Assembly (NCBI GenBank): GCA_934277435.1
Contig: CAKQUE010000006.1
Location: 3,395-67,394 of the forward strand
DNA length: 64,000 nucleotides
Origin: an uncultured Alphaproteobacteria bacterium
GTDB lineage: Bacteria > Pseudomonadota > Alphaproteobacteria > RF32 > CAG-239
Direction of reading: 5' to 3'
The notes under the pieces are model-generated. The model did not search any database. It worked only from the letters and a program-made list of their open reading frames with translations, and was not told the origin of the DNA. How positions within the stretch are numbered: the stretch's first letter is position 1; each line of letters opens with the position of its first letter. The position numbers were made by a program, and so were the translations under genes. Positions 1 through 64,000 of the stretch are shown here, piece by piece.

Positions 1-2733
1 TATAATAAAAATGGCTCGCTCTTTTCCGGCGCAGTCAAAAAGAAAGATGATGAAGGGCGTATGATAACCTATTTTTATCGCAACGGATTGCGCAACGGCA
101 TTACGTCAGCTCACTTTGAAGACGGTAAAATCGAGTTTGAGATAACTTATCGCAAAGGTCAAAAAGAAGGCGAAGAGATATATTTTTATGAAAATGGTAA
201 TCCTAAAGCCAAACGCACCTACAGCGCAGATGTCCAAAATGGTCCAGAAGTGTTGTATGACATAAACGGTCGCCCAACGCAGCAGAATAACTATGTTAAC
301 GGTTTATTGGACGGTGAAACAACATATTTTGACGCCAATGGTAATCGCACCAAAATAGAACACTATAAAGCCGGTATAAAAAATGGCGTAGAACATATAG
401 TTGTTGAAAATATGCTGCAAGAAGAAAATAATTATATCGACGGCAAAAAAAACGGCGTTACCAAAAAATATAATAAAGAATATCTGACCGATGAAATTAA
501 TTATACGGATAATCAAAAAAACGGTATTTGGCGACACTATAATCCGGACGGCAGTATTACGGAAATTCCTTATGAAAATGATGAAAAAAACGGTGTCGGC
601 GTGGCCTATTATCCAGATAAGACGATTGCCAACAGAGCGACTTATCTGAATGGCGTGAAAAACGGACTAAGTGAAAAGTTTTATAAAAACGGCAAACGCC
701 AAAGTGTTGAAACTTATAAAAATGACAAGTTGGAAGGTATCAGCCGATTTTTTGAAAAAGACGGTTCTCTGTTATATGTGAGCTATTATGTTGACGGTAT
801 GGAGTTGGCAACAGTTAATGTTATTAAAGATGATGAGTTGAGTGAAATTATCGCAGCACGCAAAAATAACACGTTAGGCAAGTTTGTTGCGCAAAAAGGC
901 TACTGGTACACTATTCTCTGGCTGGGGATAAATATGGAAGATGTCTCCATTTTGAAAGAGTTGGCAAAAAATATGAAAATGTATAATTTTGCTTTGGACG
1001 ACACGCAAGCGTATATAAAAGCCAATCAAAACAAATATAATAATCTGAACCGGCGGCTGTTTTTTGGCTTGAATCCATTGAGTTATGCGGTTGATTTATC
1101 TGCTCCAACGGAGATACTGCAAAACTTTGCAACCCCAAAACATATAAATGAAATTAATCCGCGCGGCGGAACGGCTCTGCAAGAAGCAATTCGCCTGAAT
1201 AATTTGAATATGGTCAAATATTTGCTGCTGCAGCAGGCAGATGTCAAAAAAAGTTATAAAAATATTGTTAGTCAAGCCATTGCGGAAAATGTTAATTCGC
1301 AGATTATTGAAGAATTACTCAAAGCCGGCGCTGATGTAAATGTTGGCGGACAAGAGGGGCAAACTCCTCTAGTAGCGGCAGTAAGGGCGAATAATGAGCG
1401 TTTGGTTGATTTGCTGCTAAAATATCATGCAGATGCAAACATTACTTTTGCTGATGGTAAAAATTTGCTGTTTTGGGCGGTAAGCAGTCATGATAACGCC
1501 AAAATTATTGATAGGCTGCTGGCAAGTGGCTTAGATGTAAATCAAAAAGATAATAACGGTAATGTGATGTTGCTTACGGCGTTAGCTATGCAAGATATTG
1601 ATTTAGTTGAAAAACTTTTGCGCAATGGCGCCGATGTGAATTTAGCTGACGCTTCAGGGGAGAGCGCCGCGACTTATGTTATCAATAACAATGTCGATGA
1701 CAAAGTTGTGCAGCAAATTTATAGCAAAGACATAGATGTATATAATAAAGTTGGTAAAGTTCAGCAGCCATTGTGGAAAATCTTGGCGGCCAAAGAAAAA
1801 TGGGAGTTGCTTAAAGCTGTTTTTGCCAAAATGGGCGGTGCAGATAAAGCTGATGTCAACGGAGATATACCGCTGTATACTCTAAATTTGTCAGAACAAG
1901 ATGTTTCTCCAGAATTTCAGCAATTGTTGTTGTCATATGTTACGCCGGAATGGCTGCAAGAAAATACTGTATTCATCTGGCAAACTGTTGAACATAAAAA
2001 TTATCAGTTGTGGCAAAAACTTGTGGAAATTGGGTTTAATCCAAATCTGAAAAATGCTTCAGAAACCAGCCTTGTATTTTATTTGCTGAAAAATAATTAT
2101 CCATCAGAATGGCTGGAAGAGCTAGAAAAATTGCAGCCGGATTTGAATGCGGCAGATAATAACGGGCAAACGCCGCTAGGTTTTGCTATCAAAGAAAATA
2201 ATTCTGAACTGGTACAAAATTTGCTGGCGCACGGCGCAAATGTTAATGATGAAAAACAAAAATATTTGCTGATGCTGAATTCCAACCAATCGAAAATAAC
2301 TTCTATTTTGCTGCAAAGCGGAGCGGATGTTGAAAAATTGCGACCGGATAACGGTACATTGCTGATGTCTGCGGTAGAAAATTTGAATGTTCCGCTGGTA
2401 AAGCATATAATAGAAAAAGGAACGAATATTCAAACTCGTGATAACGATGGTAATGTGGCAATTCATTATTTAAATACGGCGGTGGTCAAAAATTCGGCTT
2501 TATCGGCAGATGATTTGCTGGCAAAATTTACGAATGTATTGTCATTTTTGCTGCAAGGAGGGGCAGATATAAATGCCCAAAACGGCAATGGCGAAACTGT
2601 TTTGCTGCAGCTGGCCAAGCAGAAAAATGCGCTGTATAAACAGATATCTGAAATTTTGCAGGCGCATGGAGCCGACGTTTCTCTAAAAGACCAATACGGC
2701 AAAACGGCGTCAGACTATGCGCTTGGTATTTAA
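1..2733 (+). CDS. MORN/YwqK-type repeat plus ankyrin-repeat protein (5' end runs off the window)
   Basis: The frame is open from nt 1, so the ATG at 61 is internal. The N-terminal third has repeated 'Y..NG....E..Y.NG.K.G' units. The C-terminal two thirds have many 'G.TPL..A......V..LL..GADVN' ankyrin units. Confidence 0.8.
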   Translation, partial: YNKNGSLFSGAVKKKDDEGRMITYFYRNGLRNGITSAHFEDGKIEFEITYRKGQKEGEEIYFYENGNPKAKRTYSADVQNGPEVLYDINGRPTQQNNYVNGLLDGETTYFDANGNRTKIEHYKAGIKNGVEHIVVENMLQEENNYIDGKKNGVTKKYNKEYLTDEINYTDNQKNGIWRHYNPDGSITEIPYENDEKNGVGVAYYPDKTIANRATYLNGVKNGLSEKFYKNGKRQSVETYKNDKLEGISRFFEKDGSLLYVSYYVDGMELATVNVIKDDELSEIIAARKNNTLGKFVAQKGYWYTILWLGINMEDVSILKELAKNMKMYNFALDDTQAYIKANQNKYNNLNRRLFFGLNPLSYAVDLSAPTEILQNFATPKHINEINPRGGTALQEAIRLNNLNMVKYLLLQQADVKKSYKNIVSQAIAENVNSQIIEELLKAGADVNVGGQEGQTPLVAAVRANNERLVDLLLKYHADANITFADGKNLLFWAVSSHDNAKIIDRLLASGLDVNQKDNNGNVMLLTALAMQDIDLVEKLLRNGADVNLADASGESAATYVINNNVDDKVVQQIYSKDIDVYNKVGKVQQPLWKILAAKEKWELLKAVFAKMGGADKADVNGDIPLYTLNLSEQDVSPEFQQLLLSYVTPEWLQENTVFIWQTVEHKNYQLWQKLVEIGFNPNLKNASETSLVFYLLKNNYPSEWLEELEKLQPDLNAADNNGQTPLGFAIKENNSELVQNLLAHGANVNDEKQKYLLMLNSNQSKITSILLQSGADVEKLRPDNGTLLMSAVENLNVPLVKHIIEKGTNIQTRDNDGNVAIHYLNTAVVKNSALSADDLLAKFTNVLSFLLQGGADINAQNGNGETVLLQLAKQKNALYKQISEILQAHGADVSLKDQYGKTASDYALGI

Positions 2734-2736
2734 AAA

Positions 2737-2765
2737 TTGACAAAAAATAACAGACGTGGTATACA
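2737..2765 (+). promoter_or_regulatory. sigma70-like promoter TTGACA-17-TATACA
   Basis: TTGACA at 2737-2742, a 17-nt spacer, and TATACA at 2760-2765. It lies about 30 nt upstream of ORF 2793. Confidence 0.5.
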
Positions 2766-2792
2766 TCTTTTATACTTAATATTTTTAATTTA

Positions 2793-3347
2793 GTGATTAT
2801 GAACAGGAATGATATTTTTCATTTTTTAGATGCTGTTGGTTTTAGTCAGGCTGACGCCGAAGCTTATTTTAAGCGGCCTCAGTCTGAAAAACAAGACGCC
2901 AAGTTTATCACATTACTGCCGGTGGCTTGTATGCAAAATGGCAGACTAATTCCGACTAATTTGCTTGAAGTCAAAAATTTGGCTGCTGTGATGGGAATAG
3001 TTGTTGGTAACAGTGTTATCAGTCTGGTTAACAAGCTGAATGTTAATAGGATTGAGGCTGGAGCTGAGCTTTTTCAAAACAATATTGATGGATATTCGTG
3101 GGTTTTTCCCGATGAAAAAGTTTTTGAAGAAGTTGCGCAACAACAAGAAGCTTTTGACGAAACAGTCGCATTGCTTTGCCGTTTGGGCCGCAAGGCTGAA
3201 GGTTTTGTCACCGGCTACAATTATTGGACCAGAATCACATATCTGGATCAAACTTCCATGGTAGTGCAGCTATACGACTGCTGTCGCAGTTTTATCTCAG
3301 GAAAACAAAACAAAAATTGCGCCCTGCGTGCTGTGATAAACCTTTAA
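2793..3347 (+). CDS. hypothetical protein (184 aa)
   Basis: Long ORF in an intergenic-free slot with its own promoter. No motif recognised. The start could be GTG 2793 or ATG 2799. Confidence 0.6.
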   Translation: MIMNRNDIFHFLDAVGFSQADAEAYFKRPQSEKQDAKFITLLPVACMQNGRLIPTNLLEVKNLAAVMGIVVGNSVISLVNKLNVNRIEAGAELFQNNIDGYSWVFPDEKVFEEVAQQQEAFDETVALLCRLGRKAEGFVTGYNYWTRITYLDQTSMVVQLYDCCRSFISGKQNKNCALRAVINL

Positions 3348-3479
3348 TAAAAAACTTCCATTATTTTGAGTTGCCTATATCAATTTTGGCAGCTCATGTA
3401 ATGGGAGTTTTTTTCATTTAATATAGAGCTTTTGAATTTTTCGCTTTACATTCAATTATCTTTCTTATAACCTAAAAAA

Positions 3480-3679
3480 AGACGGATTTTAGTCTGTCTA
3501 GGGCGTAGCAACCCTTTTATAACCAGTCGTTAAAGCATAAACGACTTAAATTTTATATGCCGATTTCTGCCAGTTAGGCGGATGTCGGCTGAATAAGGCT
3601 ATGTGCTGAATAAGCCGAGCCGTTTGGTTATATACGGTTTGCTAACATCCGCCCACTTTTGACAGTGGGTTTTATTTTA
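3480..3679 (+). promoter_or_regulatory. candidate structured 5' leader RNA (riboswitch/attenuator-like), copy 1
   Basis: It is homologous and nearly co-linear with 32790..32986. Shared hairpins are P1 3480-85/3494-99, P2 3500-03/3512-15, P3 3525-30/3541-46 and P4 3559-71/3577-89, and both carry a conserved CTGAATA. It ends in an intrinsic terminator about 25 nt before the pilin-like start codon. Confidence 0.6.
3652..3679 (+). terminator. intrinsic terminator inside leader copy 1
   Basis: CCCACT-tttgac-AGTGGG followed by TTTTATTTT. The segment 3645-3653 (ACATCCGCC) overlaps the 5' arm and is perfectly complementary to 3577-3585. Confidence 0.6.
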
Positions 3680-3703
3680 TGCAAAATAAACGGAGTTAGA
3701 AAT

Positions 3704-4327
3704 ATGTATAAACTAAAAAACAATAATATTGGTCGTTCTATGATAGAAATGCTTGGCGTGTTGGCGATTATCGGTGTGTTAAGTGTTGGTGGAATTGCCG
3801 GCTATTCCAAAGCTATGGAAAAGTTTAAATTGAATAAAACAGTTAGCGAATACAGTTATTTTATTTTCAATATGTTTGAACATGGTGATGAGTTTAAAAA
3901 ATTACCGGAGGGCACCGGATTGGCAAAATTAGCCGAACAGTTGGATTTATTGCCGGCGTCATGGAAATATATTGCTTCTAATAATAGTGAAAGATGGGTG
4001 CGAGATGGGCTTCAAAATAAAATACAGATGTGGCAGACTGGTGGTCATCTTGTTTTTGAAATATATTTACCCATAGATGAAAATGCCAAAAAACTTGACC
4101 TTTGCCGCAGTTTGTTGAAAGACTTTATCTATCCTTTGCACGATTTTGCCCTTTATGCCTTTGTTTGGCGAGTGCGCCCGGAAAAAGAAGATGAAGATTG
4201 GTGGGGGACAAATTATTGCGGAGGTGAACGAAAGTGTCTTAAAGACGTTACCGTTGCCGCCATGGATGCCGCTTGCCGAAGCTGTGTGGATTCACAAGGA
4301 GAATGCTCTATAGTGCTGACTTACTAA
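3704..4327 (+). CDS. prepilin-type N-terminal (type IV pilin / T2SS pseudopilin-like) protein, Cys-rich C-terminus
   Basis: The N-terminus 'MYKLKNNNIG|RSMIEMLGVLAIIGVLSVGGIAGY' has Gly-1, Glu+5 and a hydrophobic helix. GGAG lies 8-9 nt upstream of ATG 3704. The longer ORF-track start at 3659 would overlap the terminator. Confidence 0.75.
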   Translation: MYKLKNNNIGRSMIEMLGVLAIIGVLSVGGIAGYSKAMEKFKLNKTVSEYSYFIFNMFEHGDEFKKLPEGTGLAKLAEQLDLLPASWKYIASNNSERWVRDGLQNKIQMWQTGGHLVFEIYLPIDENAKKLDLCRSLLKDFIYPLHDFALYAFVWRVRPEKEDEDWWGTNYCGGERKCLKDVTVAAMDAACRSCVDSQGECSIVLTY

Positions 4328-4333
4328 AGTTAC

Positions 4334-4981
4334 CTATTTAAGCGCCAAAGTAAAATCTGCTTCGGTGGTGTTTTTGATGTCTTCCAGTGAAGAATAAGGA
4401 CTGATTTCACGCAATAGCAAGCCTTGCGGTGTTACTTCAAACACTCCTTTTTCCGTGATAATAAGATTTACTTTATGCGCCGCTGTCAGGGGCAGGGTGC
4501 ATTTTTTCAAAATTTTCGGCATACCTTTAGAAGTATGTTCCATGGCGATAATCAGCTTTTTTGTGCCAACTACCAAATCCATGGCACCTCCCATCCCCGG
4601 AGTGAATTTTCCAGGGATACACCAGTTGGCGAGGTTACCCTCTTGGTCTACCTGCAAAGCGCCTAAAACTGTAATATCTATATGGCCGCCGCGCATTAGC
4701 CCAAAAGAAGTCAAACTGTCAATAAAGCAACCGCCTGGGTTGATGGTTACACCCACGCCGCCGGCGTTGGTAATGCGCTCGTCTTTGACAGATTCATGCG
4801 GATATGCCCCAACTCCAAGCACACCGTTTTCAGATTGCACAATCACTTCCACATCGTCCGGCAAATAGGTTACAGCTTTGGTTGGCAACCCAATACCAAG
4901 CGTAATCACATCGTTGTTATGAAATTCTTGCGCCACTCGTTTAGCAATTACTTCTTGTATCTCATCTTTAGAGAGCGTCAT
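4334..4981 (-). CDS. scoB: 3-oxoacid CoA-transferase subunit B
   Basis: 'VQSENGVLGVG' (SENG active-site Glu motif) and 'GMGGAMDLV'. It is 215 aa and overlaps subunit A by 4 nt. Confidence 0.85.
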   Translation of the reverse strand: MTLSKDEIQEVIAKRVAQEFHNNDVITLGIGLPTKAVTYLPDDVEVIVQSENGVLGVGAYPHESVKDERITNAGGVGVTINPGGCFIDSLTSFGLMRGGHIDITVLGALQVDQEGNLANWCIPGKFTPGMGGAMDLVVGTKKLIIAMEHTSKGMPKILKKCTLPLTAAHKVNLIITEKGVFEVTPQGLLLREISPYSSLEDIKNTTEADFTLALK

Positions 4982-5634
4982 TTTACATTTTCCTTTGCCA
5001 CAATATAATCAACCATAATCCCAGGAACAATCACATTGTTCGGGTCCAGCGGCTCATCATGCAAATAATCTACTTCTGCAATCACAATATCGGCAGCGCT
5101 TGCCATAACCACATTAAAGTTGCGGGTAGAGCCAAAGTAGGATAGGTTGCCAAATTTGTCGGCGTTGGTGGCATAGATTAGGGCAATATTGGCATGCAGA
5201 GGTTTTTCTAAAATATAATCCTTGCCGTCAACATTGATAATTTGTTTGCCTTTAGCCACATCAGTTCCAATACCTGTCGGAGTTAAGACACCGCCCAGTC
5301 CGGCCCCGGCGGCGCGGATACGTTCGGCCAGCGAACCTTGCGGAGCAAGCTCAACTTCCAAAGTTCCGGCATTCATTTGCGCTACTGTTTCCGGATTTGT
5401 ACCTATATGCGAAACAATCGCTTTTTTGATTTTATACGCCGAAATTAGTTTTCCGCGGTCCGAATCCGGAGTTGAAGTGTCATTGCCAATTAGCGTTAGA
5501 TTTTCGATAGATGTTTTTAACAGCTCATCAATCACGGCGGTTGGTGCGCCGCACTTTAGAAATCCGCCTATCATTATGCTTTGATTGTCTTTAAAAAATT
5601 TGACGGCTTCAGTTGCTGAGATAAATTTTACCAT
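4978..5634 (-). CDS. scoA: 3-oxoacid CoA-transferase subunit A
   Basis: 'IMIGGFLKCGAP...' and 'ELAPQGSLAERIRAAGAGLGGVLTPTG', both typical of family I CoA-transferase alpha subunits. Confidence 0.85.
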   Translation of the reverse strand: MVKFISATEAVKFFKDNQSIMIGGFLKCGAPTAVIDELLKTSIENLTLIGNDTSTPDSDRGKLISAYKIKKAIVSHIGTNPETVAQMNAGTLEVELAPQGSLAERIRAAGAGLGGVLTPTGIGTDVAKGKQIINVDGKDYILEKPLHANIALIYATNADKFGNLSYFGSTRNFNVVMASAADIVIAEVDYLHDEPLDPNNVIVPGIMVDYIVAKENVK

Positions 5635-5710
5635 TTGTTCTCCTTAAAAACTTATCTCAGCAATAAACGAAAAAGCAAAAAAAGTCAATAATCGGCGAGG
5701 GGGCGTGTAT

Positions 5711-5746
5711 AAAAAAACAGCCTGTTTGAAAATTCAAACAGGCTGT
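5711..5746 (-). terminator. intrinsic terminator after clpB
   Basis: A 13-bp stem ACAGCCTGTTTGA/TCAAACAGGCTGT, with an A-run on the plus strand that is a T-run on the minus strand. Confidence 0.7.
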
Positions 5747-5765
5747 TACCTCAACCAAAACAAAT

Positions 5766-8282
5766 TTAATGTTTTGTTTCCGGCGTTAGTTTTAAGCCGT
5801 TAGCGTCAGCGGTAATAGAAACCGTGGAGTTATCCGGTACAGCGCCGTCAAGCAGCAGAACCGACAGCGGATTTTCAACTTCTTGCACAATCAAGCGTTT
5901 CAGCGGACGAGCGCCAAACTCTTCATTATAACCATTGTCAGCCAGCCAATCTTTGGCTTTGTCGTCCAGCTGCAAATTGATGTGGCGGTCGTTTAGACGC
6001 TTTTGCAAACGTTCAATTTGAATATCCACAATTTGCCGAATATCCTCTTTGCGCAACGGGTTAAAGGTGATTATCTCATCAAGACGGTTTAAAAATTCCG
6101 GCTTAAAGAAACTCTTTAACTTAGTCATTAAATCGCCTTCGCCTCCGGTAACCAGATTAGAAGTCAAAATAATAAAGGTATTTTTAAAGTCTACCGTGCG
6201 GCCTTTACCATCGGTCAAATGACCTTCATCAAGCACTTGCAGCAGCAGGTTAAACACATCTGGATGTGCTTTTTCCACCTCGTCAAACAAAATAACCTGA
6301 TATGGACGGCGACGAACTGCCTCGGTCAAAACACCGCCTTCATCATAGCCCACATATCCCGGAGGCGCGCCGATTAAACGAGCGACAGAATGCTTTTCCA
6401 TATATTCGGACATATCTATACGCACGTACGCGGCTTCTTCATCAAACAAAAATTCTGCCAAAGCTTTTGCCAGTTCGGTTTTACCAACACCGGTCGGACC
6501 AAGGAACAAAAATGAACCAATTGGGCGATTCGGGTCTTTTAAACCTGAACGAGAACGGCGCACAGCATTGGCAACAGCTGTTAAAGCTTTGTCCTGACCA
6601 ACCACACGCAATGCTAAATTTTTTTCCAAATTCAGCAGTTTTTCACGCTCGCTGCCTACCAGTTTATCTACCGGAATACCAGTCCATTTAGAAACAACCG
6701 AAGCAATCATATCCGGAGTGACGGTTTCAACAGTTTGCTGAGCTTGGCTATGAGCGCTAATCTCTTTTATTTTACGTTCCAAATCAGGAATTTCTTTATA
6801 TTGCAGCTCTCCGGCTTTTTCATATAAACCGGCACGCAGTGCTTTATCAGCCTCTATGCGTGCTTGGTCCAAGCGTTCACGTAGACGGTTTGCTTCCAAG
6901 CTGGAGCTTTTACGCGCTTTCCACGCTTCAGATTTTTCGGCCGATTCTTTTTCTAAAACGGCTATTTCCTGTTCCAATTTCGCCAAACGTACTTTTGAGT
7001 TGTCATCGGTTTCCTTTTTCAGGGCTTCGCGCTCGATTTTATATTGAATCAGCTTACGGTCAATCTCGTCAAGTTCTTCCGGCTTTGAATCCAAAGCCAT
7101 TTTGAGTTTGCTGGCGGCTTCATCAACCAAATCTATGGCTTTATCCGGCAAAAAACGGTCGGTAATATAACGGTCTGACATCGTTGCTGCCGCTACCAAT
7201 GCCGCGTCAGAAATACGCACGCCATGATGAAGTTCATATTTTTCTTTGATACCGCGCAAAATTGAAATAGTTTCTTCAACATGGGTTTCACCAACATATA
7301 CAGGTTGAAAACGACGGGCAAAAGCGGCGTCTTTTTCAATGTATTTTTGGTATTCTTTCAATGTTGTTGCGCCAATGCAGTGCAGTTCACCGCGCGCCAA
7401 TGCTGGTTTTAATAGGTTGGAAGCGTCCATAGAGCCTTCGCTGGCACCGGCGCCTACAACCGTATGCATTTCATCTATGAACAAAATAACTTGTCCTTCG
7501 GAAGATGAAACTTCTTTTAAAACAGCTTTCAAACGCTCTTCAAACTCGCCGCGGAATTTAGCACCTGCAATCAGCGCGCCCATATCCAGCGACATCAGGC
7601 GCTTGTGCGCTAGGCTATCCGGTACATCGCCGTTGATAATACGCTGTGCCAAACCCTCGACAATAGCGGTTTTACCAACACCAGGCTCACCAATCAAAAT
7701 CGGGTTGTTTTTGGTACGGCGTGACAATACTTGAATTGTACGGCGAATTTCTTCATCACGGCCGATTACCGGATCAAGTTTGCCTTGCGCTGCCAGTTGT
7801 GTAAAATCTATGGCGTATTTTTTCAAGGCGTCAAAACTATCTTCAGCCGAAGCAGAATCGGCAGTGCGTCCCTGGCGCATATTATTGATAGCCTCGTTGA
7901 GCTTATGCACATCAACGCCATAATTTTTTTGCATTAAAATCGCTTGCAGCAAACGTTCAACCGTAACATAACTGTCTTTGGCTTTTTCGGCAATTTGCTC
8001 CGCCGTGTCCAAAACTGTTAAAAAGTCTTTAGAGCAGGAAACTTCAATATTTTGCCCTTCAACTTGCGGCAATTTATTAAGTTCTGCGGCGACTTCTTCA
8101 CGCAATAAATCTGGATTTGCTCCGGCTTGACTCAATAAATTAGACGCAACGCCGTTTTTATCATCAAGCATCACTTTTAATAAGTGGGCAGGGGTAATAA
8201 ACTGGTTGTTGTTGCGCAGAGCCAAACTTTGAGCATTTTGCAAGAACCCTTGACTGCGGTCTGTAAGTTTTTCCATATTCAT
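5766..8282 (-). CDS. clpB: ATP-dependent chaperone ClpB
   Basis: Two AAA+ modules ('[10 protein letters not shown]', '[15 protein letters not shown]') and a long coiled-coil middle domain. 838 aa. Confidence 0.95.
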
Positions 8283-8312
8283 ACTTATTCACTCTCCTTT
8301 ATCTATAACAAG

Positions 8313-8341
8313 ATATAGGAAATGAATTTTTCAAATGCAAA
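8313..8341 (-). promoter_or_regulatory. possible RpoH (sigma32)-type promoter for clpB
   Basis: The minus strand reads TTTG-N18-CCTATAT about 30 nt upstream of the clpB ATG. This resembles the alpha-proteobacterial CTTG-N17/18-CYTATNT heat-shock promoter. Confidence 0.3.
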
Positions 8342-8354
8342 TATTTTGAAAAAA

Positions 8355-10514
8355 TTATTTTGTGCGACCGCGGCGGTTGCCCAGCGGAGAAGAAGCGCCA
8401 TAGTTTCCCAATCCTTTATAGTTAGGACGTCCCATACCACGTTCTTTTTTAGGGGCTTTTTCGTCGGATTTTTCCAAAATAGTTGAATTTGCCTCCATGT
8501 TGACGCCATCGGACTTTCTGCTTTCCAAATCGGCTTTCCGATCTTTGGCGTGTTGCAAATATTGCAAAGTCACTTGATCTTGATATTCCGACATTTTTGC
8601 AGCTTGTTTTTGCTTTGCTTTTATAATTTCTCGGCTGGTTGCGTCCATAGGAACAATTACGCCGTTTTCAAAAATATGCGAGTTTATAAATTCAGGGGTA
8701 TAGATAATTTCGCTATTAAAGCCTGTTATGGCTTTGATGCCCTGATTTACTTGCACTATATAATAAAATTGTTCACCTGTTTTGCTATCTGTAAATATTG
8801 TGCGGTTGGACACTTTGCCGTTGACATCGATATAACCGTTTTTGGTCACATTGTTTTCTGTGCTGTGCAGAGCATCGTGTACATCTTTATCCATCAAAAC
8901 AATGTTTTCATATCTGTTCATTTGCGTCCATTCTTGATTGGTTGATTTTGTAAAACAATCAGGGTCACTAATCGGAAAATTATGGTGAGCATTGAATAAT
9001 TCGATATTTTTTCCATTAACTATTTTTGATGGGACTTTACCTTTTTTTATTTTTTCAACGGCATCATCTATAAACTCCGGAGAATATTCTTGCTTTTCCA
9101 ACAATTTTCTAAAGTCATACTCATGAGTTTTGATAAAGTTTTTGTAAAACTCTTTCTTCTCACTGATGTATAAACCGTTTTTGTCTTTAAACATATAGCC
9201 GTTAATATCTTTTAGACCGCTTTCTTGTCTGGCTTTTACTTCCGCGGCGCTTGGAGTATGGTAGGCGTTAATCAGCCAAGCCACATCTTGATAGCTCAAA
9301 TCTTGGAGTTTATCGTTAGGAAAACGAATTTGTGATAAAGATTTCCTAAAGTCGCTTTCAGCTTCTTTGAAAACAGGAATTTGCTGACAAACTTCCCAAA
9401 TTTTGCTTTGTGATAAGTTATAACTTTCGGCTTCAACTACCGGAAGTTTATTAAACTCTGCTTTTCCTCGCAAAGAAATAAATCTTTTGAGTGTATTAGT
9501 GCAATTTTGTTCACTTTTTGGTTGTTCAATGTATCCATCCCAAGCTGCACGCAAGGCGCTTGTTTTTGTTTGGGTAATCAGTTCTTCTTCAGGTGTTTGT
9601 TTTTCAGCTTTGCGAACAACCAGTTGCATGCCATAAGGAGAAAGCCTGTTTGCAATATCCTGTTCAGCTTTTTGCCGATCAATTTTTTCATTGGATTTGC
9701 TATCGTCTTTGATTAAATATTTGCCGATAGAACGTCTAAAGTTATCCATAATTTCTTCGTTGTCTTGACGTACGATTTTTCCATCTAATTTTTTTACCAG
9801 ACTTTCTGTATATTTGCTTAAGTTTGGCAATACAATAGACTTTTGCTTATTATCAAGTTTTAATAGCTCTTTGGGATATACGCCATGCTCCAGCATTGTT
9901 TCAAAAGATTTTTCATTTTCATTATAAAATTTATTACAAGAATCAATCAAATATTGTGTATATTGAGCAATCTCAGTAAGTTGCTTTAATAGTTCATCAT
10001 TTTGATTTACATCAAACTGTAGTGGGTCGCCAGGGGTTTTTGTTTCAATTTTGTATTTTGAAAAAGTAGCGTGAGATTTAGGATATTCAACATTTAGAAC
10101 TTGCTGATATATATTTTTGATAAGCGTTTTCAATTGCAAAGAGGCTTTTCTTTGCATATTTTTTAGTTCTTGGTCTTTTGCAGAATCTATTTCACTATCT
10201 TTCAGATTATCGCAAAAATATTGCAGATTGCTATAAAGCTGCGATAAGGCATGAGAATAAGAAATGATGCGATTCTTTTTATGAGAATCATAGTAGTACG
10301 ATTTGCCATTATTTTGCTGATTATTTCTATGTTTTTGACTTTTTTTAGAGGAGTTATCTTCTCTATTAATATTGTTTTCTGCTTCTTGTTCTTGTTTGTT
10401 TTGAACTTCATAGGCGCGGTCGGCTTCTTCTTTGAGCAAAACCAAGTTTGGCTCAACTCTACCTTCTTTATTAGGCAAATAGCCAACAGTTACAGATCTT
10501 TTGCTTAATGGCAT
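8355..10514 (-). CDS. large hypothetical protein with AHH/HNH-like nuclease motif and basic C-terminal tail
   Basis: 719-aa ORF with no signal peptide. It contains 'ELFNAHHNFPIS...YENIVLMDKDVHDALH' (AHH codons at 8982-8990). The C-terminus reads '...GNRRGRTK'. Confidence 0.7.
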   Translation of the reverse strand: MPLSKRSVTVGYLPNKEGRVEPNLVLLKEEADRAYEVQNKQEQEAENNINREDNSSKKSQKHRNNQQNNGKSYYYDSHKKNRIISYSHALSQLYSNLQYFCDNLKDSEIDSAKDQELKNMQRKASLQLKTLIKNIYQQVLNVEYPKSHATFSKYKIETKTPGDPLQFDVNQNDELLKQLTEIAQYTQYLIDSCNKFYNENEKSFETMLEHGVYPKELLKLDNKQKSIVLPNLSKYTESLVKKLDGKIVRQDNEEIMDNFRRSIGKYLIKDDSKSNEKIDRQKAEQDIANRLSPYGMQLVVRKAEKQTPEEELITQTKTSALRAAWDGYIEQPKSEQNCTNTLKRFISLRGKAEFNKLPVVEAESYNLSQSKIWEVCQQIPVFKEAESDFRKSLSQIRFPNDKLQDLSYQDVAWLINAYHTPSAAEVKARQESGLKDINGYMFKDKNGLYISEKKEFYKNFIKTHEYDFRKLLEKQEYSPEFIDDAVEKIKKGKVPSKIVNGKNIELFNAHHNFPISDPDCFTKSTNQEWTQMNRYENIVLMDKDVHDALHSTENNVTKNGYIDVNGKVSNRTIFTDSKTGEQFYYIVQVNQGIKAITGFNSEIIYTPEFINSHIFENGVIVPMDATSREIIKAKQKQAAKMSEYQDQVTLQYLQHAKDRKADLESRKSDGVNMEANSTILEKSDEKAPKKERGMGRPNYKGLGNYGASSPLGNRRGRTK

Positions 10515-10605
10515 TGTACACCTCTCTATATCTATATTTTTCCTTTAATTTTAGCAAATAAAATTAAATTTGTCTATAATATTTTTTGTCAACTTATTAA
10601 AATAT

Positions 10606-10639
10606 AACAAAAAAGGCCTTAAAATATGCTTAAGACCTT
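10606..10639 (-). terminator. intrinsic terminator after the nrdD-like minigene
   Basis: The minus strand reads AAGGTCTTAA-gcatatt-TTAAGGCCTT followed by TTTTTTGTT. Confidence 0.6.
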
Positions 10640-10661
10640 AATTTCATTTGTCAAATAGATT

Positions 10662-10871
10662 TTATTCTGCGGCGCAGGCACAAGCTTCTTCTGCTACTAT
10701 GTGTGAAACTGCTTTTTCTTCACAAAAACATTTGCGAGAATAGTACTCAGATTTTTTACCGCGGTTAAATTCCGAAACCGGACGATGATATCCCATAACC
10801 CGAGTCCAAATTTCGCAAGGTTGTCTTTCTGCGTCGTTTAATGTAATATCTTCAATTTTAATAACTTCCAT
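10662..10871 (-). CDS. stand-alone NrdD C-terminal glycyl-radical domain protein (69 aa)
   Basis: 'EIWTRVMGYHRPVSEFNRGKKSEYYSRK' matches the class III RNR C-terminus (RVxGY glycyl-radical site followed by RPV..(W/F)N.GK..E). AAGGAG lies 7 nt upstream, NrdR boxes lie upstream, and it has its own terminator. Confidence 0.7.
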   Translation of the reverse strand: MEVIKIEDITLNDAERQPCEIWTRVMGYHRPVSEFNRGKKSEYYSRKCFCEEKAVSHIVAEEACACAAE

Positions 10872-10907
10872 TTTTGCTCTCCTTTATATCATCTTGTTTA
10901 CTATTTT

Positions 10908-10954
10908 GTACTACATATAGTATTAATAAAAAGTAAATAGACTAGATATAGTAT
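10908..10954 (-). promoter_or_regulatory. tandem NrdR boxes
   Basis: GTACTACATATAGTAT (10908-10923) and AGACTAGATATAGTAT (10939-10954). Each core matches CwAtATaTwG at 9 of 10 positions. They are 31 bp apart centre to centre and 40-80 bp upstream of the minigene. Confidence 0.6.
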
Positions 10955-11180
10955 TTTACTGTTATGCACACCTTTTAATTTTTTCTACAAAATTCATAGA
11001 GTTAGACGAATGCATATTTTTTTATTATACGATAATTTGCTTATTGTTTAATTTTATCTGTAGAGCAGAGTAATTTGTTTGTTTGAGCTAATACTATGAT
11101 TTTACGCTTTTTTTTGTTATTTAGCGCGACATTGAAAATTCAAAATACGAGTCTTTGTTTCAATATTTGAGATTCGGTAC

Positions 11181-11218
11181 AAAAAAAACACCTTTTAAAG
11201 GCATTCTCTAAAAGGTGT
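11181..11218 (-). terminator. intrinsic terminator after atpC
   Basis: ACACCTTTTA/TAAAAGGTGT stem with an 8-nt A-run on the plus strand, which is a T-run on the minus strand. Confidence 0.65.
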
Positions 11219-11246
11219 TTTTATAATTAAGCAAGGCTAAACTTGC

Positions 11247-11611
11247 TTAGTTTTCTTTGGTTTGAAAATAGTCTATAATCATCTGATAATATTCAGCATT
11301 TTGCGGTTCATTTTCTTTTAAAACTGCGGCTTTTTCTTCTGTAATTGCGGATTCGGCAATCAAATGCAGTGTCGAAATTTTACAAACGTTGTTTGCCACA
11401 TCAACCACTCCGCCATCAATAAAATAAGTTGCTGTCGGTTGATTGTCGGTATCCAAAATTTGCAAAGTACCTTTATTCAAAAGCAAAGAAGTTGGCGCCC
11501 GTTCGTCAATCAAGGTCAAGTTTGTTTTTCCATAGGGTAAAACCACACGATAAACTTTTTTGTTGAGCGCTGTTCTTTCTGGCGTGAATATTTTTAAGCT
11601 AATATCAGACA

Positions 11612-11612
<1 letters not shown>
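11247..11612 (-). CDS. atpC: F1 ATP synthase epsilon subunit
   Basis: Position after atpD, 121 aa, and an N-terminal beta-sandwich-like sequence 'LKIFTPERT....V..V.LP...G'. Confidence 0.85.
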
Positions 11613-13063
<1,451 letters not shown>

Positions 13064-13078
13064 TCATATCTCCTTGTT

Positions 13079-13993
13079 CTAAACGGCATCGGCGCCAGCG
13101 ATAATTTCAATCAATTCTGTAGTAATTGCCGATTGGCGCAAGCTGTTATATCTTAAAGTCAAGTCGCTAATCATCTGTTTGGCGTTGCGAGTGGCGTTAT
13201 CCATAGACGTCATGCGCGCACCGTGTTCCGAAGCGGCTGAGTTGACTAATGCCTGAAAAATGGTGTCCTCAAAAATAATCGGCACAATTTGTTCCAAAAT
13301 TGTCGATTTATTAGGCATATAATCATAAAACGCGTCACCGGAACGATTTATATTCTCGATAGCTTCATTATTATGCTTTAGCTGCAGCGGGCAAACTTGT
13401 TCTGCTTCAAAGGTGCGGCTGATAGCCGATTCAAAATGCGCGTGTATCAATTCGCACACATCAAAATCATGATTTTGAAAACGCTGTAAAATATGCTTGG
13501 CCAAACGAGTGGCTGCTTCGGGATAAGAAGCGTCTTTGCTTAAATTGTTTGACAAAGTCATATCCAAATCGCCGAATGTGCGTTTCAAAACATCATGCGC
13601 CTTTTTACCAATGCAAAAGACTTTTATGTTTTTTTTCTGACGGCGCAGTTCTCTGATGCGTTCAATGGCTTTTTTTGCCACATTGCTGTTATAAGCTCCG
13701 CACAATCCGCGGTCAGAAGAAAAAACATAAAGTTCATAATTCTTTTCATTAGAATTTTTTTGCAACAGAGCCGGACGGGCATAGCAAACGCCTTTTTCTT
13801 GCTCGTCTTGCTCTATTTCTGTTAAAACTCGTAAAGCAGAACGCCGTAAATTTTCGGCGTAATCCTGATTTTTATCAACCAGAATCTGAACCCGGCGCAG
13901 GCGCGAAGCAGCCACCATTTTCATAGCAGATGTAATTTTCTGTGTAGATTTGATGGCTTCAATGCGTGTCCGTAATTCTTTTAAGCCTGCCAT
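13079..13993 (-). CDS. atpG: F1 ATP synthase gamma subunit
   Basis: 'MAGLKELRTRIEAIKSTQKITSAMKMVAASRLRR' and a C-terminal 'ITTELIEIIAGA'. Confidence 0.95.
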   Translation of the reverse strand: MAGLKELRTRIEAIKSTQKITSAMKMVAASRLRRVQILVDKNQDYAENLRRSALRVLTEIEQDEQEKGVCYARPALLQKNSNEKNYELYVFSSDRGLCGAYNSNVAKKAIERIRELRRQKKNIKVFCIGKKAHDVLKRTFGDLDMTLSNNLSKDASYPEAATRLAKHILQRFQNHDFDVCELIHAHFESAISRTFEAEQVCPLQLKHNNEAIENINRSGDAFYDYMPNKSTILEQIVPIIFEDTIFQALVNSAASEHGARMTSMDNATRNAKQMISDLTLRYNSLRQSAITTELIEIIAGADAV

Positions 13994-15547
13994 TTACGCC
14001 GCCTTTTCTTGTTTAGCTAAAAAATCTGAAGCAAATTGTTCATAAAATTCGCCCAATTTTGTTTCTAATTCCGGAGAAATGATTTTTTTCTCGCGAATTT
14101 CCTCAAGATATTCCGGATGGCTAGTGCGCAGTTCTTTTAAGCTTTCCTGCTCAAAAGTTTTGATATCCGCTACTTCAATTTTGCTCAAATACCCTCTAAC
14201 GCCAGAAAAAATAGAAGCAACTTCTTCTTCGGTGGCCATAGGCTCATGTACAGGCTGTTTCAACAATTCAGTCAATTTAGAACCTTTGTCCAGCAAACGG
14301 CGGGTAGATTTATCCAAATCGGCCGAAAATTGTGCAAACGCAGCCATTTCACGATATTGAGCCAAATCCAGTTTCATGGTTCCGGCAACTTGTTTCATTG
14401 CTTTGATTTGTGCGGCAGAACCCACACGAGAAACAGAAATACCAACGTTTACAGCTGGTCGTACGCCTTGGTAGAACAAACTTGTTTCCAAAAAGATTTG
14501 ACCATCGGTAATAGAAATTACGTTTGTCGGAATATAAGCAGACACGTCACCGGCTTGAGTTTCAATAACCGGCATAGCCGTTAACGAACCAGAACCGTAT
14601 TTTTCGCTCATTTTTGCTGCGCGTTCCAGCAAACGAGAGTGCAAATAGAACACGTCGCCAGGATAAGCCTCACGTCCAGGTGGACGTCTAATCAGCAACG
14701 ACATTTGACGATAAGCAGTTGCTTGTTTAGACAGGTCGTCATAAAAGATAACCGCATGCATGCCGTTGTCACGGAAATATTCACCCATCGCTGTTCCGGC
14801 GTAAGGGGCAATAAATTGCAACGGAGCTGCTTCTGAAGCAGTGGCTGCAACCACAATGGTATAATCCATAGCGCCATAGTCGCGCAAAGTTTTTACCACC
14901 TGTGCTACCGAAGAGCGTTTTTGACCAACGGCAACATAAATGCAAAACAGTTTTTCACTGTCATTTTTTGCCATATCGTTAGTGCGTTTTTGATTAATGA
15001 TTGTATCAACAATAATAGAAGTCTTACCGGTTTGACGGTCGCCGATAATCAACTCGCGTTGACCACGTCCAATAGGAATAAGCGAATCAATAGCTTTCAA
15101 TCCGGTTTGTACAGGTTCATGCACGCTTTTTCTCGGAATAATACCAGGAGCTTTAACTTCGGCGTTGCTATATTGTTCGGCTTTTATACTTCCCATGCCG
15201 TCAATCGGGTTGCCCAAAGCGTCAACCACACGGCCTAACAAAGCTTTTCCAACCGGAACACTAACAATTTTATCCGTTCTTTTTACGGTGTCGCCTTCCT
15301 TAATTCCTTCATCGGAGCCAAACAGCACCACGCTGACGCCGTCTTCTTCCAAGTTTAAGGCCATTCCTTTTACGCCGTTAGAGAATTCAACCATTTCATT
15401 TAGCTGAACCTTATCCAACCCGTAAACGTGAGCGATACCATCGCCCACAGAAAGAACCCGCCCAACTTCAGACATATCGGTAGATAAGTCGAAATCAGCG
15501 ATTTTTTCTTTTAATATTGAAGATATTTCGCTTGCCTGTACAGACAT
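13994..15547 (-). CDS. atpA: F1 ATP synthase alpha subunit
   Basis: '[18 protein letters not shown]', '[23 protein letters not shown]'. Confidence 0.97.
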
Positions 15548-16102
15548 CTATTTTGTCCCTTTCATCAGTTGTTCTAAACTGTCTAATTGATGCTTGACCG
15601 AACTGTCAATCAGCACCGTGCCGCATTGAATAACCAAACCGCCCAAAATCTGTGGGTTTGTAATATAATTCACGACAATGTCTTTTTTGAAAAGATTTTT
15701 CAGTTTTTGCTTTAATTTTTTATCTTGTTCCTCTGTCAAGTCGACAACGGTTTCCACATTAATTTCTGCAATATTCTGCTTGTTGTTATAAACTTCTTTG
15801 AATTGCAGTAATATTTGCTCCAATTCATCAAATCGGCGATTTTCAACCAAAATTTTCAACAAATTGACCAGCGGCTGGCTGAAACCCATTTTTTCCGCTA
15901 CGGTATCAATTAGTTTTTCTTTAACATCAAGAGGCCAAATCGGATTATTGAGCAAGTCAAAATCCTTTATGCCTTCTGCCAAAATATTGCGCAAAGCCTT
16001 AACGTCATTATAAGTTTCGTTTAGCTTATGGCACTGCTCAGCCCCTTCATACAATGAAGTTGCATACAAAATGGCATTTTTTAGCTTAGAACCTTTGTTC
16101 AC
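15548..16102 (-). CDS. atpH: F1 ATP synthase delta (OSCP) subunit
   Basis: First gene of the atpHAGDC operon, 184 aa, with a C-terminal 'GG..I..G....D.S......L' OSCP pattern. Confidence 0.85.
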   Translation of the reverse strand: MNKGSKLKNAILYATSLYEGAEQCHKLNETYNDVKALRNILAEGIKDFDLLNNPIWPLDVKEKLIDTVAEKMGFSQPLVNLLKILVENRRFDELEQILLQFKEVYNNKQNIAEINVETVVDLTEEQDKKLKQKLKNLFKKDIVVNYITNPQILGGLVIQCGTVLIDSSVKHQLDSLEQLMKGTK

Positions 16103-16213
16103 TTTTCAAACTCTTTTCAAAACTTTTTAACTCTTTACATACATATAAAATTGTTGCTAGGATATCAAGCACATGAAAGAATAATCAACAGCTTTTTTCC
16201 TTTAAACGCAAAA

Positions 16214-16996
16214 TTATTTTAATTTATTCCATCCTTTGCGAACAGGTTGAGGTGTAGCTTCGGTGTCTTCTTTTGCCTGTACAGGTTTGTTAGACCATTT
16301 TTTAGGTGAAGAACTGGTGTCGATTTTTCGCACAATTTCTTTTTGGTCTTGGGTTAAGACTTGTCCGTTTGGAACCATCTGTCCCAGCAGTGCTGGCGAC
16401 AAAAATTTTTCTCCCAATGAAGAATATGTTGTAACTATTTGTTCTACAATATTTTTTCCTGGAGCAGCGTTTAATGTTGAAATATCTCGGCCATGAAAAA
16501 ATGTTAGCGAGTGGCATGGCGCAGAAATTAAAATGTCGGTGCTGTCGATTCCGTTAATATAGCGCAGCAAAATCCGCGGTGCAATGTTGCAATTGTCAGA
16601 AGAAGATGAAAATACCAGATTGTTGTTCAAAAGCATATCTTTGATTAAATTACGGCCTTCATCAGATAATTCTCCGCACGAACCTGTAATGGCCAAATCA
16701 TCGATGGTGTAGCCGGTATAGTCGGTAGCAGCATAATCAACGGTGTAGCAAAACACTTTCTCGGCGTTGTCAATGTTTTTTGCTGATGAAGCCGGAATAC
16801 GGCTTGAAATGAATGCTGAAAGCACTTTCCCTGTTGGTTCGTTTTTGTTTTTTGTGTCTTCAAGGTTGCTTGAAGTGTCTGCTGCAAAAAGGTCGCCGCT
16901 TTCATTGGTGTCGCCAAAAATATCATCGGCGGCGTTAGCAATATGAGATAAACTGCCGAACAATATCGAAAAAGCTAAAAAAAACAATGTCTTCAT
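16214..16996 (-). CDS. secreted hypothetical protein (260 aa)
   Basis: Signal peptide 'MKTLFFLAFSILFGSLSHIANA|AD'. No recognised domain. Confidence 0.65.
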   Translation of the reverse strand: MKTLFFLAFSILFGSLSHIANAADDIFGDTNESGDLFAADTSSNLEDTKNKNEPTGKVLSAFISSRIPASSAKNIDNAEKVFCYTVDYAATDYTGYTIDDLAITGSCGELSDEGRNLIKDMLLNNNLVFSSSSDNCNIAPRILLRYINGIDSTDILISAPCHSLTFFHGRDISTLNAAPGKNIVEQIVTTYSSLGEKFLSPALLGQMVPNGQVLTQDQKEIVRKIDTSSSPKKWSNKPVQAKEDTEATPQPVRKGWNKLK

Positions 16997-17132
16997 CTTA
17001 TTCTCCTAATTTTTAAGCTAAGGTTATCAACATAATAGTAAAATTCTCGTAAATTTAAATGGAAATTATTTTCTTTTTAAGACTTATTTTAGATATTAAC
17101 GCTAAACTCAAACAAATTTTAGGAGATGGAAA

Positions 17133-18179
17133 ATGTTTGCTTTTATTTATTCTGATTGGTCTGTGGCTTTTAGAGCAGAGCTGGCGTTCGCGCTGTCTTT
17201 GCTGCTAAGTTTGTTGTGCGGCGCTCCGTTGATTGCCTTGCTGCATAAACACCAAAAAACCGGACAGCCAATACGTTCTGACGGGCCGCAATCGCACCTG
17301 AAAACAAAAAAAGGCACGCCGACTATGGGGGGATTGTTGATTCTTGGCAGCTCGATTCTTTCAATATTGCTGTTTGCAAATATATCCTATCACTTTGTTT
17401 GGGTTAGCTTGTTGATTCTTATAATATATGGTGCTACCGGATTCGTTGATGATTATTGGAAGGTTAAACGCCAAAATTCCAACGCTATGACCGCCAGAAT
17501 GAAACTGTTTTTTCAATTTTTAACGGCGCTTGTGGCGGCAAGCATTATCACGGCGGCAACTCCTAAGGGTTTGAACACTACTTTGTTCTTTCCTTATTTT
17601 AAGGAGTTGTGTCTAAATCTTTCTTGGCTCTATATTCCTTTTGCGGTAGTGGTTATTTCCGGAACTTCAAACGCGGTTAACCTTAGCGATGGATTAGATG
17701 GATTGGCATCTGGTTTGCTGATTGTCGCGTTTATTGTGTTTATGGCTGTGGCCTATTATTGCGGATTGCCGAATGCTGATGATTTTAACATGCTCTATAT
17801 TCCTCGCTGCGGCGAAATGGCTGTTGTGTGCGCGTCGCTTATAGGCTCTTGCTTGGGATTTTTATATTTTAACAAGCCTAAGGCCAAAGTGTTTATGGGT
17901 GACACCGGCTCTTTGGCTTTGGGAGCAATTTTGGGCGCTATCGCAGTAATGACTAAACATGAAATTCTTTTGGCTATTGTTGGCGGTGTGTTTGTGATGG
18001 AAACCGTATCGGTGATGATACAGGTAGTTTACTTTAAAAAGACTGGTAAAAGATTTTTCCGTATGGCGCCGCTGCATCATCATTTTGAACAATTGGGCTG
18101 GTCCGAGAAAAAAGTTGTTTTAAGTTTTTGGCTGACAGCTGTTATTTTGGCGCTTGTTGGCTCTTTGGCTTTTTTGTAA
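17133..18179 (+). CDS. mraY: phospho-N-acetylmuramoyl-pentapeptide transferase
   Basis: 'TPTMGGLLIL', 'SNAVNLSDGLDGLA', 'MGDTGSLALGA', 'APLHHHFE'. Confidence 0.95.
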   Translation: MFAFIYSDWSVAFRAELAFALSLLLSLLCGAPLIALLHKHQKTGQPIRSDGPQSHLKTKKGTPTMGGLLILGSSILSILLFANISYHFVWVSLLILIIYGATGFVDDYWKVKRQNSNAMTARMKLFFQFLTALVAASIITAATPKGLNTTLFFPYFKELCLNLSWLYIPFAVVVISGTSNAVNLSDGLDGLASGLLIVAFIVFMAVAYYCGLPNADDFNMLYIPRCGEMAVVCASLIGSCLGFLYFNKPKAKVFMGDTGSLALGAILGAIAVMTKHEILLAIVGGVFVMETVSVMIQVVYFKKTGKRFFRMAPLHHHFEQLGWSEKKVVLSFWLTAVILALVGSLAFL

Positions 18180-18184
18180 GGTGA

Positions 18185-19321
18185 ATGGAAATGGTGAATT
18201 TTTCGCGTCAAAGTCATAATGCTGTTGTTAAATGGTTATGGACGGTTGATAAAGTAATATTGTTTGTTTCATTGGCTTTGCTGATAATCGGCATAATTCT
18301 AGATGTGACGGCAAGTCCGGCTGTGGCGCGTAAAATTCATCTTGATGATTTTGCTTTGGTGCGCAAACAAGCGCAATTTGCAGTTTTGGCAGTAGGAATT
18401 ATTTTGGGTATGTCTTTGTTTAGTCTGAAAACTATCCGCCGTATTTCTATTGTTGGTTTTTTGGTGCTATTATTTTTACTGACTTTAACTTTACTGTTTG
18501 GCGTAGAAATTAAAGGCGCGCGGCGCTGGCTCTATTTTGTTGGTTTTTCTTTGCAGCCTTCCGAATTAATGAAGCCTATTTTTATTGTGTTGACGGCTTG
18601 GCTGTTGGAAAGAGGAAAAAAACTAGATTATTTTCAAGGACAAGTGTTTGCTATTGCGGCTTATTTATCTGTTGTCGGTTTATTGCTGTTACAGCCTGAT
18701 ATTGGAATGACTTTGCTGATTACTGCTGTTTTTGGATTGCAGCTGTTTTTGGCCGGCTTGCCGTGGTTTGTTGTTGGGGTGGGGATTATCGGCGGAGTTA
18801 TGTCTTTATTTTTGCTTTATTTTACTTATCCACACTTTAGAGCTCGCGTTGATCAATTTTTGTATGGCAGTGACGAAACAAGCTTTCAAATAAACCAAGC
18901 CATGGCGGCGTTCCAAAACGGCAATCTGGTTGGTAGAGGTCCTGGGGAAGGTACGGTTAAATTAACAATTCCAGATGCGCATACCGACTTTGTTTTTGCC
19001 GTTGCCGGAGAAGAATATGGGGTTTGGCTTTGTCTGGTTATCATCTTGCTATTTGCGATTATTGTTATTCGAACCCTGAAACTTTCTATGAGAGAAAGCA
19101 ATTTATTTGTGATGTATGCCGAAGTTGGACTCGCGGCCTCATTAGGTGTGCAGGCTTTTGTTAATATGGCGTCTTCGCTGCATATTATTCCGACTAAAGG
19201 TATGACGCTGCCGTTTATTTCATACGGAGGTTCTTCATTACTGGGAACAGCGCTGGAAGTTGGAATGCTGCTGGCTATAACGCGTAAAAACACGGCGTCG
19301 GAAGATAAGGATATGTACTGA
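18185..19321 (+). CDS. ftsW: SEDS peptidoglycan polymerase FtsW
   Basis: 'QPSELMKP', 'PDAHTDFVFAVAGEE.G', 'GMTLPFISYGGSS'. It lies in the dcw context. Confidence 0.9.
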   Translation: MEMVNFSRQSHNAVVKWLWTVDKVILFVSLALLIIGIILDVTASPAVARKIHLDDFALVRKQAQFAVLAVGIILGMSLFSLKTIRRISIVGFLVLLFLLTLTLLFGVEIKGARRWLYFVGFSLQPSELMKPIFIVLTAWLLERGKKLDYFQGQVFAIAAYLSVVGLLLLQPDIGMTLLITAVFGLQLFLAGLPWFVVGVGIIGGVMSLFLLYFTYPHFRARVDQFLYGSDETSFQINQAMAAFQNGNLVGRGPGEGTVKLTIPDAHTDFVFAVAGEEYGVWLCLVIILLFAIIVIRTLKLSMRESNLFVMYAEVGLAASLGVQAFVNMASSLHIIPTKGMTLPFISYGGSSLLGTALEVGMLLAITRKNTASEDKDMY

Positions 19322-20232
19322 TGACTGAAATTTTGCAAAATTTACCTCAAGTTCGTGGCGAATATAAAATAAATGAGCCTCTGAAAAAATATACCTGGCT
19401 AAATGTTGGTGGCAATGCAGATGTTATGTTTTTTCCAAAAGATGAGGAAGATTTGCAAAGTTTTTTAAAGCAGAATGCTTCTCATTTGCCGATTTTTGTT
19501 TTGGGTAGCGGCTCAAATCTTTTGGTGCGTGACGGAGGAATATCCGGCGTTGTGGTTAAACTTAGCTCGCCGTATTTTGCTAGTTGGCAGCTGGAAGATG
19601 ATATTTTAACAGTTGGCTGCGGTTTGAAAAACGCGGCGCTGAAAAAAATATTGCTTGAAAACGAACTCGGCGGCTTGGAGTTTATTTGCTCAATTCCAGG
19701 GAGTATCGGCGGTTTGGTGCGTTCTAATGCCGGATGTTTTGGCTCTGATTTGGCAAAAGTTTTACTTAAAGCAAAAGTTATTGATGGTAAAGGAAATATT
19801 TTTGAAGTGGATGCCAAAGATTTTCATTTTGCCTACCGTCATAGTAATTTCCCTGCGGATTGGATTCTTTTACAGCTGTTTTTAAAAACAGAAAAGTCAT
19901 CGGTAGAAAATATTAAGAGCTTAATCGAGCAAAACGCTGCTTATCGCAAAGAACATCAGCCTCAAAATGTCCGCACGGCCGGCTCTACATTCAAAAATCC
20001 GGAAAACGGTCGGGCATGGGAATTGATAAAAAAAGTCGGCGGCTGTGAGCTAAAAATCGGCGGCGCTTATTTTTCTCCGCAACATTGTAATTTTATGATT
20101 AATGACGGTTCGGCTTCGGCTGCTGATTTGGAGCGGCTGGGGGCCGAAGTGCAAAAACGGGTTAAAGAGCAGACTGGTGTTGACTTGCAATGGGAAGTCA
20201 AGGTGATAGGCAGAAAAAATGGAAACGACTAA
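19321..20232 (+). CDS. murB: UDP-N-acetylenolpyruvoylglucosamine reductase
   Basis: 'LGSGSNLLVRD', 'AGSTFKNP', 'SPQHCNFMIN'. The start overlaps the ftsW stop (TGATG). Confidence 0.92.
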   Translation: MTEILQNLPQVRGEYKINEPLKKYTWLNVGGNADVMFFPKDEEDLQSFLKQNASHLPIFVLGSGSNLLVRDGGISGVVVKLSSPYFASWQLEDDILTVGCGLKNAALKKILLENELGGLEFICSIPGSIGGLVRSNAGCFGSDLAKVLLKAKVIDGKGNIFEVDAKDFHFAYRHSNFPADWILLQLFLKTEKSSVENIKSLIEQNAAYRKEHQPQNVRTAGSTFKNPENGRAWELIKKVGGCELKIGGAYFSPQHCNFMINDGSASAADLERLGAEVQKRVKEQTGVDLQWEVKVIGRKNGND

Positions 20233-21022
20233 TAACAAAATATATGCGCCTACTCTGTGGCCGTATCGCCTGTTGGGAAATTTGCTTCTTATTGGCGGAA
20301 TATGGCTGATTACTTTCGGCGTTATCACTATTCGCCATAATTTGGTTAGCAAGCATATCGATTCGCTTATGACGGAACTGTATAATAAAACGGCGACTGT
20401 TGGTTGGGGGCTTGATGATGTTACGCTTGAAGGACGCAGTAAAACATCTAAAGATGATGTGCTTAGAGTTATTGGCTTGAAAAGAGGCGATAATATTTTA
20501 GAAATAGATTTAAATGCGGTTTGCGAAAAGGTAAAAACCTTGCCATGGGTGCGAGATGCCAGCGTTAGCCGTCGCTATTTTCCAAACATTATTCATATCA
20601 GCATTAGAGAAAAGAAAGTTAAATCTATTTGGCAATATAAAAATGAATTTTATCCGATTGATGAAGACGGTAAGATTATTGAAACCGAATACGTGCTGCA
20701 AAAAAATATTTTGCAGATTGTCGGAGAAGATGCGCCGGAGCACATTAATGCTTTGCTGAAAATAATTGAAAAAGACAAAGATTTGTTTTCTCGTGTTAAA
20801 GTAGCTAATTTTATTTCTAAACGTCGCTGGAATCTGACTTTTGACGATGTGTTGAACGGAATTACTGTCAAACTTCCGGAAGATGATGTGGAAGATGCTT
20901 GGAAAAAATTAGTTAAATTAGATAAAACACGCGGTATTCTTAAACGTAAATTAACTTTCATTGATTTAAGATTAAAAAATAAGGTTATTGTAAAAATCAG
21001 TAACAAAGATGCTAACCCGTAA
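20219..21022 (+). CDS. ftsQ: cell division protein FtsQ
   Basis: Single N-terminal TM helix plus a POTRA-like region ('...LPWVRDASVSRRYFPNIIHISIREKK'). Its position is between murB and ftsA. Confidence 0.85.
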   Translation: METTNNKIYAPTLWPYRLLGNLLLIGGIWLITFGVITIRHNLVSKHIDSLMTELYNKTATVGWGLDDVTLEGRSKTSKDDVLRVIGLKRGDNILEIDLNAVCEKVKTLPWVRDASVSRRYFPNIIHISIREKKVKSIWQYKNEFYPIDEDGKIIETEYVLQKNILQIVGEDAPEHINALLKIIEKDKDLFSRVKVANFISKRRWNLTFDDVLNGITVKLPEDDVEDAWKKLVKLDKTRGILKRKLTFIDLRLKNKVIVKISNKDANP

Positions 21023-21046
21023 TTGAAAGTTTGAGGAAAGTTTATC

Positions 21047-22285
21047 GTGAATCGTTCCACTATTGCCGCTTTGGATATTGGTTCTTCAAAAGTTTGCTGT
21101 CTGATTGCTCATATTGGCAAAGACAAAAAGATTAATATTGTCAGTTACGGATATAATGCGTCAAAGGGAATTAAAAACGGCGTTATCACCGATATCAATC
21201 AAGCGACTTTATCGGTTTGCAATGCTGTGGAAGCTGCTGAACAAATGGCTGGCGAACGCATTGAAAGCGTTATTCTGAATGTTTCTGGTGACAAAACTTG
21301 CAGCCGCTTACGTAGCGAGTCTATCTCGTTGAAAAAAAATCGCCCGATTAGCGAAGCCGATATCATCAAAGTTAGAGAGCGCGTTTTAAGCAAGGTTAAT
21401 GTTGAAAATAATGAACTGATACATTGTTTGCCTGTCGGCTATAAAATTGACGGTAATGAAGATGTCAAAGATCCAATGAATATTTACGGCGAAGAACTTT
21501 CAGCCGGAATTTTGCTTGGTATGTATCCGCATGTACTCTATAAAAATTTGGCTTCTGTGGTTGAGGCGGCGCATTTGGATATTGAAAATAAAGTGCTTTC
21601 AGCGTATGCGTCAGGTATGGCTTGTTTGGTAGAAGACGAGCGAGAATACGGCTCTACCATTATTGATATCGGCGGCGGTACCACCAGTATTGCCACTTTC
21701 AAAAACGGAGTTCCTGTAGCTTTTTCGACTTTGCCGGTTGGCGGAATAAATATCACCAAAGACATCACGCAAGGTTTGACGACTTCTTTTGCTCATGCTG
21801 AAGACTTGAAAAATCGTCACGGCTGCGCTTTTTTAGTCAGTCATGATGACTATGAAAATATCAATGTGTATCCGCTTGGCGAAGAAGATGATAGCTCAAT
21901 CAGACAAATGCATCGTTCTGATTTGATAAAAATTATTGCTCCGCGTGTGGAAGAAATATTTGAAATGGTGGCGCGCAAATTGGCGCAGCAAGGATTACAG
22001 AATCATCAAAACCACCGTGTTGTTTTAACCGGCGGCTGCAGTCAGCTTCCGGGGATACGCGACGTTGCTGCCTATATCTTGGATAAGCAGGTTCGTTTAG
22101 GCGGACCGCGCAATATTCAAGGGATACCTGAAATAATTAATAATCCAACTTTTTCAACTGCTTTGGGGCTTTTATATTTAGCTACTACAAATGCTGAGCG
22201 TAAACCGAAAAAAATTGTAAATCGTCCGGTGGGCGAGGGCGGTTGCCTAACAAAAATTTTTAATTGGATACGTCAAAATTCTTAA
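21047..22285 (+). CDS. ftsA: cell division protein FtsA
   Basis: 'IAALDIGSSKVCCLIA', 'IIDIGGGTTSIATF', 'VLTGGCSQLPGI'. GTG start with a GAGGAAAG RBS. Confidence 0.93.
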   Translation: MNRSTIAALDIGSSKVCCLIAHIGKDKKINIVSYGYNASKGIKNGVITDINQATLSVCNAVEAAEQMAGERIESVILNVSGDKTCSRLRSESISLKKNRPISEADIIKVRERVLSKVNVENNELIHCLPVGYKIDGNEDVKDPMNIYGEELSAGILLGMYPHVLYKNLASVVEAAHLDIENKVLSAYASGMACLVEDEREYGSTIIDIGGGTTSIATFKNGVPVAFSTLPVGGINITKDITQGLTTSFAHAEDLKNRHGCAFLVSHDDYENINVYPLGEEDDSSIRQMHRSDLIKIIAPRVEEIFEMVARKLAQQGLQNHQNHRVVLTGGCSQLPGIRDVAAYILDKQVRLGGPRNIQGIPEIINNPTFSTALGLLYLATTNAERKPKKIVNRPVGEGGCLTKIFNWIRQNS

Positions 22286-22362
22286 AATAGTAACAAAAAC
22301 TTAATCTATTTCAGTTATTTTATATTAAAATTAGTAAAACTGTCTAACTGGGAGAATGATAG

Positions 22363-24021
22363 ATGTCAATAAAATTGGGTGTTGCCGATACCACAGTATC
22401 ACATTTAAAACCGCGCATTGCCGTTATTGGTGTTGGCGGCGGCGGCGGAAATGCCGTAAACAATATGATTGCTAAAAATCTGGAAGGCGTTGATTTTGTG
22501 GTGGCTAATACCGATGCTCAAGCATTAGCGCATTCTTCTTCTAGCCGTAAAATTCAGTTGGGGTTGGAAATAACTCAAGGTTTGGGAGCTGGTGCTCGTC
22601 CGGAAATCGGCAAAATTGCCGCTGAGGAAGCAAAAGAAGAAATTGCCCGCGAACTTGAAGGCGTAAATATGGTGTTTATTACTGCCGGTATGGGCGGCGG
22701 TACTGGCTCTGGTGCTGCTCCTGTTGTAGCTCATATTGCTAAGGAAAAAGGTATTTTGACCGTTGGCGTTGTGACCAAGCCTTTTACTTTTGAAGGCCGC
22801 AAACGTATGGAAACAGCCGAAAGTGCTTTAGCTAATTTTACCAGTGAAGTAGATAGTATAATTGTTATTCCTAACCAAAATCTGTTTCGTATTGCCGACA
22901 AAAAAACCACTTTGGCTGAAGCTTTTTTGATGGCTGATGATGTTTTGTATTCCGGCGTGCGTTCTATCACAGACTTAATGATGATGCCTGGTTTGATTAA
23001 CCTTGATTTTGCCGATGTTAAAAACATTATGCAAGATAAAGGTAAAGCTATTATGGGAACTGGTGAAGCCGAGGGTGAAAATCGTGCTCAAGAAGCTGCT
23101 AAACAGGCTTTGTCCAATCCGCTTTTGGACGATTGCACAATGCATGGTGCTAAAGGTGTGCTGATTAACATCACCGGCGGCGATGACATCACTTTGATGG
23201 AAATTGACGAAGCTGCATCTATCATCAAAGAAGAAGTTGACGATAATGCAAATATTATCTTTGGTTCTAGCTATGACGAAAATTTAGCCGGAAAAATTCG
23301 TGTTTCTATTGTTGTAACAGGTATTAACGACGGAAAACCGCAACCGGAAGCCTTGCCGCGTACCAAAGAGCCGTCTTTAATTGATCAAAGTTATGATGAT
23401 ACAGCCTTTGTTCCAACTGTTGAGGTAAATGAAACAGAGGTAGAAGAACCGGTATCTTTGGATTTTAATGACAGTGTTTTAACAGAAACCGAAACACCTG
23501 TTGAAGAAATTACAGAACCAACACCGGAAAGCGCTTCTTTGGATAATGATTTTTCTTCATTAGATAAGTCAGACGAGTTGCCGGAAGTTCCTCAGGCCTC
23601 TGCTTTGTTCAGTGCTATTATGAATAGTTCTGCCAACAAAGCCGAAGATGAAGAAACTAGTAATAATGAATTTAGCGCTGTATCGCCGAAAGATGATGAT
23701 TTCTTCTCCAGTGTAACTCCAATTCAAAATGTTGTGGAAACTGAAGAAGAGCCGGTTTTGTTCCAAAATCACGATTCTGATATATTTAAAGATAGCAAGC
23801 CGGCAGCGCCTGCTCTGGACGAACGTCAAGCTGATGAATCCGAGGACGATGTAAAACCTACATTTATTGAACGCGTTATCGGTATCCGCAGCCGCAAGAA
23901 AAAAGAAGAAAGCGAAGATTTGCCGGAAAATATTGTTAAATTCTCGGCAGATGAAAACAACGATGTTCCGGAACTTTCTGGAGATGAGTTGGATATTCCA
24001 TCATTCTTGCGCCGCAAGTAA
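22363..24021 (+). CDS. ftsZ: cell division GTPase FtsZ (long acidic C-terminal linker)
   Basis: '[13 protein letters not shown]', '[15 protein letters not shown]', and the terminal peptide 'DIPSFLRRK'. 552 aa. Confidence 0.97.
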
Positions 24022-24039
24022 ACTTTTAAAAAACATAAG

Positions 24040-24073
24040 AACTCCGCCCGATGCAAGTCTGGCGGAGTTTTAA
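24040..24073 (+). terminator. hairpin after ftsZ
   Basis: AACTCCGCC-12 nt-GGCGGAGTT followed by TTAATAT, which is a weak T-run. Confidence 0.5.
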
Positions 24074-24078
24074 TATAT

Positions 24079-24191
24079 GCGGCAACCGGCATTCTTGCGC
24101 CTGCCTTTCGTTTGCGGTCAAACTCACATCTGTGAGTTCTCGCCCTCGCTGCACAGCACTAATAAAACAAAAAAGGTCTCAAAAGAGACCT
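24079..24191. repeat. 113-bp GC-rich direct repeat, copy A
   Basis: Matches 24270..24382 with about 5 mismatches. It contains the hairpins AACTCACA/TGTGAGTT and AGGTCTC-aaaa-GAGACCT. Confidence 0.9.
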
Positions 24192-24269
24192 GAAATATTG
24201 TAAATCATTTTTTCAAAATGACGGCGGGACTGGCTGCGCTACGCTGCGCCGCCGCTTCACTCATTGCTT

Positions 24270-24382
24270 GCGGCAACCGGCATTCTTGCGTCTGCCTTTC
24301 GTTTGTGGTCAAACTCACATCTGTGAGTTCTCGCCCTCGCTGCACAGCGCCAATAAAACAAAAAAGGTCTCAAAAGAGACCT
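24270..24382. repeat. 113-bp GC-rich direct repeat, copy B (left arm of a palindrome with the tRNA-Arg 3' end)
   Basis: Bases 24352-24376 form a perfect 25-bp inverted repeat with 24381-24405, GCGCCAATAAAACAAAAAAGGTCTC/GAGACCTTTTTTGTTTTATTGGCGC. The right arm runs into the tRNA acceptor end. Confidence 0.9.
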
Positions 24383-24394
24383 TTTTTGTTTTAT

Positions 24395-24471
24395 TGGCGC
24401 GCTCGGCGGGACTCGAACTCACAACCTTCTGATCCGTAGTCAGATGCTCTATCCAATTAAGCTACGAGCGC
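24395..24471 (-). tRNA. tRNA-Arg (anticodon ACG)
   Basis: Hand-folded cloverleaf: acceptor GCGCTCG/CGAGCGC, anticodon loop CTACGGA, T-loop TTCGAGT, and an encoded CCA. There is one A:C mismatch in the T stem. Confidence 0.85.
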
Positions 24472-24637
24472 AGCGACTGGATATTTTAATAGAACAAAAA
24501 AAATATAAATGCAAGCACTTTTTTCAATTTTTTTTATTTTTTTGCACAAACGCTTAATTCTTTAATTGTTTTTTTAATAAAAACACTTTACAAATAGAGC
24601 CATATTGAAAAGTTAACTATAATATAAGGCTTATATA

Positions 24638-25861
24638 ATGAAAAAATTTGCATTACTTTCGGCTACTGCGCTTTTGTTAGCGGCATGTGCGGCAAATGAG
24701 GTTCAATTTCCGGGTGTCAGCCCGTCTCCAGTTCTGAACATTTCTAATGGCAGCGGTTCTTTTGTGGGTAAAAAAGTTAATGAATTTACGCGTGAATATA
24801 ACGGAATACACAGTTCGGTTAATTCCAGCGCGCAAAAATTGGCCAAAATAAATCAATCTATCGCCGAGGCCGATTCGGAATATAATGCCATTATAAACAC
24901 GATAGAGGCTAAATTGGAAGCCGGAACTACTCCGTCTAATCCAGATTTGGTGTCCGCTCTCAACAAAGCGCAAGAAAACTTGGGCACTTTGGAAAATGGT
25001 ACTCAACAATTGGCGACGGTTGCCTCAGAAGTTGCTGCTCAGCAAGAAAAATTGTCGGCTTTGAAATCTACTGTTAACGCCACATACGCTATTCCAGGGG
25101 CCTATGATGTTGACCACGCTGACTTGAATATTATTTCTTCGGCTTTGGATCAGCAAGAAAATACCAATGCTGACTTGATGGCGGCCGTAAAAATGAATAT
25201 TGCGGACGAACAAAACAAGGCTCAGCAGTTTAGAGCTGAAATCACTCGTTTGAATGTTGATGTTGCTGCTGGTTATGTAAAATCTACGCCGTTGTCCGGA
25301 ATAAATGCTGGTGCAACTGAATTTAAAACTATTAAGCCGGTGCATGTGCAAAAAACATTGGCTAAAAACAAATCTATTCGCACCAGTAAAAAACGTGTAA
25401 AACTTGGTAAAAAAATTGGTGTTATAGAAACAGTTCAATCTGCGCCTAAAACTGCTGTAAAAACTAAGCCTGTGGCTAAAAATTCAGTCAAAAAGGCTAC
25501 TCCGGCCAGTGTGCAAAATGCGTTGAATACAGCGGCTCCGGAATATTCAAAAACAGTGGCAGAACCAGCCAAACCTATTGCTGGAACGATTTTTTCTAAA
25601 GATTTCCCTGATGAAAATGTTGAATATTTTGCTGAGTTAGAACAAGCTGTGCGTCAGGCTCTAAAAAACAATCCGGATTCGCGTTTTGAAGTTGTAGCAG
25701 TTATGCCTATGGATACCGCGGCGCAAGAACACGCGCAAAATGTTACGGCCAAAATTTTTGGTGATATGCTGACAATGTCTGTTCCGGCAGAAAATTTGCA
25801 AGTTAGCGCCCGCAGTGAAATTACTAAAAAAATTCCGACTATTGTGGTTGTGAAAAAATAA
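24638..25861 (+). CDS. lipoprotein, hypothetical (407 aa)
   Basis: Lipobox 'LLLAAC'. The middle is coiled-coil-like and Ala/Gln-rich, followed by a Lys-rich segment. Confidence 0.7.
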   Translation: MKKFALLSATALLLAACAANEVQFPGVSPSPVLNISNGSGSFVGKKVNEFTREYNGIHSSVNSSAQKLAKINQSIAEADSEYNAIINTIEAKLEAGTTPSNPDLVSALNKAQENLGTLENGTQQLATVASEVAAQQEKLSALKSTVNATYAIPGAYDVDHADLNIISSALDQQENTNADLMAAVKMNIADEQNKAQQFRAEITRLNVDVAAGYVKSTPLSGINAGATEFKTIKPVHVQKTLAKNKSIRTSKKRVKLGKKIGVIETVQSAPKTAVKTKPVAKNSVKKATPASVQNALNTAAPEYSKTVAEPAKPIAGTIFSKDFPDENVEYFAELEQAVRQALKNNPDSRFEVVAVMPMDTAAQEHAQNVTAKIFGDMLTMSVPAENLQVSARSEITKKIPTIVVVKK

Positions 25862-25877
25862 AATACCAATGTTTATG

Positions 25878-25912
25878 AAAAAAAAGCTCTGTCTTGTGGC
25901 AGGGCTTTTTTT
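25878..25912. terminator. bidirectional intrinsic terminator
   Basis: AGCTCTGTC-ttgt-GGCAGGGCT (two G:U pairs), flanked by an A-run and a T-run. It lies between convergent genes. Confidence 0.65.
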
Positions 25913-25913
25913 G

Positions 25914-26354
25914 TCAGCATCTGATATCATCGGCTTCTAAAACTTCGCGGGCGTGCTGCAAAAACATAATTTCATCAGTCACAAAGTGGTGAATATTTAA
26001 AAGTGTGTCATTATCGATTCGCAATATCTGCGCTATTTTTCGGATAATCATTATCTCGTCATCTGAAATGAGGGTGTTAACCGATGCGGCAAACCAAAGA
26101 CAATGCAATAAATCTATGGCAATGGCTCGAGTACAAATTGGCATTAAAGCGCGGTATAGCTCTTCATTGTTGCGCGGAATATAAATTTTTTTCAAAACAT
26201 CCGGTAAAAGCTGCATTCTATCCAATAATTTGCTGATAAAATTTCGTTCAATGTAATCTGGATTACGGTCAGACTTCGCCAAATATGCCAATACGCGGAT
26301 ATAGGCAATTTTTTGTTCCTCTGTCAATGGAATTGCATTATATAAGTTACGCAT
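25914..26354 (-). CDS. hypothetical protein, possibly TerB-like helical
   Basis: The start was chosen at ATG 26354, which is preceded by GGGAGG. The sequence is helical, with 'EEQKIAYIRVLAYLAKSD'. The domain call is weak. Confidence 0.55.
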   Translation of the reverse strand: MRNLYNAIPLTEEQKIAYIRVLAYLAKSDRNPDYIERNFISKLLDRMQLLPDVLKKIYIPRNNEELYRALMPICTRAIAIDLLHCLWFAASVNTLISDDEIMIIRKIAQILRIDNDTLLNIHHFVTDEIMFLQHAREVLEADDIRC

Positions 26355-26445
26355 ACTGACCTCCCTATTATCATAAATGATATCACGAGAAAATTTCAAC
26401 TGCAATTATTATGTTAAAATGTGGCAAAAATTTCATTTTTTTGCA

Positions 26446-26487
26446 ACAAAAACGCCCTTGACTATCAAATAGTCAGGGCGTTTTTGT
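26446..26487 (-). terminator. intrinsic terminator after ORF 26487..26981
   Basis: ACGCCCTTGACT-atcaaat-AGTCAGGGCGT with flanking A and T runs. Confidence 0.65.
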
Positions 26488-26981
26488 TAGTGCATATTTT
26501 TAAAATAACACTTAGACGCATTTACATAGCGCTCACTCCATTTATTGTCAATAAGTGCAAGCTCGTAATTTGCATCATCATAAATTAAACGGGCGCTGTC
26601 GCAAAATGCTGTCAGCAAACCTTCGTCAATGTTGTCAGCCGAACGCAATTTGTTGCAAAAAGCAATACTTTCTTTTTCATTAGCTCCATACTTTTTCCAG
26701 CATTTAGCGAGCAGACCTTTGGCTGTTGTTTCGTCACAATGCTCAATCAAAGCCAGAGTTGCTTCCTCTGTAAGCGGAAAATGCTCAATGTACTTTTCAA
26801 TAAAGTCGAGCCAGCGTTTGTCATTTGTTTGCAGCAGCTGTTTAACAAGTTCAACTTCTTCTTGATTGTTCATGCACGAGGCATAACACTTGGGGCTGTC
26901 AGAAGTCAATTTTTTGTTAAAAATCACCTCAGAAAGTCCCTTAACATCATTGACGTTAATCAAATAAAAAATATTGTCCAT
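26487..26981 (-). CDS. hypothetical protein (164 aa)
   Basis: Clean ORF with its own terminator. No motif recognised. Confidence 0.6.
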   Translation of the reverse strand: MDNIFYLINVNDVKGLSEVIFNKKLTSDSPKCYASCMNNQEEVELVKQLLQTNDKRWLDFIEKYIEHFPLTEEATLALIEHCDETTAKGLLAKCWKKYGANEKESIAFCNKLRSADNIDEGLLTAFCDSARLIYDDANYELALIDNKWSERYVNASKCYFKNMH

Positions 26982-27065
26982 ACAAAAAAATTTAAGAATA
27001 ATTGTTAATTAACTTTCTTTTATAAAAAATCATAAATGATGTCAAGGTGCGGAGAAAAATATTTA

Positions 27066-27665
27066 TCAGCGCACGTGCGTGCGTTGTCTTTCATAGACAC
27101 GAGAATTTGCTCTGGAACGTTCAAGTTTACGTACACGTTTCCGTTTTCTTTCATACGAAAGGTTGGGACGCTCTAAATTATTACCTGTTAGCTCATCAAT
27201 TAAATGTTTGTTTTTAATCATTGTTTCAATAGGGTCGTTGCTGCTGTTATGTTTAATTATATTTTTTAGGACTTCTCGACGTGTGTTTGAAAGATTGTGC
27301 ATAATTTGATTTAAGGCAACATCTCTGTTTTGTAAATGTAACAATTCTTGATATTCTGGTTCTTGCGAGCGGGTGCGGCTGGATGATACAGATGTGCTAT
27401 CAGGTTGATTAATATTTTGATGGCGTAACTCAATGTTTTTTTGATGCTGTTCTGTTATCGTTTTACCCATTCTAAGACGAGAAATCATTTCGGCGGCAGT
27501 CATCTGGGGTAATCTTTTTATTTTTTGATGTTGCGTCGGTTCAATGTTTTTTTCCTTTATTTCGGCACTATGAAATTTAGCGCTGTGCTCTCTGTTTTTA
27601 GCGCTTAATCTATCAAAAAGTTCATGCACACGCCGTGGAGAAACTGTATTTTTAGAAAAATCCAT
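27066..27665 (-). CDS. hypothetical highly basic protein
   Basis: The start was chosen at ATG 27665 (AAGGAG 7 nt upstream). The sequence is Arg/Lys/Gln-rich and of low complexity. Confidence 0.55.
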   Translation of the reverse strand: MDFSKNTVSPRRVHELFDRLSAKNREHSAKFHSAEIKEKNIEPTQHQKIKRLPQMTAAEMISRLRMGKTITEQHQKNIELRHQNINQPDSTSVSSSRTRSQEPEYQELLHLQNRDVALNQIMHNLSNTRREVLKNIIKHNSSNDPIETMIKNKHLIDELTGNNLERPNLSYERKRKRVRKLERSRANSRVYERQRTHVR

Positions 27666-27795
27666 TGTAAAACTCCTTAAACATATCTTATTGTAACACA
27701 ACGTAGGCTGGTTAGCAAGGCTTAATAAAATAATTTTTAGGAATTTATTAAGATTAAGTGGTTACACTTTATAAAAAATAAACGGGAGAAATATT

Positions 27796-28377
27796 ATGGA
27801 AATAAATTGGATTAATCCGTGGCTTATCGGCGGTATTGTTGTAGCATTGTTGTTTTATGCTCAATATGTGCGCTTGATTGTTGTGCGCAATAAAGTCAGA
27901 GAGTCGGCTTCGGATATTGATGTGCAACTAAAAAAACGCTATGACTTGATTCCAAATATGTTGCAAATGGCGGCAAAATTTATGGAACACGAAAAATCGT
28001 TGATGACTGAATTGACTGAATTGCGCACCAAAGCGATGGCTAGCACATTTGTGGCTTCGCCAAAAGAAAAAATGGAAATGGAAAGCCTGTTGAACCAAAA
28101 ATTGGGTGAATTTAGAGTTTCTTTAGAAAATTATCCGGATTTGAAATCAAATCAGACTATGATTACAGCTATGCAAAGCATGAATGAGGTGGAAGAGCAT
28201 ATTTCTGCCGCTCGTCGCTTTTATAACTCTAATGTCAATACCTTGAAAAATGCGGTCGAAATTTTTCCTGGAAACATTGTAGCTATGTTGGTTGGTGTTA
28301 ATTATAAAGACACTCCGTTTTTTGAAGTCAGTGAAGTAGAAAAACAACCGATTAACAGCAAAGATTATTTTAAATAA
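27796..28377 (+). CDS. lemA: LemA family membrane protein
   Basis: N-terminal TM helix, 'QLKKRYDLIPNMLQMA', and 'ISAARRFYNSNVNTLKN', all typical of LemA. Confidence 0.88.
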   Translation: MEINWINPWLIGGIVVALLFYAQYVRLIVVRNKVRESASDIDVQLKKRYDLIPNMLQMAAKFMEHEKSLMTELTELRTKAMASTFVASPKEKMEMESLLNQKLGEFRVSLENYPDLKSNQTMITAMQSMNEVEEHISAARRFYNSNVNTLKNAVEIFPGNIVAMLVGVNYKDTPFFEVSEVEKQPINSKDYFK

Positions 28378-28387
28378 TGAGGTAAAT

Positions 28388-29320
28388 ATGTCGCAGACCA
28401 ATGAAAACGAAGACGCTTTTGAAAATTTTTTGCAAAAAAATATTTTACCTCTTTTAGAGAGTGAAGATAAATATCGGCAGTCATTTAAAAACCATTTTTG
28501 GCTATATGCCGGTATATTGCTGTTTTTCAATTGTTCAAACGTGCTGATTGTTTTGTTTCGGCACCTGATATATAATCGGCTATTTTCTTGGGAACAATTA
28601 TTTTTAACTGCGGCGATTTCTGCCTTTATTTTATTTTGCTATGTCAAGTTTGCCGGACGTAAAGTTTTTCCTGATGTGTTCGCTGAGTTTGTAAAATATT
28701 ATGGCAATTGGAGTTTGCGGCGTTCTACCGACCTTCAGACAAATGGCTATGATATTATATTGCCGCCAAGCCCTTTGAAAATAGAAAAAATAAATATCTC
28801 CGGAGATTCAAACTGTCCGCTGAAATTAAAAAAACTAGCCTTTGTCAAAAAGCTTTTTAATAACAAGTTGCAAACTACGGTCGGCGAGGGGATTTTGCTG
28901 ACATATAATTTACCGCAAAGCCTTGGCGGAACATTGCTTTTGCTAGAAAAAGGCGGCTTTGCTAAGACAAAGCAAATATCTGGTTTGGATAAAGTTTCGT
29001 CAGCGATTCCGGCGTCTAATTATTTTCAGACTTTTGCCGATAGTGAAGTCATAAAAAACTATCTCGTTATTAGCGCTTTGTATGAAAATTTATTGGATTT
29101 AAAAGAAGTTTTCAAGGCTTCAAAAGTTTATTTGCGTTTAGAAAATGATAAGCTAGATGTTTTTTTGCAGAGCGGGCGTTTTTTATATCACAACGGCAGT
29201 TTATGGACATCTTCAACCGGTGAAGACGGGTTGAAAAAACAAAATCAGCAAATAGAAAAAGTCTTTTTATTTATCAGTGTGATGGAAGATTTGATTGAAG
29301 TAGCAAAAGAACATGTTTGA
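28388..29320 (+). CDS. two-TM membrane protein, DUF3137-like (paralogue 1)
   Basis: Its architecture and blocks are shared with the next gene, for example 'GEGILLTYNLPQSLGGTLLLLEKGGF' against 'FRGICVLLTMNKNFKGRTVVLKDKGLF'. Confidence 0.65.
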   Translation: MSQTNENEDAFENFLQKNILPLLESEDKYRQSFKNHFWLYAGILLFFNCSNVLIVLFRHLIYNRLFSWEQLFLTAAISAFILFCYVKFAGRKVFPDVFAEFVKYYGNWSLRRSTDLQTNGYDIILPPSPLKIEKINISGDSNCPLKLKKLAFVKKLFNNKLQTTVGEGILLTYNLPQSLGGTLLLLEKGGFAKTKQISGLDKVSSAIPASNYFQTFADSEVIKNYLVISALYENLLDLKEVFKASKVYLRLENDKLDVFLQSGRFLYHNGSLWTSSTGEDGLKKQNQQIEKVFLFISVMEDLIEVAKEHV

Positions 29321-30308
29321 TTTAAAAAATGATAAAAATTTTATGGCGCAAAAGTCATTGTTTGATGAATATTATAACCGTGTGCTGCTGCCAAAACTAA
29401 AAGAAAATGACAAAATTAAACACCGTTATTTTTTGATGTTTATTATTCTGTTATTGATGTCTATAATTTTTTATCCGTTGGTTCTTTTGGCTATTTTGAC
29501 GCTGTCCAATGATAATGCGGCGGATATCGGTGTGATTTTGGGTGCTTCCGGTTTTGTTATCATTATCTTACGCGGACCTGTATATTTTTATAAAAAGAAG
29601 GCTAAAAACACAATTATGGCAGATTTTGCCAATTTTTTTGGTACTTTTTCTTATCATAACGAACAATATTTGCCAGATGATTTGCTGCGTGAATCGGATT
29701 TATTCGGTCAATATAATATTCATAAAGGCGATGATTATTTTTGCGGCAATTATAAAAATGTGGCCATTACTATTTCAGAAGAATTGCTGCAAAAAGAAAT
29801 TGTATATACCGAGGTTGACGAAAAATTTGGCAATGCATCTCGGCTCAACCGCCGCAGCCGCAAAAAAAACACGTTTAGAGGTATTTGCGTTTTATTGACG
29901 ATGAATAAAAATTTTAAGGGACGCACGGTAGTGCTAAAGGATAAAGGCCTATTCAATTTTTTAAAGCATATAACCGGTTTAGAACGTGTAAAACTAGAAG
30001 ATTTGTATTTTGAAAAATTGTTTGAGGTGTATTCTTCTGACCAGATAGAAGCGCGTTATTTGTTGACTACGGCTTTTATGGAACGGATGCTCAAATTGAC
30101 GGAGCTGTATGATGGTAAATCAATTCAGTTTAGTTTCAATAAAAATCAGCTGCTGCTGGCGATTCCAACCAAACAAGATATGTTTGAAGCTTGTTCTTTT
30201 TTCCGCAGCAACATCAATAAAAAGAAAATAGATCGAGTTTTTGAGCAGTTTTACACTGTTTTTTCTATTGTCGACGTATTAAAGTTAAATCAAAAAATCG
30301 GCATGTGA
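29313..30308 (+). CDS. two-TM membrane protein, DUF3137-like (paralogue 2)
   Basis: 'LEDLYFEKLFEVYSSDQIEARYLLTTAFMERMLKL' resembles DUF3137 as I remember it. The start overlaps the upstream stop (ATGTTTGA). Confidence 0.65.
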   Translation: MFDLKNDKNFMAQKSLFDEYYNRVLLPKLKENDKIKHRYFLMFIILLLMSIIFYPLVLLAILTLSNDNAADIGVILGASGFVIIILRGPVYFYKKKAKNTIMADFANFFGTFSYHNEQYLPDDLLRESDLFGQYNIHKGDDYFCGNYKNVAITISEELLQKEIVYTEVDEKFGNASRLNRRSRKKNTFRGICVLLTMNKNFKGRTVVLKDKGLFNFLKHITGLERVKLEDLYFEKLFEVYSSDQIEARYLLTTAFMERMLKLTELYDGKSIQFSFNKNQLLLAIPTKQDMFEACSFFRSNINKKKIDRVFEQFYTVFSIVDVLKLNQKIGM

Positions 30309-30397
30309 AAAACAATTAACCTTGTGTATATCCTTTTGAAAAAGTTGCAAAACTTTTGTGCTTTGGCTACATTCAACAAAAACAGAGGAGATTAGTT

Positions 30398-31642
30398 TTG
30401 TTTTCTAAATTTGAACGGCTGGCGGCCTGGAGATATTTGCGCGCCAAGCGTAAAGAAGGATTTATTTCGGTGATTACCGGTTTTGCATTTACCGGTATAG
30501 CTTTGGGCGTGGCAACTTTAATCATTGTTATGTCGGTGATGAATGGCTTTAAGGCCGAATTGCTGAATCGTATATTAGGAATTAACGGTCATATTTCCAT
30601 TGTGTCATCTGCTGGTTTTCCATTTAATAACTACAAAAAAGCCGTTGCCGATTTAGAAAGTATTCCGGGGATTGATACGGCTTTGCCGCTGATAGAAAAA
30701 CAGCTTTTAGTGTCTTCTTCGCATGGCGCGGAAGGTGCTATGGTCCGCGGAATAGAAAAAGAAGATATCTTAAAAAAGAAAGTTATGCGCGACGGTTTCG
30801 CCCATATGGATATTGAAGGTTTTAGCGGCGATGTTGTGGTTTTGGGAGATAAATTGGCGCGTAAACTTGGGGTTTTTGTTGGCGATGAAATCACTTTAAT
30901 TTCCCCAAATGGCAAAGTTACGGCGTTTGGCTCCGTGCCTAGAATAAAATCGTATCCGGTAGTGGGAACGTTCAGTATGGGCATGTATGAATATGACGCT
31001 AACTATATTTTTATACCGCTTGACGCTGCGCAAAAATATTTTGGTTTGAAAGACTCAGCTACGGTGATTGATGTTAGTTTGACCGATGAAAATCAGCTGC
31101 CTAAAATGCGCTCTTTGATTGAACGCAGTGTTAGTTTGGACGCCTATGTTTATGACTGGAAACAATCAAATTCGGCGTTTTTCAACGCGCTTGACGTGGA
31201 ACGCAACGTGATGTTTTTAATTCTGACGTTGATTATTTTGGTGGCGGCATTTAACATTATTACCGGCTTGATAATGCTGGTAAAAGATAAAAGCCGTGAT
31301 GTTGCCGTGCTGAGAACAATGGGGGCAACCCGCGGTATGATTATGCGGATTTTCTTTTTAGATGGAGCATTTATCGGCTTTGTCGGTACGGGAATCGGCG
31401 TGTCTTTGGGGTTGCTGTTTTGTGAGAATATTGAAAATATCCGCCAATTTTTACAGACAATTTCTGGACGCGACCTATTTTCGGCAGAAATATATTTTCT
31501 GTCGCAGCTGCCGGCAAAAGTAGATTCGCTAGAAGTTACACTGGTTGTGATTTTGACTTTGGTTTTGTCTTTTTTAGCCACCATATATCCGGCATACCGC
31601 GCCGCAAAATTAGATCCGTCGGAGGCTTTACGCTATGAATAA
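30398..31642 (+). CDS. lolC: lipoprotein-releasing system permease LolC/LolE family
   Basis: 'FERLAAWRYLRAKRKEGFISVIT', an FtsX/MacB-type permease, and a C-terminal 'PAYRAAKLDPSEALRYE'. TTG 30398 lies 7 nt after GAGGAG. The ORF-track start at 30356 is also possible. Confidence 0.88.
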   Translation: MFSKFERLAAWRYLRAKRKEGFISVITGFAFTGIALGVATLIIVMSVMNGFKAELLNRILGINGHISIVSSAGFPFNNYKKAVADLESIPGIDTALPLIEKQLLVSSSHGAEGAMVRGIEKEDILKKKVMRDGFAHMDIEGFSGDVVVLGDKLARKLGVFVGDEITLISPNGKVTAFGSVPRIKSYPVVGTFSMGMYEYDANYIFIPLDAAQKYFGLKDSATVIDVSLTDENQLPKMRSLIERSVSLDAYVYDWKQSNSAFFNALDVERNVMFLILTLIILVAAFNIITGLIMLVKDKSRDVAVLRTMGATRGMIMRIFFLDGAFIGFVGTGIGVSLGLLFCENIENIRQFLQTISGRDLFSAEIYFLSQLPAKVDSLEVTLVVILTLVLSFLATIYPAYRAAKLDPSEALRYE

Positions 31643-32354
31643 CACTACTTTAACCCTGAAAAATATTAACAAAACTTTTCGTCAGGGAAACGAAATTCTG
31701 GAAGTTTTGAAAGATGTAAACTTGGATATCCGACCTAAAGAAGTGGTTGCACTAATCGGCCCTTCCGGCTCAGGCAAATCGACATTGCTGCAAATTGCCG
31801 GACTTTTAGAAAATCCGACAGATGGCGAAGTTTATATTGATGGTGAAAACTGCACCGGAAATTCGGATAATGTACGCACCATGTTGCGCCGCGACTATTT
31901 AGGTTTTGTTTATCAATATCATAACTTACTGCCGGATTTTGACGCGGCAGAAAATGTGATTATTCCGCAGCTGATAGCCGGAGTAAAATATAAAGAAGCC
32001 GCCGACAAGGCCATGTGGCTGTTGCAGCGTTTGGGCTTGAATGAACGTGAACATCATCGTCCGGCGGAGCTTTCTGGCGGCGAGCAGCAGCGAGTCGCAA
32101 TTGCCAGAGCCTTAGCTAACGCACCCAAGCTTTTATTGGCCGATGAGCCGACCGGAAATTTGGACCCCAATACTTCGGATAATGTGTTTTTAACTTTGCT
32201 GGAAGTGGTGAAAGAAACTGGATTATCTGCGCTTATTGCCACGCATAATATTGATTTGGCGCATAAAATGGATAGAGTTGTCAGTCTAAAAGATGGCCGC
32301 TTAATAGACAGTCGTTCCAATCGTTTTTTGAAGACGGTAGAAAATTTTTATTAA
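31635..32354 (+). CDS. lolD: lipoprotein-releasing system ATP-binding protein LolD
   Basis: Walker A 'GPSGSGKST', signature 'LSGGEQQRVAIARAL', and Walker B 'LLLADEPTGNLD'. Confidence 0.9.
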   Translation: MNNTTLTLKNINKTFRQGNEILEVLKDVNLDIRPKEVVALIGPSGSGKSTLLQIAGLLENPTDGEVYIDGENCTGNSDNVRTMLRRDYLGFVYQYHNLLPDFDAAENVIIPQLIAGVKYKEAADKAMWLLQRLGLNEREHHRPAELSGGEQQRVAIARALANAPKLLLADEPTGNLDPNTSDNVFLTLLEVVKETGLSALIATHNIDLAHKMDRVVSLKDGRLIDSRSNRFLKTVENFY

Positions 32355-32427
32355 TTGTCTGAAACTAACTTTTTTTTAATAAAAATATGGTCGAATTGGC
32401 TTAGTTAAAAATACAAAAGGTAAAAAA

Positions 32428-32742
32428 ATGGGATTCTGGTCGTACATTGTTGCAAAATGTAAAAGTTCTGGATTTATAGTGCTTTTGATGGTGCTATGTT
32501 CTTATTTTTCATATTTTGCCGTTAAAGGCGACCGCGGTTTTTTGAAATATATGTATTTGCAAGACAAAGTTGCTGAGGCTGAAAAAGTTAATCAAAGCTA
32601 CGACCAACAGCGCCAAGATTGGGAGCAAAAAGTGAAGTTGCTGTCAAAATCGAGCTTGGATTTGGATTTGTTGGATGAACGCGCCCGCGCTGTTTTGAAT
32701 GTCATTGGCAACGATGAATTTATTATTCTTGATGAAGAATAA
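32428..32742 (+). CDS. ftsB: septum formation initiator (FtsB/DivIC family)
   Basis: 104 aa with one TM helix and a coiled coil. 'LDLLDERARAVLN' is typical of alpha-proteobacterial FtsB. Confidence 0.75.
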   Translation: MGFWSYIVAKCKSSGFIVLLMVLCSYFSYFAVKGDRGFLKYMYLQDKVAEAEKVNQSYDQQRQDWEQKVKLLSKSSLDLDLLDERARAVLNVIGNDEFIILDEE

Positions 32743-32754
32743 TAAAATTTAAAC

Positions 32755-32783
32755 TTTACATTTTTTATTTTTACCATTACTTT
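32755..32783 (+). promoter_or_regulatory. possible promoter TTTACA-17-TACTTT for leader copy 2
   Basis: The -10 hexamer ends 6 nt before the conserved AGACAG at 32790. A TTTACA also precedes leader copy 1 (3445-3450), but with poorer spacing. Confidence 0.35.
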
Positions 32784-32789
32784 GAAACT

Positions 32790-32986
32790 AGACAGGCGAT
32801 AGTCTGTCTGGGGTGTGACAACCTCTATATATTCGTCTTAGTGTTAGACGTTAATCAAGCATACCTTCTGGTCTATATGGCTGGAAGGTAGCTGAATATG
32901 CTGTATGTAATATATAGCTAATAAGCTACACTATCTAATATATATAGTTGTCAACTTCCAGCTACCTCGTCGGTAGCTTTTTTGTT
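32790..32986 (+). promoter_or_regulatory. candidate structured 5' leader RNA (riboswitch/attenuator-like), copy 2
   Basis: It shares the architecture of 3480..3679: P1 32790-95/32804-09, P2 32810-13/32822-25, P3 32834-38/32846-50, P4 32863-68/32884-89, and CTGAATA at 32892-98, followed by a terminator. Confidence 0.6.
32961..32986 (+). terminator. intrinsic terminator inside leader copy 2
   Basis: GCTACC-tcgtc-GGTAGC followed by TTTTTTGTT. The segment 32955-32961 (CTTCCAG) is complementary to 32881-32887. Confidence 0.6.
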
Positions 32987-33013
32987 GTAATTTCAAAATG
33001 ATGGGAAGTAGTG

Positions 33014-33664
33014 ATGATTAATAATCAACATGGCCGCAGTATGATTGAAATGCTTGGCGTGCTGGCAATAATTGCTGTGTTAAGCGTTGGAGGTATCGCC
33101 GGATATTCAAAAGCTATGGAAAAATGGAAGGCTAATAAGCTGGTTTCGGAATATAGTTATTTAATATTTGGTTTAATGGATAAGGTGAATGAATTCCAAA
33201 ATATGTCAAAAGACACAGGCTATGACTCTCAAGTCGGTTTGAGTAATTATGTGCAATCGGCATCGTTAGTTCCTGAAACTTGGAAATATGCATCCTCAAC
33301 CAGAATGTATGATTCTGAGGGAAATCCGGTATTAATGTTTTCTAGAAGAAATCGTTTAGTCATAGATATTTATCTTGGAACTAAACTTAACTCTAATGGC
33401 TGGATATCCGGAAAATCAGAAGGATTTTCCTTAACTTTATGTCGTGAAGTTATGCTAAATTTGACTCAGCGCCTGAGTGACGTTGTGCAGTTTTCTAGGT
33501 TTTATCAATGGAGTAAAATGGAAAGTTCAGCTGTTTATTGGGGAAACACATCATGCCCTGCAGGGCAAAAATGTTTGCGAGACTTAACAGTTGCTGAAAT
33601 AAATGAAATATGCAAATCTTGCAAAAAAGACAATGAAGCTTGTGGCATAAATATGGAATTTTAG
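33014..33664 (+). CDS. prepilin-type N-terminal (pilin/pseudopilin-like) protein, Cys-rich C-terminus (paralogue 2)
   Basis: 'MINNQHG|RSMIEMLGVLAIIAVLSVGGIAGYSKAMEKWK'. The C-terminus 'C....QKCLRDLTVAE....CKSC......C' aligns with the 3704..4327 protein. Confidence 0.75.
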   Translation: MINNQHGRSMIEMLGVLAIIAVLSVGGIAGYSKAMEKWKANKLVSEYSYLIFGLMDKVNEFQNMSKDTGYDSQVGLSNYVQSASLVPETWKYASSTRMYDSEGNPVLMFSRRNRLVIDIYLGTKLNSNGWISGKSEGFSLTLCREVMLNLTQRLSDVVQFSRFYQWSKMESSAVYWGNTSCPAGQKCLRDLTVAEINEICKSCKKDNEACGINMEF

Positions 33665-33666
33665 TT

Positions 33667-35406
33667 TTATTTCAAACTTCCGATACTAAAGAAAAGCGGT
33701 AAAATTTCGTATTTTCCGTCAACATAATATACATATACCGGTATTCCGTCGCGGCCGTAGGCATTTAGGGCTGCGGTATAAATATCATTATCTTCGGTCA
33801 AGTCCGCACGAAACAATTTTACATTTTTATCAGCGACAAAGCGTTTGAAGCGTTCTGTATTGAGCAAAATTTTTTCATTAAATTGGCAGGTCAAACACCA
33901 GTCGGCCGTAAAATCAATAAATACTCTCTCGCCGTTTGCCGCGGCGTTGGTGATTTGCTGCGAGTCGTAAGGCTGCCAATTCAGTTCTTTGGTTGCTTGC
34001 TCGCCCGAGTGGTTAATTTGTGTTGCCAAAATGCTTAGCAGCCACAATGCGGTTAATAGCAAAGGCACAGCCAAAATATATTTTATCGTTTTCATCCATT
34101 TCCCCGGTTTGGGTAAAATACGTCCAAGCATATGCGGAAACATTTCTATCAGAGCATAGGGAAGGGCGTAGCCGATTGCCAGCATGACAAAAATGGCGAA
34201 TATTTGGGCGTCGTTTTGCATAAAGGCATAGCCGATTGCCGCGCCCATAAAAGGACCGGTGCATGGGCTGGCAATTAAAACGGCAAAAAAACCGGTGCAA
34301 AAAGCGTTTATTCCAGAGAGTTTATAAGTCTTATTGTTGTTGAAATCCGGAAAGTGCAAAATGTCAATCATCAATAAAAACAAAAGGAAAAAAAGCATGG
34401 CCATAACACCTACGAACCAAGGTGATTGCAGCTGAAAACCCCAGCCGATGGCCGCTCCTTCATGCTTAACCAGCACTAAAATTGCGGTCAGAAGCATAAA
34501 GCAAGTCACCACGCCTAAAGTATAGCTAAAGGCTCGGGAAAAGCGGCGAGGCTCATTATTTTTGTTTAAAAGGGTAAAAATCTTGAGCGATAAAATTGGA
34601 AAAACGCAGGGCATGGCGTTAAGAATAATTCCTCCCAAAAAAGCCAGCAGCAAAATATAGGCTAGCCCAAATTCCGGAGCATCTTTATAGCCAATTTCCA
34701 AAGCGTATGATTTGTCTGGCGTGACCACTAAAGCCTGTGAGAGTGGTTCGCTTTCGGTGCTGTCGTTTTCCCAACTGATAAGTGTTTTGTTGTTTTCTTC
34801 GCTGATTTTGATTGATTGTTCGGCCACGCGTCCGCTTTGTGCCGGTAAAAAGCTTACGTTGGTATGCGGCGGAAGTTCAATTTGAATTTTGTTTTGAGAG
34901 GTTGGGCTGTTAACGCTGAGTTTTTGCGGCAGCGACATTTTCAAATCTGACTGCATATTGTTCCAAATTTCTTTTGGCGTTTGCGGCAGTTCTTGTAAGT
35001 CAAAACTCAAGGATTGAGGTTTGCAGACATCATTGCATTCCACAAAAGAAAATGTCAGTTCCACATCTTTGGTTTGTTTTAGTTTTAGGTGAAAATAAGC
35101 TGATTTTTTATAAACATATTCGTCAATAATATCAAAGGCTTTAACAATTTGCGGCGCCGATTGATTCAATATTTTCAGTCCACTGTCGGCTTTGTTGCTG
35201 GAAACAGTTGTCGGACGACCGATTTCCCCGGGGTTGCTCCAATAAATATGCCAGCCGTCTTTAATGGCAAAACGGGCGATATATTCAGTTTTACCGTTTG
35301 AAAAAAGCTCAATAGTGGTGTTGTCTGTACTCTTGGAGTTTTCAGCGGCAATGAGCGGCAGGCAATATAACCAGCACAGGCAGATAAAAACAGCTTTTTT
35401 TAGCAT
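33667..35406 (-). CDS. dsbD: thiol:disulfide interchange protein DsbD
   Basis: Periplasmic N-domain, TM core with 'MPCVFPILSLK' and 'ASPCTGPF', and a C-terminal thioredoxin 'WCLTCQ'. The start is ATG 35406 (RBS AAAGGA) or 35424. Confidence 0.88.
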   Translation of the reverse strand: MLKKAVFICLCWLYCLPLIAAENSKSTDNTTIELFSNGKTEYIARFAIKDGWHIYWSNPGEIGRPTTVSSNKADSGLKILNQSAPQIVKAFDIIDEYVYKKSAYFHLKLKQTKDVELTFSFVECNDVCKPQSLSFDLQELPQTPKEIWNNMQSDLKMSLPQKLSVNSPTSQNKIQIELPPHTNVSFLPAQSGRVAEQSIKISEENNKTLISWENDSTESEPLSQALVVTPDKSYALEIGYKDAPEFGLAYILLLAFLGGIILNAMPCVFPILSLKIFTLLNKNNEPRRFSRAFSYTLGVVTCFMLLTAILVLVKHEGAAIGWGFQLQSPWFVGVMAMLFFLLFLLMIDILHFPDFNNNKTYKLSGINAFCTGFFAVLIASPCTGPFMGAAIGYAFMQNDAQIFAIFVMLAIGYALPYALIEMFPHMLGRILPKPGKWMKTIKYILAVPLLLTALWLLSILATQINHSGEQATKELNWQPYDSQQITNAAANGERVFIDFTADWCLTCQFNEKILLNTERFKRFVADKNVKLFRADLTEDNDIYTAALNAYGRDGIPVYVYYVDGKYEILPLFFSIGSLK

Positions 35407-35454
35407 TTGTTTCCTTTCAAACAAAATATGGGTAAAGCGGTGTCGGATTTCAAG

Positions 35455-36087
35455 TTAAATCAGTTCTTTTAAACGCGCAACAATCTGGTCAAACATCTCC
35501 GCCGTCAAAACATTTGTGTTGATGTTGTAGCGTGAAGTGTGATAGGAGTCCAGCAATATCAAATTATGGTTAGGCAAAAAATGTTCCGCTCCGTGGGCAA
35601 ATTTGAATGCGGCTTTTGTATATCCCAAAGCTTGTAAAACAGCACCATGCGAAACCGAACCTAACGAAAGAATGACTTTCAGATTGGGCATAGAAGCTAT
35701 TTCTTGCTGTAAAAACGGCCGGCAAGCAGCAATTTCGGCGGCATTAACTTTGTTTTGCGGCGGCACGCAGCGCACAGAGTTAGTTACACGGACGTTAATC
35801 AGTTCAAAGCCGTCGTCCTTACGTTTTTGATAATTGCCTTGAGCAAAGCCAAATTTTTTTAGCGCCGGATAAAGTATATCGCCGGCGTAGTCATTGGTAA
35901 ACGGACGGTCTGTTTGGTTGGCGCCGTTTAGCCCTGGAGCTAGCCCAACCACTAAAATTTGCGACTCTAGCGAGCCAAAAGGCGTAACCGGTCCATTGTG
36001 GTAGGTTGGAAACTTTTGCTGGTTGCCGCGGCGAAATTCTACCAAACGCGGGCATAAAGCACAATCTTTTTTTGGTTTGCAAAACAT
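35455..36087 (-). CDS. uracil-DNA glycosylase superfamily protein (family 4/5-like)
   Basis: 'CALCPRL', 'VVGLAPGLNGANQTDRPFT', 'LDSYHTSRYN'. The start is at ATG 36087, after AAGGAG. Confidence 0.8.
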   Translation of the reverse strand: MFCKPKKDCALCPRLVEFRRGNQQKFPTYHNGPVTPFGSLESQILVVGLAPGLNGANQTDRPFTNDYAGDILYPALKKFGFAQGNYQKRKDDGFELINVRVTNSVRCVPPQNKVNAAEIAACRPFLQQEIASMPNLKVILSLGSVSHGAVLQALGYTKAAFKFAHGAEHFLPNHNLILLDSYHTSRYNINTNVLTAEMFDQIVARLKELI

Positions 36088-36235
36088 AGAAATCTCCTTT
36101 ATTTGCCCATATTGTAGCGTCATTTTTTTTGCTGTCACTATTTAAATTTGTTTTTTCACGGTTATATACAATTTTGAAAGTGTTGTAAAATACTTGTTTT
36201 TGTCATTTAACACATTTATAAATGGAGATTAAAAT

Positions 36236-36793
36236 ATGAAAAAGACATTATTGTTGGCAGGTGTTGCCAGTATTTTTGCTCTTAATGCTCAGGCCATGAG
36301 CTGGAACATAAATGAATATCGTCCGTATGTTGGTGCAGATTATTCTTTCTTTAAGGCTAAACAGGGTAATCAGGCTAAAAATATGAAAAAATATTTTCAT
36401 TCCGGCAAAGCTAATGTTGGTATGCAGTTATATGAAAATTGGGATTTGGAATTTTCATATCAGCAATCGGGAGAAATTAAAGGCCGTACTTTGGAAGGTA
36501 AACGCGGCAAAAACTATTTCTCGGTTTATGCATTAGATGCATATGGCAAGTATCCAATGTTTTGCTCTAATTTGAGTTTGCTAGGAACTGTCGGCGCCGG
36601 TATTTATCACGCTAAATATAAAAACTTTCCTAAAACCTCATATAACAAAGTTGGCTACCGCGCCGGTTTGGGTTTGCAATATGACTTCAACAAAAACTGG
36701 GGCGCCCGCGTTGTTGGCAGATATTCATATATCGGCTCCGGCTATACAAACAACTTCAGAGAAGTTACCGCCGGTTTACAATATAGATTTTAA
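36236..36793 (+). CDS. small outer-membrane beta-barrel protein
   Basis: Signal peptide '...ALNAQA|MS', alternating beta-strand pattern, and a C-terminal '...AGLQYRF'. Confidence 0.75.
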   Translation: MKKTLLLAGVASIFALNAQAMSWNINEYRPYVGADYSFFKAKQGNQAKNMKKYFHSGKANVGMQLYENWDLEFSYQQSGEIKGRTLEGKRGKNYFSVYALDAYGKYPMFCSNLSLLGTVGAGIYHAKYKNFPKTSYNKVGYRAGLGLQYDFNKNWGARVVGRYSYIGSGYTNNFREVTAGLQYRF

Positions 36794-36806
36794 GGTTTTA
36801 GCGGCT

Positions 36807-36843
36807 AAAAAACACCCTGTCAAAAATCATGACAGGGTGTTTC
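36807..36843. terminator. bidirectional intrinsic terminator
   Basis: ACACCCTGTC-9 nt-GACAGGGTGT with an A-run before and a T-rich stretch after. It lies between convergent genes. Confidence 0.65.
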
Positions 36844-36861
36844 AATTTGCAGTCAATATTT

Positions 36862-38889
36862 TTATTTCAATTTTAGCTCCAAACTGGCTTCTTCCAAAAC
36901 TTCGGGCTCATAGAGCAGGGCGATTTCTTCTTCGCGGCTAAAGTTAGGTTCTTTGCCATAGTTCAGGTAGTTATCCAATTTGATTTTAGCTTCATTCAAA
37001 ACTGTTTTGCCAAAATCCGGCGCCGGACCGTTTACTTCCAGCATCAGGGTATGAATTTGCAAAAGATAATTATCTTCTATCACATCAAGCACACCGCGCT
37101 TTTTGCTTTGTTTCATCAAAACCGGCGCTTCTTTTTGTGCGGTTGCTGTAATTTCCGGTATGTGCTTTTCTTCGGGAATCACAAACCAATTGTGTTTGAA
37201 AGCAAAGCGTCCCAATCCCTCATAAGAGGATAATACGGAAAGCGGAATAGAGAGCATTAGTCCCAAAGTTACCGGCAGCATCCAATAAAACAGAGCCGGC
37301 AGCTGGTCATAAACCACATAAGTTGTCATCACGCCTAAAATTGTGTGACTAATATGACGTTGAAAAGCCTCTTTCCATGTAGTGTAGCCGTCACGGCTTT
37401 GGGTGTTCCAGCCCACATCTTGACCGGTTAAAATTTCCCATACGAATTTGGTTTGAAAAATCATCATAATCGGCGCAATCAAAGCCGAAAACACAATCTC
37501 GGCCAATACGCTTTTTATAGTACCGAAAAAGCCACCGATGTTTTTGAATTTGTTGTTTTTCAAATAAATAATCATACCCAAAAACTTAGGAAAAATCAGC
37601 ATAAACATCGAAATTAAAAACAGCGTGATGGTTCCCATTTTATCAAAAATAGGCCAGTTAGGGAACAATGATTGTTCGGTCGAAAAATATTCCGGCGGAA
37701 AATAAACATGTCCCAGCGCCACTAAAATTCCGGAAACCAGAAAAATAAACCACAGCGGCGAGGAAAGATAAGACATTATACCAATGGTAAAGTGTATGCG
37801 GCTAATCGGGTGGATATGCTTTGATACCAATATTTCCAAATGTTGAATGTTGCCTTGACACCAGCGGCGGTCACGGGTGGCAAAATCTATCATTGTCGGC
37901 GGACATTCTTCATAACTACCGCCAAGTTCCGGCAGCAGCCAAGCATACCAGCCGCCGCGGCGGATTAAAGCCGCTTCCACAAAATCGTGGCTCAAAATAT
38001 GGCCGCCAAACGGTTTAGGGCCTTTTAAAACCGGCAAACCGCAGCATTCCATAAAAGCTTTGACACGGATTATGGCATTGTGTCCCCAATAGTTGCTGTC
38101 GTGAACCTGCCAAAAGCACAAGCCGGCCGAAACAATATTGCCATAAACCTTGCCGGCAAACTGTTGTACACGGGCAAACAGCGAGTGGCTGTTGATACAT
38201 TGCGGTGGCGCCTGAATAATACCGGTGTCAGAGTTAAGCTCCATCAAACGCGACATTTCAACAATAGTTTTGCCTTCCAAAAGGCTGTCTGCGTCCAAAA
38301 CCACCATATAATCATAGAGCGCGCCCCATTTATGGCAAAAATCTTCAATATTTCCGCTTTTGCGAGCAATGTTTATTGGACGGCGGCGATAATAAAGATT
38401 AATTTCTTTCGGCATTAATTTTTTGGCGTTTATCCAGCCGTTTTCTTCTTCTACCCAAATTTTTGGATTGGTGGTGTCGCTCAAAACAAACATATCATAC
38501 GCCTGAGCCTGACCGGTTTTAACCAGACTATCTGCAATAGCCAGCAGGCGAGCATAAACCATATCGCATTCTTCATTATAAATCGGCATTAAAATAGCGG
38601 TTTTAGTTTTGAGCGGAGTTTTCTTTTCCGGCCAAATTATCCCCGGCATGGATTTGTTTGCCAGCAATTCAAAAAAGCCGAATATGCTGGCCCAAAAGAA
38701 AAGGGCTATCCAGCCAGTGGTCAAAACAAACAACAGAGTCATGATTGTGCGAGCCGCGGTATTGGCGTCGGTTGGCATGGATACAACCCATTTAAAGGTT
38801 AAAAACATGGTGGTTAAAATCATCAACCCAAAAATAAGAATACGTCGGAAGGTGATTTGGGCGGCGCTGATTGGACGAGTTTTTATCAC
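36862..38889 (-). CDS. opgH: osmoregulated periplasmic glucan glucosyltransferase OpgH (MdoH)
   Basis: GT2 core with 'VLDADS' and 'RDRRWCQGNIQH', plus multiple TM helices. 675 aa. Confidence 0.9.
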   Translation of the reverse strand: MIKTRPISAAQITFRRILIFGLMILTTMFLTFKWVVSMPTDANTAARTIMTLLFVLTTGWIALFFWASIFGFFELLANKSMPGIIWPEKKTPLKTKTAILMPIYNEECDMVYARLLAIADSLVKTGQAQAYDMFVLSDTTNPKIWVEEENGWINAKKLMPKEINLYYRRRPINIARKSGNIEDFCHKWGALYDYMVVLDADSLLEGKTIVEMSRLMELNSDTGIIQAPPQCINSHSLFARVQQFAGKVYGNIVSAGLCFWQVHDSNYWGHNAIIRVKAFMECCGLPVLKGPKPFGGHILSHDFVEAALIRRGGWYAWLLPELGGSYEECPPTMIDFATRDRRWCQGNIQHLEILVSKHIHPISRIHFTIGIMSYLSSPLWFIFLVSGILVALGHVYFPPEYFSTEQSLFPNWPIFDKMGTITLFLISMFMLIFPKFLGMIIYLKNNKFKNIGGFFGTIKSVLAEIVFSALIAPIMMIFQTKFVWEILTGQDVGWNTQSRDGYTTWKEAFQRHISHTILGVMTTYVVYDQLPALFYWMLPVTLGLMLSIPLSVLSSYEGLGRFAFKHNWFVIPEEKHIPEITATAQKEAPVLMKQSKKRGVLDVIEDNYLLQIHTLMLEVNGPAPDFGKTVLNEAKIKLDNYLNYGKEPNFSREEEIALLYEPEVLEEASLELKLK

Positions 38890-39320
38890 TTTTTTTCTCC
38901 TTTGGCTTTTTTAGCTTTATGCAGATGTATAGTGTCTATTTCTTGCGTCGGCATTTCAGTCAATTTATACGATGGCGCAGTTTCAATATATGCTTTGCGC
39001 ATAAGTTCCATAAAATCAGAATCCGCAAAATTTGGCAGTAAAGGTTTTACGCCATATTTTTTGGCAATCTCCAAACCAATAAAAGCGGCTTTATACAAGG
39101 CGATTAACTGAGTTTTAGCCAATTTTGTTTTAAAAATTTCTTTGGCTTTTAGATAAACTATTTCATTAATCGTTGCTATTAAGTTGTTGGATTTACTTAA
39201 TTTAGGATATGAGTCTAACAGCGTTTGAGCTTCACTTTTTTTGATGCCTAGACAGCTGATATAAGCCTCAATAATATCCTGAGCGCTTTGAATCTTTAGT
39301 TTAACCATTGATAGCTCCAT
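38886..39320 (-). CDS. hypothetical protein wedged between opgG and opgH
   Basis: 144-aa ORF. Its stop overlaps the opgH start by 4 nt and its start region overlaps the opgG stop. No motif recognised. Confidence 0.55.
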   Translation of the reverse strand: MELSMVKLKIQSAQDIIEAYISCLGIKKSEAQTLLDSYPKLSKSNNLIATINEIVYLKAKEIFKTKLAKTQLIALYKAAFIGLEIAKKYGVKPLLPNFADSDFMELMRKAYIETAPSYKLTEMPTQEIDTIHLHKAKKAKGEKK

Positions 39321-40852
39321 ACTTCGGAAATCGGGGTGTCATCTTTGGTCAGCAGGACTCTGATTTCATCTCCATCTTCCGGCTGATAGTCTACATAAAC
39401 CGTAACTCCTTTTGTTACTGGATTATATACGCTGCTGACACCATTGATTTTGCCTTTAATCGCCGAAACCTGAGGTTTAATATTGTTTTCATTGAATTTA
39501 TCATTAAGTTCTTTACCCACAAAATCAATCACAAATTTGCGGTCAGTGTTGTCTAAGTTGATTCCGGAAACGCCGCCTACACCGGTTCTGGTAGCGGTAA
39601 TAGAAGCCAATTCTTTATCTTTCATCACGTCATTTAACCAAATCAATCTATAAGAATAGGTATATTCTCCACCAGCTTTAATTGGCTGTTCCGGCACCCA
39701 ATAAGCGACTATGTTGTCGTGAATTTCTTGCAATGACGGAATTTCTACCAGCTGCACCAAACCTTTGCCCCAATCAGACAATGGTTCAACCCATGCACTC
39801 GGGCGGTCTTGATAATTTGCCTCAAAATCCAGATAGTTTTTGATGTCGCGGTCGCGCTGCAGCAAGCCAAAACCCTTTGGATTATTATCCATAAATGAAC
39901 TGATACGCAAATGTTTAGAATTATCCAGCGGACGCCACAGCCATTCGTCGTTGCCATTGTGAATCAGCAAGCCGTCGCTGTCATGAACTTCGGGACGGTA
40001 GTCATCAAATTCATGTTTGTTGTTTTCTCCAAACAAAAACATGGAAGTAAGCGGGGCAATACCGATTTTTTTGATATCGGTACGAGCAAATAGGCGTGCT
40101 TCTATATCCATTATGGTGTTAGTTCCCGGAATTATTTTGAAACTATAAGCACCGCTTACGCTTTTGCTATCCAACAAAGCATATAATTTTATGTATTTGT
40201 CTTTAGGTTTTGGTTTTTCAATCCAAAATTCTTTGAATATTGGAAATTCTTCACCAGTCATTTCGGCAGTGTCAATAGCCAAACCGCGAGCGGAAAGTCC
40301 GTATTTTTGACCTTTTGCCAAACCACGGAAATAGCTTGCGCCCAAAAAAGTAACCAACTCGTCAAAATAGGCCGAAGTATTCAGCGGACTATGGATTCTA
40401 AAACCGGCATAACCCAAATTTTCAAACTGCTCTGTATGCAGATTGTTTTTGCCGTAGTCAAAAAATTTGCTGGAGTATTTAATGCTTTTTGAAACGCCGT
40501 CTATAACCTCATTTATAGGTACTGAAATTTGAAAAATGTTGCCAAGGTGGAAAAATTGAATTTCATAAGGAAGATTTTGATTGTACCACGGACCGTTTTC
40601 ACGCACAAATCTGATGTCACGGTGTCCATCATAGCTAAGATTGTTCAGCTCGTCTGGCAAATGAGTGTTTGGTGCTTGATAAGGTGTAGCAGCAAGAGTT
40701 TTAGCTTTGCTGATTACACTGTCAAAAGAAAAGTTTTTTTCAATATGATTCTTTAAAATATTTTCTTGATTTGCATAGTATTTTTGCCAGCCATACCAGC
40801 CTCCGGTCCCGATACCAGCAATAACAATTAACAGAATAAGTTTTTTTAGCAT
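39296..40852 (-). CDS. opgG: periplasmic glucan biosynthesis protein OpgG/OpgD (MdoG family)
   Basis: 518 aa with an N-terminal anchor or signal. 'GASYFRG', 'YGLSARGLAIDT' and 'FPIFKEFWIEKP' are typical of MdoG. Confidence 0.88.
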   Translation of the reverse strand: MLKKLILLIVIAGIGTGGWYGWQKYYANQENILKNHIEKNFSFDSVISKAKTLAATPYQAPNTHLPDELNNLSYDGHRDIRFVRENGPWYNQNLPYEIQFFHLGNIFQISVPINEVIDGVSKSIKYSSKFFDYGKNNLHTEQFENLGYAGFRIHSPLNTSAYFDELVTFLGASYFRGLAKGQKYGLSARGLAIDTAEMTGEEFPIFKEFWIEKPKPKDKYIKLYALLDSKSVSGAYSFKIIPGTNTIMDIEARLFARTDIKKIGIAPLTSMFLFGENNKHEFDDYRPEVHDSDGLLIHNGNDEWLWRPLDNSKHLRISSFMDNNPKGFGLLQRDRDIKNYLDFEANYQDRPSAWVEPLSDWGKGLVQLVEIPSLQEIHDNIVAYWVPEQPIKAGGEYTYSYRLIWLNDVMKDKELASITATRTGVGGVSGINLDNTDRKFVIDFVGKELNDKFNENNIKPQVSAIKGKINGVSSVYNPVTKGVTVYVDYQPEDGDEIRVLLTKDDTPISEVWSYQWLN

Positions 40853-40993
40853 ATTAATCTCCCTAAAATTCCTATTTATTGTGGTATATAAATAAGTGTT
40901 TTGCTTGTCAATAGAGATGTTAAAAAAATATTAATAAATATAAATTTGAATTGATTGACAAAAATATAAAGGATGTGATATATTTAAACAAAA

Positions 40994-41965
40994 ATGGGGG
41001 CAAATATGGTAGTAAATACAAAAGAAATGCTAAAATGTTGCTTAAAAAAAGTGGCTGAGCGTAAGCATAACTTAGCTACCAAAATTATGGCATTGACAAT
41101 GGTTTTGTCTGCAAATGCAGCCAAGGACACTCCTGCCGCAACCAAAGATAAAGTTGTTCCTAAAAAAGAAGTTAAAGCAGAAAACGATAAATTTGCCAAA
41201 TATCGTTCGGCTGAAAAAGATGTTATTCAGCAGCTCGTGTTTTATGAAGGTTGCGTGCGTAAGGCTTATCAGGATAGAGTTGGAATTTGGACGGTAGGAA
41301 TTGGAAATACCAAGCGCCCGAGTGGAGAAAAAGTTACTCAGCGTGACAAGTTAATTAATAATAAACAGATTTACAATTACGTTACAGCTCATTTAGAAAG
41401 AGAAATTTATCCGGCATTGGATAAATATATTAACCGAGATTTGTCGCCAAATGAAAAAGCGGCTGTTATCAGTTTGTGCTATAATTGCGGAACAAAGGTT
41501 TTGGGGCAAAACGGAAAAAGGTCAGCCTTAGCTGAGGCAATTAATAAAAACGACACAAAAGGTATAATAAAAGGTTTTATGGCACGTGTTTCTACCAGAA
41601 AAGAAAGATTTGTTAATCATTTAGCCGTGCGGCGGGCACTTGAGCTGGAAACATATTTTGGTCATTTGAAACAAAGTGATATTAATATGTTTTATGTTGG
41701 CGGACAAAGAGGATTAGAAATTAGCGATATTTTGCAAAAAGACAAAAATGGAAGATATACAATATTAAAGGAAGACGCAAATACCATCAATAATTTGGTA
41801 TCTCATTGTATGAGAGCGCCTTCTGCCGATAAAGCGCCGGAATATGCGTGGTTTGGCGGTGATAAAAGAGTGTCAGAGTTTGCTAATTTGAGCAATGAAA
41901 CATACTATGCTCAGGTTAAAGATTTTCAAAATGCAAATATTTCTAAAGAAAACGGCAGAATGTAA
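40994..41965 (+). CDS. GH24 (phage T4-type) lysozyme-domain protein with C-terminal extension
   Basis: 'LVFYEGCVRKAYQDRVGIWTVGIGNT' carries the catalytic Glu/Asp/Thr pattern. There is an N-terminal hydrophobic segment. The start could be ATG 40994 or 41006. Confidence 0.8.
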   Translation: MGANMVVNTKEMLKCCLKKVAERKHNLATKIMALTMVLSANAAKDTPAATKDKVVPKKEVKAENDKFAKYRSAEKDVIQQLVFYEGCVRKAYQDRVGIWTVGIGNTKRPSGEKVTQRDKLINNKQIYNYVTAHLEREIYPALDKYINRDLSPNEKAAVISLCYNCGTKVLGQNGKRSALAEAINKNDTKGIIKGFMARVSTRKERFVNHLAVRRALELETYFGHLKQSDINMFYVGGQRGLEISDILQKDKNGRYTILKEDANTINNLVSHCMRAPSADKAPEYAWFGGDKRVSEFANLSNETYYAQVKDFQNANISKENGRM

Positions 41966-41977
41966 AAGGGTTATATT

Positions 41978-42322
41978 ATGGAACATCCAGAAACAGAATT
42001 AGAAGTTTTTTCTCCTTTATCTATACAGGAATACATAAGATTGATGACAGCGGCTCACTATATAAATTTGGGCGCGGATTCTGGTGCGGCTCGTTTTAGC
42101 ATAACTCCAGAAAATTTTGCCAAGATGGATTCTGAACCGTTGAAAGCGGCGCTAATCGGGCTGAACTTGAAGTATAATGCTGCCGAACAGGTTTTAGAAG
42201 TTACGGCAGACGAAGCTTTTTTACATTTGTATGAAAATAAAATTATGAATGAAGTGGCGCGTGTTTTTGCCATAAATTATAAAAATCGCTACGCTTCAAA
42301 AATTATGGTCGAAAATGTGTGA
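41978..42322 (+). CDS. hypothetical protein (114 aa)
   Basis: ORF 12 nt after the lysozyme gene. It overlaps the next gene by 8 nt. Confidence 0.55.
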   Translation: MEHPETELEVFSPLSIQEYIRLMTAAHYINLGADSGAARFSITPENFAKMDSEPLKAALIGLNLKYNAAEQVLEVTADEAFLHLYENKIMNEVARVFAINYKNRYASKIMVENV

Positions 42323-42671
42323 TGAACTATTTGCAAAGTTAGCAAAGTCAAAGTTCCGCAGTAGTTTTCATCTGTCAGAAAAAGATAAGGCATATATAAA
42401 AGACAAAGGTTTGGAAACAATTCGCCGTCATGCCGCCGACTTTGTGGAAAAACGTTTATCTCCTCCAGCTAGGTTGCTTAAAAATGACGGCAAACAAACA
42501 CCTATGCGCGGACATCCGGTGTTTGTTGCACAGCACGCCTGTGCTTGCTGCTGCCGTCAATGTTTGTCTAAATGGCATAATATAGATGCAAATCACTGGC
42601 TGACCGAAGCGGAGCAAGCATATATTGTCAATATTTTAATGAGCTGGATAAAAAAAGAATATGTCGACTAA
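42315..42671 (+). CDS. DUF4186 family protein
   Basis: 'NDGKQTPMRGHPVFVAQHACACCCRQCLSKWH' is the DUF4186 signature as I remember it. Confidence 0.7.
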   Translation: MCDELFAKLAKSKFRSSFHLSEKDKAYIKDKGLETIRRHAADFVEKRLSPPARLLKNDGKQTPMRGHPVFVAQHACACCCRQCLSKWHNIDANHWLTEAEQAYIVNILMSWIKKEYVD

Positions 42672-42839
42672 AGTCGTACGAAACAGAAAAAAGTTGCAGT
42701 GATGAAAAAATCTAAAAATATCGAGCGTTAGCCTCAAAAAAATAATATTCTTAAAAAGCGTTTAAAAGGCTTTACTTTTGGTGCGATACTGGTTATACAG
42801 ATTACATTGATTATATTATTGTTTAACTAATTATTATCT

Positions 42840-43121
42840 ATGGTACAAAAAATTGAATTAAACGCATTAAAAGAAAACAAGGTTATTTCTTTAAATGTTC
42901 CCAGTGGTAGACGAGTTAGGCACAGCGTTAGCTCAATGTCTACCAGTGGTCATTACGCCTCAAAATCCGTTTGGTCTGTAGACAAGAAACCGATTTTGGA
43001 GATTACCAACACAATATATGGACGTTGGCGTATAATTGTTAAGGGGAGCAAGGTTGACGGCTATTATTTTGAGCCGAAAGAAAAATCTCCTTATCGTTGG
43101 AAAGTAAAGTTTGTTTATTAA
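42840..43121 (+). CDS. hypothetical protein (93 aa)
   Basis: ORF followed by a hairpin and T-run at 43131-43169. Confidence 0.5.
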   Translation: MVQKIELNALKENKVISLNVPSGRRVRHSVSSMSTSGHYASKSVWSVDKKPILEITNTIYGRWRIIVKGSKVDGYYFEPKEKSPYRWKVKFVY

Positions 43122-43130
43122 ACTACAATG

Positions 43131-43169
43131 AAAAATCCCTGCCTTATACCATTAAGCCGGGGATTTTTT
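43131..43169 (+). terminator. intrinsic terminator
   Basis: AAAATCCC...GGGGATTTTTTG. Confidence 0.5.
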
Positions 43170-43312
43170 GTGCGTTGAGGATTTTTTTTACTCTGCCCCC
43201 ATTTAATGATGAACCTTAAGTTTTCGCTGCGCTTGCAGAAAAAAACTGTCATTTTAGACAGTTTTTCCTTAGCGCGCCTTACGGTTCGAGCCCTACCGCT
43301 TTTACCACACAA

Positions 43313-43346
43313 TAAAACCCCACAGGGACAAGCCCCATGGGGTTTT
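43313..43346 (-). terminator. terminator hairpin after tRNA-Ser
   Basis: AAAACCCCA...TGGGGTTTT with an internal CCCCATGGGG palindrome. Confidence 0.55.
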
Positions 43347-43348
43347 AT

Positions 43349-43437
43349 TGGCGGAGCGTACAGGACTCGAACCTGTGCATCCTTTTAAGGGGATGACGGA
43401 TTAGCAATCCGCTGCATTACCACTCTGCCAACGCTCC
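43349..43437 (-). tRNA. tRNA-Ser (anticodon GCT)
   Basis: Hand-folded: acceptor GGAGCGT/ACGCTCC, 3-bp D stem, anticodon loop TTGCTAA, long variable arm CATCC..GGATG, T arm ACAGG-TTCGAGT-CCTGT, and an encoded CCA. Confidence 0.9.
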
Positions 43438-43567
43438 ATAAATGATAACGACATACTTTTAGCTTATGTTTTTACTCTAGTCAATAACTTTTTTAATTTT
43501 TTGCAAATTATTCTCAACTATTGAAATTTTTTTAATACCTACTATCTTCACAGCAAGGAGAAAACTC

Positions 43568-43879
43568 ATGGAATTATATTTGCTTATATCGCTTGTTTTT
43601 ATTTATTTAATCACCGCTGCTATGGTCAATAAAAACGTGGTACATCGGATATGGACACTGGCTTTTATTGCCGCGTTTGCGGTGACGGCAGTGGCAATAG
43701 GCTTTTTACGCGTGACCAATCAAGATGTGATGATGTCGGCGGATAACTTGAATTGGTACTATCTTTTATATATTTTCGGTTCTATGTCGGTGGTGCTTGG
43801 CGTCATAAACCTGTGGATGTACCGCAAACCTTTGTGGCAGATTTTACACAATGATGATGTTGAAGAAGACAAAGAATAA
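43568..43879 (+). CDS. small membrane protein (3 TM helices)
   Basis: Hydrophobic 103-aa ORF with RBS AAGGAG upstream. Confidence 0.6.
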   Translation: MELYLLISLVFIYLITAAMVNKNVVHRIWTLAFIAAFAVTAVAIGFLRVTNQDVMMSADNLNWYYLLYIFGSMSVVLGVINLWMYRKPLWQILHNDDVEEDKE

Positions 43880-43930
43880 TTGCAAATTTATGTTTTTTGT
43901 GTAATATACCCCCTAACAAAGGGGGATATT

Positions 43931-45502
43931 ATGTTACGCATTAACAATATTTCTATGCCGCTGAACGCAAACGAGCAGCAGTTGAAGCAAAAAGCAGCGC
44001 AAAAACTAGGAGTGAAAGAAAATGAACTCCAAAATTTTACCGTTTCCAAAAAATCGGTAGATGCGCGCAACAAAAATAATGTGCATTTTGTTTATAGTGT
44101 GGATTGCAATTCGGCTTCAACAGTGCGTGACAAAGATATTGAGCAGCTGCCAGAGGTAGAAAAACTAACCTTTAATATAAAAAGTGACGGCGTGCGTCCG
44201 ATTGTGGTTGGCAGCGGTCCTGCCGGTATGTTTGCTGGTTTGGCTTTGGCGGAAGCCGGACTAAATCCCATAATTTTAGAGCGTGGAGCACCGGTGGAAC
44301 AACGCCAAAAAGATGTGGCGGCGTTTTGGCATGGCGGCGAGCTGAAAATAAATTCTAACGTGCAGTTCGGAGAAGGCGGTGCAGGTACTTTTTCGGACGG
44401 TAAACTTATGACCGGTATCAAAAAAGACAAGTTTACAGCCAAAGTGTTGCAAGAATTTGCTGCGGCTGGTGCTCCTCAAGAAATTCTTTATTTGGCAAAG
44501 CCGCATATTGGGACGGATAAATTGCGTCTGGTTGTCAAAAACATTCGGCAAAAAATTCTGTCTTTAGGCGGAGAATATCGTTTTAACAGTCAGTTGACCG
44601 GTCTTGTTATCAAAAATGACAAACTTGTGGCGGTTAAAGTTACTGATGAAAAAGCAACTTATGAATTGCCGGCGAATAAGCTGTTTTTGGCTATCGGGCA
44701 TAGTGCGCGCGATACTTTTGAAATGCTGCATAATAGCGGAGTGCATATGGAGCAAAAACCATTTTCAGTCGGCGCCCGAATAGAACATAGGCAAACGCTG
44801 ATAAATAAGGCGCAATACGGCAAAGCGGCGGAAAGTCCATATTTGGGCGCGGCAGATTATAAAATGGCGGTGCATTTGCCAAACGGACGCTCTGTCTATA
44901 CGTTTTGTATGTGTCCTGGCGGTGTGGTTGTGGCAGCGGCTTCCGAAAAAGGACGTGTAGTGACAAACGGTATGAGCGAATTTGCCCGTGCGGCCGAAAA
45001 TGCTAATTCGGCTTTGCTGGTTGGTGTTTCCGAAAAAGATTTTGGCAGTAATAGTCCGCTGGCCGGTATGTATTTTCAGCGCAAACTAGAGGAAAATGCT
45101 TTTATTGCCGGTGACAGTTCATATCGCGCGCCAGCGGTTTTGGTCGGCGATTTTTTGCGCTGCAAAGTTTCGCAAAAATTGGGCGAGGTGCGTCCAACCT
45201 ATCTTCCGGGGGTCGCTTTAGGCGGATTTAAGCAGGTTTTGCCGTCAGAAATAGCCGATTCTCTGCGTTTAGGTATAGTAGAAATGGCTAAAAAATTGCA
45301 CGGTTTTGATTGCTATGACGCGGTTTTGACCGGAGTCGAAACCCGTAGTTCATCGCCAGTCAGAATAGTGCGCAATGAAACGATGCAAAGTAATATTGAA
45401 GGGCTGTATCCATGCGGTGAGGGCGCGGGCTACGCTGGTGGCATAACCTCGGCGGCGGCAGATGGCCTGAAAGCTGTTTACGCTTTGCAGCAGGATAAAT
45501 AA
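43931..45502 (+). CDS. FAD-dependent oxidoreductase (COG2509-like)
   Basis: 'IVVGSGPAGMFAGLALAEAG' Rossmann motif, 'GEGGAGTFSDGKL', and a C-terminal 'GEGAGYAGGI'. The start is at ATG 43931, after AAAGGGGG. Confidence 0.8.
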   Translation: MLRINNISMPLNANEQQLKQKAAQKLGVKENELQNFTVSKKSVDARNKNNVHFVYSVDCNSASTVRDKDIEQLPEVEKLTFNIKSDGVRPIVVGSGPAGMFAGLALAEAGLNPIILERGAPVEQRQKDVAAFWHGGELKINSNVQFGEGGAGTFSDGKLMTGIKKDKFTAKVLQEFAAAGAPQEILYLAKPHIGTDKLRLVVKNIRQKILSLGGEYRFNSQLTGLVIKNDKLVAVKVTDEKATYELPANKLFLAIGHSARDTFEMLHNSGVHMEQKPFSVGARIEHRQTLINKAQYGKAAESPYLGAADYKMAVHLPNGRSVYTFCMCPGGVVVAAASEKGRVVTNGMSEFARAAENANSALLVGVSEKDFGSNSPLAGMYFQRKLEENAFIAGDSSYRAPAVLVGDFLRCKVSQKLGEVRPTYLPGVALGGFKQVLPSEIADSLRLGIVEMAKKLHGFDCYDAVLTGVETRSSSPVRIVRNETMQSNIEGLYPCGEGAGYAGGITSAAADGLKAVYALQQDK

Positions 45503-45511
45503 AAATATATA

Positions 45512-45539
45512 TTGACAGCAAAAATGCTCTGTCTATACT
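45512..45539 (+). promoter_or_regulatory. sigma70 promoter TTGACA-16-TATACT
   Basis: Near-consensus hexamers at 45512-17 and 45534-39. Confidence 0.6.
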
Positions 45540-45554
45540 GAACAAAAATAGAAC
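45540..45554 (+). promoter_or_regulatory. alpha-proteobacterial SOS (LexA) box GAAC-N7-GAAC
   Basis: GAACaaaaataGAAC directly abuts the -10 hexamer, 13 nt upstream of the polymerase ATG. Confidence 0.6.
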
Positions 45555-45566
45555 AAAGTGTTGACA

Positions 45567-46718
45567 ATGTCAAAAATAGCGTTAGTAGATTGCGATAGTT
45601 TTTTTGTTTCGTGCGAACAGGCCGAAAATCCGGCTTTGCGCGGCAGAGCCGTGTGCGTTGTTTCTGGCAGCAACGGCTGTGTGGTATCTCGTTCGCGCGA
45701 GGCTAAAACAGTTGGTGTAAAAATGGGGCAGCCATGTTTTATGGCTAAAAAAGAGTTTCCAAATGTTTGCTATCTCAATGGCCGTAATGGTTTGTATAAG
45801 CAATATTCGCAAAAAGTGATGGCTTGTCTCAAAAATTTTACGCCTGATGTAGAGGTTTGTTCTATTGACGAAGCATATCTAAATATGCATGGTCTTGATA
45901 GACTCTATCATCAAGATTTTATGCAGCTGGCAAAAACGATTCGGCAAAAAGTTTGGCAAGATTGCGGGATTCCTGTTTCTATTGGCGTCAGCTCTTCCAA
46001 ATTGTTGGCAAAATTGGCGAGTGACAAGGCTAAAAACAGCGGCGGAGTATATATTATTAATCAAACGGATTTATCACAGGTGCTGCAAGAAACTCAATTG
46101 GAAGATGTTTGTGGTTTTGGTCGCCAACATACGGCAAAAATGAAAATGTCCGGTATCTTTAATTGTGCCGAATTTGTAGCGCAAAGCGATAGTTGGGTAC
46201 GTAAAAATTTGGGAATTGTCGGACTTGATTTAAAATATGAATTGCTCGGCCATTTGGTCAACAAAATAAAAACTGAACAAAGTTTGCCAAAATCGATTCA
46301 GAGTACTTCGGCTTTAAGCAAATTTACCACAGATATGGCTGTGCTGAGGGCTTCGTTAAAATATCATGTGCATAGCGCCAGTCAAAAACTGCGGGCAGAA
46401 GATTGCTATTGTCAAACTGTGGGGATAATGCTGAGAACTAAAGATTTTCAAATTTATACAAATAGTGTGAAATTGCCGCAACCTACCAATGGTGAACAAG
46501 AGCTTTTTGCGGCGGCGCAAGGTCTGCTTCCTAAAATTTATAATCCGGAGATTTTATATCGCAGCAGCGGCGTGACCTTGGAACATTTGCTCAGCAGCAA
46601 GGATTTTCAGCCCAATTTATTTGCTCAGCCTGAATATAAAGATGACAAAGTCAGTCGTGTGTTAGATGAACTAGAAAAAAAGTTTGGCAAAGATATTGTT
46701 AAAAATGGATTATTTTAA
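45567..46718 (+). CDS. Y-family DNA polymerase, UmuC-like
   Basis: 'ALVDCDSFFVSCEQ', 'VVSGSNGCVVSRSREAKTVGVKMGQP', 'CSIDEAYLNMHG' resemble UmuC more than DinB. Confidence 0.88.
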   Translation: MSKIALVDCDSFFVSCEQAENPALRGRAVCVVSGSNGCVVSRSREAKTVGVKMGQPCFMAKKEFPNVCYLNGRNGLYKQYSQKVMACLKNFTPDVEVCSIDEAYLNMHGLDRLYHQDFMQLAKTIRQKVWQDCGIPVSIGVSSSKLLAKLASDKAKNSGGVYIINQTDLSQVLQETQLEDVCGFGRQHTAKMKMSGIFNCAEFVAQSDSWVRKNLGIVGLDLKYELLGHLVNKIKTEQSLPKSIQSTSALSKFTTDMAVLRASLKYHVHSASQKLRAEDCYCQTVGIMLRTKDFQIYTNSVKLPQPTNGEQELFAAAQGLLPKIYNPEILYRSSGVTLEHLLSSKDFQPNLFAQPEYKDDKVSRVLDELEKKFGKDIVKNGLF

Positions 46719-46818
46719 TAATTAGAAAAAATAAACAAAAATTGACAAATTTATATTGCAGTAAAAATAAAAATATGTTTTAATGAAGAAACATAAAAAA
46801 TCTTGGAGGAGATGTCAC

Positions 46819-48261
46819 ATGGCCGAAGATAATGAAGATGTAAAAGCTGGTGTTGCTGAAAATCAAGAAACCAAAGCAGATGAAATAACAATTGAAAAAG
46901 ATACCGATGTTGAAACAACAAATGATGAAAATGTTGTTGAAAGTATCAGTCAAATAAAACCTTTGGAGGAGAGCCAGCTAAGATATAAAACTCTTGAATT
47001 TTTGTTTAATACAGAAGAACACAAAAAGTGGCTTCAAGATAAATTGCGGGAATTTTATGAAAAAGGAGAGCTGAACACTGACGGTGTTATCACCGGCGAT
47101 GATGAAATTGGTAAAAAGATATATCAAGACTATATGGATGAACTGTGCGAAAGTCTAAAAAATAATTCCTTATCGCTAGATGCAGATAAAATAAACGATT
47201 CGTTGCAAGTTGTCTACAAAATGCTGGATATGCGTCTTTCTGGTGATGAAGAATTAAATCAGCAAGACATCATTAAAGCAGCATATCGCCGAGTGTCAGA
47301 GATACCTCAGCTTCAAGAAACTTTTGAAGTTGTGAATATCGGATATAATATTTTTAATATGCTGAATCGTGTTTCTACCTCGTCTGGTATTGTATCACGG
47401 ATAGAAGTGGAAAATAAAATTCAAAAGCTGGAAGATTTTCATAATGCCAATATTGTTAATGATGATCAAATGGCAATGGGATATCACAACATAGCTATTT
47501 TATTTGAAAATATATCTGCACAAAAAAGGGATAGAATGGGTGACAATAATGAACGTTTGGCTTCATATGATTATATGGGTAAAGCTTTGCGTTTGACCAG
47601 TAATCCTAATTTGATAAAAACTTGTTTTGAATATCTTCCGAATGAAATGAACAAAAAAATGCTGTTTGTCCGCGAAGCTTGTGACAGAGTTTTGGCCGCC
47701 AATAAAAATGACGCATCAACTTTGCTTAAAATTCATACTTTATATGCTAAGTCATTGGTTAGCGAATTGAATAATGTTGGTTTTAAAATTAAAAACGAAG
47801 ATGACTACTACAGTGAAGCGAGCTATCATTACTACGAAGCTCTTAAGTATGCATCTACTAAAGATTCAAAGGCAAGAGTTTTACGTGGATTAATAAAATT
47901 ACAGAAAAATCATCCAGAAAAAATGGTTAAAACAAAGATAATGTTGGCAGAACAGTGTCTGGAAGGAAAAGCTAAAGTCAGAGAATTATTGAGACTGTCT
48001 GATGATGTTAAGCAAAAAGAACTTAAACCAATATTACTTGAAGGCGCTATTAATGAGTTGATAGACAGCGATGGCATAAAAGCGCAAGAAAAGTCTTTGT
48101 TATTGAAAAACGTTATATCTAAACTGCGCCCATTGTATGGAGATAATAAAGAAAAACTGGATAATTTGGCTAATTTAGAAAAGAAATATTGTCTAAAACC
48201 AAAAGAAGTAGAACTGTTGATTACGAGGGTTTCTTCCAAAGGTGGCGATTATTTCAAATAG
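46819..48261 (+). CDS. hypothetical helical protein with acidic N-terminus
   Basis: The start is at ATG 46819, 7 nt after GGAGGAG. 480 aa with no recognised motif. Confidence 0.6.
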   Translation: MAEDNEDVKAGVAENQETKADEITIEKDTDVETTNDENVVESISQIKPLEESQLRYKTLEFLFNTEEHKKWLQDKLREFYEKGELNTDGVITGDDEIGKKIYQDYMDELCESLKNNSLSLDADKINDSLQVVYKMLDMRLSGDEELNQQDIIKAAYRRVSEIPQLQETFEVVNIGYNIFNMLNRVSTSSGIVSRIEVENKIQKLEDFHNANIVNDDQMAMGYHNIAILFENISAQKRDRMGDNNERLASYDYMGKALRLTSNPNLIKTCFEYLPNEMNKKMLFVREACDRVLAANKNDASTLLKIHTLYAKSLVSELNNVGFKIKNEDDYYSEASYHYYEALKYASTKDSKARVLRGLIKLQKNHPEKMVKTKIMLAEQCLEGKAKVRELLRLSDDVKQKELKPILLEGAINELIDSDGIKAQEKSLLLKNVISKLRPLYGDNKEKLDNLANLEKKYCLKPKEVELLITRVSSKGGDYFK

Positions 48262-48280
48262 AAATATAAAATTAACAAAT

Positions 48281-48313
48281 ATTGCCGGCAAAATTAGTCG
48301 GCAATATTTTTTT
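48281..48313 (+). terminator. intrinsic terminator
   Basis: ATTGCCG-11 nt-CGGCAAT followed by ATTTTTTT. Confidence 0.65.
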
Positions 48314-48320
48314 AGATTAC

Positions 48321-48354
48321 AAAAAAATTAGGCAGAAGCTTCAAGCATTCTGCC
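48321..48354 (-). terminator. intrinsic terminator after hup
   Basis: GGCAGAA/TTCTGCC stem, with a T-run on the minus strand. Confidence 0.6.
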
Positions 48355-48384
48355 AAAATTTTTCTACAGTAATGATTGTATCAA

Positions 48385-48660
48385 TTAGCTGTTAACGATG
48401 TCTTGCAAAGTTTTACCAGCTTTGAATTTAGCAACATTGCGTGCCGGAACTTTTACGGTTTCACGAGTACGAGGGTTGATAGCTGTTGTAGCTGCTCTTT
48501 TAGAAGTAGCGAATGTACCAAAGCCAACCAAACGAACATCATCGCCAGACTTCAAAGCGGCAGAAACAGAAGAAACGAAAGCATCCAAAGCTTTAGCAGA
48601 ATCAGTTTTTGTTAAGCCGGAAGCAGCAGCAATGCTGTCAATCAATTCACTTTTATTCAT
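48385..48660 (-). CDS. hup: DNA-binding protein HU
   Basis: 'MNKSELIDSIA...', 'VRLVGFGTF', 'RNPRT-like INPRTRETVKVPARNVAKFKAGK'. The start is at ATG 48660, after AGAGGA. Confidence 0.92.
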   Translation of the reverse strand: MNKSELIDSIAAASGLTKTDSAKALDAFVSSVSAALKSGDDVRLVGFGTFATSKRAATTAINPRTRETVKVPARNVAKFKAGKTLQDIVNS

Positions 48661-48878
48661 TTTAGTATTCCTCTTTAAGGTTATAATTAAAGTTGAGAAA
48701 TATTTCTCGTCTTTCATCTAATAGGATTCAAATTAATTTGTCAAACAAAAAATAGCGTCAAATCCCCAAAAATAATATATTTTGCGCCTAATTTAGCCAA
48801 ATTGTGGGCTAAAAATATTCATATTTGACAATAAAACCGATTTATTTTAGGATATAAGCCGAAAAAGGAGAATTTTTG

Positions 48879-49403
48879 ATGAAATTTAGAATCTTGAGTT
48901 TGGCGTTAATTGGTCTTTTGAGCGCTTGCGGAGAATCGGGCAGCGACGAGATTTATAATGAAAACAACACCAACGTGGTTGACGGCGTGGTTTATGATAT
49001 TAATGAAAAGCCAATCAATGGAATTTATAAAACCTATTATCCTAACGGCAATGTAAAAATGGAAGTAGAAAGTCAAAAAGGCAAGCCGGAAGGTCGGGGG
49101 CGTTTTTATGATGAAGACGGCAATATTTTGTATGAAGGCACGTTCAGAGATGGCAAAATAGATGGTAAAATGCTGAATTTTTATCCTGACGGTTCTGTGC
49201 ATAATGAGGTAAATTACAATAAAGGAGTGCAAACCGGCATATCCAGAACTTATAATGAAGATGGCAGCTTGGCTGTTGAAACAAAATTTGAAAACGGTAA
49301 GGCCGTGAGCGGCTATGCGATGATACAGGAGCATAAAATAGATTTGTCGCCTGAAGATTTGCAAGCACTATCTCAGCCTCAATCAGAACAGCCGCTGCAA
49401 TAG
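48879..49403 (+). CDS. lipoprotein with MORN/YwqK-type repeats
   Basis: Lipobox 'GLLSAC'. Repeats 'Y.NG....E.....G...G' are like those in the N-terminus of the first gene. Confidence 0.75.
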   Translation: MKFRILSLALIGLLSACGESGSDEIYNENNTNVVDGVVYDINEKPINGIYKTYYPNGNVKMEVESQKGKPEGRGRFYDEDGNILYEGTFRDGKIDGKMLNFYPDGSVHNEVNYNKGVQTGISRTYNEDGSLAVETKFENGKAVSGYAMIQEHKIDLSPEDLQALSQPQSEQPLQ

Positions 49404-49417
49404 CGGTTGTTTTTTTA
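49390..49417 (+). terminator. intrinsic terminator
   Basis: AGCCGCT-gcaat-AGCGGTT followed by GTTTTTTT. Confidence 0.6.
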
Positions 49418-49723
49418 TAAATAAGTTCTATATAAATATATCAGATTGACGTATTTAGAATTTTAATAAAAAACAACGAATCGGAATTTTATGTAAAATT
49501 ATTATAAATCAAATGGTTATGTTATTCTACTTTAGAATCGTTTAAAATTATATTGGCCGAAAATTAAGCGAAAAAAAAGATGAAAAAGGGCTTTTCTTAG
49601 TTTTTTTGTATAAATTTTGTTAAAAACTAAAAAAATGCTTAACAAGTTATTAATTTTCTGTTAATAATGGTAGTAGAAATGTGTAAAAGAGTGAATTTGT
49701 TCAGAAAAGAACTGGAGGATATA

Positions 49724-50233
49724 ATGAAAAATTTAACAAAATTGTTGGTTTTAGCCATGGTGGCAGGTTTGACTGCTTGTGCCAGCGACGAAGAACAGAC
49801 AGGACGCAATTACCGTTATGTTGGCAATAACCATGACTGCGGCGAAGCTTTGGTACAGGATAAGCCGGAACCAGCTCCGGTTCGCCAATACCAACAACCG
49901 GCTCCAATGCCTGTTGCTCGTCCATGCGTAACTTGTCAGGCTGCAGCTCCTGTTGCTCCGGCTCCTCGTCCATGCAACACTTGTCAGCCAACAGAATATA
50001 CTGTTAGAACACCGGTAAAAGTTGTTTATAAAAACACAACATATCACACAGTATATGAACCTCGCACTTATGAAACAACTGCATATGAAACTCGTCCGTT
50101 TAATCGTGATGAAGCTTGCGCAACCGGCAACTGTGTAGACACTCAGGCTCCAGTTGTTACTCAACAGCCTGTTTTGCGGCAGCCAGCTGCAGCAGCCGCT
50201 GCTCCGGCAAAAGTTGAAGTATATGAAAAATAA
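49724..50233 (+). CDS. Pro/Ala-rich lipoprotein
   Basis: Lipobox 'AGLTAC' with GGAGGA 5 nt upstream. It has a duplicated 'RPC(V/N)TCQ' motif. Confidence 0.7.
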   Translation: MKNLTKLLVLAMVAGLTACASDEEQTGRNYRYVGNNHDCGEALVQDKPEPAPVRQYQQPAPMPVARPCVTCQAAAPVAPAPRPCNTCQPTEYTVRTPVKVVYKNTTYHTVYEPRTYETTAYETRPFNRDEACATGNCVDTQAPVVTQQPVLRQPAAAAAAPAKVEVYEK

Positions 50234-50255
50234 TTAGAATTTGTTTTTCTCTAGG

Positions 50256-50288
50256 CTCCGTGCGTTTGATGATGTACGGAGTTTTTTT
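50256..50288 (+). terminator. intrinsic terminator
   Basis: CTCCGT-14 nt-ACGGAG followed by TTTTTTT. Confidence 0.6.
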
Positions 50289-50486
50289 GTGCATAAATCC
50301 ACAATATGGTGTATTTTAAAAAATTTTAACTTGACAAACTTTCTGAGTAGGGTAACATATATTTTGCAAGTAAAGAGTGTATATATTATTTGCAAATAAT
50401 ATATGCGTTTGGGGTAGAAATATATTTTTAAATGAATATATCACCGTTTGCATAAAAGACTAAATTTAAACAAAGAGAGGATACGT

Positions 50487-52853
50487 ATGAGGAAAAGTTT
50501 GTTATTGTCAACAGCGTTGGTGGCGGTTTTCGCAGCTACGCAGGCTAATGCCGTTATATATACTTGGAATGAAGACCAGGGAACCGTAAATATCTCGGAC
50601 AAAATAAGTAGAGAGACTGGGTCTGATACCATTGTTTGGGTGCCGGGAAAAATCTCTGTCGGCGCAAATTCCGTATTTTCAGGAAATAAAGCAGTAATCG
50701 GCGGCGCAGTAGCTATCAAGAAACTTGCAGGTGCATTAACTATTGGTGCTAACACGCAGTTTTTGAACAATGAAGCAAAATACGATGGCGGTGCTGTCGG
50801 CAACTACGGCGGTGCCGTATTAACAAACAATGTTTTGTTTAAGGGTAATAAGGCGCAAACCGGAAGTTCTGATTTTCAAGCTATAGGCGGCGGTGCTATG
50901 TCTTTAGGTGTTGATGCTCAAACCGAAATTAATAACAGCATTTTTGAAAACAACACTTCCGGTTATAGTGGCGGTGCCATTGCAATGCGTAAGACTTTGC
51001 AGCCGACCGAAGTTGCAGAAGGAAATAACAGAAATAAACTGAATATCACAAATTCAAAATTTACTGGAAATAAAGCTCTTGGAACAGTTACAGATACATC
51101 TGATAGTTCTATTTTGTCATCCGGTAACGGCGGTGCCATTGCTAATAATTTTGCAACCACAACCGTAACAAATACGATTTTTGAAAATAATGAAGCCAAA
51201 AACTTTGGCGGTGCGGTTTTCAATATGATGTATGAAAAACTGGCGGCAGATTCTCAATCGCCTAAAGAATTTCACACTGATAAAGGTGGAATTATTGCTA
51301 TTGCGGATTCAACGTTTACAAATAACGCTGCCGGTTCAGAAGGCGGTGCTTTGTATAATATGAAAAATGCGGCTATAAACTTTAGCGGCAATAACGTATT
51401 TTCCGGCAATACAGCTGGCGGTAAGGCAAATGATATTCACAATGAAGGCGCAATCAATGTTGCCGGCGATTTGAGTTTGGACGGCGGCATAAGCGGCGAT
51501 GGCACAATCACTTTTGCCAAAGGTTCTAATTTGTCGGTTAAAGTTAATAAAACCGCAATCGCCAACAACGTTGTTAACAACGGCGCAAATTTGAATATGG
51601 TTTTCGACACAGGTTTTGAGGGCGAATATCAGCTTGTTACCGGCTCTTTGGATAAAGAATTTGAAGGCTACAACAATAACGCTTTGTACAACATTGCGTC
51701 ATCTAAAAACGGCACTTATCAGATTAGCAAAAAAACAGCTCAGGAAATTTCTGAAGCAGTGTCTGCAACACAAAACGAGGCTAATGTTATTGCCGCTTTA
51801 ACCGCTCAAAGCGATACAGGCAATGCCAAGGCTAATATCATTGCAAATTCGGTTAACGACGCTTTGCAAAGCGGAAACGAAGCGGAAATTGCTGCCGCTA
51901 AAGAGGCCGCTTCGGCTTTGGCGCCAGATGTTGCTCCAGTTGTTTCACAAACCGAAACTACGGTTGCAAATCAAATTTACGGCGCTATCGGCACACGTTT
52001 GAGCGGTGGAATCAATAACGCAAATCAAGGTGTTTCTTCTGGTGATATGCTGGACGATGCCGCGGTTTGGGTTCAAGGTTTGTATAACAAATCTAAACTG
52101 AACAACACCTCAAAAGCTTATGGCTATGACGCCGATACTTATGGTGCTGCGTTTGGTTTGGAAAAATATGTGACAAAAGCAACTAAACTCGGTGCCGGTT
52201 ATGCTTATAACTCTACCGACATTGACGGTCACAATCGCGATACCGACGTTCATACCAGCACTTTGTTTGCCTATGGCGAATATAAGCCAAACAACTGGTT
52301 TGTTAACGGTATTATGTCATATGGCTGGTCTGATTATAAAGAAAAGAAACATTCAGTTGTTGATGTAAAGTCAAAGTATGATGTTGATACATTCGGTTTG
52401 CAAGCTATGACCGGTTATGATATCAATTTGCCGCAAGCATTCACATTGACACCGGAAGCCGGCGTTCGCTACGCGCATGTTGATCAGGACGGTTACACCG
52501 ATGACGCTGGTCAAAGCGTAAAGAGCCATAAAGGCAATATTTGGACAGGTGTTGCCGGTGCTAAATTGAGCAAAGCTTTTGCCGCCGACAATGGTATGAT
52601 TTTCAAACCGGAATTGCGTTTGGCCGCAACATATGATTTGAAAAACGACAAAGGCAACACATTGGTAACCTTGGCCAATGGTACTTCATATTCTGTACAA
52701 GGTACGGCTTTGAAACGCTTTGGCGTTGAAGTCGGAGCCGGTGTAACTGCCGATTTGAGCGATAATATCGAACTTTCTATGGGCTATGAGGGCCGCTTCC
52801 GCAGCCACTATCAAGACCATACAGGTTTGATTAACGCTAAATACAAATTCTAG
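50487..52853 (+). CDS. autotransporter with Pmp-type (GGA[ILV]/FxxN) passenger repeats
   Basis: Signal peptide '...ATQANA', at least 7 GGA(I/V/L/M) and FxxN pairs, and a C-terminal beta-barrel ending 'INAKYKF'. Confidence 0.85.
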   Translation: MRKSLLLSTALVAVFAATQANAVIYTWNEDQGTVNISDKISRETGSDTIVWVPGKISVGANSVFSGNKAVIGGAVAIKKLAGALTIGANTQFLNNEAKYDGGAVGNYGGAVLTNNVLFKGNKAQTGSSDFQAIGGGAMSLGVDAQTEINNSIFENNTSGYSGGAIAMRKTLQPTEVAEGNNRNKLNITNSKFTGNKALGTVTDTSDSSILSSGNGGAIANNFATTTVTNTIFENNEAKNFGGAVFNMMYEKLAADSQSPKEFHTDKGGIIAIADSTFTNNAAGSEGGALYNMKNAAINFSGNNVFSGNTAGGKANDIHNEGAINVAGDLSLDGGISGDGTITFAKGSNLSVKVNKTAIANNVVNNGANLNMVFDTGFEGEYQLVTGSLDKEFEGYNNNALYNIASSKNGTYQISKKTAQEISEAVSATQNEANVIAALTAQSDTGNAKANIIANSVNDALQSGNEAEIAAAKEAASALAPDVAPVVSQTETTVANQIYGAIGTRLSGGINNANQGVSSGDMLDDAAVWVQGLYNKSKLNNTSKAYGYDADTYGAAFGLEKYVTKATKLGAGYAYNSTDIDGHNRDTDVHTSTLFAYGEYKPNNWFVNGIMSYGWSDYKEKKHSVVDVKSKYDVDTFGLQAMTGYDINLPQAFTLTPEAGVRYAHVDQDGYTDDAGQSVKSHKGNIWTGVAGAKLSKAFAADNGMIFKPELRLAATYDLKNDKGNTLVTLANGTSYSVQGTALKRFGVEVGAGVTADLSDNIELSMGYEGRFRSHYQDHTGLINAKYKF

Positions 52854-52872
52854 TTTTTTACTTCTAAATAAT

Positions 52873-52906
52873 AAAACTCCACCAGCGTAAGCCGGTGGAG
52901 TTTTAT
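52873..52906. terminator. bidirectional intrinsic terminator
   Basis: AACTCCACC-10 nt-GGTGGAGTT with flanking A and T runs. Confidence 0.65.
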
Positions 52907-52909
52907 TAA

Positions 52910-53290
52910 TCACTTTACGCCGCAAACCCAAGACAGATAAATAACGTCTTCCTCTTCAAGCTTGTTGAGCTTGAGGCCGCGAGCAGCCGCTTCCAGAAGA
53001 TTTTTAGCCGGCTTTTTCACAAAGATTGAGTCGGACATTGTTTTCAGTGTGTTTTCAATAAACACAATCTGCTGTTTAACATTTGGCGTTTGCTTAAATG
53101 TTTTCAGAGTCTTAAGGTCATTTTCTAACATGCCTCGGATTTCAGATTTTTTATCTGTTTTAAAGGCAATCAAATCAATTCTGTTACTCTCAGAATTTAT
53201 TGTTCCGAGCCAAAAAAACGTGCACTTAGCAGGCAAATCTGGGTCACAAACCAATAACAGACTTGCAAGCATAAATTTATTATCGTTCAT
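52910..53290 (-). CDS. hypothetical protein (126 aa)
   Basis: ORF bounded by a terminator. No motif recognised. Confidence 0.5.
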   Translation of the reverse strand: MNDNKFMLASLLLVCDPDLPAKCTFFWLGTINSESNRIDLIAFKTDKKSEIRGMLENDLKTLKTFKQTPNVKQQIVFIENTLKTMSDSIFVKKPAKNLLEAAARGLKLNKLEEEDVIYLSWVCGVK

Positions 53291-53508
53291 AAAGCAAAAT
53301 AGTTTACGGGGCGTTAGTCTTTAGATGTACGTTTGCCCAATGCGCACAAGACATAATATATATATAATAATTAATATTCACTTTAGATTTTAGCAGAAAA
53401 TATTTTTTTGTCAATAAATAAAATAACCACAAGCTTCAAAACATAAACTTGCACATTTATTAATTGTTTGATATTTTTAGAACAAACATTATTAAGGAGA
53501 TTTTTGTG

Positions 53509-54111
53509 ATGATAAAACAAAACAAAATGGCAAAAGCTAAAACAACAAGCAAACTGATAAGCTTTTTCAAAAATCCGCGTTTTTGCGTTGGCTTGCTGAT
53601 AATAGCTATAGTTGGTGCCAGCGCGGCCTATTACAAAGTGTCACAAAATAAAAAACAAGCTGAGTTTGAACTTGGTTATGCCGGCGGTATGATATATCGT
53701 CAGGTTGAAGGCTATCAAGCCGCATGTCGTGAAAGTGGCTATGAGCTGAAAGTGTATCCGCAAAAATTTAAGGCAAAGTATGCAAATGAAATAAAAAAAA
53801 TAGCTGATACAGCCAAAAAATATAATTATAGCCTTGGTGAGCTGTTTGCGTTTATTGAAAATAATTCGAACCTGAAAAGTAAATTGATAGCCGATATTAA
53901 AAGTGAAATGGATAATATGCGTAAACAAATTATTTTGGCGGCGTTGCAAGAAAAGGAAAATAATGAGGCTCTGGTTTGGAATGATGCTTATAATGATATT
54001 TTATCTTCAGAAGGACTTTGCCGCGATATGGACGAACACCCTGAAGATTATTTGAAAATATATCAGGAAACTTCATATCCAACGTTGAAATATATTGAGG
54101 ACAGATTTTAA
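53509..54111 (+). CDS. hypothetical membrane-anchored protein
   Basis: AAGGAG at 53494. The start could be GTG 53506 or ATG 53509. It has one TM helix. Confidence 0.55.
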   Translation: MIKQNKMAKAKTTSKLISFFKNPRFCVGLLIIAIVGASAAYYKVSQNKKQAEFELGYAGGMIYRQVEGYQAACRESGYELKVYPQKFKAKYANEIKKIADTAKKYNYSLGELFAFIENNSNLKSKLIADIKSEMDNMRKQIILAALQEKENNEALVWNDAYNDILSSEGLCRDMDEHPEDYLKIYQETSYPTLKYIEDRF

Positions 54112-54115
54112 GCAC

Positions 54116-54152
54116 AAAAAAACTTCCGCGAGATTATCGGAAGTTTTTTTGT
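54116..54152. terminator. bidirectional intrinsic terminator
   Basis: AACTTCCG-9 nt-CGGAAGTT with flanking A and T runs. Confidence 0.65.
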
Positions 54153-54158
54153 TACGGA

Positions 54159-55388
54159 TTATTCATAACGTAAAGCGTTTATCGGGTTCAACAGCGATGC
54201 TTTGTAGGCTGGGAAAAATCCGAACAGCAAACCGACAATGCCCGAAAAACTAAATGGCAAAATCACATAGAATGTTGCTAATTCCGCCGAAATAGAAGTC
54301 AGTTTCGGTAGAAGATAAACACCGGCGATACCAAATATAACCCCGATTAATCCTCCGAGCAGCGATAAAATCAACGCTTCCATCAAAAATTGCAGACGGA
54401 TGTCCCAGCGTTTGGCGCCAATGGCCATACGAATACCTATTTCACGCGTGCGTTCGGTAACCGAAACCAGCATTATGTTCATAATACCGATACCACCGAC
54501 TAGCAAAGAAATAGAGGCAATAGACCCCAGTAAAATAGTCATAATTTTGGTGGAGTTTTGCATCATTTCCATAAATTGCGTCAGGTTCATAATGGTAAAA
54601 TCATCGTCTTTTGTCAAACCAAGATTATGGCGTTGGCGCAAAAGTGCGGTAATTTCATCTTGCGATGTATAAGTGCTTTCTGCGTCGTATGCCTGCAACA
54701 TAAGCATATTAACCATATTAGGAAATTCTGTTCCGGAAACTTTTTTTTGCACGGTACTGAGTGGTAAATAAACCATATCATCTTGGTTTTGCCCCGGACC
54801 GCTTTGTCCGCGTGTGGTCAAAGCGCCGATAACCGTAAAAGGCAATCCCTTAATACGAATAGTTTTGCCTAAAGGGTCAATATCGCCAAACAGCTCTTTA
54901 ACAACAGTTTGACCAAGAATGGCGACTTTGTTTGCGTTCTTAACATCGGCGTCCGAAAAATCACGCCCATAAGCCAACTCCCATTCTTTTATTTCAAAAT
55001 AGCGATTGTCGGTTCCCACAATATTGGTCGCCCAGTTTGTGTTGCCGTAAACGATTTGTCCGCTGTCATTAACCACAGGCACGGCCAAACGGATAGCGGC
55101 TATTTTGTTTTGAATGGCGTCAGCGTCGCCGTTTTTGAGCGTAGGCTGCGAGCCGTGTCCCATACGCGCTCCGCCGGAAGTTGAGGAGCCTGAACGAATC
55201 ATAATCAGATTTGTACCCATACTGCGCATTTCTTTTTGGATTGATAGCTGCGCACCATTGCCGATAGCCAGCATCACAATAACCGCAGCCACACCGATAA
55301 TTATACCCAAGCTGGTCAAAACCGAACGCATTTTATTAGCGTGAATGGCGCGGATGGCAATTTTAAAAATAGTTTTTAACTCAATCAT
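54159..55388 (-). CDS. MacB-like ABC transporter permease (FtsX family)
   Basis: Four TM helices, a MacB periplasmic core, and the C-terminus 'PAYKASLLNPINALRYE'. Confidence 0.85.
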   Translation of the reverse strand: MIELKTIFKIAIRAIHANKMRSVLTSLGIIIGVAAVIVMLAIGNGAQLSIQKEMRSMGTNLIMIRSGSSTSGGARMGHGSQPTLKNGDADAIQNKIAAIRLAVPVVNDSGQIVYGNTNWATNIVGTDNRYFEIKEWELAYGRDFSDADVKNANKVAILGQTVVKELFGDIDPLGKTIRIKGLPFTVIGALTTRGQSGPGQNQDDMVYLPLSTVQKKVSGTEFPNMVNMLMLQAYDAESTYTSQDEITALLRQRHNLGLTKDDDFTIMNLTQFMEMMQNSTKIMTILLGSIASISLLVGGIGIMNIMLVSVTERTREIGIRMAIGAKRWDIRLQFLMEALILSLLGGLIGVIFGIAGVYLLPKLTSISAELATFYVILPFSFSGIVGLLFGFFPAYKASLLNPINALRYE

Positions 55389-56088
55389 TTTGTACTCTTT
55401 TCGTATTTATTATATCCGAATGAATTTCTCCATCCACAATTTTGATTATGCGATTGGCATATAGAGCAATATCTTCTTCGTGGGTAACCAAAATAATGGT
55501 GCGGCGCAGTTCTTTATTTAGTTTTGTAAATAAATCCATAATTTCCACACTCATTTTTGTATCCAAATTTCCGGTCGGCTCATCGGCAAAAATAATCGGA
55601 GCTTCGTTTACAATGGCGCGGGCGATGGCCACGCGTTGCTGCTGACCACCAGAAAGCTGGTTTGGCTGGTGGTGCATACGCTCGTGCAAACCAACGCTGT
55701 CTAACGCCTTGGCTGCGCGTTCTTCGCGCTCTTTATCAGCAACACCGGCATAAACCATCGGCAATTCAACATTTTCTATGGCCGAAGTGCGAGAGAGCAG
55801 GTTAAATCCCTGAAAAACAAAACCGATTTTGCGGTTACGGATTTCTGCCAGCTGGTCGCCGCTCAGGTGTTCAATGTTTTCACCGTCTAGGATATATTCG
55901 CCGGAAGTCGGCGTGTCTAAGCAGCCGAGAATATTCATCAGGGTTGATTTTCCCGAACCTGAAGGTCCCATAATCGCCACAAACTCTCCAGCCGCAATTT
56001 CCAAATTTATACCTTTGAGAATCTCCAAATCAAAGCCGTCTAAAGGATAACTTTTATGAATGTTTTTGAGTTGAATTAAAGGTTTCAT
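55381..56088 (-). CDS. MacB-like ABC transporter ATP-binding protein
   Basis: 'GPSGSGKSTL', 'LSGGQQQRVAIARA', 'IIFADEPTGNLD'. Confidence 0.9.
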   Translation of the reverse strand: MKPLIQLKNIHKSYPLDGFDLEILKGINLEIAAGEFVAIMGPSGSGKSTLMNILGCLDTPTSGEYILDGENIEHLSGDQLAEIRNRKIGFVFQGFNLLSRTSAIENVELPMVYAGVADKEREERAAKALDSVGLHERMHHQPNQLSGGQQQRVAIARAIVNEAPIIFADEPTGNLDTKMSVEIMDLFTKLNKELRRTIILVTHEEDIALYANRIIKIVDGEIHSDIINTKRVQND

Positions 56089-57242
56089 CAGTGAGGCATC
56101 CTAAACTTCATTTTCTGAGTGTCGGCAGCTGAAAGTTCTTTAGAAACAATAACTTCATCGCCAATTTTTAAGGTACTTTCTAAAATCTGAGTGTTGTCAT
56201 CATCGCTGACGCCGATTTTTACGGTTACGCGCTCCGGGTGTCCGTTTTTGATAATCCACACACCGCGGTCTTTATAGCGTTTTGCCTTGTCGCTGTCATC
56301 AATATAAAAGCGCAGGGCTTGGTTTGGCACCAGCATAACGTCTTTTTCTTCAGCCGTGATAATTTCTACATTAGCGGTCATCCCCGGTTTTAGTTTCATG
56401 TCGGTGTTGTCAATGCCGATTACAACCGTATAGGTAACAACGTTTGAAGTAGTTGTTGCCTCGTTGCGGACTTGGGTAACCGTGCCATAAAAATAGTCAT
56501 CGGCATAGCTGTCGACCGTAAAGCGTACTTTTTGCCCCTCTTTTACTTTAGCGATATCAGCTTCCACAACCGATGCTTCAATTTGCATTTTAGTTAAATC
56601 TTCGGCTACCGAAAAAATTTCCGGAGTTTCAAAGCTTGCGGCCACAGTTTGCCCAACTTCAACCGATTTAGAAATAACAATGCCGTCAACCGGCGCTTTG
56701 ATTTCGGTATATGAAAGTTCGGTTTGCGCAGAGTTTAGCGAAGCCTGAGCCTGTTTGACCTGAGCTTGTTCAAGTGTCAGCTGAGCCACTGCATTGTCAT
56801 AGTCGCGCTCGGCGGCTTCCAAATCTTTTTCAGTAGAATATTTGGAGGCGTTTAGTTTGGAAATTCTATTCAGGGCTTTTTTATAGTATTTGATATTGTT
56901 TTCTTCTACGGCTACTTGAGCTTTGGCAATTTCCAACGCCGCTTCTCTTTGCTGTACGGTGGCTTTGGCGTTTTCTTGGTCGATAAGCGCTAGAAGCTGA
57001 CCTTTTTTAACCACCGAGTTATAGTCAACATAAATCTCAGCAATACGTCCCGAAGCCTGAGAACCGACAGAAACGGTAGAAAGCGGATTGATGGTTCCGG
57101 AAGCAGTAATACTTTCCATTATATCGCCGTTTTCTATTTTTTGCGTTTTATAAACAGTACCGCCGGCGCTGCGGTTAAGCATTTTGTAGCCAATGCAAAA
57201 AATGGCAAGCAAAGCAATTCCATAAATCAAATATTTTCTCAT
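56088..57242 (-). CDS. HlyD/MacA-type periplasmic adaptor
   Basis: N-terminal anchor, lipoyl-like region and long coiled coil ('TELSYTEIKAPVDGIV'). It is the first gene of a three-gene efflux operon. Confidence 0.85.
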   Translation of the reverse strand: MRKYLIYGIALLAIFCIGYKMLNRSAGGTVYKTQKIENGDIMESITASGTINPLSTVSVGSQASGRIAEIYVDYNSVVKKGQLLALIDQENAKATVQQREAALEIAKAQVAVEENNIKYYKKALNRISKLNASKYSTEKDLEAAERDYDNAVAQLTLEQAQVKQAQASLNSAQTELSYTEIKAPVDGIVISKSVEVGQTVAASFETPEIFSVAEDLTKMQIEASVVEADIAKVKEGQKVRFTVDSYADDYFYGTVTQVRNEATTTSNVVTYTVVIGIDNTDMKLKPGMTANVEIITAEEKDVMLVPNQALRFYIDDSDKAKRYKDRGVWIIKNGHPERVTVKIGVSDDDNTQILESTLKIGDEVIVSKELSAADTQKMKFRMPH

Positions 57243-57489
57243 TATCAGACCTTTCTTTATAAATATGTTTCATATATAAAAATAATTTGTAAAAAAATCT
57301 ATAAATTTATAACGATAAAATGAAAAAAATGTTCACAAATTGGTATGAAAAAAGTATTGATATGCTAAGTAGTTAGACAGTTATTCACAATTAAAACTTC
57401 AAGTGTGAAAAAACACTTTATTTTTTTGAATTTTCTGCTATATGTAAATCGGTTAAATTATAACTGTGTGGTATTAGAGGAATAATTTT

Positions 57490-58749
57490 TTGAAAAAACT
57501 TTTGAAAAAAAATAAGTTCAAATTTAAAAAGCAAAAGGTTATTTATACTGAAAAAAAGCCTTTTTTAGCTGATAAAGAAATTATTTTCCGCAGCAACGGA
57601 CGAGCTAAAGTTTTTAACATCTCTCATCGTTTGCAGGTGTTTATGCTTATGCTTTTTGCGGCCGTTTTCGCTTGGTCTAGCTACAATTACTATTTCTATC
57701 ACGTTTCGGCCACCATTATTCATCATAAAGAAAAAGAATTGGGCAAAACCCGCGACGCCTATATAGATTTGATGTCTGATGTGACGGCGTTGCAAAATAA
57801 TTTGAAAAACGTGGTTTCTTCTATTGACGAGGCCGGTAACGGTTTACAGGAGATTAAAGACTATAAAGAAAAAGCCTTGGTGGTTGAAGATAAAATCAAA
57901 CAAATTGCCGATTCCGAAAGTTGGATTGATGCCGATAAGGTTGAAGAAAAAGTAACCAAAAAAGAAGCTCTGTTGCAAAAAGATTTAATCCAGACCGAAA
58001 ACACGCAGTTAAGACAAAAAATAGAAGAATTGGGCGGCAAAATTAACAGCCTGCAAGAAACTGTGAAAGGTCTTGAAACTGCCGAAATCGCTATTTTGGA
58101 TAAAATTCACAAGTTATCCGGACGTGAAATAGAGCAAATTAAAACTTCTCTGACGCAAATTAATAAATCATTGAAAGAAAAAAACAGATATTTTAATCCG
58201 TTGGCTAATATAAAAGAGGGCAAAGGCGGTGTCTATGAGCCGGCGCAGGGAATGAAAATAGAAAACCGTGAGCTTTTGGATAAGTTATCGATGACTTTTA
58301 AGCAAATTGATACTCTAGAAAATTATAAACAAGCAATGAAAGCAGTGCCTTTGGGTAAGCCTGTTTACCGCTATCAGTTAAGTTCGGCTTATGGTACTCG
58401 TCAAGATCCATTCAAGGCTTATTTGGCCAACCATAAAGGCTTGGATATGCGCGCCGCTGCCGGCAGTCGGATTTCGGCGCAAGCTGCCGGACAAGTTGTT
58501 TCTGCAGGTTATCAAAAAAATGGTTATGGCAATTTGGTGGTGGTTGACCATGGCAATGGTTTTGTGACTAAATATGCCCATATGCGCAAGATTTATGTTA
58601 AAGCAGGTGAAAAGGTGGCTTATAACCAAGCGTTGGGTGAGGTTGGACGCACCGGCCGTGCTACCGGCAACCATTTGCATTATGAAGTTTTGTTTCGCGG
58701 AGCTAATGTTAATCCTGCCGCGTTTATCACTCTTAACAGCCTGAATTAA
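57490..58749 (+). CDS. M23/LytM peptidase with TM anchor and coiled coil
   Basis: 'HKGLDM' (HxxxD) and 'GNHLHYEV' (HxH). TTG start 8 nt after AGAGGA. Confidence 0.85.
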   Translation: MKKLLKKNKFKFKKQKVIYTEKKPFLADKEIIFRSNGRAKVFNISHRLQVFMLMLFAAVFAWSSYNYYFYHVSATIIHHKEKELGKTRDAYIDLMSDVTALQNNLKNVVSSIDEAGNGLQEIKDYKEKALVVEDKIKQIADSESWIDADKVEEKVTKKEALLQKDLIQTENTQLRQKIEELGGKINSLQETVKGLETAEIAILDKIHKLSGREIEQIKTSLTQINKSLKEKNRYFNPLANIKEGKGGVYEPAQGMKIENRELLDKLSMTFKQIDTLENYKQAMKAVPLGKPVYRYQLSSAYGTRQDPFKAYLANHKGLDMRAAAGSRISAQAAGQVVSAGYQKNGYGNLVVVDHGNGFVTKYAHMRKIYVKAGEKVAYNQALGEVGRTGRATGNHLHYEVLFRGANVNPAAFITLNSLN

Positions 58750-58759
58750 GGAGATAAAA

Positions 58760-59257
58760 ATGAGAAGTTTAAAGCGTTTAATTTATTTGAAAATAGCCCG
58801 CATGAGCCGCGGTTCTAATACGCCAGTGCCAAGCATTATTAGCTGCGACACCAAAATAAAAGGCGATATTTGGGGCGGCGATACCATACATATTGATGGT
58901 AAGCTTGAAGGCAATATTATGTGCAACGAAGTGATTATCGGCACACGTGGCTATATCGTCGGCGATATCAAAGCCAAGTCTTTGAGCGTCTATGGTACAA
59001 TTAACGGAGTGATAGATACCGATGAATTGTTTGTGGCAAACAATGCCCGTTTAATCGGCAACGCTTATTATAACAAAATTGCCTTAGAACCTGGTGCGTA
59101 TATTGAAGGCAATTGTGTTCCGCGCAATCGCCGCCCAGAAACTCAGGCAAAACCTGCAGCGGCGCAAGTTCAGCCCAAACCAGTGGAACAACCAAAAGCT
59201 GAGCCTAAACTGACAGAAAGCAAAGCGGCAGAAGCGTCTTTAAAAGCTGTGAAATAA
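58760..59257 (+). CDS. bactofilin (polymer-forming cytoskeletal protein)
   Basis: Beta-helical repeats 'IDGKLEGNI..NEVIIG..G.IVGDI.A..L.V.G.I.G' and a Pro/Ala/Lys-rich tail. Confidence 0.85.
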   Translation: MRSLKRLIYLKIARMSRGSNTPVPSIISCDTKIKGDIWGGDTIHIDGKLEGNIMCNEVIIGTRGYIVGDIKAKSLSVYGTINGVIDTDELFVANNARLIGNAYYNKIALEPGAYIEGNCVPRNRRPETQAKPAAAQVQPKPVEQPKAEPKLTESKAAEASLKAVK

Positions 59258-59736
59258 TGGCGGAAAAAAAGAAAAAAGCAGATTTTATCTCAACAGGGCA
59301 GGTGGCGCAAAACCGCCGCGCTCATTTTGATTATGTGATTGACGAGGTTTTTCAGGCTGGTTTAGTGTTAACCGGAACCGAAGTCAAATCATTGCGTTTG
59401 GGACACGCAAACATCAATGATGCGTATGGTATGGTTGAGCACGGCGAAGTTTATATGTCAAATATCTTTATCGCCGAATACGCTAACAAGGGCTATGAAA
59501 GTCACGTTGAGCGCCGTAATCGCAAATTGTTGCTGCACCATAAGGAAATTATCAAAATCCAAAATGCGTTGGCTCGCAAAGGCGCAACTTTAATTGCTAT
59601 GAAATTATATTTTGACAATCACGGCAGAGCCAAACTGGAAATAGGTTTGGGACGCGGTAAAAAGCTTTATGATAAGCGTGAGACTGCTAAAGAGCGTGAT
59701 TGGAACCGTGAAAAATCTCGTTTACTTGCGCATTAA
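59257..59736 (+). CDS. smpB: SsrA-binding protein SmpB
   Basis: 'NRRAHFDY', 'GTEVKSLR', 'RKLLLHHKEI', 'DKRETAKERDW'. Confidence 0.95.
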   Translation: MAEKKKKADFISTGQVAQNRRAHFDYVIDEVFQAGLVLTGTEVKSLRLGHANINDAYGMVEHGEVYMSNIFIAEYANKGYESHVERRNRKLLLHHKEIIKIQNALARKGATLIAMKLYFDNHGRAKLEIGLGRGKKLYDKRETAKERDWNREKSRLLAH

Positions 59737-59743
59737 AAATACA

Positions 59744-60448
59744 TTAAACCAGCAATTCATTGACAAACTGAGGCAGAGTGGTGCCGGCAGCACCGATTAT
59801 ATGTCTGTCAAAAAGATAGTTGTTAGATGTTGTTTCTAGATTAAATTCGCAAGTATCCGCGCCGCACATTTTAGCGATTTGCACAAAACCTGCCGCTGGA
59901 TAAACTACACCGGAAGTGCCAACAGACATAAATAAGTCGCAATTTTTCAGCATTTCGTCGACTTTATCCATATAGAGCAGATTTTCGCCAAAAAACACAA
60001 TGTTTGGTTTTAGCATACCGCGGATTTGGCATTGTGGACAAGCGTCGTCGGCATGTACATCGCCCCAAGTTTCAAAAATATGCCCACAATTCAGGCAGAC
60101 AATTTGGTTGATTTGCCCGTGAATGTGATAAATATTTTTATTGACGGCTTTTTCATGCAGTGTATCAACATTTTGCGTTACAATATTGATTTGCGCCGGA
60201 TAGTTTTGCTGCAACTTGGTAATGGCTAAATGAGCGGCGTTTGGCTTGGCCTTATAAAGCTCGGGGCGCAGCTCGTTATAAAAATCGTGCACATATTCCG
60301 GATTGCGTTCAAACGCTTCAATAGTGGCGACATCTTCCACCCGATGTTTGTTCCATAAGCCATTTTCGGCACGGAACGTGGAAAGTCCGGATTCTGCCGA
60401 AATTCCGGCACCGGTCAGAATCAGAATGTTTTTATATTGCTTAGCCAT
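59744..60448 (-). CDS. cobB: NAD-dependent protein deacylase (Sir2/CobB)
   Basis: 'LTGAGISAESG', 'QNVDTLHEKA', and zinc-binding Cys pairs 'CLNCGH...CPQC'. The start ATG 60448 overlaps the murG stop (ATGGCTAA). Confidence 0.9.
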   Translation of the reverse strand: MAKQYKNILILTGAGISAESGLSTFRAENGLWNKHRVEDVATIEAFERNPEYVHDFYNELRPELYKAKPNAAHLAITKLQQNYPAQINIVTQNVDTLHEKAVNKNIYHIHGQINQIVCLNCGHIFETWGDVHADDACPQCQIRGMLKPNIVFFGENLLYMDKVDEMLKNCDLFMSVGTSGVVYPAAGFVQIAKMCGADTCEFNLETTSNNYLFDRHIIGAAGTTLPQFVNELLV

Positions 60449-61505
60449 TGACAATTTCTTTATAAAGTTCTTCGTTGCTCGTAAATTTAAGGTCGCTGTT
60501 TTTAATGTTGTGGCGATAAGTATCCAAGTTTTGATACATTTTATCAATTTGCGCAAGTAAAAGTCCATTTTGAGCTAAATCTTTATCCAGCAAAATTTCG
60601 GCAAAGCCTTTGCTTTGAAAATTTTTAGCGTTTGATGTTTGTTCGCCGCGGCTGGCGTTGCTTGGCAGAGGCACCAAAAGCATTGGAATGTTTAGGCTCC
60701 AAAATTCAAAAATAGCATTAGAACCTGAGCGGGTTACCACAATATCGGTGGCAGCGAGCAGGTCTTTAAATTCTTTATCTACAAACTCAAATTGCGCATA
60801 GCCTTGGCGCTCTAAATCTGTTTTTTGCCCTTTGCCGCAAATGTGTATCACTTGATATTTCTGCAATAAGGCATCAATATTTTGCAGCACGGCTTTATTC
60901 AAACTTTGTGCGCCCAAGCTCCCGCCCACAAACATCACAATCGGCTTTTCGGTGTTAAAGTTGCACATTTGCAAGGCTTTGTTTTGGTCGCCGTTTTTCA
61001 ACCGATCGGACAGAACCGGACCGATATAGCAAACTTTTTGCGGCGTGCGCACATATTTAACCGTGTCTATAAAAGTAGTGAAAAACTTGCTGACAAAGGG
61101 CAGGGACATTTTATTGGCCAGCCCTGGGGTTAAGTCTGACTCATGCATAAATATTTTGCGATGATTCAAAAATCCGCCCACCACAACCGGAAAAGACACA
61201 AAGCCGCCTTTAGAAAAAATAATATCCGGTTTTTCTTTGTGGATTATAACTGCGGCTTGGCAAATTCCGACCGGAATTTTAAACATATCTTTCAGGTTTT
61301 GCCAAGAAAAATAGCGGCGCAGCTTACCGGTTTTTATGGCGTAGTATTTCACCCCTTCAATTTTGGCAATAAGCTCTTTTTCAATACCTGTTTCCGAACC
61401 AACGTAAACAATTTGCCAGCCGTTTTTCTGAAAAAGCGGAATAAGATTTAAGTTAAGGGTCACATGACCGCCCGAACCGCCGCCGGTGAACATAATTTTT
61501 TTCAT
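60441..61505 (-). CDS. murG: MurG-type glycosyltransferase (lipid II synthesis)
   Basis: 'FTGGGSGGHV', 'TGKLRRYFSWQN', 'FSKGGFVSFP', 'HESDLTPGLANK', 'VVTRSGSNAIFE'. From memory it is closest to streptococcal MurG. Confidence 0.85.
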   Translation of the reverse strand: MKKIMFTGGGSGGHVTLNLNLIPLFQKNGWQIVYVGSETGIEKELIAKIEGVKYYAIKTGKLRRYFSWQNLKDMFKIPVGICQAAVIIHKEKPDIIFSKGGFVSFPVVVGGFLNHRKIFMHESDLTPGLANKMSLPFVSKFFTTFIDTVKYVRTPQKVCYIGPVLSDRLKNGDQNKALQMCNFNTEKPIVMFVGGSLGAQSLNKAVLQNIDALLQKYQVIHICGKGQKTDLERQGYAQFEFVDKEFKDLLAATDIVVTRSGSNAIFEFWSLNIPMLLVPLPSNASRGEQTSNAKNFQSKGFAEILLDKDLAQNGLLLAQIDKMYQNLDTYRHNIKNSDLKFTSNEELYKEIVNG

Positions 61506-61506
61506 T

Positions 61507-62835
61507 TTACGATGCCTTTTCTTCTGAATTGTTTAAGTCATTGGAGTTGTCGCTGATTTTCAGTATTTCACTTTCTTCATATTCCATGCCGATTTGTTTG
61601 TTAGCCTTGGCGCCGTATTCTTTAAGTCTACCGGCCAAGGAAAGGGCGTTGCCTTTGCCTGTTGCCAGTTTTGAAATTGCCGCTTCATAGTTGGTTCTAG
61701 CAGTTCCCAAAGCCTTGTCAATTTTTTGCATATCGTCCACAAAATTTGCCAGTTTATCATATAGCGAACCACCGACTTCGGCAATTTTCTGCACATATTT
61801 ATTACGGGTTTCAATTTGCCACAGGTTTTCAACCGTGCGCAAAATAGGCAGTAAAGAAGACGGTGTTGTCAAGGCTACATTCTTTTTGTAGGCATAATCA
61901 TAAAGGCTGTCGTCTTTTTTGATTGCTTCAACAAATGCGCTTTCAATCGGGATAAAAATCACCACATAATCAAGAGATTCTTCTTTGAGTAGTTTTTGAT
62001 ATTCTTTGCCTGACAGCTCGTCTATGTGGTTGCGGATACATTGAATATGGCGTTGTAAGGCAGCCGATTTTTCCGCCTCGTCATCAGCGTTTACATAAGA
62101 AATATAGTCATTCATAGAAACTTTTGAGTCCACAATCACACTGCGGTTGTTCGGCAGGCGAACCACTACGTCCGGACGCAGATTTTGATTGTTTTCATTT
62201 TTAAAATTTTCTTGCGTGAAATAATCAATGTTTTTTTGCAGACCGGCAACTTCCAAAATACGGTTAAGCTCGATTTCTCCCCAGTCGCCTTGCATTTTTT
62301 TGCTGCCTCGCAAGGCGTTAGTCAAATTTTGTGCGTCTTGGCTAAGGCAATTATTCATATCCATTAGTTTTTTGAATTGGTCATCAAAGCTTGTCTTATT
62401 TTTGATACTTTCAGTATTGGCTTTGCTCACCTCATCTCTAAAAGCTTTCAGCTGGTCGCGGAAAGGAGATAAAACCGTGCTCAGCACTTGGCTTTGTGAT
62501 TCATTCAAGCGGCGGGATTGAGTGTTTAAAATCTCATTGGAAATGTCGCGGAATTTCAGCTCTAAATCTTTTTTGTTGTTTTCTATATCTTGCAAACGTT
62601 CTTGCATATGCTGATGCTGAGCTTGCAGCATGGTTTGCAATCTGGTGTTTTCGGTGTTCAGACGATAATTTTCATTATCCAGCTGTTTTTTAGCGCTGCA
62701 AACGTCTTCTAACTGACGTTCCAACTCATCGTTCAGCACCGAGGTTCTGGTGTTTTTGTTTATAGTCCAAATCAAAGCGCCGCCGCACAGGCAAAGCAGC
62801 ACAGCTAAAGCAATTATTCCATATAACATTGGCAA
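61507..62835 (-). CDS. rmuC: DNA recombination protein RmuC
   Basis: N-terminal TM helix, long coiled coil, and a C-terminal nuclease-like region 'RPDVVVRLPNNRSVIVDSK'. Confidence 0.85.
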   Translation of the reverse strand: MPMLYGIIALAVLLCLCGGALIWTINKNTRTSVLNDELERQLEDVCSAKKQLDNENYRLNTENTRLQTMLQAQHQHMQERLQDIENNKKDLELKFRDISNEILNTQSRRLNESQSQVLSTVLSPFRDQLKAFRDEVSKANTESIKNKTSFDDQFKKLMDMNNCLSQDAQNLTNALRGSKKMQGDWGEIELNRILEVAGLQKNIDYFTQENFKNENNQNLRPDVVVRLPNNRSVIVDSKVSMNDYISYVNADDEAEKSAALQRHIQCIRNHIDELSGKEYQKLLKEESLDYVVIFIPIESAFVEAIKKDDSLYDYAYKKNVALTTPSSLLPILRTVENLWQIETRNKYVQKIAEVGGSLYDKLANFVDDMQKIDKALGTARTNYEAAISKLATGKGNALSLAGRLKEYGAKANKQIGMEYEESEILKISDNSNDLNNSEEKAS

Positions 62836-63013
62836 ATCCTTTTAAAAACAACTTAGAACAAAGTATAAGAGTTTTAGCCTTGATTGCAATTAGTAAGAAC
62901 AGGTTATCAACTTTAATCTTTTATGTGTAAAAAATATATTATAGTGGACGAATAAGTTTTTTTAGCATAACATTCTAACCGATAAAGGAAATCTCTTTAG
63001 AAGGAAAATAAAA

Positions 63014-63229
63014 ATGAATAAAGTGCAAAGTGATTTTTTGAATGATATTAAAGAAGGCAAAGTTGCCGTAACTGTTTTTTTGATTAATGGTGTAAAGCTG
63101 CAGGGAATTATCACTCAGCAAGATGAGGAAAGCTTGCTTTTGCGCCGTGATGGTCATACTCAATTGGTTTATAAACACGCTGTTTCCACCATTATGCCAA
63201 GCGTGGCTGTGGATATTGCCGAAGAATAG
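63014..63229 (+). CDS. hfq: RNA chaperone Hfq
   Basis: '[44 protein letters not shown]'. Confidence 0.95.
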
Positions 63230-63232
63230 CCT

Positions 63233-64000
63233 TTGATTGAAGTTCAGCAAAATAAGCATTTTAACGCTGCTGTAGTTTGTCCCGAAGTTTTTGGCGAACC
63301 GACAAGCTTGTCGCCGGAAAGCCGCTTGGCCGAGGCCGAGGGGTTGGCTCTGGCTATTCGTCTGAATGTGGTCTATAAAGAAAGTCTGAATATAAAAGAA
63401 ATTAAGCCTTCAGCTTATTTTAGTAGAGGATTTTTTGAGCGTCTGAAGCCGATTATTGCTGCAAATGATATAGATTTATTGATTGTCGATACACGGCTTA
63501 GCCCAATTCAACAGCGTAATTTGGAGCGAGAGCTAAAACTAAAAGTCATTGACCGAACGGCTTTGATTTTGGAAATTTTTGGTGAACGTGCGCAAACCAG
63601 AGAAGGGGCTTTGCAAGTTGAATTGGCTCATCTGACTTATCAGCGCTCGCGTTTGGTGCGCAGCTGGACGCACTTGGAGAGACAGCGCGGCGGCGCCGGA
63701 TTTTTAGGCGGCCCGGGGGAAACGCAAATCGAGCTGGATAGGCGTATTATTGACGACAAAATTGTCCGCATAAAAAAAGAATTGGAAAAAGTGCGGAAAA
63801 CTCGTGGAATACAGCGCAGTGCTCGTCGTAAAGTTCCATATCCTGTTGCCGCGCTGGTTGGGTATACCAACGCCGGAAAATCGACTTTGTTTAATTATTT
63901 GGCAAATAGTCAGGTTATGGCGGCGAATATGCTTTTTGCCACACTTGATCCGACCATGCGTAAAATTAGCCTGAATGGCGGGCGAGAGGTTATTTTGTCC
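63233..64000 (+). CDS. hflX: GTPase HflX (3' end runs off the window)
   Basis: Hand translation from TTG 63233 gives 'LSPIQQRNLERELKLKVIDRTALILEIFGERAQTREGALQVELAHL', 'GGPGETQIELDRR' and 'VGYTNAGKSTLFN'. It is not in the ORF track because there is no stop in the window. Confidence 0.88.
   Translation, partial: MIEVQQNKHFNAAVVCPEVFGEPTSLSPESRLAEAEGLALAIRLNVVYKESLNIKEIKPSAYFSRGFFERLKPIIAANDIDLLIVDTRLSPIQQRNLERELKLKVIDRTALILEIFGERAQTREGALQVELAHLTYQRSRLVRSWTHLERQRGGAGFLGGPGETQIELDRRIIDDKIVRIKKELEKVRKTRGIQRSARRKVPYPVAALVGYTNAGKSTLFNYLANSQVMAANMLFATLDPTMRKISLNGGREVILS

Follow-up and report, generated by a model that had tools for sequence, protein, structure and literature searches.

The 64,000-nucleotide stretch of DNA that we analyzed (the window), from an uncultured alphaproteobacterium, carries two genes for pilin-like proteins, each preceded by an untranslated region of about 200 nt, and raises the question of what these regions do. 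The original prediction was that they are copies of a structured leader that ends in a terminator, nearly gap-free with respect to each other and about 70% identical over the first 40 nt, and that they are candidates for a new riboswitch or attenuator. The descriptive part held. The two copies (copy 1, 3480-3703; copy 2, 32790-33013; both, like all features below, on the + strand) are homologous and align colinearly with few gaps, and we counted 28 identities in the first 40 positions. A motif that they were said to share, AGACNGNNNNTAGTCTGTCTNGGG, is found at 3480 and 32790 and nowhere else in the window, and gave 0 matches in 100 shuffles. Compared with dinucleotide shuffles, the 224-nt leaders have fold z-scores of -6.2 (copy 1) and -5.3 (copy 2). 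A terminator scan found a terminator-like hairpin and T-run in each (3651-3670 and 32960-32978), and the distance from terminator to start codon is 34 nt for copy 1 (ATG at 3704) and 36 nt for copy 2 (ATG at 33014), in keeping with the stem and U-run that had been placed shortly before the start codon. Together with some 100 homologs, these properties bear out a structured 5′ leader that is conserved and carries an intrinsic terminator. Both pilin-like genes are thus preceded by a strongly conserved, structured leader RNA, predicted to switch between terminator and antiterminator folds.

The gene downstream of copy 1 (3692-4327, including the ribosome-binding site [RBS] GGAG at 3692-3695) runs from the ATG at 3704 to the end of the stop codon at 4327; copy 2 is followed by an RBS at 33003-33008 and a coding sequence from 33014 to the end of the stop codon at 33664. 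The encoded proteins are paralogs with 39% identity. Both have a class-III-signal-like N terminus, G/RSMIEMLGVLAI, and the pattern of G/RSMIE and a hydrophobic stretch is invariant across a pilin-like protein family of >7,875 members. Pfam N_methyl matched the copy 2 protein only, below its cut-off (18.2 versus 21.2), and TIGR02532 also scored this protein below cut-off (15.5 versus 16.3). Other paralogs show a (TC)n slipped-strand mechanism.

Further homologs, implied by the original prediction, proved plentiful. Using nhmmer, we obtained 28 instances from 80 pilin loci and the window, and after a pattern scan of metagenomes the total was 153 instances, from gut alphaproteobacterial MAGs and metagenomes, which reduce to 102 distinct cores of two subtypes. 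The subtypes are heavily diverged in sequence and have the same architecture, consisting of a sigma-70-like promoter, a 5′ hairpin, an intrinsic terminator, and an RBS ~31 nt beyond. Both occur within our window. Against the subtype-1 covariance model, subtype-2 copies score 46-70 bits and complete subtype-1 copies 104-161 bits; copy 2 matches this model end to end (53.7 bits, E = 6e-11) and scores 46.6 bits with R2, a model of the antiterminator fold. We found neither the leader sequence nor a mention of it in the main texts of Fremin and Bhatt (2021) and Weinberg (2017) or in a portion of the Fremin and Bhatt (2021) supplement.

The tie to a prepilin-like gene was not sustained. Since the metagenome scan, which used an RNA-only pattern, placed the leader 5′ of autotransporter, lipoprotein, outer-membrane protein, and other genes, we rejected a pilin-specific element. 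Two leaders precede genes for XRE-type regulators, and the downstream genes lack a metabolic theme. In all of the approximately 100 copies with a callable downstream ORF, leader and gene have the same orientation, and the start codon follows the last T of the run by a median of 31 nt (IQR 29-33). Tandem leader copies are present at two loci (L082 and L169).

Upstream of each leader is a sigma-70-like promoter, a feature that the original prediction did not include. In copy 1 (3445-3473) it consists of a -35 box TTTACA (3445-3450), a 17-nt spacer, and a -10 box TAACCT (3468-3473); in copy 2 (32755-32783), of TTTACA (32755-32760), 17 nt, and TACTTT (32778-32783). The consensus is TTTACA-N17-TAnnnT, and the CTTTACATT block of the promoter aligns between the copies. 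A promoter-like match (-35/N16-18/-10) is found at the equivalent position in 79 of 96 homologs. The predicted transcription start of copy 1 is ~7 nt 3′ of the -10 box, at the base of hairpin P1, so that the RNA would begin with this hairpin (3480-3499, AGACGGAU-UUUA-GUCUGUCU; in copy 2, from folding and alifold, 32790-32809). A hairpin of -3 kcal/mol or better occupies this position in 93 of 96 homologs, with widely different sequences.

P1 is followed by hairpin P2a (copy 1, 3500-3515, AGGG-CGUAGCAA-CCCU; copy 2, 32810-32825, GGGG-UGUGACAA-CCUC), whose closing pair is A-U, G-C, or U-A among the homologs. Its loop (3505-3511; 32815-32821) contains a strand that we call a1-like for reasons given below and that is the 5′ strand of a long-range helix, P2. 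We rejected a long-range GGG/UCC extension of P2, as GAGG variants favor the local GGG/CCC hairpin. Next come the b1-like strand UAUAACC (3518-3524), which is the 5′ strand of a hypervariable helix, P3, and hairpin P4 (3525-3546, AGUCGUU...AACGACU); in copy 2, these are at 32827-32833 and 32834-32850.

The 3′ half contains two sets of helices that compete. One consists of hairpin P5, a proposed anti-antiterminator, and the terminator. In copy 1, P5 (3559-3589) is part of the minimum-free-energy fold and the terminator (3652-3680) has the form CCCACU-UUUGAC-AGUGGG followed by a U-run at 3670-3680; in copy 2, P5 is at 32862-32890 and the terminator at 32960-32978, with a T-run to 32988. Both terminators are G+C-rich hairpins with a U-run directly 3′, and nearly all homologs have one. 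The alternative is a three-stem domain (3577-3653 in copy 1, where sub-threshold full-length Rfam matches support it; 32879-32963 in copy 2, from the R2 match and energies) in which an outer stem, the putative antiterminator, encloses hairpins P6 (3586-3617; 32888-32929) and Px (3620-3637; 32931-32947). The loop of Px contains a strand that we term b′ (3626-3632; 32937-32943), and a joiner, a′ (3639-3646; 32948-32955), lies within the domain before the outer stem closes. Between P6a and P6b is a near-palindromic GAAUAA/GAAUAA internal loop that is conserved in subtypes 1 and 2.

The competition arises because the outer stem takes the 3′ arm of P5 and the 5′ arm of the terminator. In copy 1, GGCGGAUGU (3577-3585) can pair along its full length with ACAUCCGCC (3645-3653), a segment that runs into the terminator 5′ arm (3652-3657), and the P5 3′ arm (3577-3589) doubles as the 5′ strand of both the outer stem and P6a. 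In copy 2, the outer stem is a 9-bp helix of GGCUGGAAG (32879-32887) and CUUCCAGCU (32955-32963). Every sequence can pair the 3′ strand of its outer stem with the P5 3′ arm, through 7 + 3 bp in subtype 1 and through 9 bp in 31 of 31 subtype-2 sequences, compensated variants included, and where the subtypes differ, the changes are themselves compensated (A-U to U-A and G-C to A-U, among others). Lower P5 and P6a have nucleotides in common: CGGC in subtype-1 leaders, and 2-3 nt (GUA, for instance) in subtype-2 leaders. The mutually exclusive pairing that had been proposed for copy 1 is thus conserved and covaries across approximately 100 homologs.

Covariation extends to every helix. In our own covariance-model alignments, each of which was fitted to its own structure and whose paired-cell figures are to be read accordingly, 95.6% of cells in the terminator-compatible helix set are paired, versus 74% in shuffles and ~40% when partners are slid, and 33 of 40 pairs show compensatory changes; for the antiterminator set the values are 96.0%, 82% in shuffles, and 25 of 33 pairs. 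By helix, and with the same proviso, the paired fractions are 98.3% for P2a (4/4 pairs compensated), 94.6-96.1% for P4 (6-7 of 7 pairs), 95.5% for upper P5, 91.4% for the outer stem (of 10 pairs, 5 compensated and 4 invariant), 98.8% for P6a, 99.6% for P6b, and 99.4% for Px, which has nine pairing forms, compensated variants among them. Lower P5 covaries between the subtypes. Alifold found compensatory changes in 7 of 7 pairs of P1 and in the terminator, which the homologs retain. All four hairpins of the original prediction, which correspond to P1, P2a, P4, and P5, are therefore among those that covary; the long-range helices P2 and P3 and hairpins P6 and Px were not part of it.

These data bear on whether the repeats have a function as RNA at all. 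Multi-copy elements could be REP- or MITE-type repetitive DNA or an artifact of gene duplication; REP-like palindromes are common in these genomes, and contig breaks are frequent just 5′ of pilin-like genes. Such an origin is hardly credible and we rejected it, because hundreds of compensated changes between copies keep the RNA pairing, G-U pairs included, because orientation is fixed with respect to promoter, terminator, and downstream gene, and because subtypes that are far apart in sequence have the same architecture.

A conserved structured domain coupled to mutually exclusive folds is also what a riboswitch with its expression platform would look like. In that reading the domain would be an aptamer for a small molecule, for example a cyclic dinucleotide, that shifts the balance between terminator and antiterminator. 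The domain is large, with conserved unpaired nucleotides and the GAAUAA/GAAUAA loop common to both subtypes; the local bias between terminator and competing helix is just ~4-5 kcal/mol; tandem copies exist; and many copies per genome precede pilin, adhesin, and envelope genes, a set that resembles the genes controlled by c-di-GMP riboswitches. We nonetheless consider a riboswitch unlikely. Rfam riboswitch families gave no match at the gathering score or at E values up to 10, the downstream genes have no metabolic theme in common, and two further observations, the identity of the conserved core and the behavior of its variable helices, point elsewhere.

As to the first, the window and 20 homologous loci yielded only tRNAs and no leader family at the Rfam gathering score. 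Below it, copy 1 gave full-length matches to both sRNA-Xcc1 (RF02221; 26.6 bits at 3576-3662, gathering score 53) and the C4 antisense RNA (RF01695; 23.4 bits at 3563-3660, gathering score 45). Full-length sRNA-Xcc1 matches, all sub-threshold, were obtained for 12 of 15 homologous loci scanned (24-40 bits, best E = 6e-4), and the helices of that model land on the outer stem, P6, and Px. There was no match to either family on copy 2 or on three of four subtype-2 loci scanned, and R2 scored a non-significant 1.3 bits against phage P1 c4. As in C4 and sRNA-Xcc1, a covarying outer stem surrounds two hairpins, and the a′ joiner and b′ loop are complementary to upstream sites, a1 and b1. To our knowledge, RNAs of the C4/sRNA-Xcc1 type act by RNA-RNA pairing, and we know of none that binds a metabolite. 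A conserved core that corresponds to their helices and loops therefore argues against an aptamer.

The 5′ half has its own counterpart, the c4-a1b1 motif, which has no Rfam accession (Weinberg et al., 2010, Genome Biol 11:R31). P1 and P2a correspond to the first and second hairpins of this motif: they are adjacent and follow the promoter, a1 is in the loop of the second (GGG/CCC) hairpin, and b1 is directly 3′. The published alignment has the hairpin GGG-YKU-NNN-AR-CCC, as do the leaders. One published sequence, the metagenomic member AGGGCGUAGGAACCCUUUUA, matches window positions 3500-3519 at 19 of 20 positions, and P2a of copy 2 may be compared with the published CGGGUGUGACAACCCG. With a model (R3) of 44 published a1b1 sequences, copy 1 ranked first in the window (3496-3519; 9.9 bits, E = 1.5) and copy 2 sixth (8.2 bits, E = 3.8), neither of them a significant match. 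The order of elements in the leaders is colinear with that of the phage P1 immI leader, where the annotated order is promoter, a1, b1, c4, a2, b2, icd and the distance from the transcription start to the C4 3′ end is ~190 nt. The C4/sRNA-Xcc1 matches, c4-a1b1 hairpins, and immI-like order run counter to an unrecognizable new riboswitch class, as the leader had been described.

The second observation concerns P2 (a1:a′) and P3 (b1:b′). Every variable position in these helices is compensated, with 95.9% (P2) and 97% (P3) of cells paired in the structure-fitted alignments and compensatory changes in 7 of 7 pairs of P3. Within a leader, the longest run of Watson-Crick pairs that the Px loop can form with the 5′ part averages 8.2. 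Where two leaders are otherwise 94-97% identical, identity in the P3 and NNN columns is just 45.5%, versus 96.7% in other helices, and 84 aligned leaders contain 80 distinct a/b combinations. We propose from this pattern that a1:a′ and b1:b′, hypervariable yet always complementary, give each copy its own recognition code. That these elements diversify rapidly while the rest is conserved suggests RNA-RNA specificity codes between paralogous leaders in a single cell. Such behavior fits antisense specificity determinants and is not expected of a neutral structural helix, which would not change so fast; it is the other reason that we disfavor a riboswitch. P3 might coexist with Px, and P2 with P2a, as pseudoknots. 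The linker grows with the length of P3, which may point to a single fold with two pseudoknots rather than to two alternative nested folds; nested energy calculations are blind to this coexistence. We found no a2/b2-type target for b′ in the leader's own downstream 140 nt, where the longest run was 5.03 versus 4.97 for controls (other leaders), and the classical mode of action of C4 is thus not reproduced.

A kinship with C4 raises the possibility that the element is an independent trans-acting sRNA gene of this type, with a constitutive terminator, targets elsewhere, and a position upstream of genes that is incidental or serves delivery by read-through. Its own promoter and strong terminator would yield an RNA of ~195 nt, it resembles known trans-acting RNAs, the locus-specific a′ and b′ look like recognition sequences, and the abundant ~200-nt terminated Brt leaders of Bartonella may also act in trans (PMC5387305). 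That the gene is co-oriented in all ~100 copies with a callable ORF and its RBS and start are fixed ~31 nt from the T-run, leaving no space for a second promoter, makes this improbable, as does the complementarity of a′ and b′ to sites of their own transcript. A constitutive terminator, moreover, would need no competing helix, yet the one here is conserved and compensated, which speaks against that reading.

The a1b1 and C4 module is known from the immI operon of phages P1 and P7 and from many Proteobacteria. On balance, we think it probable that the leader is a cis-acting transcription attenuator and a divergent member of this module. In the model that we favor, an mRNA 5′ leader would be transcribed from its own sigma-70-type promoter, with a hairpin at its 5′ start. 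P1 and P2a would stand for the c4-a1b1 hairpins, the P2a loop supplying a1 and the strand just 3′ of P2a supplying b1; the 3′ half could adopt the C4 shape, an outer stem around P6 and Px, where the Px loop supplies b′ and the joiner a′. We infer where leader transcription starts and stops, and which fold leads to which outcome, as follows. The OFF state would arise when the outer-stem 5′ strand pairs with an imperfect mimic upstream to form P5; the terminator would then be free to form, and transcription would stop ~30 nt before the RBS. In the ON state, the same strand would pair with ACWUCC and the terminator 5′ arm, forming the C4 outer stem stacked on P6a, destroying the terminator and allowing read-through.

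Calculated locally, the ON fold lies above the OFF fold by a median of 5.1 kcal/mol (subtype 1) or 3.6 kcal/mol (subtype 2), and nested folding of the whole leader favors OFF by 8.5-17.5 kcal/mol. As OFF is favored locally by ~4-5 kcal/mol, some factor must tip the balance. This need for external input could be filled by a protein, such as an antiterminator, Hfq or ProQ, or a NusG paralog, that stabilizes one fold of a passive RNA target. The near-palindromic internal loop could accommodate a dimer, and Hfq-binding signatures have been reported for Xylella homologs of sRNA-Xcc1 (PMC12189769). A passive binding site is very improbable, as the loci examined contain no candidate protein gene linked to the leaders and Rfam gives no match to protein-dependent leader families; it would in any case be compatible with, not opposed to, an attenuator.

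More speculatively, the leaders could conceivably constitute RNA-only, locus-specific bistable switches for single surface-protein genes, an extension of the attenuator model that we regard as quite doubtful. When OFF, the transcript would terminate with a′ and b′ masked in cis by a1 and b1. When ON, the read-through RNA would take the C4 fold and might be processed to a free C4-like RNA, which would bind in trans to a1 and b1 of RNAs newly transcribed from its own locus, holding that locus ON. With 80 codes among 84 leaders, dozens of paralogous switches would operate in one cell without cross-talk; P1/P7 heteroimmunity rests on the same kind of difference in the immI region. If this were true, pilins, autotransporters, and lipoproteins would undergo heritable phase variation with no change in DNA, alongside the (TC)n slipped-strand mechanism of other paralogs.

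The attenuator model would imply that a module of this kind was recruited as a standard 5′ leader for surface-protein genes in abundant uncultured Alphaproteobacteria of the human gut, and it offers a testable account of surface-protein control in these organisms. It would also mean that the C4/a1b1 family reaches beyond what Rfam thresholds detect.

How closely do the leaders resemble known systems? Known C4-type RNAs are antisense RNAs of phage immunity and of integrons; C4 itself is processed by RNase P to a ~77-nt trans-acting RNA whose targets, a2 and b2, are downstream and overlap the RBS of the regulated gene. Leaders and C4 have in common an outer stem around two hairpins, a b′ element in the second hairpin's loop, an a′ element in the joiner that leads to the 3′ strand of the outer stem, and a location in the leader of the operon that they precede, ~190 nt from the transcription start. 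The strings GCCGU...ACGGUUU..AAC, and GAAUAAGCC in hairpin 1, are common to the leaders and C4/sRNA-Xcc1, and the hairpin-1 terminal loops of some leaders are UUCG or CUUG, as noted for C4. The leaders differ in having no a2/b2 target found at the downstream RBS, in an extra hairpin, P5, that sequesters the 5′ strand of the outer stem, and in being chromosomal and multi-copy, before envelope-protein genes of gut Alphaproteobacteria rather than in a prophage immunity region or integron. The C4 P1 stem at times overlaps a terminator and might act in cis (Weinberg et al., 2010). What was a passing remark in 2010, and an exception in C4, is the rule here, in more than 100 distinct copies with both folds covarying. 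With c4-a1b1, the leaders share two adjoining hairpins straight after the -10 box, the second with a 4-bp GGG/CCC stem and an 8- to 9-nt YKU-NNN-AR loop containing a1, and b1 within ~3 nt; the loop and stem sequences of hairpin 1 are not alike, and published members come from gamma-Proteobacteria, phages, and metagenomes.

Two other systems offer looser parallels. The Brt1-9 leader RNAs of Bartonella henselae are multi-copy, ~200 nt long, and highly structured, with a terminator immediately 5′ of the gene; a riboswitch-like role, and possibly one in trans as well, has been proposed for them, and they are reported to be genus-specific and always before XRE genes (PMC5387305). Compared by description only, both are multi-copy terminated leaders of Alphaproteobacteria, and two of ours also precede XRE-type regulators, whereas our family as a whole precedes many gene classes. 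The alternate pairing of neighboring segments recalls the 1:2, 2:3, and 3:4 logic of trp-type leaders, the four segments here being the P5 5′ arm, the P5 3′ arm, ACWUCC with the terminator 5′ arm, and the terminator 3′ arm. In contrast to trp leaders and riboswitch platforms, which work through a leader peptide or a known ligand, our leaders have neither, and their antiterminator is part of a larger conserved three-stem domain.

The regions upstream of the two pilin-like genes in the window align colinearly with few gaps. A 24-nt degenerate motif, AGACNGNNNNTAGTCTGTCTNGGG, occurs exactly twice in the 64 kb, at 3480 (copy 1) and 32790 (copy 2), and never in 100 shuffles. Folding of the 224-nt leaders (3480-3703 and 32790-33013) against dinucleotide shuffles gave z = -6.2 for copy 1 and -5.3 for copy 2. 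Each leader carries a terminator-like hairpin with a T-run (3651-3670 and 32960-32978) ahead of the start codon (3704 and 33014); the two gene products share 39% identity. The original prediction of two colinear, homologous leaders with a terminator was borne out, as was the pairing it proposed within copy 1: nucleotides 3577-3585 are exactly complementary to 3645-3653, overlapping the terminator. A CTTTACATT block that aligns between the copies, 30 nt upstream, points to a predicted TTTACA-N17-TAnnnT promoter, whose position would have transcription begin at the base of the first hairpin (P1).

Several other features lie nearby or elsewhere in the window. The 7-nt TATAACC of copy 1 (3518-3524), which forms the 5′ strand of helix P3, is repeated, probably by chance, at 3466-3472, where it spans the predicted -10 region of the copy 1 promoter. 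The ORF at 61-2733, immediately before copy 1, specifies 890 aa with MORN and numerous ankyrin repeats; the host appears to be a gut alphaproteobacterium. Two 114-nt G+C-rich repeats (24078-24191 and 24269-24382; 96% identical, 191 nt apart) adjoin a tRNA gene (24398-24471, minus strand) and are probably REP-like palindromic elements.

The pilin-like protein family has more than 7,875 members, mostly in uncultured Alphaproteobacteria. More than 571 of its loci are in species-representative genomes, with at least 15-18 per MAG, all from gut "uncultured Alphaproteobacteria" bins, some few of which are mislabelled. Some MAGs rich in pilin and leader loci (L001, L002, L003 and others; CAVKTH, CAVGVF, CAVIDY) bear the title Bacteroidaceae or Eubacteriales, pointing to mislabelled bins. 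Many contigs stop right before a pilin-like gene, which would fit assembly breaks caused by the leader and the conserved N-terminal coding region.

Using nhmmer seeded with both window leaders, we found 28 leaders in 80 retained loci plus the window, all immediately upstream of a pilin-like ORF; one locus, from MAG UMGS1578, is nearly identical to copy 2. We also wrote an RNA-only search pattern from the conserved leader core. In 22 of the 80 retained loci it recovered 23 instances, every one also an nhmmer position, and on metagenome contigs it found at least 120 loci. The search for further homologues yielded at least 153 instances with at least 102 distinct cores, of two subtypes. Copy 1 exemplifies subtype 1, with AACAUCC, and copy 2 subtype 2, with AACUUCC.

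In the loci selected by the pattern, the downstream ORF is often not pilin-like. It may encode an autotransporter (PF03797, E = 4e-55), a lipoprotein (one with a PEGA domain), an OmpA-like beta-barrel, a small exported protein or, occasionally, an EcoRI-type adenine methylase, an XRE regulator or a glycosyltransferase. A rough classification of the 102 distinct leaders gave 42 upstream of pilin-like genes, ~18 of lipoproteins, ~15 of autotransporters, ~10 of other exported proteins and ~10 of cytoplasmic-looking proteins, with the pilin share inflated because genome loci were selected by the pilin gene. The leader is not confined to pilin genes. The cytoplasmic minority includes L091 and L161 (EcoRI-type methylase; PF13651, E = 1e-128, adenine-specific DNA methyltransferase), L175 and L130 (XRE-HTH), and L161 3741-3985 (glycosyltransferase). 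Leader and gene always share orientation, an RBS is always present, and the T-run lies a median of 31 nt from the start codon (IQR 29-33).

RNAalifold on 25 sequences gave 38 pairs, 26 with compensatory changes. A covariance model, R1, built from 36 subtype-1 sequences on a structure derived from copy 1, matches subtype-2 copies end to end at 46-70 bits. In its alignment of 84 sequences, 95.6% of cells are paired, versus 74% in shuffles and ~40% with partners slid, and 33 of 40 pairs change on both sides. R1 comprises the 5′ hairpin P1; P2, a long-range helix with all combinations seen at its central three pairs; P3, a hypervariable long-range helix of 7-13 bp that is complementary in almost every copy; the local hairpins P4 and P5; P6a/P6b, a hairpin whose internal loop has two conserved GAAUAA-like strands; and the terminator.

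Three further helices covary yet clash with this set. P2a is a local XGGG/CCCY hairpin that holds the P2 5′ strand in its loop and is closed by A-U, G-C or U-A. Px, a 4-bp hairpin with the P3 3′ strand as its loop, occurs as CCGU/ACGG, CUAU/AUAG, CUAU/GUAG, CCAU/GUGG, CAUU/AAUG, CUGU/GCAG and CUAC/GUAG. In the outer stem, the P5 3′ arm pairs with ACWUCC and the terminator 5′ arm. For these alternative helices we built another model, R2, in which 96.0% of cells are paired, versus 82% in shuffles, and 25 of 33 pairs are compensated; the paired fractions are 98.3% for P2a, 91.4% for the outer stem, 98.8% for P6a and 99.4% for Px. Because they have nucleotides in common, the upper part of P5 and the outer stem, the lower part of P5 and P6a, and the outer stem and the terminator are strictly exclusive, supporting the predicted expression-platform layout. 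The P5 5′ arm (GCCGAUUUCCGU) is an imperfect copy of GCCGA plus ACAUCCG, the two strands that take over its partner in the alternative fold. The length of the linker preceding the P3 3′ strand varies with P3, from ~2 nt at 8 bp to 5-6 nt at 12-13 bp, which fits a linker spanning the helix. P3 may coexist with Px, and P2 with P2a, as pseudoknots.

When only the 3′ half was folded, the terminator fold had the lower energy, with median gaps of 5.1 kcal/mol (subtype 1) and 3.6 kcal/mol (subtype 2); in nested folding of the whole leader, it was ahead by 17.5 kcal/mol in copy 1 and 8.5 in copy 2. We envisage that transcription would start at P1 and that P5 would form first. If P5 persisted, the terminator would form and end transcription ~30 nt short of the RBS; displacement of P5 by the outer stem and P6a would use up the terminator 5′ arm and let the gene be transcribed. 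A ligand, a protein such as Hfq or a cognate RNA acting through the 5′ strands of P2 and P3 (a1 and b1) could shift the balance.

Between leader pairs that are 94-97% identical elsewhere (96.7% in other helices), identity in the P3 and central P2 columns is 45.5%, yet ~97% of these cells still pair. The 84 aligned leaders contain 80 distinct a/b combinations, and copies on the same contig always differ. Such variability would be expected of specificity determinants, not of an ordinary structural helix. Heteroimmunity between phages P1 and P7 arises from small differences in the immI region (PMC6906374).

Some loci depart from this arrangement. In L149 (2268-2457) and L176 (4143-4331), leaders are intact to AACAUCCG, after which A/T-rich sequence replaces the terminator hairpin; these may be constitutive read-through variants or disrupted copies. 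Tandem leaders ~270 nt apart precede a PEGA-domain lipoprotein gene in L082 (489-993) and L169 (96-600), although these may be assembly chimeras. The upstream copy has lost the match between b1 and b′, its 3′ partner in the Px loop. Shortly after that copy's terminator in L082 comes a 7-nt stretch complementary to its b′, which could be a b2-like site. In some leader-associated pilin-like genes, the ATG and the G|RSMIEML cleavage motif are separated by long in-frame insertions (L003 2770-3019; L052 2881-3028; L026 2899-3046; also L012, L057 and the first copy in L002). These are often REP-like palindromes translated as ...LLRRYAPRNDV... or MSICVAVGNKVMDTRLPQP..., making the prepeptides very variable. 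Some other pilin-like paralogues lack the leader and start ATGAAAAATAAGC..., followed by a (TC)7 or (TC)8 tract; there are 23 such sites in 21 loci (L004 2415-2460; L005 2516-2560; also, e.g., L015, L018, L020, L023, L025, L039, L043 and L071) and none in the window. Relative to the ATG, the pilin frame, open for 200-600 nt, is +2 with 7 repeats and +1 with 8, so only 6 or 9 repeats would be in frame. The tracts look like slipped-strand phase variation with all assembled copies OFF.

The original prediction of an unrecognizable new riboswitch class was not supported. For the leader, neither the window nor 20 homologous loci gave an Rfam match at gathering score, and by Rfam criteria it is not a member of C4 or sRNA-Xcc1. 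With permissive thresholds, copy 1 matched two families over their full length within 3563-3662: sRNA-Xcc1 scored 26.6 bits (E = 0.015) and C4 antisense RNA scored 23.4 bits (E = 0.03). Twelve of 15 short homologous loci, including one subtype-2 leader, matched sRNA-Xcc1 at 24-40 bits (E down to 6e-4). In the Rfam alignment, the outer helix corresponds to the antiterminator stem, hairpin 1 to P6 and hairpin 2 to Px, and the sRNA-Xcc1 model and the leader share a GCCGU/ACGGU stem and the string GAAUAAGCC.

The c4-a1b1 motif consists of two hairpins carrying a1, just 5′ of b1, with hairpin 2 aligned as CGGG-YKU-NNN-AR-CCCG (Weinberg et al., 2010). Among the published metagenomic members, AGGGCGUAGGAACCCUUUUA has a single mismatch to window 3500-3519, and CGGGUGUGACAACCCG is similar to copy 2. 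Reciprocal tests gave weak results: in the window, a model from 44 published a1b1 sequences ranked 3496-3519 first (E = 1.5) and 32806-32829 sixth (E = 3.8), and R2 run on phage P1 did not find the phage's c4. Annotated phage P1 has the order promoter, a1 (48255-61), b1 (48269-76), c4 (48343-48419), a2, b2, icd. Reading its sequence, we found b′ in the hairpin-2 loop and a′ in the joiner before the 3′ strand of the outer stem, exactly the places occupied in the leader by the 3′ strands of P3 and P2. Together, the sub-threshold matches, this colinearity, the a1b1 likeness and the weak reciprocal tests lead us to class the leader as a diverged relation of the a1b1 and C4 module rather than an Rfam member. 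Just upstream of phage P1 c4 (48320-48356), CGUUACGCCC could pair with GGGCGUGAUG, which supplies the 5′ side of the C4 outer stem, to give a P5-like hairpin in the precursor.

We found no a2/b2-type site: complementary runs of the Px loop with its own downstream 140 nt (5.03) are no longer than with those of other leaders (4.97). Its complementary runs with its own 5′ region average 8.2. We regard the leader as a new, multi-copy and probably cis-regulatory variant of the C4/a1b1 RNA family. It seems unlikely that each gene is made bistable by feedback of a processed C4-like RNA on its own locus. The P1 stem of C4 sometimes overlaps a terminator and might act in cis (Weinberg et al., 2010); in the leader family, terminator overlap is universal. 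Compared to classical C4, the leader adds hairpin P5 as a competitor of the outer stem, and its setting is chromosomal, multi-copy and envelope-related. Leaders upstream of XRE regulators recall the Bartonella Brt/Trp arrangement.

What the first reader, a model, noticed from the sequence alone, without database searches (positions are those of the whole stretch)
32790..33013. Second copy of the leader: same alternative-pairing logic built from different nucleotides
In copy 2 the P4 helix is ACCUUC/GAAGGU (32863-68/32884-89). The P4 3' side CUGGAAG (32881-87) can instead pair with CUUCCAG (32955-61), which overlaps the first base of the terminator stem GCUACC/GGUAGC. So the switch topology is preserved although both the P4 and terminator sequences differ completely from copy 1 (GCCGA..CUGCC/GGCGG..UCGGC and CCCACU/AGUGGG). 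Preserved architecture over diverged sequence is hard to explain by recent duplication alone. A TTTACA-17-TACTTT promoter would place the transcription start at the first conserved base.
Basis: seen in the sequence. Interest (0 to 1): 0.75.

Follow-up and report, generated by a model that had tools for sequence, protein, structure and literature searches.

The report
C4-like switching leader before pilin genes
The stretch is a real, conserved RNA leader in front of a pilin-like gene that can fold in two mutually exclusive ways around a transcription terminator, and it is built like the phage P1 C4 antisense-RNA precursor, a use of that design I found no description of.

Summary
The same layout recurs in about 70 homologous leaders from uncultured gut Alphaproteobacteria. 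They fall into two old subtypes: type A is window copy 1, type B is copy 2. Both the P4 hairpin and the "alternative helix" are kept, with compensating changes, including three- and four-way covariation among P4, the shared strand and both terminator arms in type B.

The alternative helix is the closing stem of a three-way junction. Its layout matches phage P1 C4 antisense RNA. The 5' half matches P1's a1/b1 motif. Two locus-specific segments in the 5' half pair with the junction strand and with the loop of hairpin 2.

The predicted lowest-energy fold (P4, a long 5'-3' rod and the terminator) should terminate transcription. The C4-like fold invades the terminator in type B and should allow read-through into a type IV pilin-like gene. 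What flips the switch is unknown.

The leader reaches no Rfam gathering score, and a reciprocal model search failed. I call it a new variant of a known kind, not a proven C4 family member. No a2/b2-type target lies downstream. There is no phage context.

The parts
32755..32783 (+). Sigma-70-type promoter of leader copy 2: -35 TTTACA (32755-60), 17-nt spacer, -10 TACTTT (32778-83)
   Evidence: Read from the sequence. CTTTAC[A/T]-17-TAnnnT sits at the same distance from the 5' box in most of 35 homologous leaders by eye. No transcript data.
32790..32809 (+). P1 hairpin AGACAGGC-GAUA-GUCUGUCU, at the inferred 5' end of the transcript
   Evidence: MFE. All 7 pairs show changes on both sides; 98.8% of cells paired.
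32810..32825 (+). 5' box: small hairpin GGGG/CCUC whose loop UGUGACAA carries the variable triplet GAC (32817-19). This is the counterpart of a1 in phage P1.
   Evidence: The triplet is complementary to the J triplet in 35/35 and 59/60 leaders. The helix at columns 30-35/229-235, which was not in the covariance model, is 99.1% paired. P1's c4-a1b1 has the same hairpin-plus-loop layout.
32825..32833 (+). Locus-specific linker CUAUAUAUU, complementary to the P6 loop. This is the counterpart of b1.
   Evidence: Longest Watson-Crick run between linker and own P6 loop averages 9.1 nt (range 6-15), against 5.1 nt for loops of other loci.
32834..32850 (+). P3 hairpin CGUCU...AGACG
   Evidence: MFE. 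All 6 pairs show changes on both sides; 93.8% paired. Absent in divergent member L056.
32863..32873 (+). P4 5' arm ACCUUCUGGUC. It sequesters the shared strand and so acts as an anti-antiterminator.
   Evidence: A P4 hairpin is predicted in 35/35 leaders, dG -10 to -22 kcal/mol. 98.3% paired in type B with compensatory changes.
32878..32889 (+). Shared strand UGGCUGGAAGGU. It is the 3' arm of P4 (32879-89), or the 5' strand of the outer stem (32878-87) plus the first 2 nt of P5.
   Evidence: Read from the sequence. Columns 25 and 27 of A7 covary with both partners. GGA-G is invariant in all leaders.
32888..32929 (+). P5 hairpin (GUAGCU 32888-93 with AGCUAC 24-29 of 329xx) with conserved A-rich internal loops (GAAUAUG ... 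CUAAUAAG)
   Evidence: All 6 pairs show changes on both sides; 98.6% paired. 100% paired within type B.
32931..32947 (+). P6 hairpin (CUAU/AUAG). Its loop is complementary to the linker and is the counterpart of b' in C4.
   Evidence: All 4 stem pairs covary. Loop-linker complementarity.
32948..32955 (+). Junction strand UUGUCAAC with triplet GUC (32950-52), complementary to the 5' box. This is the counterpart of a' in C4.
   Evidence: In P1 the junction strand is CUGUCAA, which is a'.
32955..32964 (+). Its last 4-5 nt are the 5' arm of the terminator.
   Evidence: Outer stem is 8-11 bp in 26/26 type B leaders and overlaps the terminator by 2-5 nt in 24/24 evaluable.
32960..32984 (+). Intrinsic terminator AGCUACC-UCGUC-GGUAGCU plus U6
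   Evidence: Terminator scan. 100% paired in type B, with 4 of 6 pairs covarying.
33003..33664 (+). Shine-Dalgarno-like GGGAAG (33003-08) and the regulated ORF (ATG 33014 to stop 33664). The product is a 216-aa type IV pilin-like protein with a prepilin motif G|RSMIEMLGVLAII.
   Evidence: ORF list. Sub-threshold N_methyl and prepilin-peptidase-dependent pilin matches. 6686 homologues.
3445..3703 (+). Leader copy 1 (type A).
- Promoter: TTTACA 3445-50, TAACCT 3468-73.
- P1: 3480-99. 5' box triplet AGC: 3507-09. Linker UAUAACCA: 3518-25.
- P3: 3525-46. P4: 3559-71 with 3577-89.
- Outer stem: 3577-84 with 3646-53. P5: 3585-90 with 3613-18. P6: 3619-23 with 3634-38.
- J triplet GCU: 3641-43. Terminator: 3651-70.
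   Evidence: R1 scores 191 bits. Sub-threshold Rfam hits to sRNA-Xcc1 and C4 at 3563-3662.
3704..4327 (+). Paralogous pilin-like ORF downstream of copy 1 (39% amino-acid identity to the copy 2 ORF)

Best explanation
The region 32790-33013 is the roughly 195-nt 5' leader of a type IV pilin-like gene. It is transcribed from its own conserved sigma-70-type promoter. It belongs to a multi-copy leader family with two subtypes in uncultured gut Alphaproteobacteria.

The RNA has the anatomy of the phage P1 c4 precursor:
- a 5' hairpin;
- a small hairpin that presents a variable triplet in its loop (a1-like);
- a locus-specific single-stranded linker (b1-like);
- a three-way junction made of an outer stem starting GGA, hairpin P5, and hairpin P6, whose loop pairs with the linker (b'-like);
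- a junction strand that pairs with the triplet (a'-like).

Unlike P1, the junction is fused directly to an intrinsic terminator 25-35 nt before the start codon. There is also an extra upstream arm (P4 5' arm) complementary to the 5' strand of the outer stem.

Two exclusive folds result.
- Fold I is the predicted ground state. It contains the P4 hairpin, a long 5'-3' rod (triplet box with junction strand, linker with P6 loop) and an intact terminator. It should end transcription before the gene (OFF).
- Fold II is the C4-like junction. In type B, which includes copy 2, its outer stem takes 2-5 nt of the terminator 5' arm. This should weaken the terminator and allow read-through (ON).

Shown here: the helices, their mutual exclusivity, their covariation, the predicted energetics, and the link to pilin-like genes.

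Inferred: that termination is the regulated step. Also inferred: that a factor which sequesters or removes the 5' half (a trans RNA, a protein, or processing, for example by RNase P at the GGA as for C4) flips the switch. The trigger itself is unknown.
For: - Helices at the stated coordinates. MFE equals Fold I with z = -5.8 and -6.8.
- Family: nhmmer and covariance model R1 find 35 strong copies plus divergent ones near pilin-like genes in genome contigs. They find 32 more in metagenome contigs.
- Covariation: 98.2% of cells paired against 77.6% in shuffles, and 36 of 41 pairs change on both sides.
- The triplet pairing was not in the model. It is complementary in 35/35 and 59/60 leaders, with 10 different triplets.
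- Linker to own loop averages 9.1 nt, against 5.1 nt for other loci.
- P4 is predicted in 35/35 leaders.
- Within type B, on a structure-blind alignment, both P4 plus terminator (99.0% paired) and outer stem plus P5 plus P6 (97.7%) hold. Shared columns 25 and 27 compensate with both partners. Column 110 pairs with column 25 and with terminator column 128.
- Energetics: forcing the outer stem costs about +10.5 kcal/mol in type B and +20 in type A. It abolishes the terminator in 10 and weakens it in 4 of 15 type B leaders. Without the 5' half, the two folds of type B are nearly isoenergetic, +1.6 kcal/mol.
- Position: 70 of 74 model hits have the prepilin motif downstream on the same strand, 50 of them 45-62 nt from the 3' end of the model match. 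The promoter is positionally conserved.
- P1 comparison: the annotated a1, b1, c4, a2 and b2 sites and the Rfam C4 and c4-a1b1 alignments show the same nested topology.
- Sub-threshold Rfam hits of type A 3' domains to sRNA-Xcc1 (25-33 bits) and C4 (about 23 bits).
Against: - No transcript, termination or probing data exist. Every functional step is inferred.
- Fold I is favoured by 10-20 kcal/mol, even in transcripts cut before the terminator 3' arm. Read-through therefore needs an unknown factor.
- In type A the outer stem does not touch the terminator in 19 of 25 evaluable leaders. Forcing the outer stem leaves the terminator intact in 17 of 20. The antiterminator logic is demonstrated comparatively only for type B.
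- Most A-versus-B differences may reflect a single ancient event, so the number of independent compensatory events in P4 and the outer stem is modest.
- The loci were fetched through the pilin protein, so the exclusive link to pilin genes is subject to ascertainment bias.
- The C4 relationship rests on layout and sub-threshold scores. The reciprocal search with a 3'-domain model did not find P1 c4.
Confidence: 0.55

Rival explanations
1. The leader is mainly a gene for a C4-type small RNA. It ends at its own terminator, is perhaps trimmed by RNase P at the GGA, and acts in trans by antisense pairing through the P6 loop and the junction strand. The 5' half (a1/b1-like) is only a masking pro-sequence or decoy. 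The pilin gene is expressed by leak-through or is the indirect target.
For: - Layout equals C4 plus a1b1.
- Characterised or proposed relatives are small RNAs placed upstream of the gene they control: C4 before icd/ant, and sRNA-Xcc1 before symE (bioRxiv 10.1101/2025.06.18.660453).
- Acinetobacter baumannii carries 21 C4-like sRNAs with a variable a' loop, processed at GGW (PMC5320573).
- The terminators look strong, and in type A no structure opposes them.
- A-rich ARN-like internal loops plus a U tail would suit Hfq. This point rests on my own knowledge and was not tested.
Against: - No a2/b2-type second copy of the linker or triplet box was found within 140 nt downstream or within 1.5 kb on either side. 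None was found in the 64-kb window; the one hit, at 46008-55, lies inside a DNA polymerase IV-like CDS.
- The pairing elements are masked in cis in the ground state.
- The terminator-to-ATG distance is fixed at 25-35 nt, with no room for another promoter.
- In type B the three-way covariation ties the junction stem to the terminator arm. A free-standing sRNA has no need for this.
Confidence: 0.2
2. It is one static structure (Fold I). It serves as a constitutive terminator, insulator or stability element. The complementarity of the 'alternative helix' is a relic of descent from a C4-like RNA and is not a working switch.
For: Fold I is the MFE by 10-20 kcal/mol in nearly all copies and at all tested transcript lengths. 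In type A the outer stem and the terminator are compatible.
Against: - P5, P6 and the outer stem exist only in Fold II, yet they are 95-100% paired with compensatory changes, including within type B alone.
- Relics decay, as the degraded copy in L036 shows.
- A constitutive terminator 25-35 nt before the start codon would silence every one of these genes.
Confidence: 0.12
3. It is a small-molecule riboswitch. A ligand binds the three-way junction or the P5 internal loops, stabilises Fold II and gives read-through.
For: The terminator, antiterminator and anti-antiterminator layout is typical of riboswitch expression platforms. The P5 internal loops and the junction contain conserved unpaired bases.
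Against: - No Rfam riboswitch family matches, even at E = 10.
- The most conserved bases lie in strands that have two alternative partners, not in a pocket.
- The regulated genes are a large paralogous pilin-like family, not a metabolic or transport pathway.
- A ligand would have to pay 10-20 kcal/mol.
- The locus-specific long-range pairs are unlike known aptamers.
Confidence: 0.06
4. The conservation is at the DNA level. Promoter, leader and the 5' end of the coding sequence are kept similar by gene conversion among pilin paralogues, in the way of a pilE/pilS-type variation system. The RNA folds are incidental.
For: The leader and the first 180 nt of the ORF are the most similar parts of the two loci (70% over 182 nt). 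Many assemblies break at these genes. The family is highly expanded.
Against: Gene conversion would homogenise sequence. It would not produce perfectly compensated, locus-specific pairs 110-130 nt apart. Paralogues within one genome carry different triplet-plus-linker combinations, while orthologues in other MAGs share them.
Confidence: 0.04

Closest known systems
Phage P1/P7 immI c4 precursor: c4-a1b1 motif (Rfam RF03163) plus C4 antisense RNA (RF01695)
   Same: - The order and nesting of elements are the same. A 5' hairpin comes first, then a small hairpin with a1 in its loop, then single-stranded b1, a spacer with a hairpin, and a three-way junction.
- In the junction, the hairpin 2 loop (b') pairs with b1 and the junction strand (a') pairs with a1.
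- The outer stem starts with GGW.
- The flanks of the junction strand are alike: UU-NNN-AAC here, CUGUCAAC in P1.
- The pairing elements are the variable, specificity-giving parts.
- The RNA lies upstream of, and on the same strand as, the gene it controls.
(PMC5320573; PMC12197685.)
   Different: - There is no a2/b2 target at the downstream ribosome-binding site.
- The outer stem is 6-11 bp rather than about 18 bp, so the C4 fold is not the ground state.
- An extra P4 arm competes for the outer stem.
- Hairpin 1 is long with A-rich internal loops, not a UUCG tetraloop hairpin.
- An intrinsic terminator abuts the junction.
- The context is chromosomal and non-phage.
- The leader is multi-copy, before pilin-like genes.
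- Rfam scores are below gathering and the reciprocal model search is negative.
sRNA-Xcc1 (Rfam RF02221, listed in the same clan CL00128 as C4)
   Same: This is the best Rfam match of the type A 3' domain (25-33 bits). It has the same outer stem and two-hairpin layout. It also has AAUA...GAAUAA motifs in hairpin 1. It sits upstream of the gene it is thought to control (symE) in integron cassettes.
   Different: Scores are below the gathering score of 53. Type B gives no hit. sRNA-Xcc1 is described as a trans-acting sRNA in Xanthomonas integrons, not as a leader with a competing P4 arm and a terminator overlap.
Acinetobacter baumannii Group 1 C4-like sRNAs (PMC5320573)
   Same: Many paralogous C4-like RNAs occur in one bacterial chromosome. 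They have a 5' extension, a GGW start and a variable a' loop.
   Different: They pass the Rfam C4 model and are reported as free-standing, highly expressed, processed sRNAs. No fixed downstream gene family, no cis-complementary 5' elements and no terminator competition are described.
Antisense-RNA-driven transcription attenuation of plasmids pT181 and pIP501 (own knowledge, not tested here)
   Same: The logic is the same: a 'pre-emptor' strand pairs with the terminator 5' arm unless it is sequestered, and sequestration causes termination.
   Different: There the sequestering RNA is a separate countertranscript. Here the sequestering arms (the P4 5' arm and the 5' box) are built into the same molecule.
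Terminator/antiterminator expression platforms of riboswitches and T-box leaders
   Same: Three-part competition among anti-antiterminator (P4), antiterminator (outer stem) and terminator, placed just before the start codon.
   Different: No recognisable aptamer or tRNA-binding module is present. Long locus-specific 5'-3' pairing dominates the fold.

Membership tests
C4 antisense RNA (Rfam RF01695) | Reaches the Rfam gathering score (45 bits) | tested here: not met
   Copy 1: 23.4 bits. L009: 22.8 bits. Copy 2 and other type B: no hit at E <= 10. P1 c4 itself scores 68.8 bits.
C4 antisense RNA (Rfam RF01695) | Three-way junction: outer stem, hairpin 1, hairpin 2, and a single-stranded junction strand before the 3' strand of the outer stem | tested here: met
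   RNAalifold consensus. Outer stem, P5 and P6 are 98-99% paired with compensatory changes. The same holds within type B alone.
C4 antisense RNA (Rfam RF01695) | Variable hairpin 2 loop and junction strand complementary to upstream a1/b1 sites on the same transcript | tested here: met
   Triplet complementary in 59/60 leaders. Linker to own loop 9.1 nt against 5.1 nt for other loci. Same nesting as the annotated P1 sites.
C4 antisense RNA (Rfam RF01695) | Second target copy (a2/b2) downstream, overlapping the ribosome-binding site of the repressed gene | tested here: not met
   No second copy within 140 nt downstream, within 1.5 kb on either side, or in the 64-kb window.
C4 antisense RNA (Rfam RF01695) | Reciprocal similarity: a model of this family's 3' domain finds P1 c4 | tested here: not met
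   R2 (73 positions, 20 bp), with filters off, gives no hit at L082 444-520. The best hit anywhere in the sequence searched (L082 plus P1 positions 50001-94800, about half the genome) is 13 bits.
C4 antisense RNA (Rfam RF01695) | Matured from a longer transcript by RNase P at the GGW that starts the outer stem | not testable with these tools
   GGA(U/A)G is invariant at the start of the outer stem. No cleavage data.
C4 antisense RNA (Rfam RF01695) | Phage or prophage context | tested here: not met
   Neighbours are lolCD-like, ftsB, dsbD, UDG, an outer-membrane protein, clpB and CoA-transferase genes. No type A pattern match in IMG/VR. The 5 type B pattern matches are not leaders.
c4-a1b1 motif (Rfam RF03163) | Reaches the gathering score (46.7 bits) | tested here: not met
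   No hit at E <= 10 in either leader. P1 scores 51 bits.
c4-a1b1 motif (Rfam RF03163) | A hairpin directly followed by a small hairpin with a1 in its loop, then single-stranded b1 | tested here: inconclusive
   P1 hairpin plus GGG(G)/CC(U)C hairpin with the triplet in an 8-nt loop, followed by the linker. The P1 hairpin covaries. The small hairpin varies mostly on one side and competes with the rod.
sRNA-Xcc1 (Rfam RF02221) | Reaches the gathering score (53 bits) | tested here: not met
   Type A scores 25-33.2 bits. Type B gives no hit.
Intrinsic-terminator attenuator (terminator/antiterminator leader) | G+C-rich hairpin plus U tract shortly before the start codon | tested here: met
   100% paired with 4 of 6 pairs covarying. 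Start codon about 25-35 nt after the U tract; prepilin motif 45-62 nt after the 3' end of the model match in 50 leaders.
Intrinsic-terminator attenuator (terminator/antiterminator leader) | A conserved alternative helix that uses part of the terminator stem | tested here: met
   Type B: 2-5 nt overlap in 24/24 evaluable leaders, with covariation. Type A: 0 nt in 19/25, so not met for that subtype.
Intrinsic-terminator attenuator (terminator/antiterminator leader) | Termination and regulated read-through actually occur | not testable with these tools
   Needs transcription assays or transcript-end mapping.
Known riboswitch classes (Rfam) | Match to any aptamer model | tested here: not met
   No riboswitch family at E <= 10 in either leader.

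The most novel reading that the evidence does not exclude
Each of the several leader-bearing pilin-like paralogues in a genome (4-7 were seen per MAG) carries its own 'address': a triplet plus an 8-15 nt linker, matched by the junction strand and P6 loop of the same leader.

Suppose the 3' domain is released, for example by RNase P at the GGA. It could then pair in trans only with nascent transcripts of its own locus. That would free their outer stem and give locus-specific positive feedback. The result would be heritable ON/OFF states of individual pilin variants without any DNA change, that is, RNA-based phase variation built from a domesticated phage immunity RNA.

The evidence does not exclude this. 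Addresses differ among paralogues of one genome and are shared by orthologues. Removing the 5' half makes the two folds of type B nearly isoenergetic.
Probability: 0.1. Interest if true: 0.9.

Novelty: new variant of a known kind. Interest (0 to 1): 0.68.

Why it matters
- It would add a well-supported, abundant structured RNA family to a poorly known lineage, uncultured gut Alphaproteobacteria, and tie it to a very large unannotated pilin-like gene family.
- It would show the C4 antisense design, so far known as a phage immunity RNA and as free sRNAs, reused as a self-contained cis-acting leader. In this leader the antisense target is inside the same molecule and the output is an intrinsic terminator.
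- It offers a clean system, with two natural subtypes and dozens of natural variants, for testing how long-range RNA pairing sets a transcription decision.
- It raises the testable idea of locus-specific RNA addressing within a multigene surface-protein family.

Tried and rejected
1. Rfam at gathering score finds only two tRNAs in the window. At E <= 10 only sub-threshold C4 and sRNA-Xcc1 hits appear, and only for type A.
2. Full-length model R1 and 3'-domain model R2, run against the P1 immI region and about half of the P1 genome, give no hit on c4. Homology to C4 is therefore not shown by sequence.
3. Search for a2/b2-type targets. None lies downstream or within 1.5 kb on either side. The only window candidate, GUGACAA-20 nt-UAUAUAUU at 46008-55, lies inside a DinB-like CDS and was judged to be chance.
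4. Phage link. No type A pattern match in IMG/VR, and the 5 type B pattern matches are not leaders.
5. Leader peptide. The mini-ORFs (type A: AUG UCG GCU GAA UAA; copy 2: AUG GCU GGA AGG UAG and an SD-like GGAAGGU followed by AUG) are not conserved between or within the subtypes, judged by eye. Rejected.
6. CsrA site. The invariant GGA is paired in both folds. Rejected.
7. A 'master' RNA complementary to the P4 arm or the shared strand: none elsewhere in the window.
8. The R1 hit at window 24161-24332(-) (28.5 bits) is a tRNA-adjacent tandem duplication, not a leader.
9. MAFFT misaligns the P4 5' arm between subtypes by 3 columns. P4 was therefore tested per sequence and within type B only.
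10. The original C4 papers (PMC41593, PMC312442) are not held.
Full report
**1. What is in the sequence**

- ACCUUC (32863-68) pairs with GAAGGU (32884-89). The hairpin extends to 11 bp (32863-73 with 32879-89).
- CUGGAAG (32881-87) is complementary to CUUCCAG (32955-61). This helix extends to 10 bp (32878-87 with 32955-64).
- The terminator is AGCUACC (32960-66), GGUAGCU (32972-78) and U6. The extended alternative helix consumes 4-5 nt of the terminator's 5' arm.
- TTTACA (32755-60), 17 nt, TACTTT (32778-83) puts the start near A32790.
- The leader ends at the ATG (33014) of a 216-aa ORF with a prepilin-type N-terminus, G|RSMIEMLGVLAII.
- Copy 1 lies at 3480-3703, before a paralogue with 39% amino-acid identity.
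- Both leaders fold far better than dinucleotide shuffles (z = -5.8 and -6.8).

**2. It is a family, in two old subtypes**

The pilin-like protein has 6686 homologues, all from uncultured, mostly gut, Alphaproteobacteria. A scan of species-representative genomes found more than 580 copies, with many paralogues per MAG.

An HMM made from the two window leaders found the leader upstream of about 35 of 80 loci. Covariance model R1 confirmed these and added divergent copies L071, L056, L027 and a decayed one in L036. A metagenome scan added 32 more.

The leaders split cleanly into type A (like copy 1) and type B (like copy 2). The two window copies are therefore not recent duplicates. They are members of two lineages, each conserved across several species.

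The promoter is conserved in position. Of 74 model hits, 70 have the prepilin motif downstream on the same strand. Fifty of these lie 45-62 nt from the 3' end of the model match. The rest have in-frame insertions in the N-terminal region.

Caveat: the loci were fetched through the protein, so exclusivity of the association is not proven. Within the unbiased 64-kb window there are two pilin-like genes and two leaders.

**3. Structure and covariation**

On the model-based alignment of 37 leaders, 98.2% of cells are paired, against 77.6% in shuffles and 31-45% when partners are slid. Thirty-six of 41 pairs change on both sides.

- A variable triplet in the 5' box (GU-NNN-AA) is complementary to a triplet in the junction strand (UU-N'N'N'-AAC). 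This holds in 35/35 and then 59/60 leaders, with ten different triplets. This helix was not part of the model, yet it is 99.1% paired.
- The linker after the 5' box is complementary to the P6 loop of the same leader. The run averages 9.1 nt (range 6-15), against 5.1 nt for loops of other loci.

Because the whole P6 loop is used, this pairing and the P6 stem cannot coexist (inference from pseudoknot geometry).

**4. Two exclusive folds**

Fold I is the MFE of nearly all copies. It has P4, a 20-28 bp interrupted rod (5' box with junction strand and the start of the outer 3' strand; linker with P6 loop) and the terminator.

Fold II has the outer stem, P5 and P6. It frees the 5' half.

P4 is predicted in 35/35 leaders.

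Within type B alone (24 distinct sequences, MAFFT alignment) both folds are maintained. P4 plus terminator is 99.0% paired. Outer stem plus P5 plus P6 is 97.7% paired. Several positions satisfy more than one partner at once:
- Column 25 of the shared strand pairs with column 17 (P4) and with column 110 (outer stem).
- Column 110 also pairs with terminator column 128.
- Column 27 pairs with columns 15 and 108.

That is the comparative signature of a designed competition.

In type B the outer stem is 8-11 bp and overlaps the terminator by 2-5 nt in 24/24 evaluable leaders. In type A it is 6-8 bp with no overlap in 19/25.

Forcing the outer stem removes the terminator in 10 and weakens it in 4 of 15 type B leaders. 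It leaves the terminator intact in 17 of 20 type A leaders.

Fold I is favoured by about 10 kcal/mol (type B) and 20 kcal/mol (type A). Without the 5' half, the type B folds differ by only +1.6 kcal/mol.

**5. What it resembles**

The only Rfam signals are sub-threshold hits of type A 3' domains to sRNA-Xcc1 (25-33 bits, gathering score 53) and C4 antisense RNA (about 23 bits, gathering score 45).

I fetched the P1 immI region, with its annotated a1, b1, c4, a2 and b2 sites. I ran Rfam on it: C4 scores 68.8 bits and c4-a1b1 scores 51 bits.

The layouts match feature for feature.
- P1 has a hairpin, then a small hairpin with a1 in the loop, then single-stranded b1, a spacer hairpin, and a three-way junction. 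In the junction, the hairpin 2 loop is b' and the junction strand (CUGUCAA) is a'.
- Here the P1 hairpin, the GGG/CCC hairpin with the triplet, the linker, P3, and the junction with P6 loop and UU-NNN-AAC strand occupy the same places with the same nesting.
- The outer stem starts with GGA, like the GGW RNase P site of C4 (PMC5320573).
- Relatives of C4 also sit upstream of the gene they control: icd/ant in P1, and symE for sRNA-Xcc1. Acinetobacter baumannii has 21 C4-like sRNAs with a variable a' loop.

**6. Where it differs, and why I do not file it as a C4 member**

- The gathering scores are not reached.
- Type B gives no Rfam hit at all.
- My 3'-domain model R2 does not find P1 c4, nor does R1.
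- There is no a2/b2 target at the downstream ribosome-binding site or nearby.
- The outer stem is short, so unlike P1 the C4 fold is not the ground state.
- There is an extra competing arm (P4), a fused intrinsic terminator, and a chromosomal, non-phage context.

Distant homology and convergence cannot be told apart with the tools at hand. The statement 'it is built like C4 plus a1b1' is well supported. The statement 'it is a C4 family member' is not.

**7. Mechanism**

The best-supported reading is a cis-acting attenuator. By default the 5' half locks the antiterminator twice: the P4 arm takes the 5' strand of the outer stem, and the 5' box takes its 3' strand. The terminator then forms and the pilin-like gene stays off. 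Anything that sequesters, unwinds or removes the 5' half lets the junction form. In type B the junction opens the terminator.

The hypervariable segments need not be 'addresses'. They are the strands with only one partner, whereas the invariant strands each have two partners. That alone explains the conservation pattern. The trigger is unknown.

Rivals are a trans-acting C4-type sRNA, a static structure, a metabolite riboswitch, and DNA-level gene conversion. They are weighed in the rival section.

For type A the link to the terminator is not shown.

**8. Novelty**

I found no paper linking C4-type RNAs to pilin genes or describing this leader, and it is absent from Rfam 15. I rate it a new variant of a known kind. 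The finding is of good but not exceptional interest, because every functional step still needs experiment.

Noticed in passing
window 24078-24382 (minus-strand context, next to tRNA 24398-24471): A 191-bp tandem duplication (96% identical) lies directly downstream of a tRNA gene. Each unit ends in the hairpin GGTCTCTTTTGAGACC plus a T run, and a piece resembling a tRNA 3' end lies between the two copies. It may be the scar of an integration site. It gave a weak, probably spurious hit to the leader model (28.5 bits).
   Followed up: partly
window 3704-4327 and 33014-33664; loci L001-L167: The pilin-like protein family (prepilin motif GRSMIEMLGVLAII, 4-6 conserved C-terminal cysteines, no Pfam domain above threshold) is hugely expanded. 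It has 6686 homologues and many paralogues per gut alphaproteobacterial MAG. Assemblies often break at these genes.
   Followed up: partly
L015 1262-1510, L035, L042, L045, L054 (between the start codon and the GRSMIEML motif): Several paralogues carry long in-frame insertions in the N-terminal propeptide. These read like translated repeat elements (for example SVILRRYSLPEVPWRRIYNVIAKVM and LLRVARNDA). They could be pseudogenes, or could encode unusually long leader peptides.
   Followed up: no
L002, L025, L029, L033, L040, L055 (about 100-200 nt upstream of the pilin motif): Pilin-like loci without the A/B leader share a different upstream element: the hairpin GTGTGTAAAAATAACGGTCGTTTTTTTTACAC followed by GGAGGAATAAGATG. 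This may be a second kind of leader for the same gene family.
   Followed up: no
L056 1297-1475, L027 ~1200-1472, L036 496-658 (minus): Divergent versions of the leader. L056 lacks P3 but keeps the triplet and 9-bp box pairing, P4-like pairing, P5 and P6. L027 lacks P5 and has extra hairpins. L036 looks like a decayed copy with P5 deleted.
   Followed up: partly
L082 (phage P1 AF234172) ~429-437 versus ~448-456: In P1 the sequence GUUACGCCC just upstream of c4 is complementary to GGGCGUGAU in the 5' strand of the C4 outer stem. This is a possible counterpart of the P4 competitor. It is not part of the MFE of the P1 precursor.
   Followed up: no
window 3582-3596: The type A shared strand contains a conserved mini-ORF, AUG UCG GCU GAA UAA. 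It is not conserved in type B, so it is probably a by-product of the invariant GGAUG.
   Followed up: partly
window 61-2733: An 890-aa protein with MORN and many ankyrin repeats lies upstream of copy 1. I would not have expected this in a free-living gut bacterium; it is reminiscent of host-associated Alphaproteobacteria (own impression, not checked).
   Followed up: no
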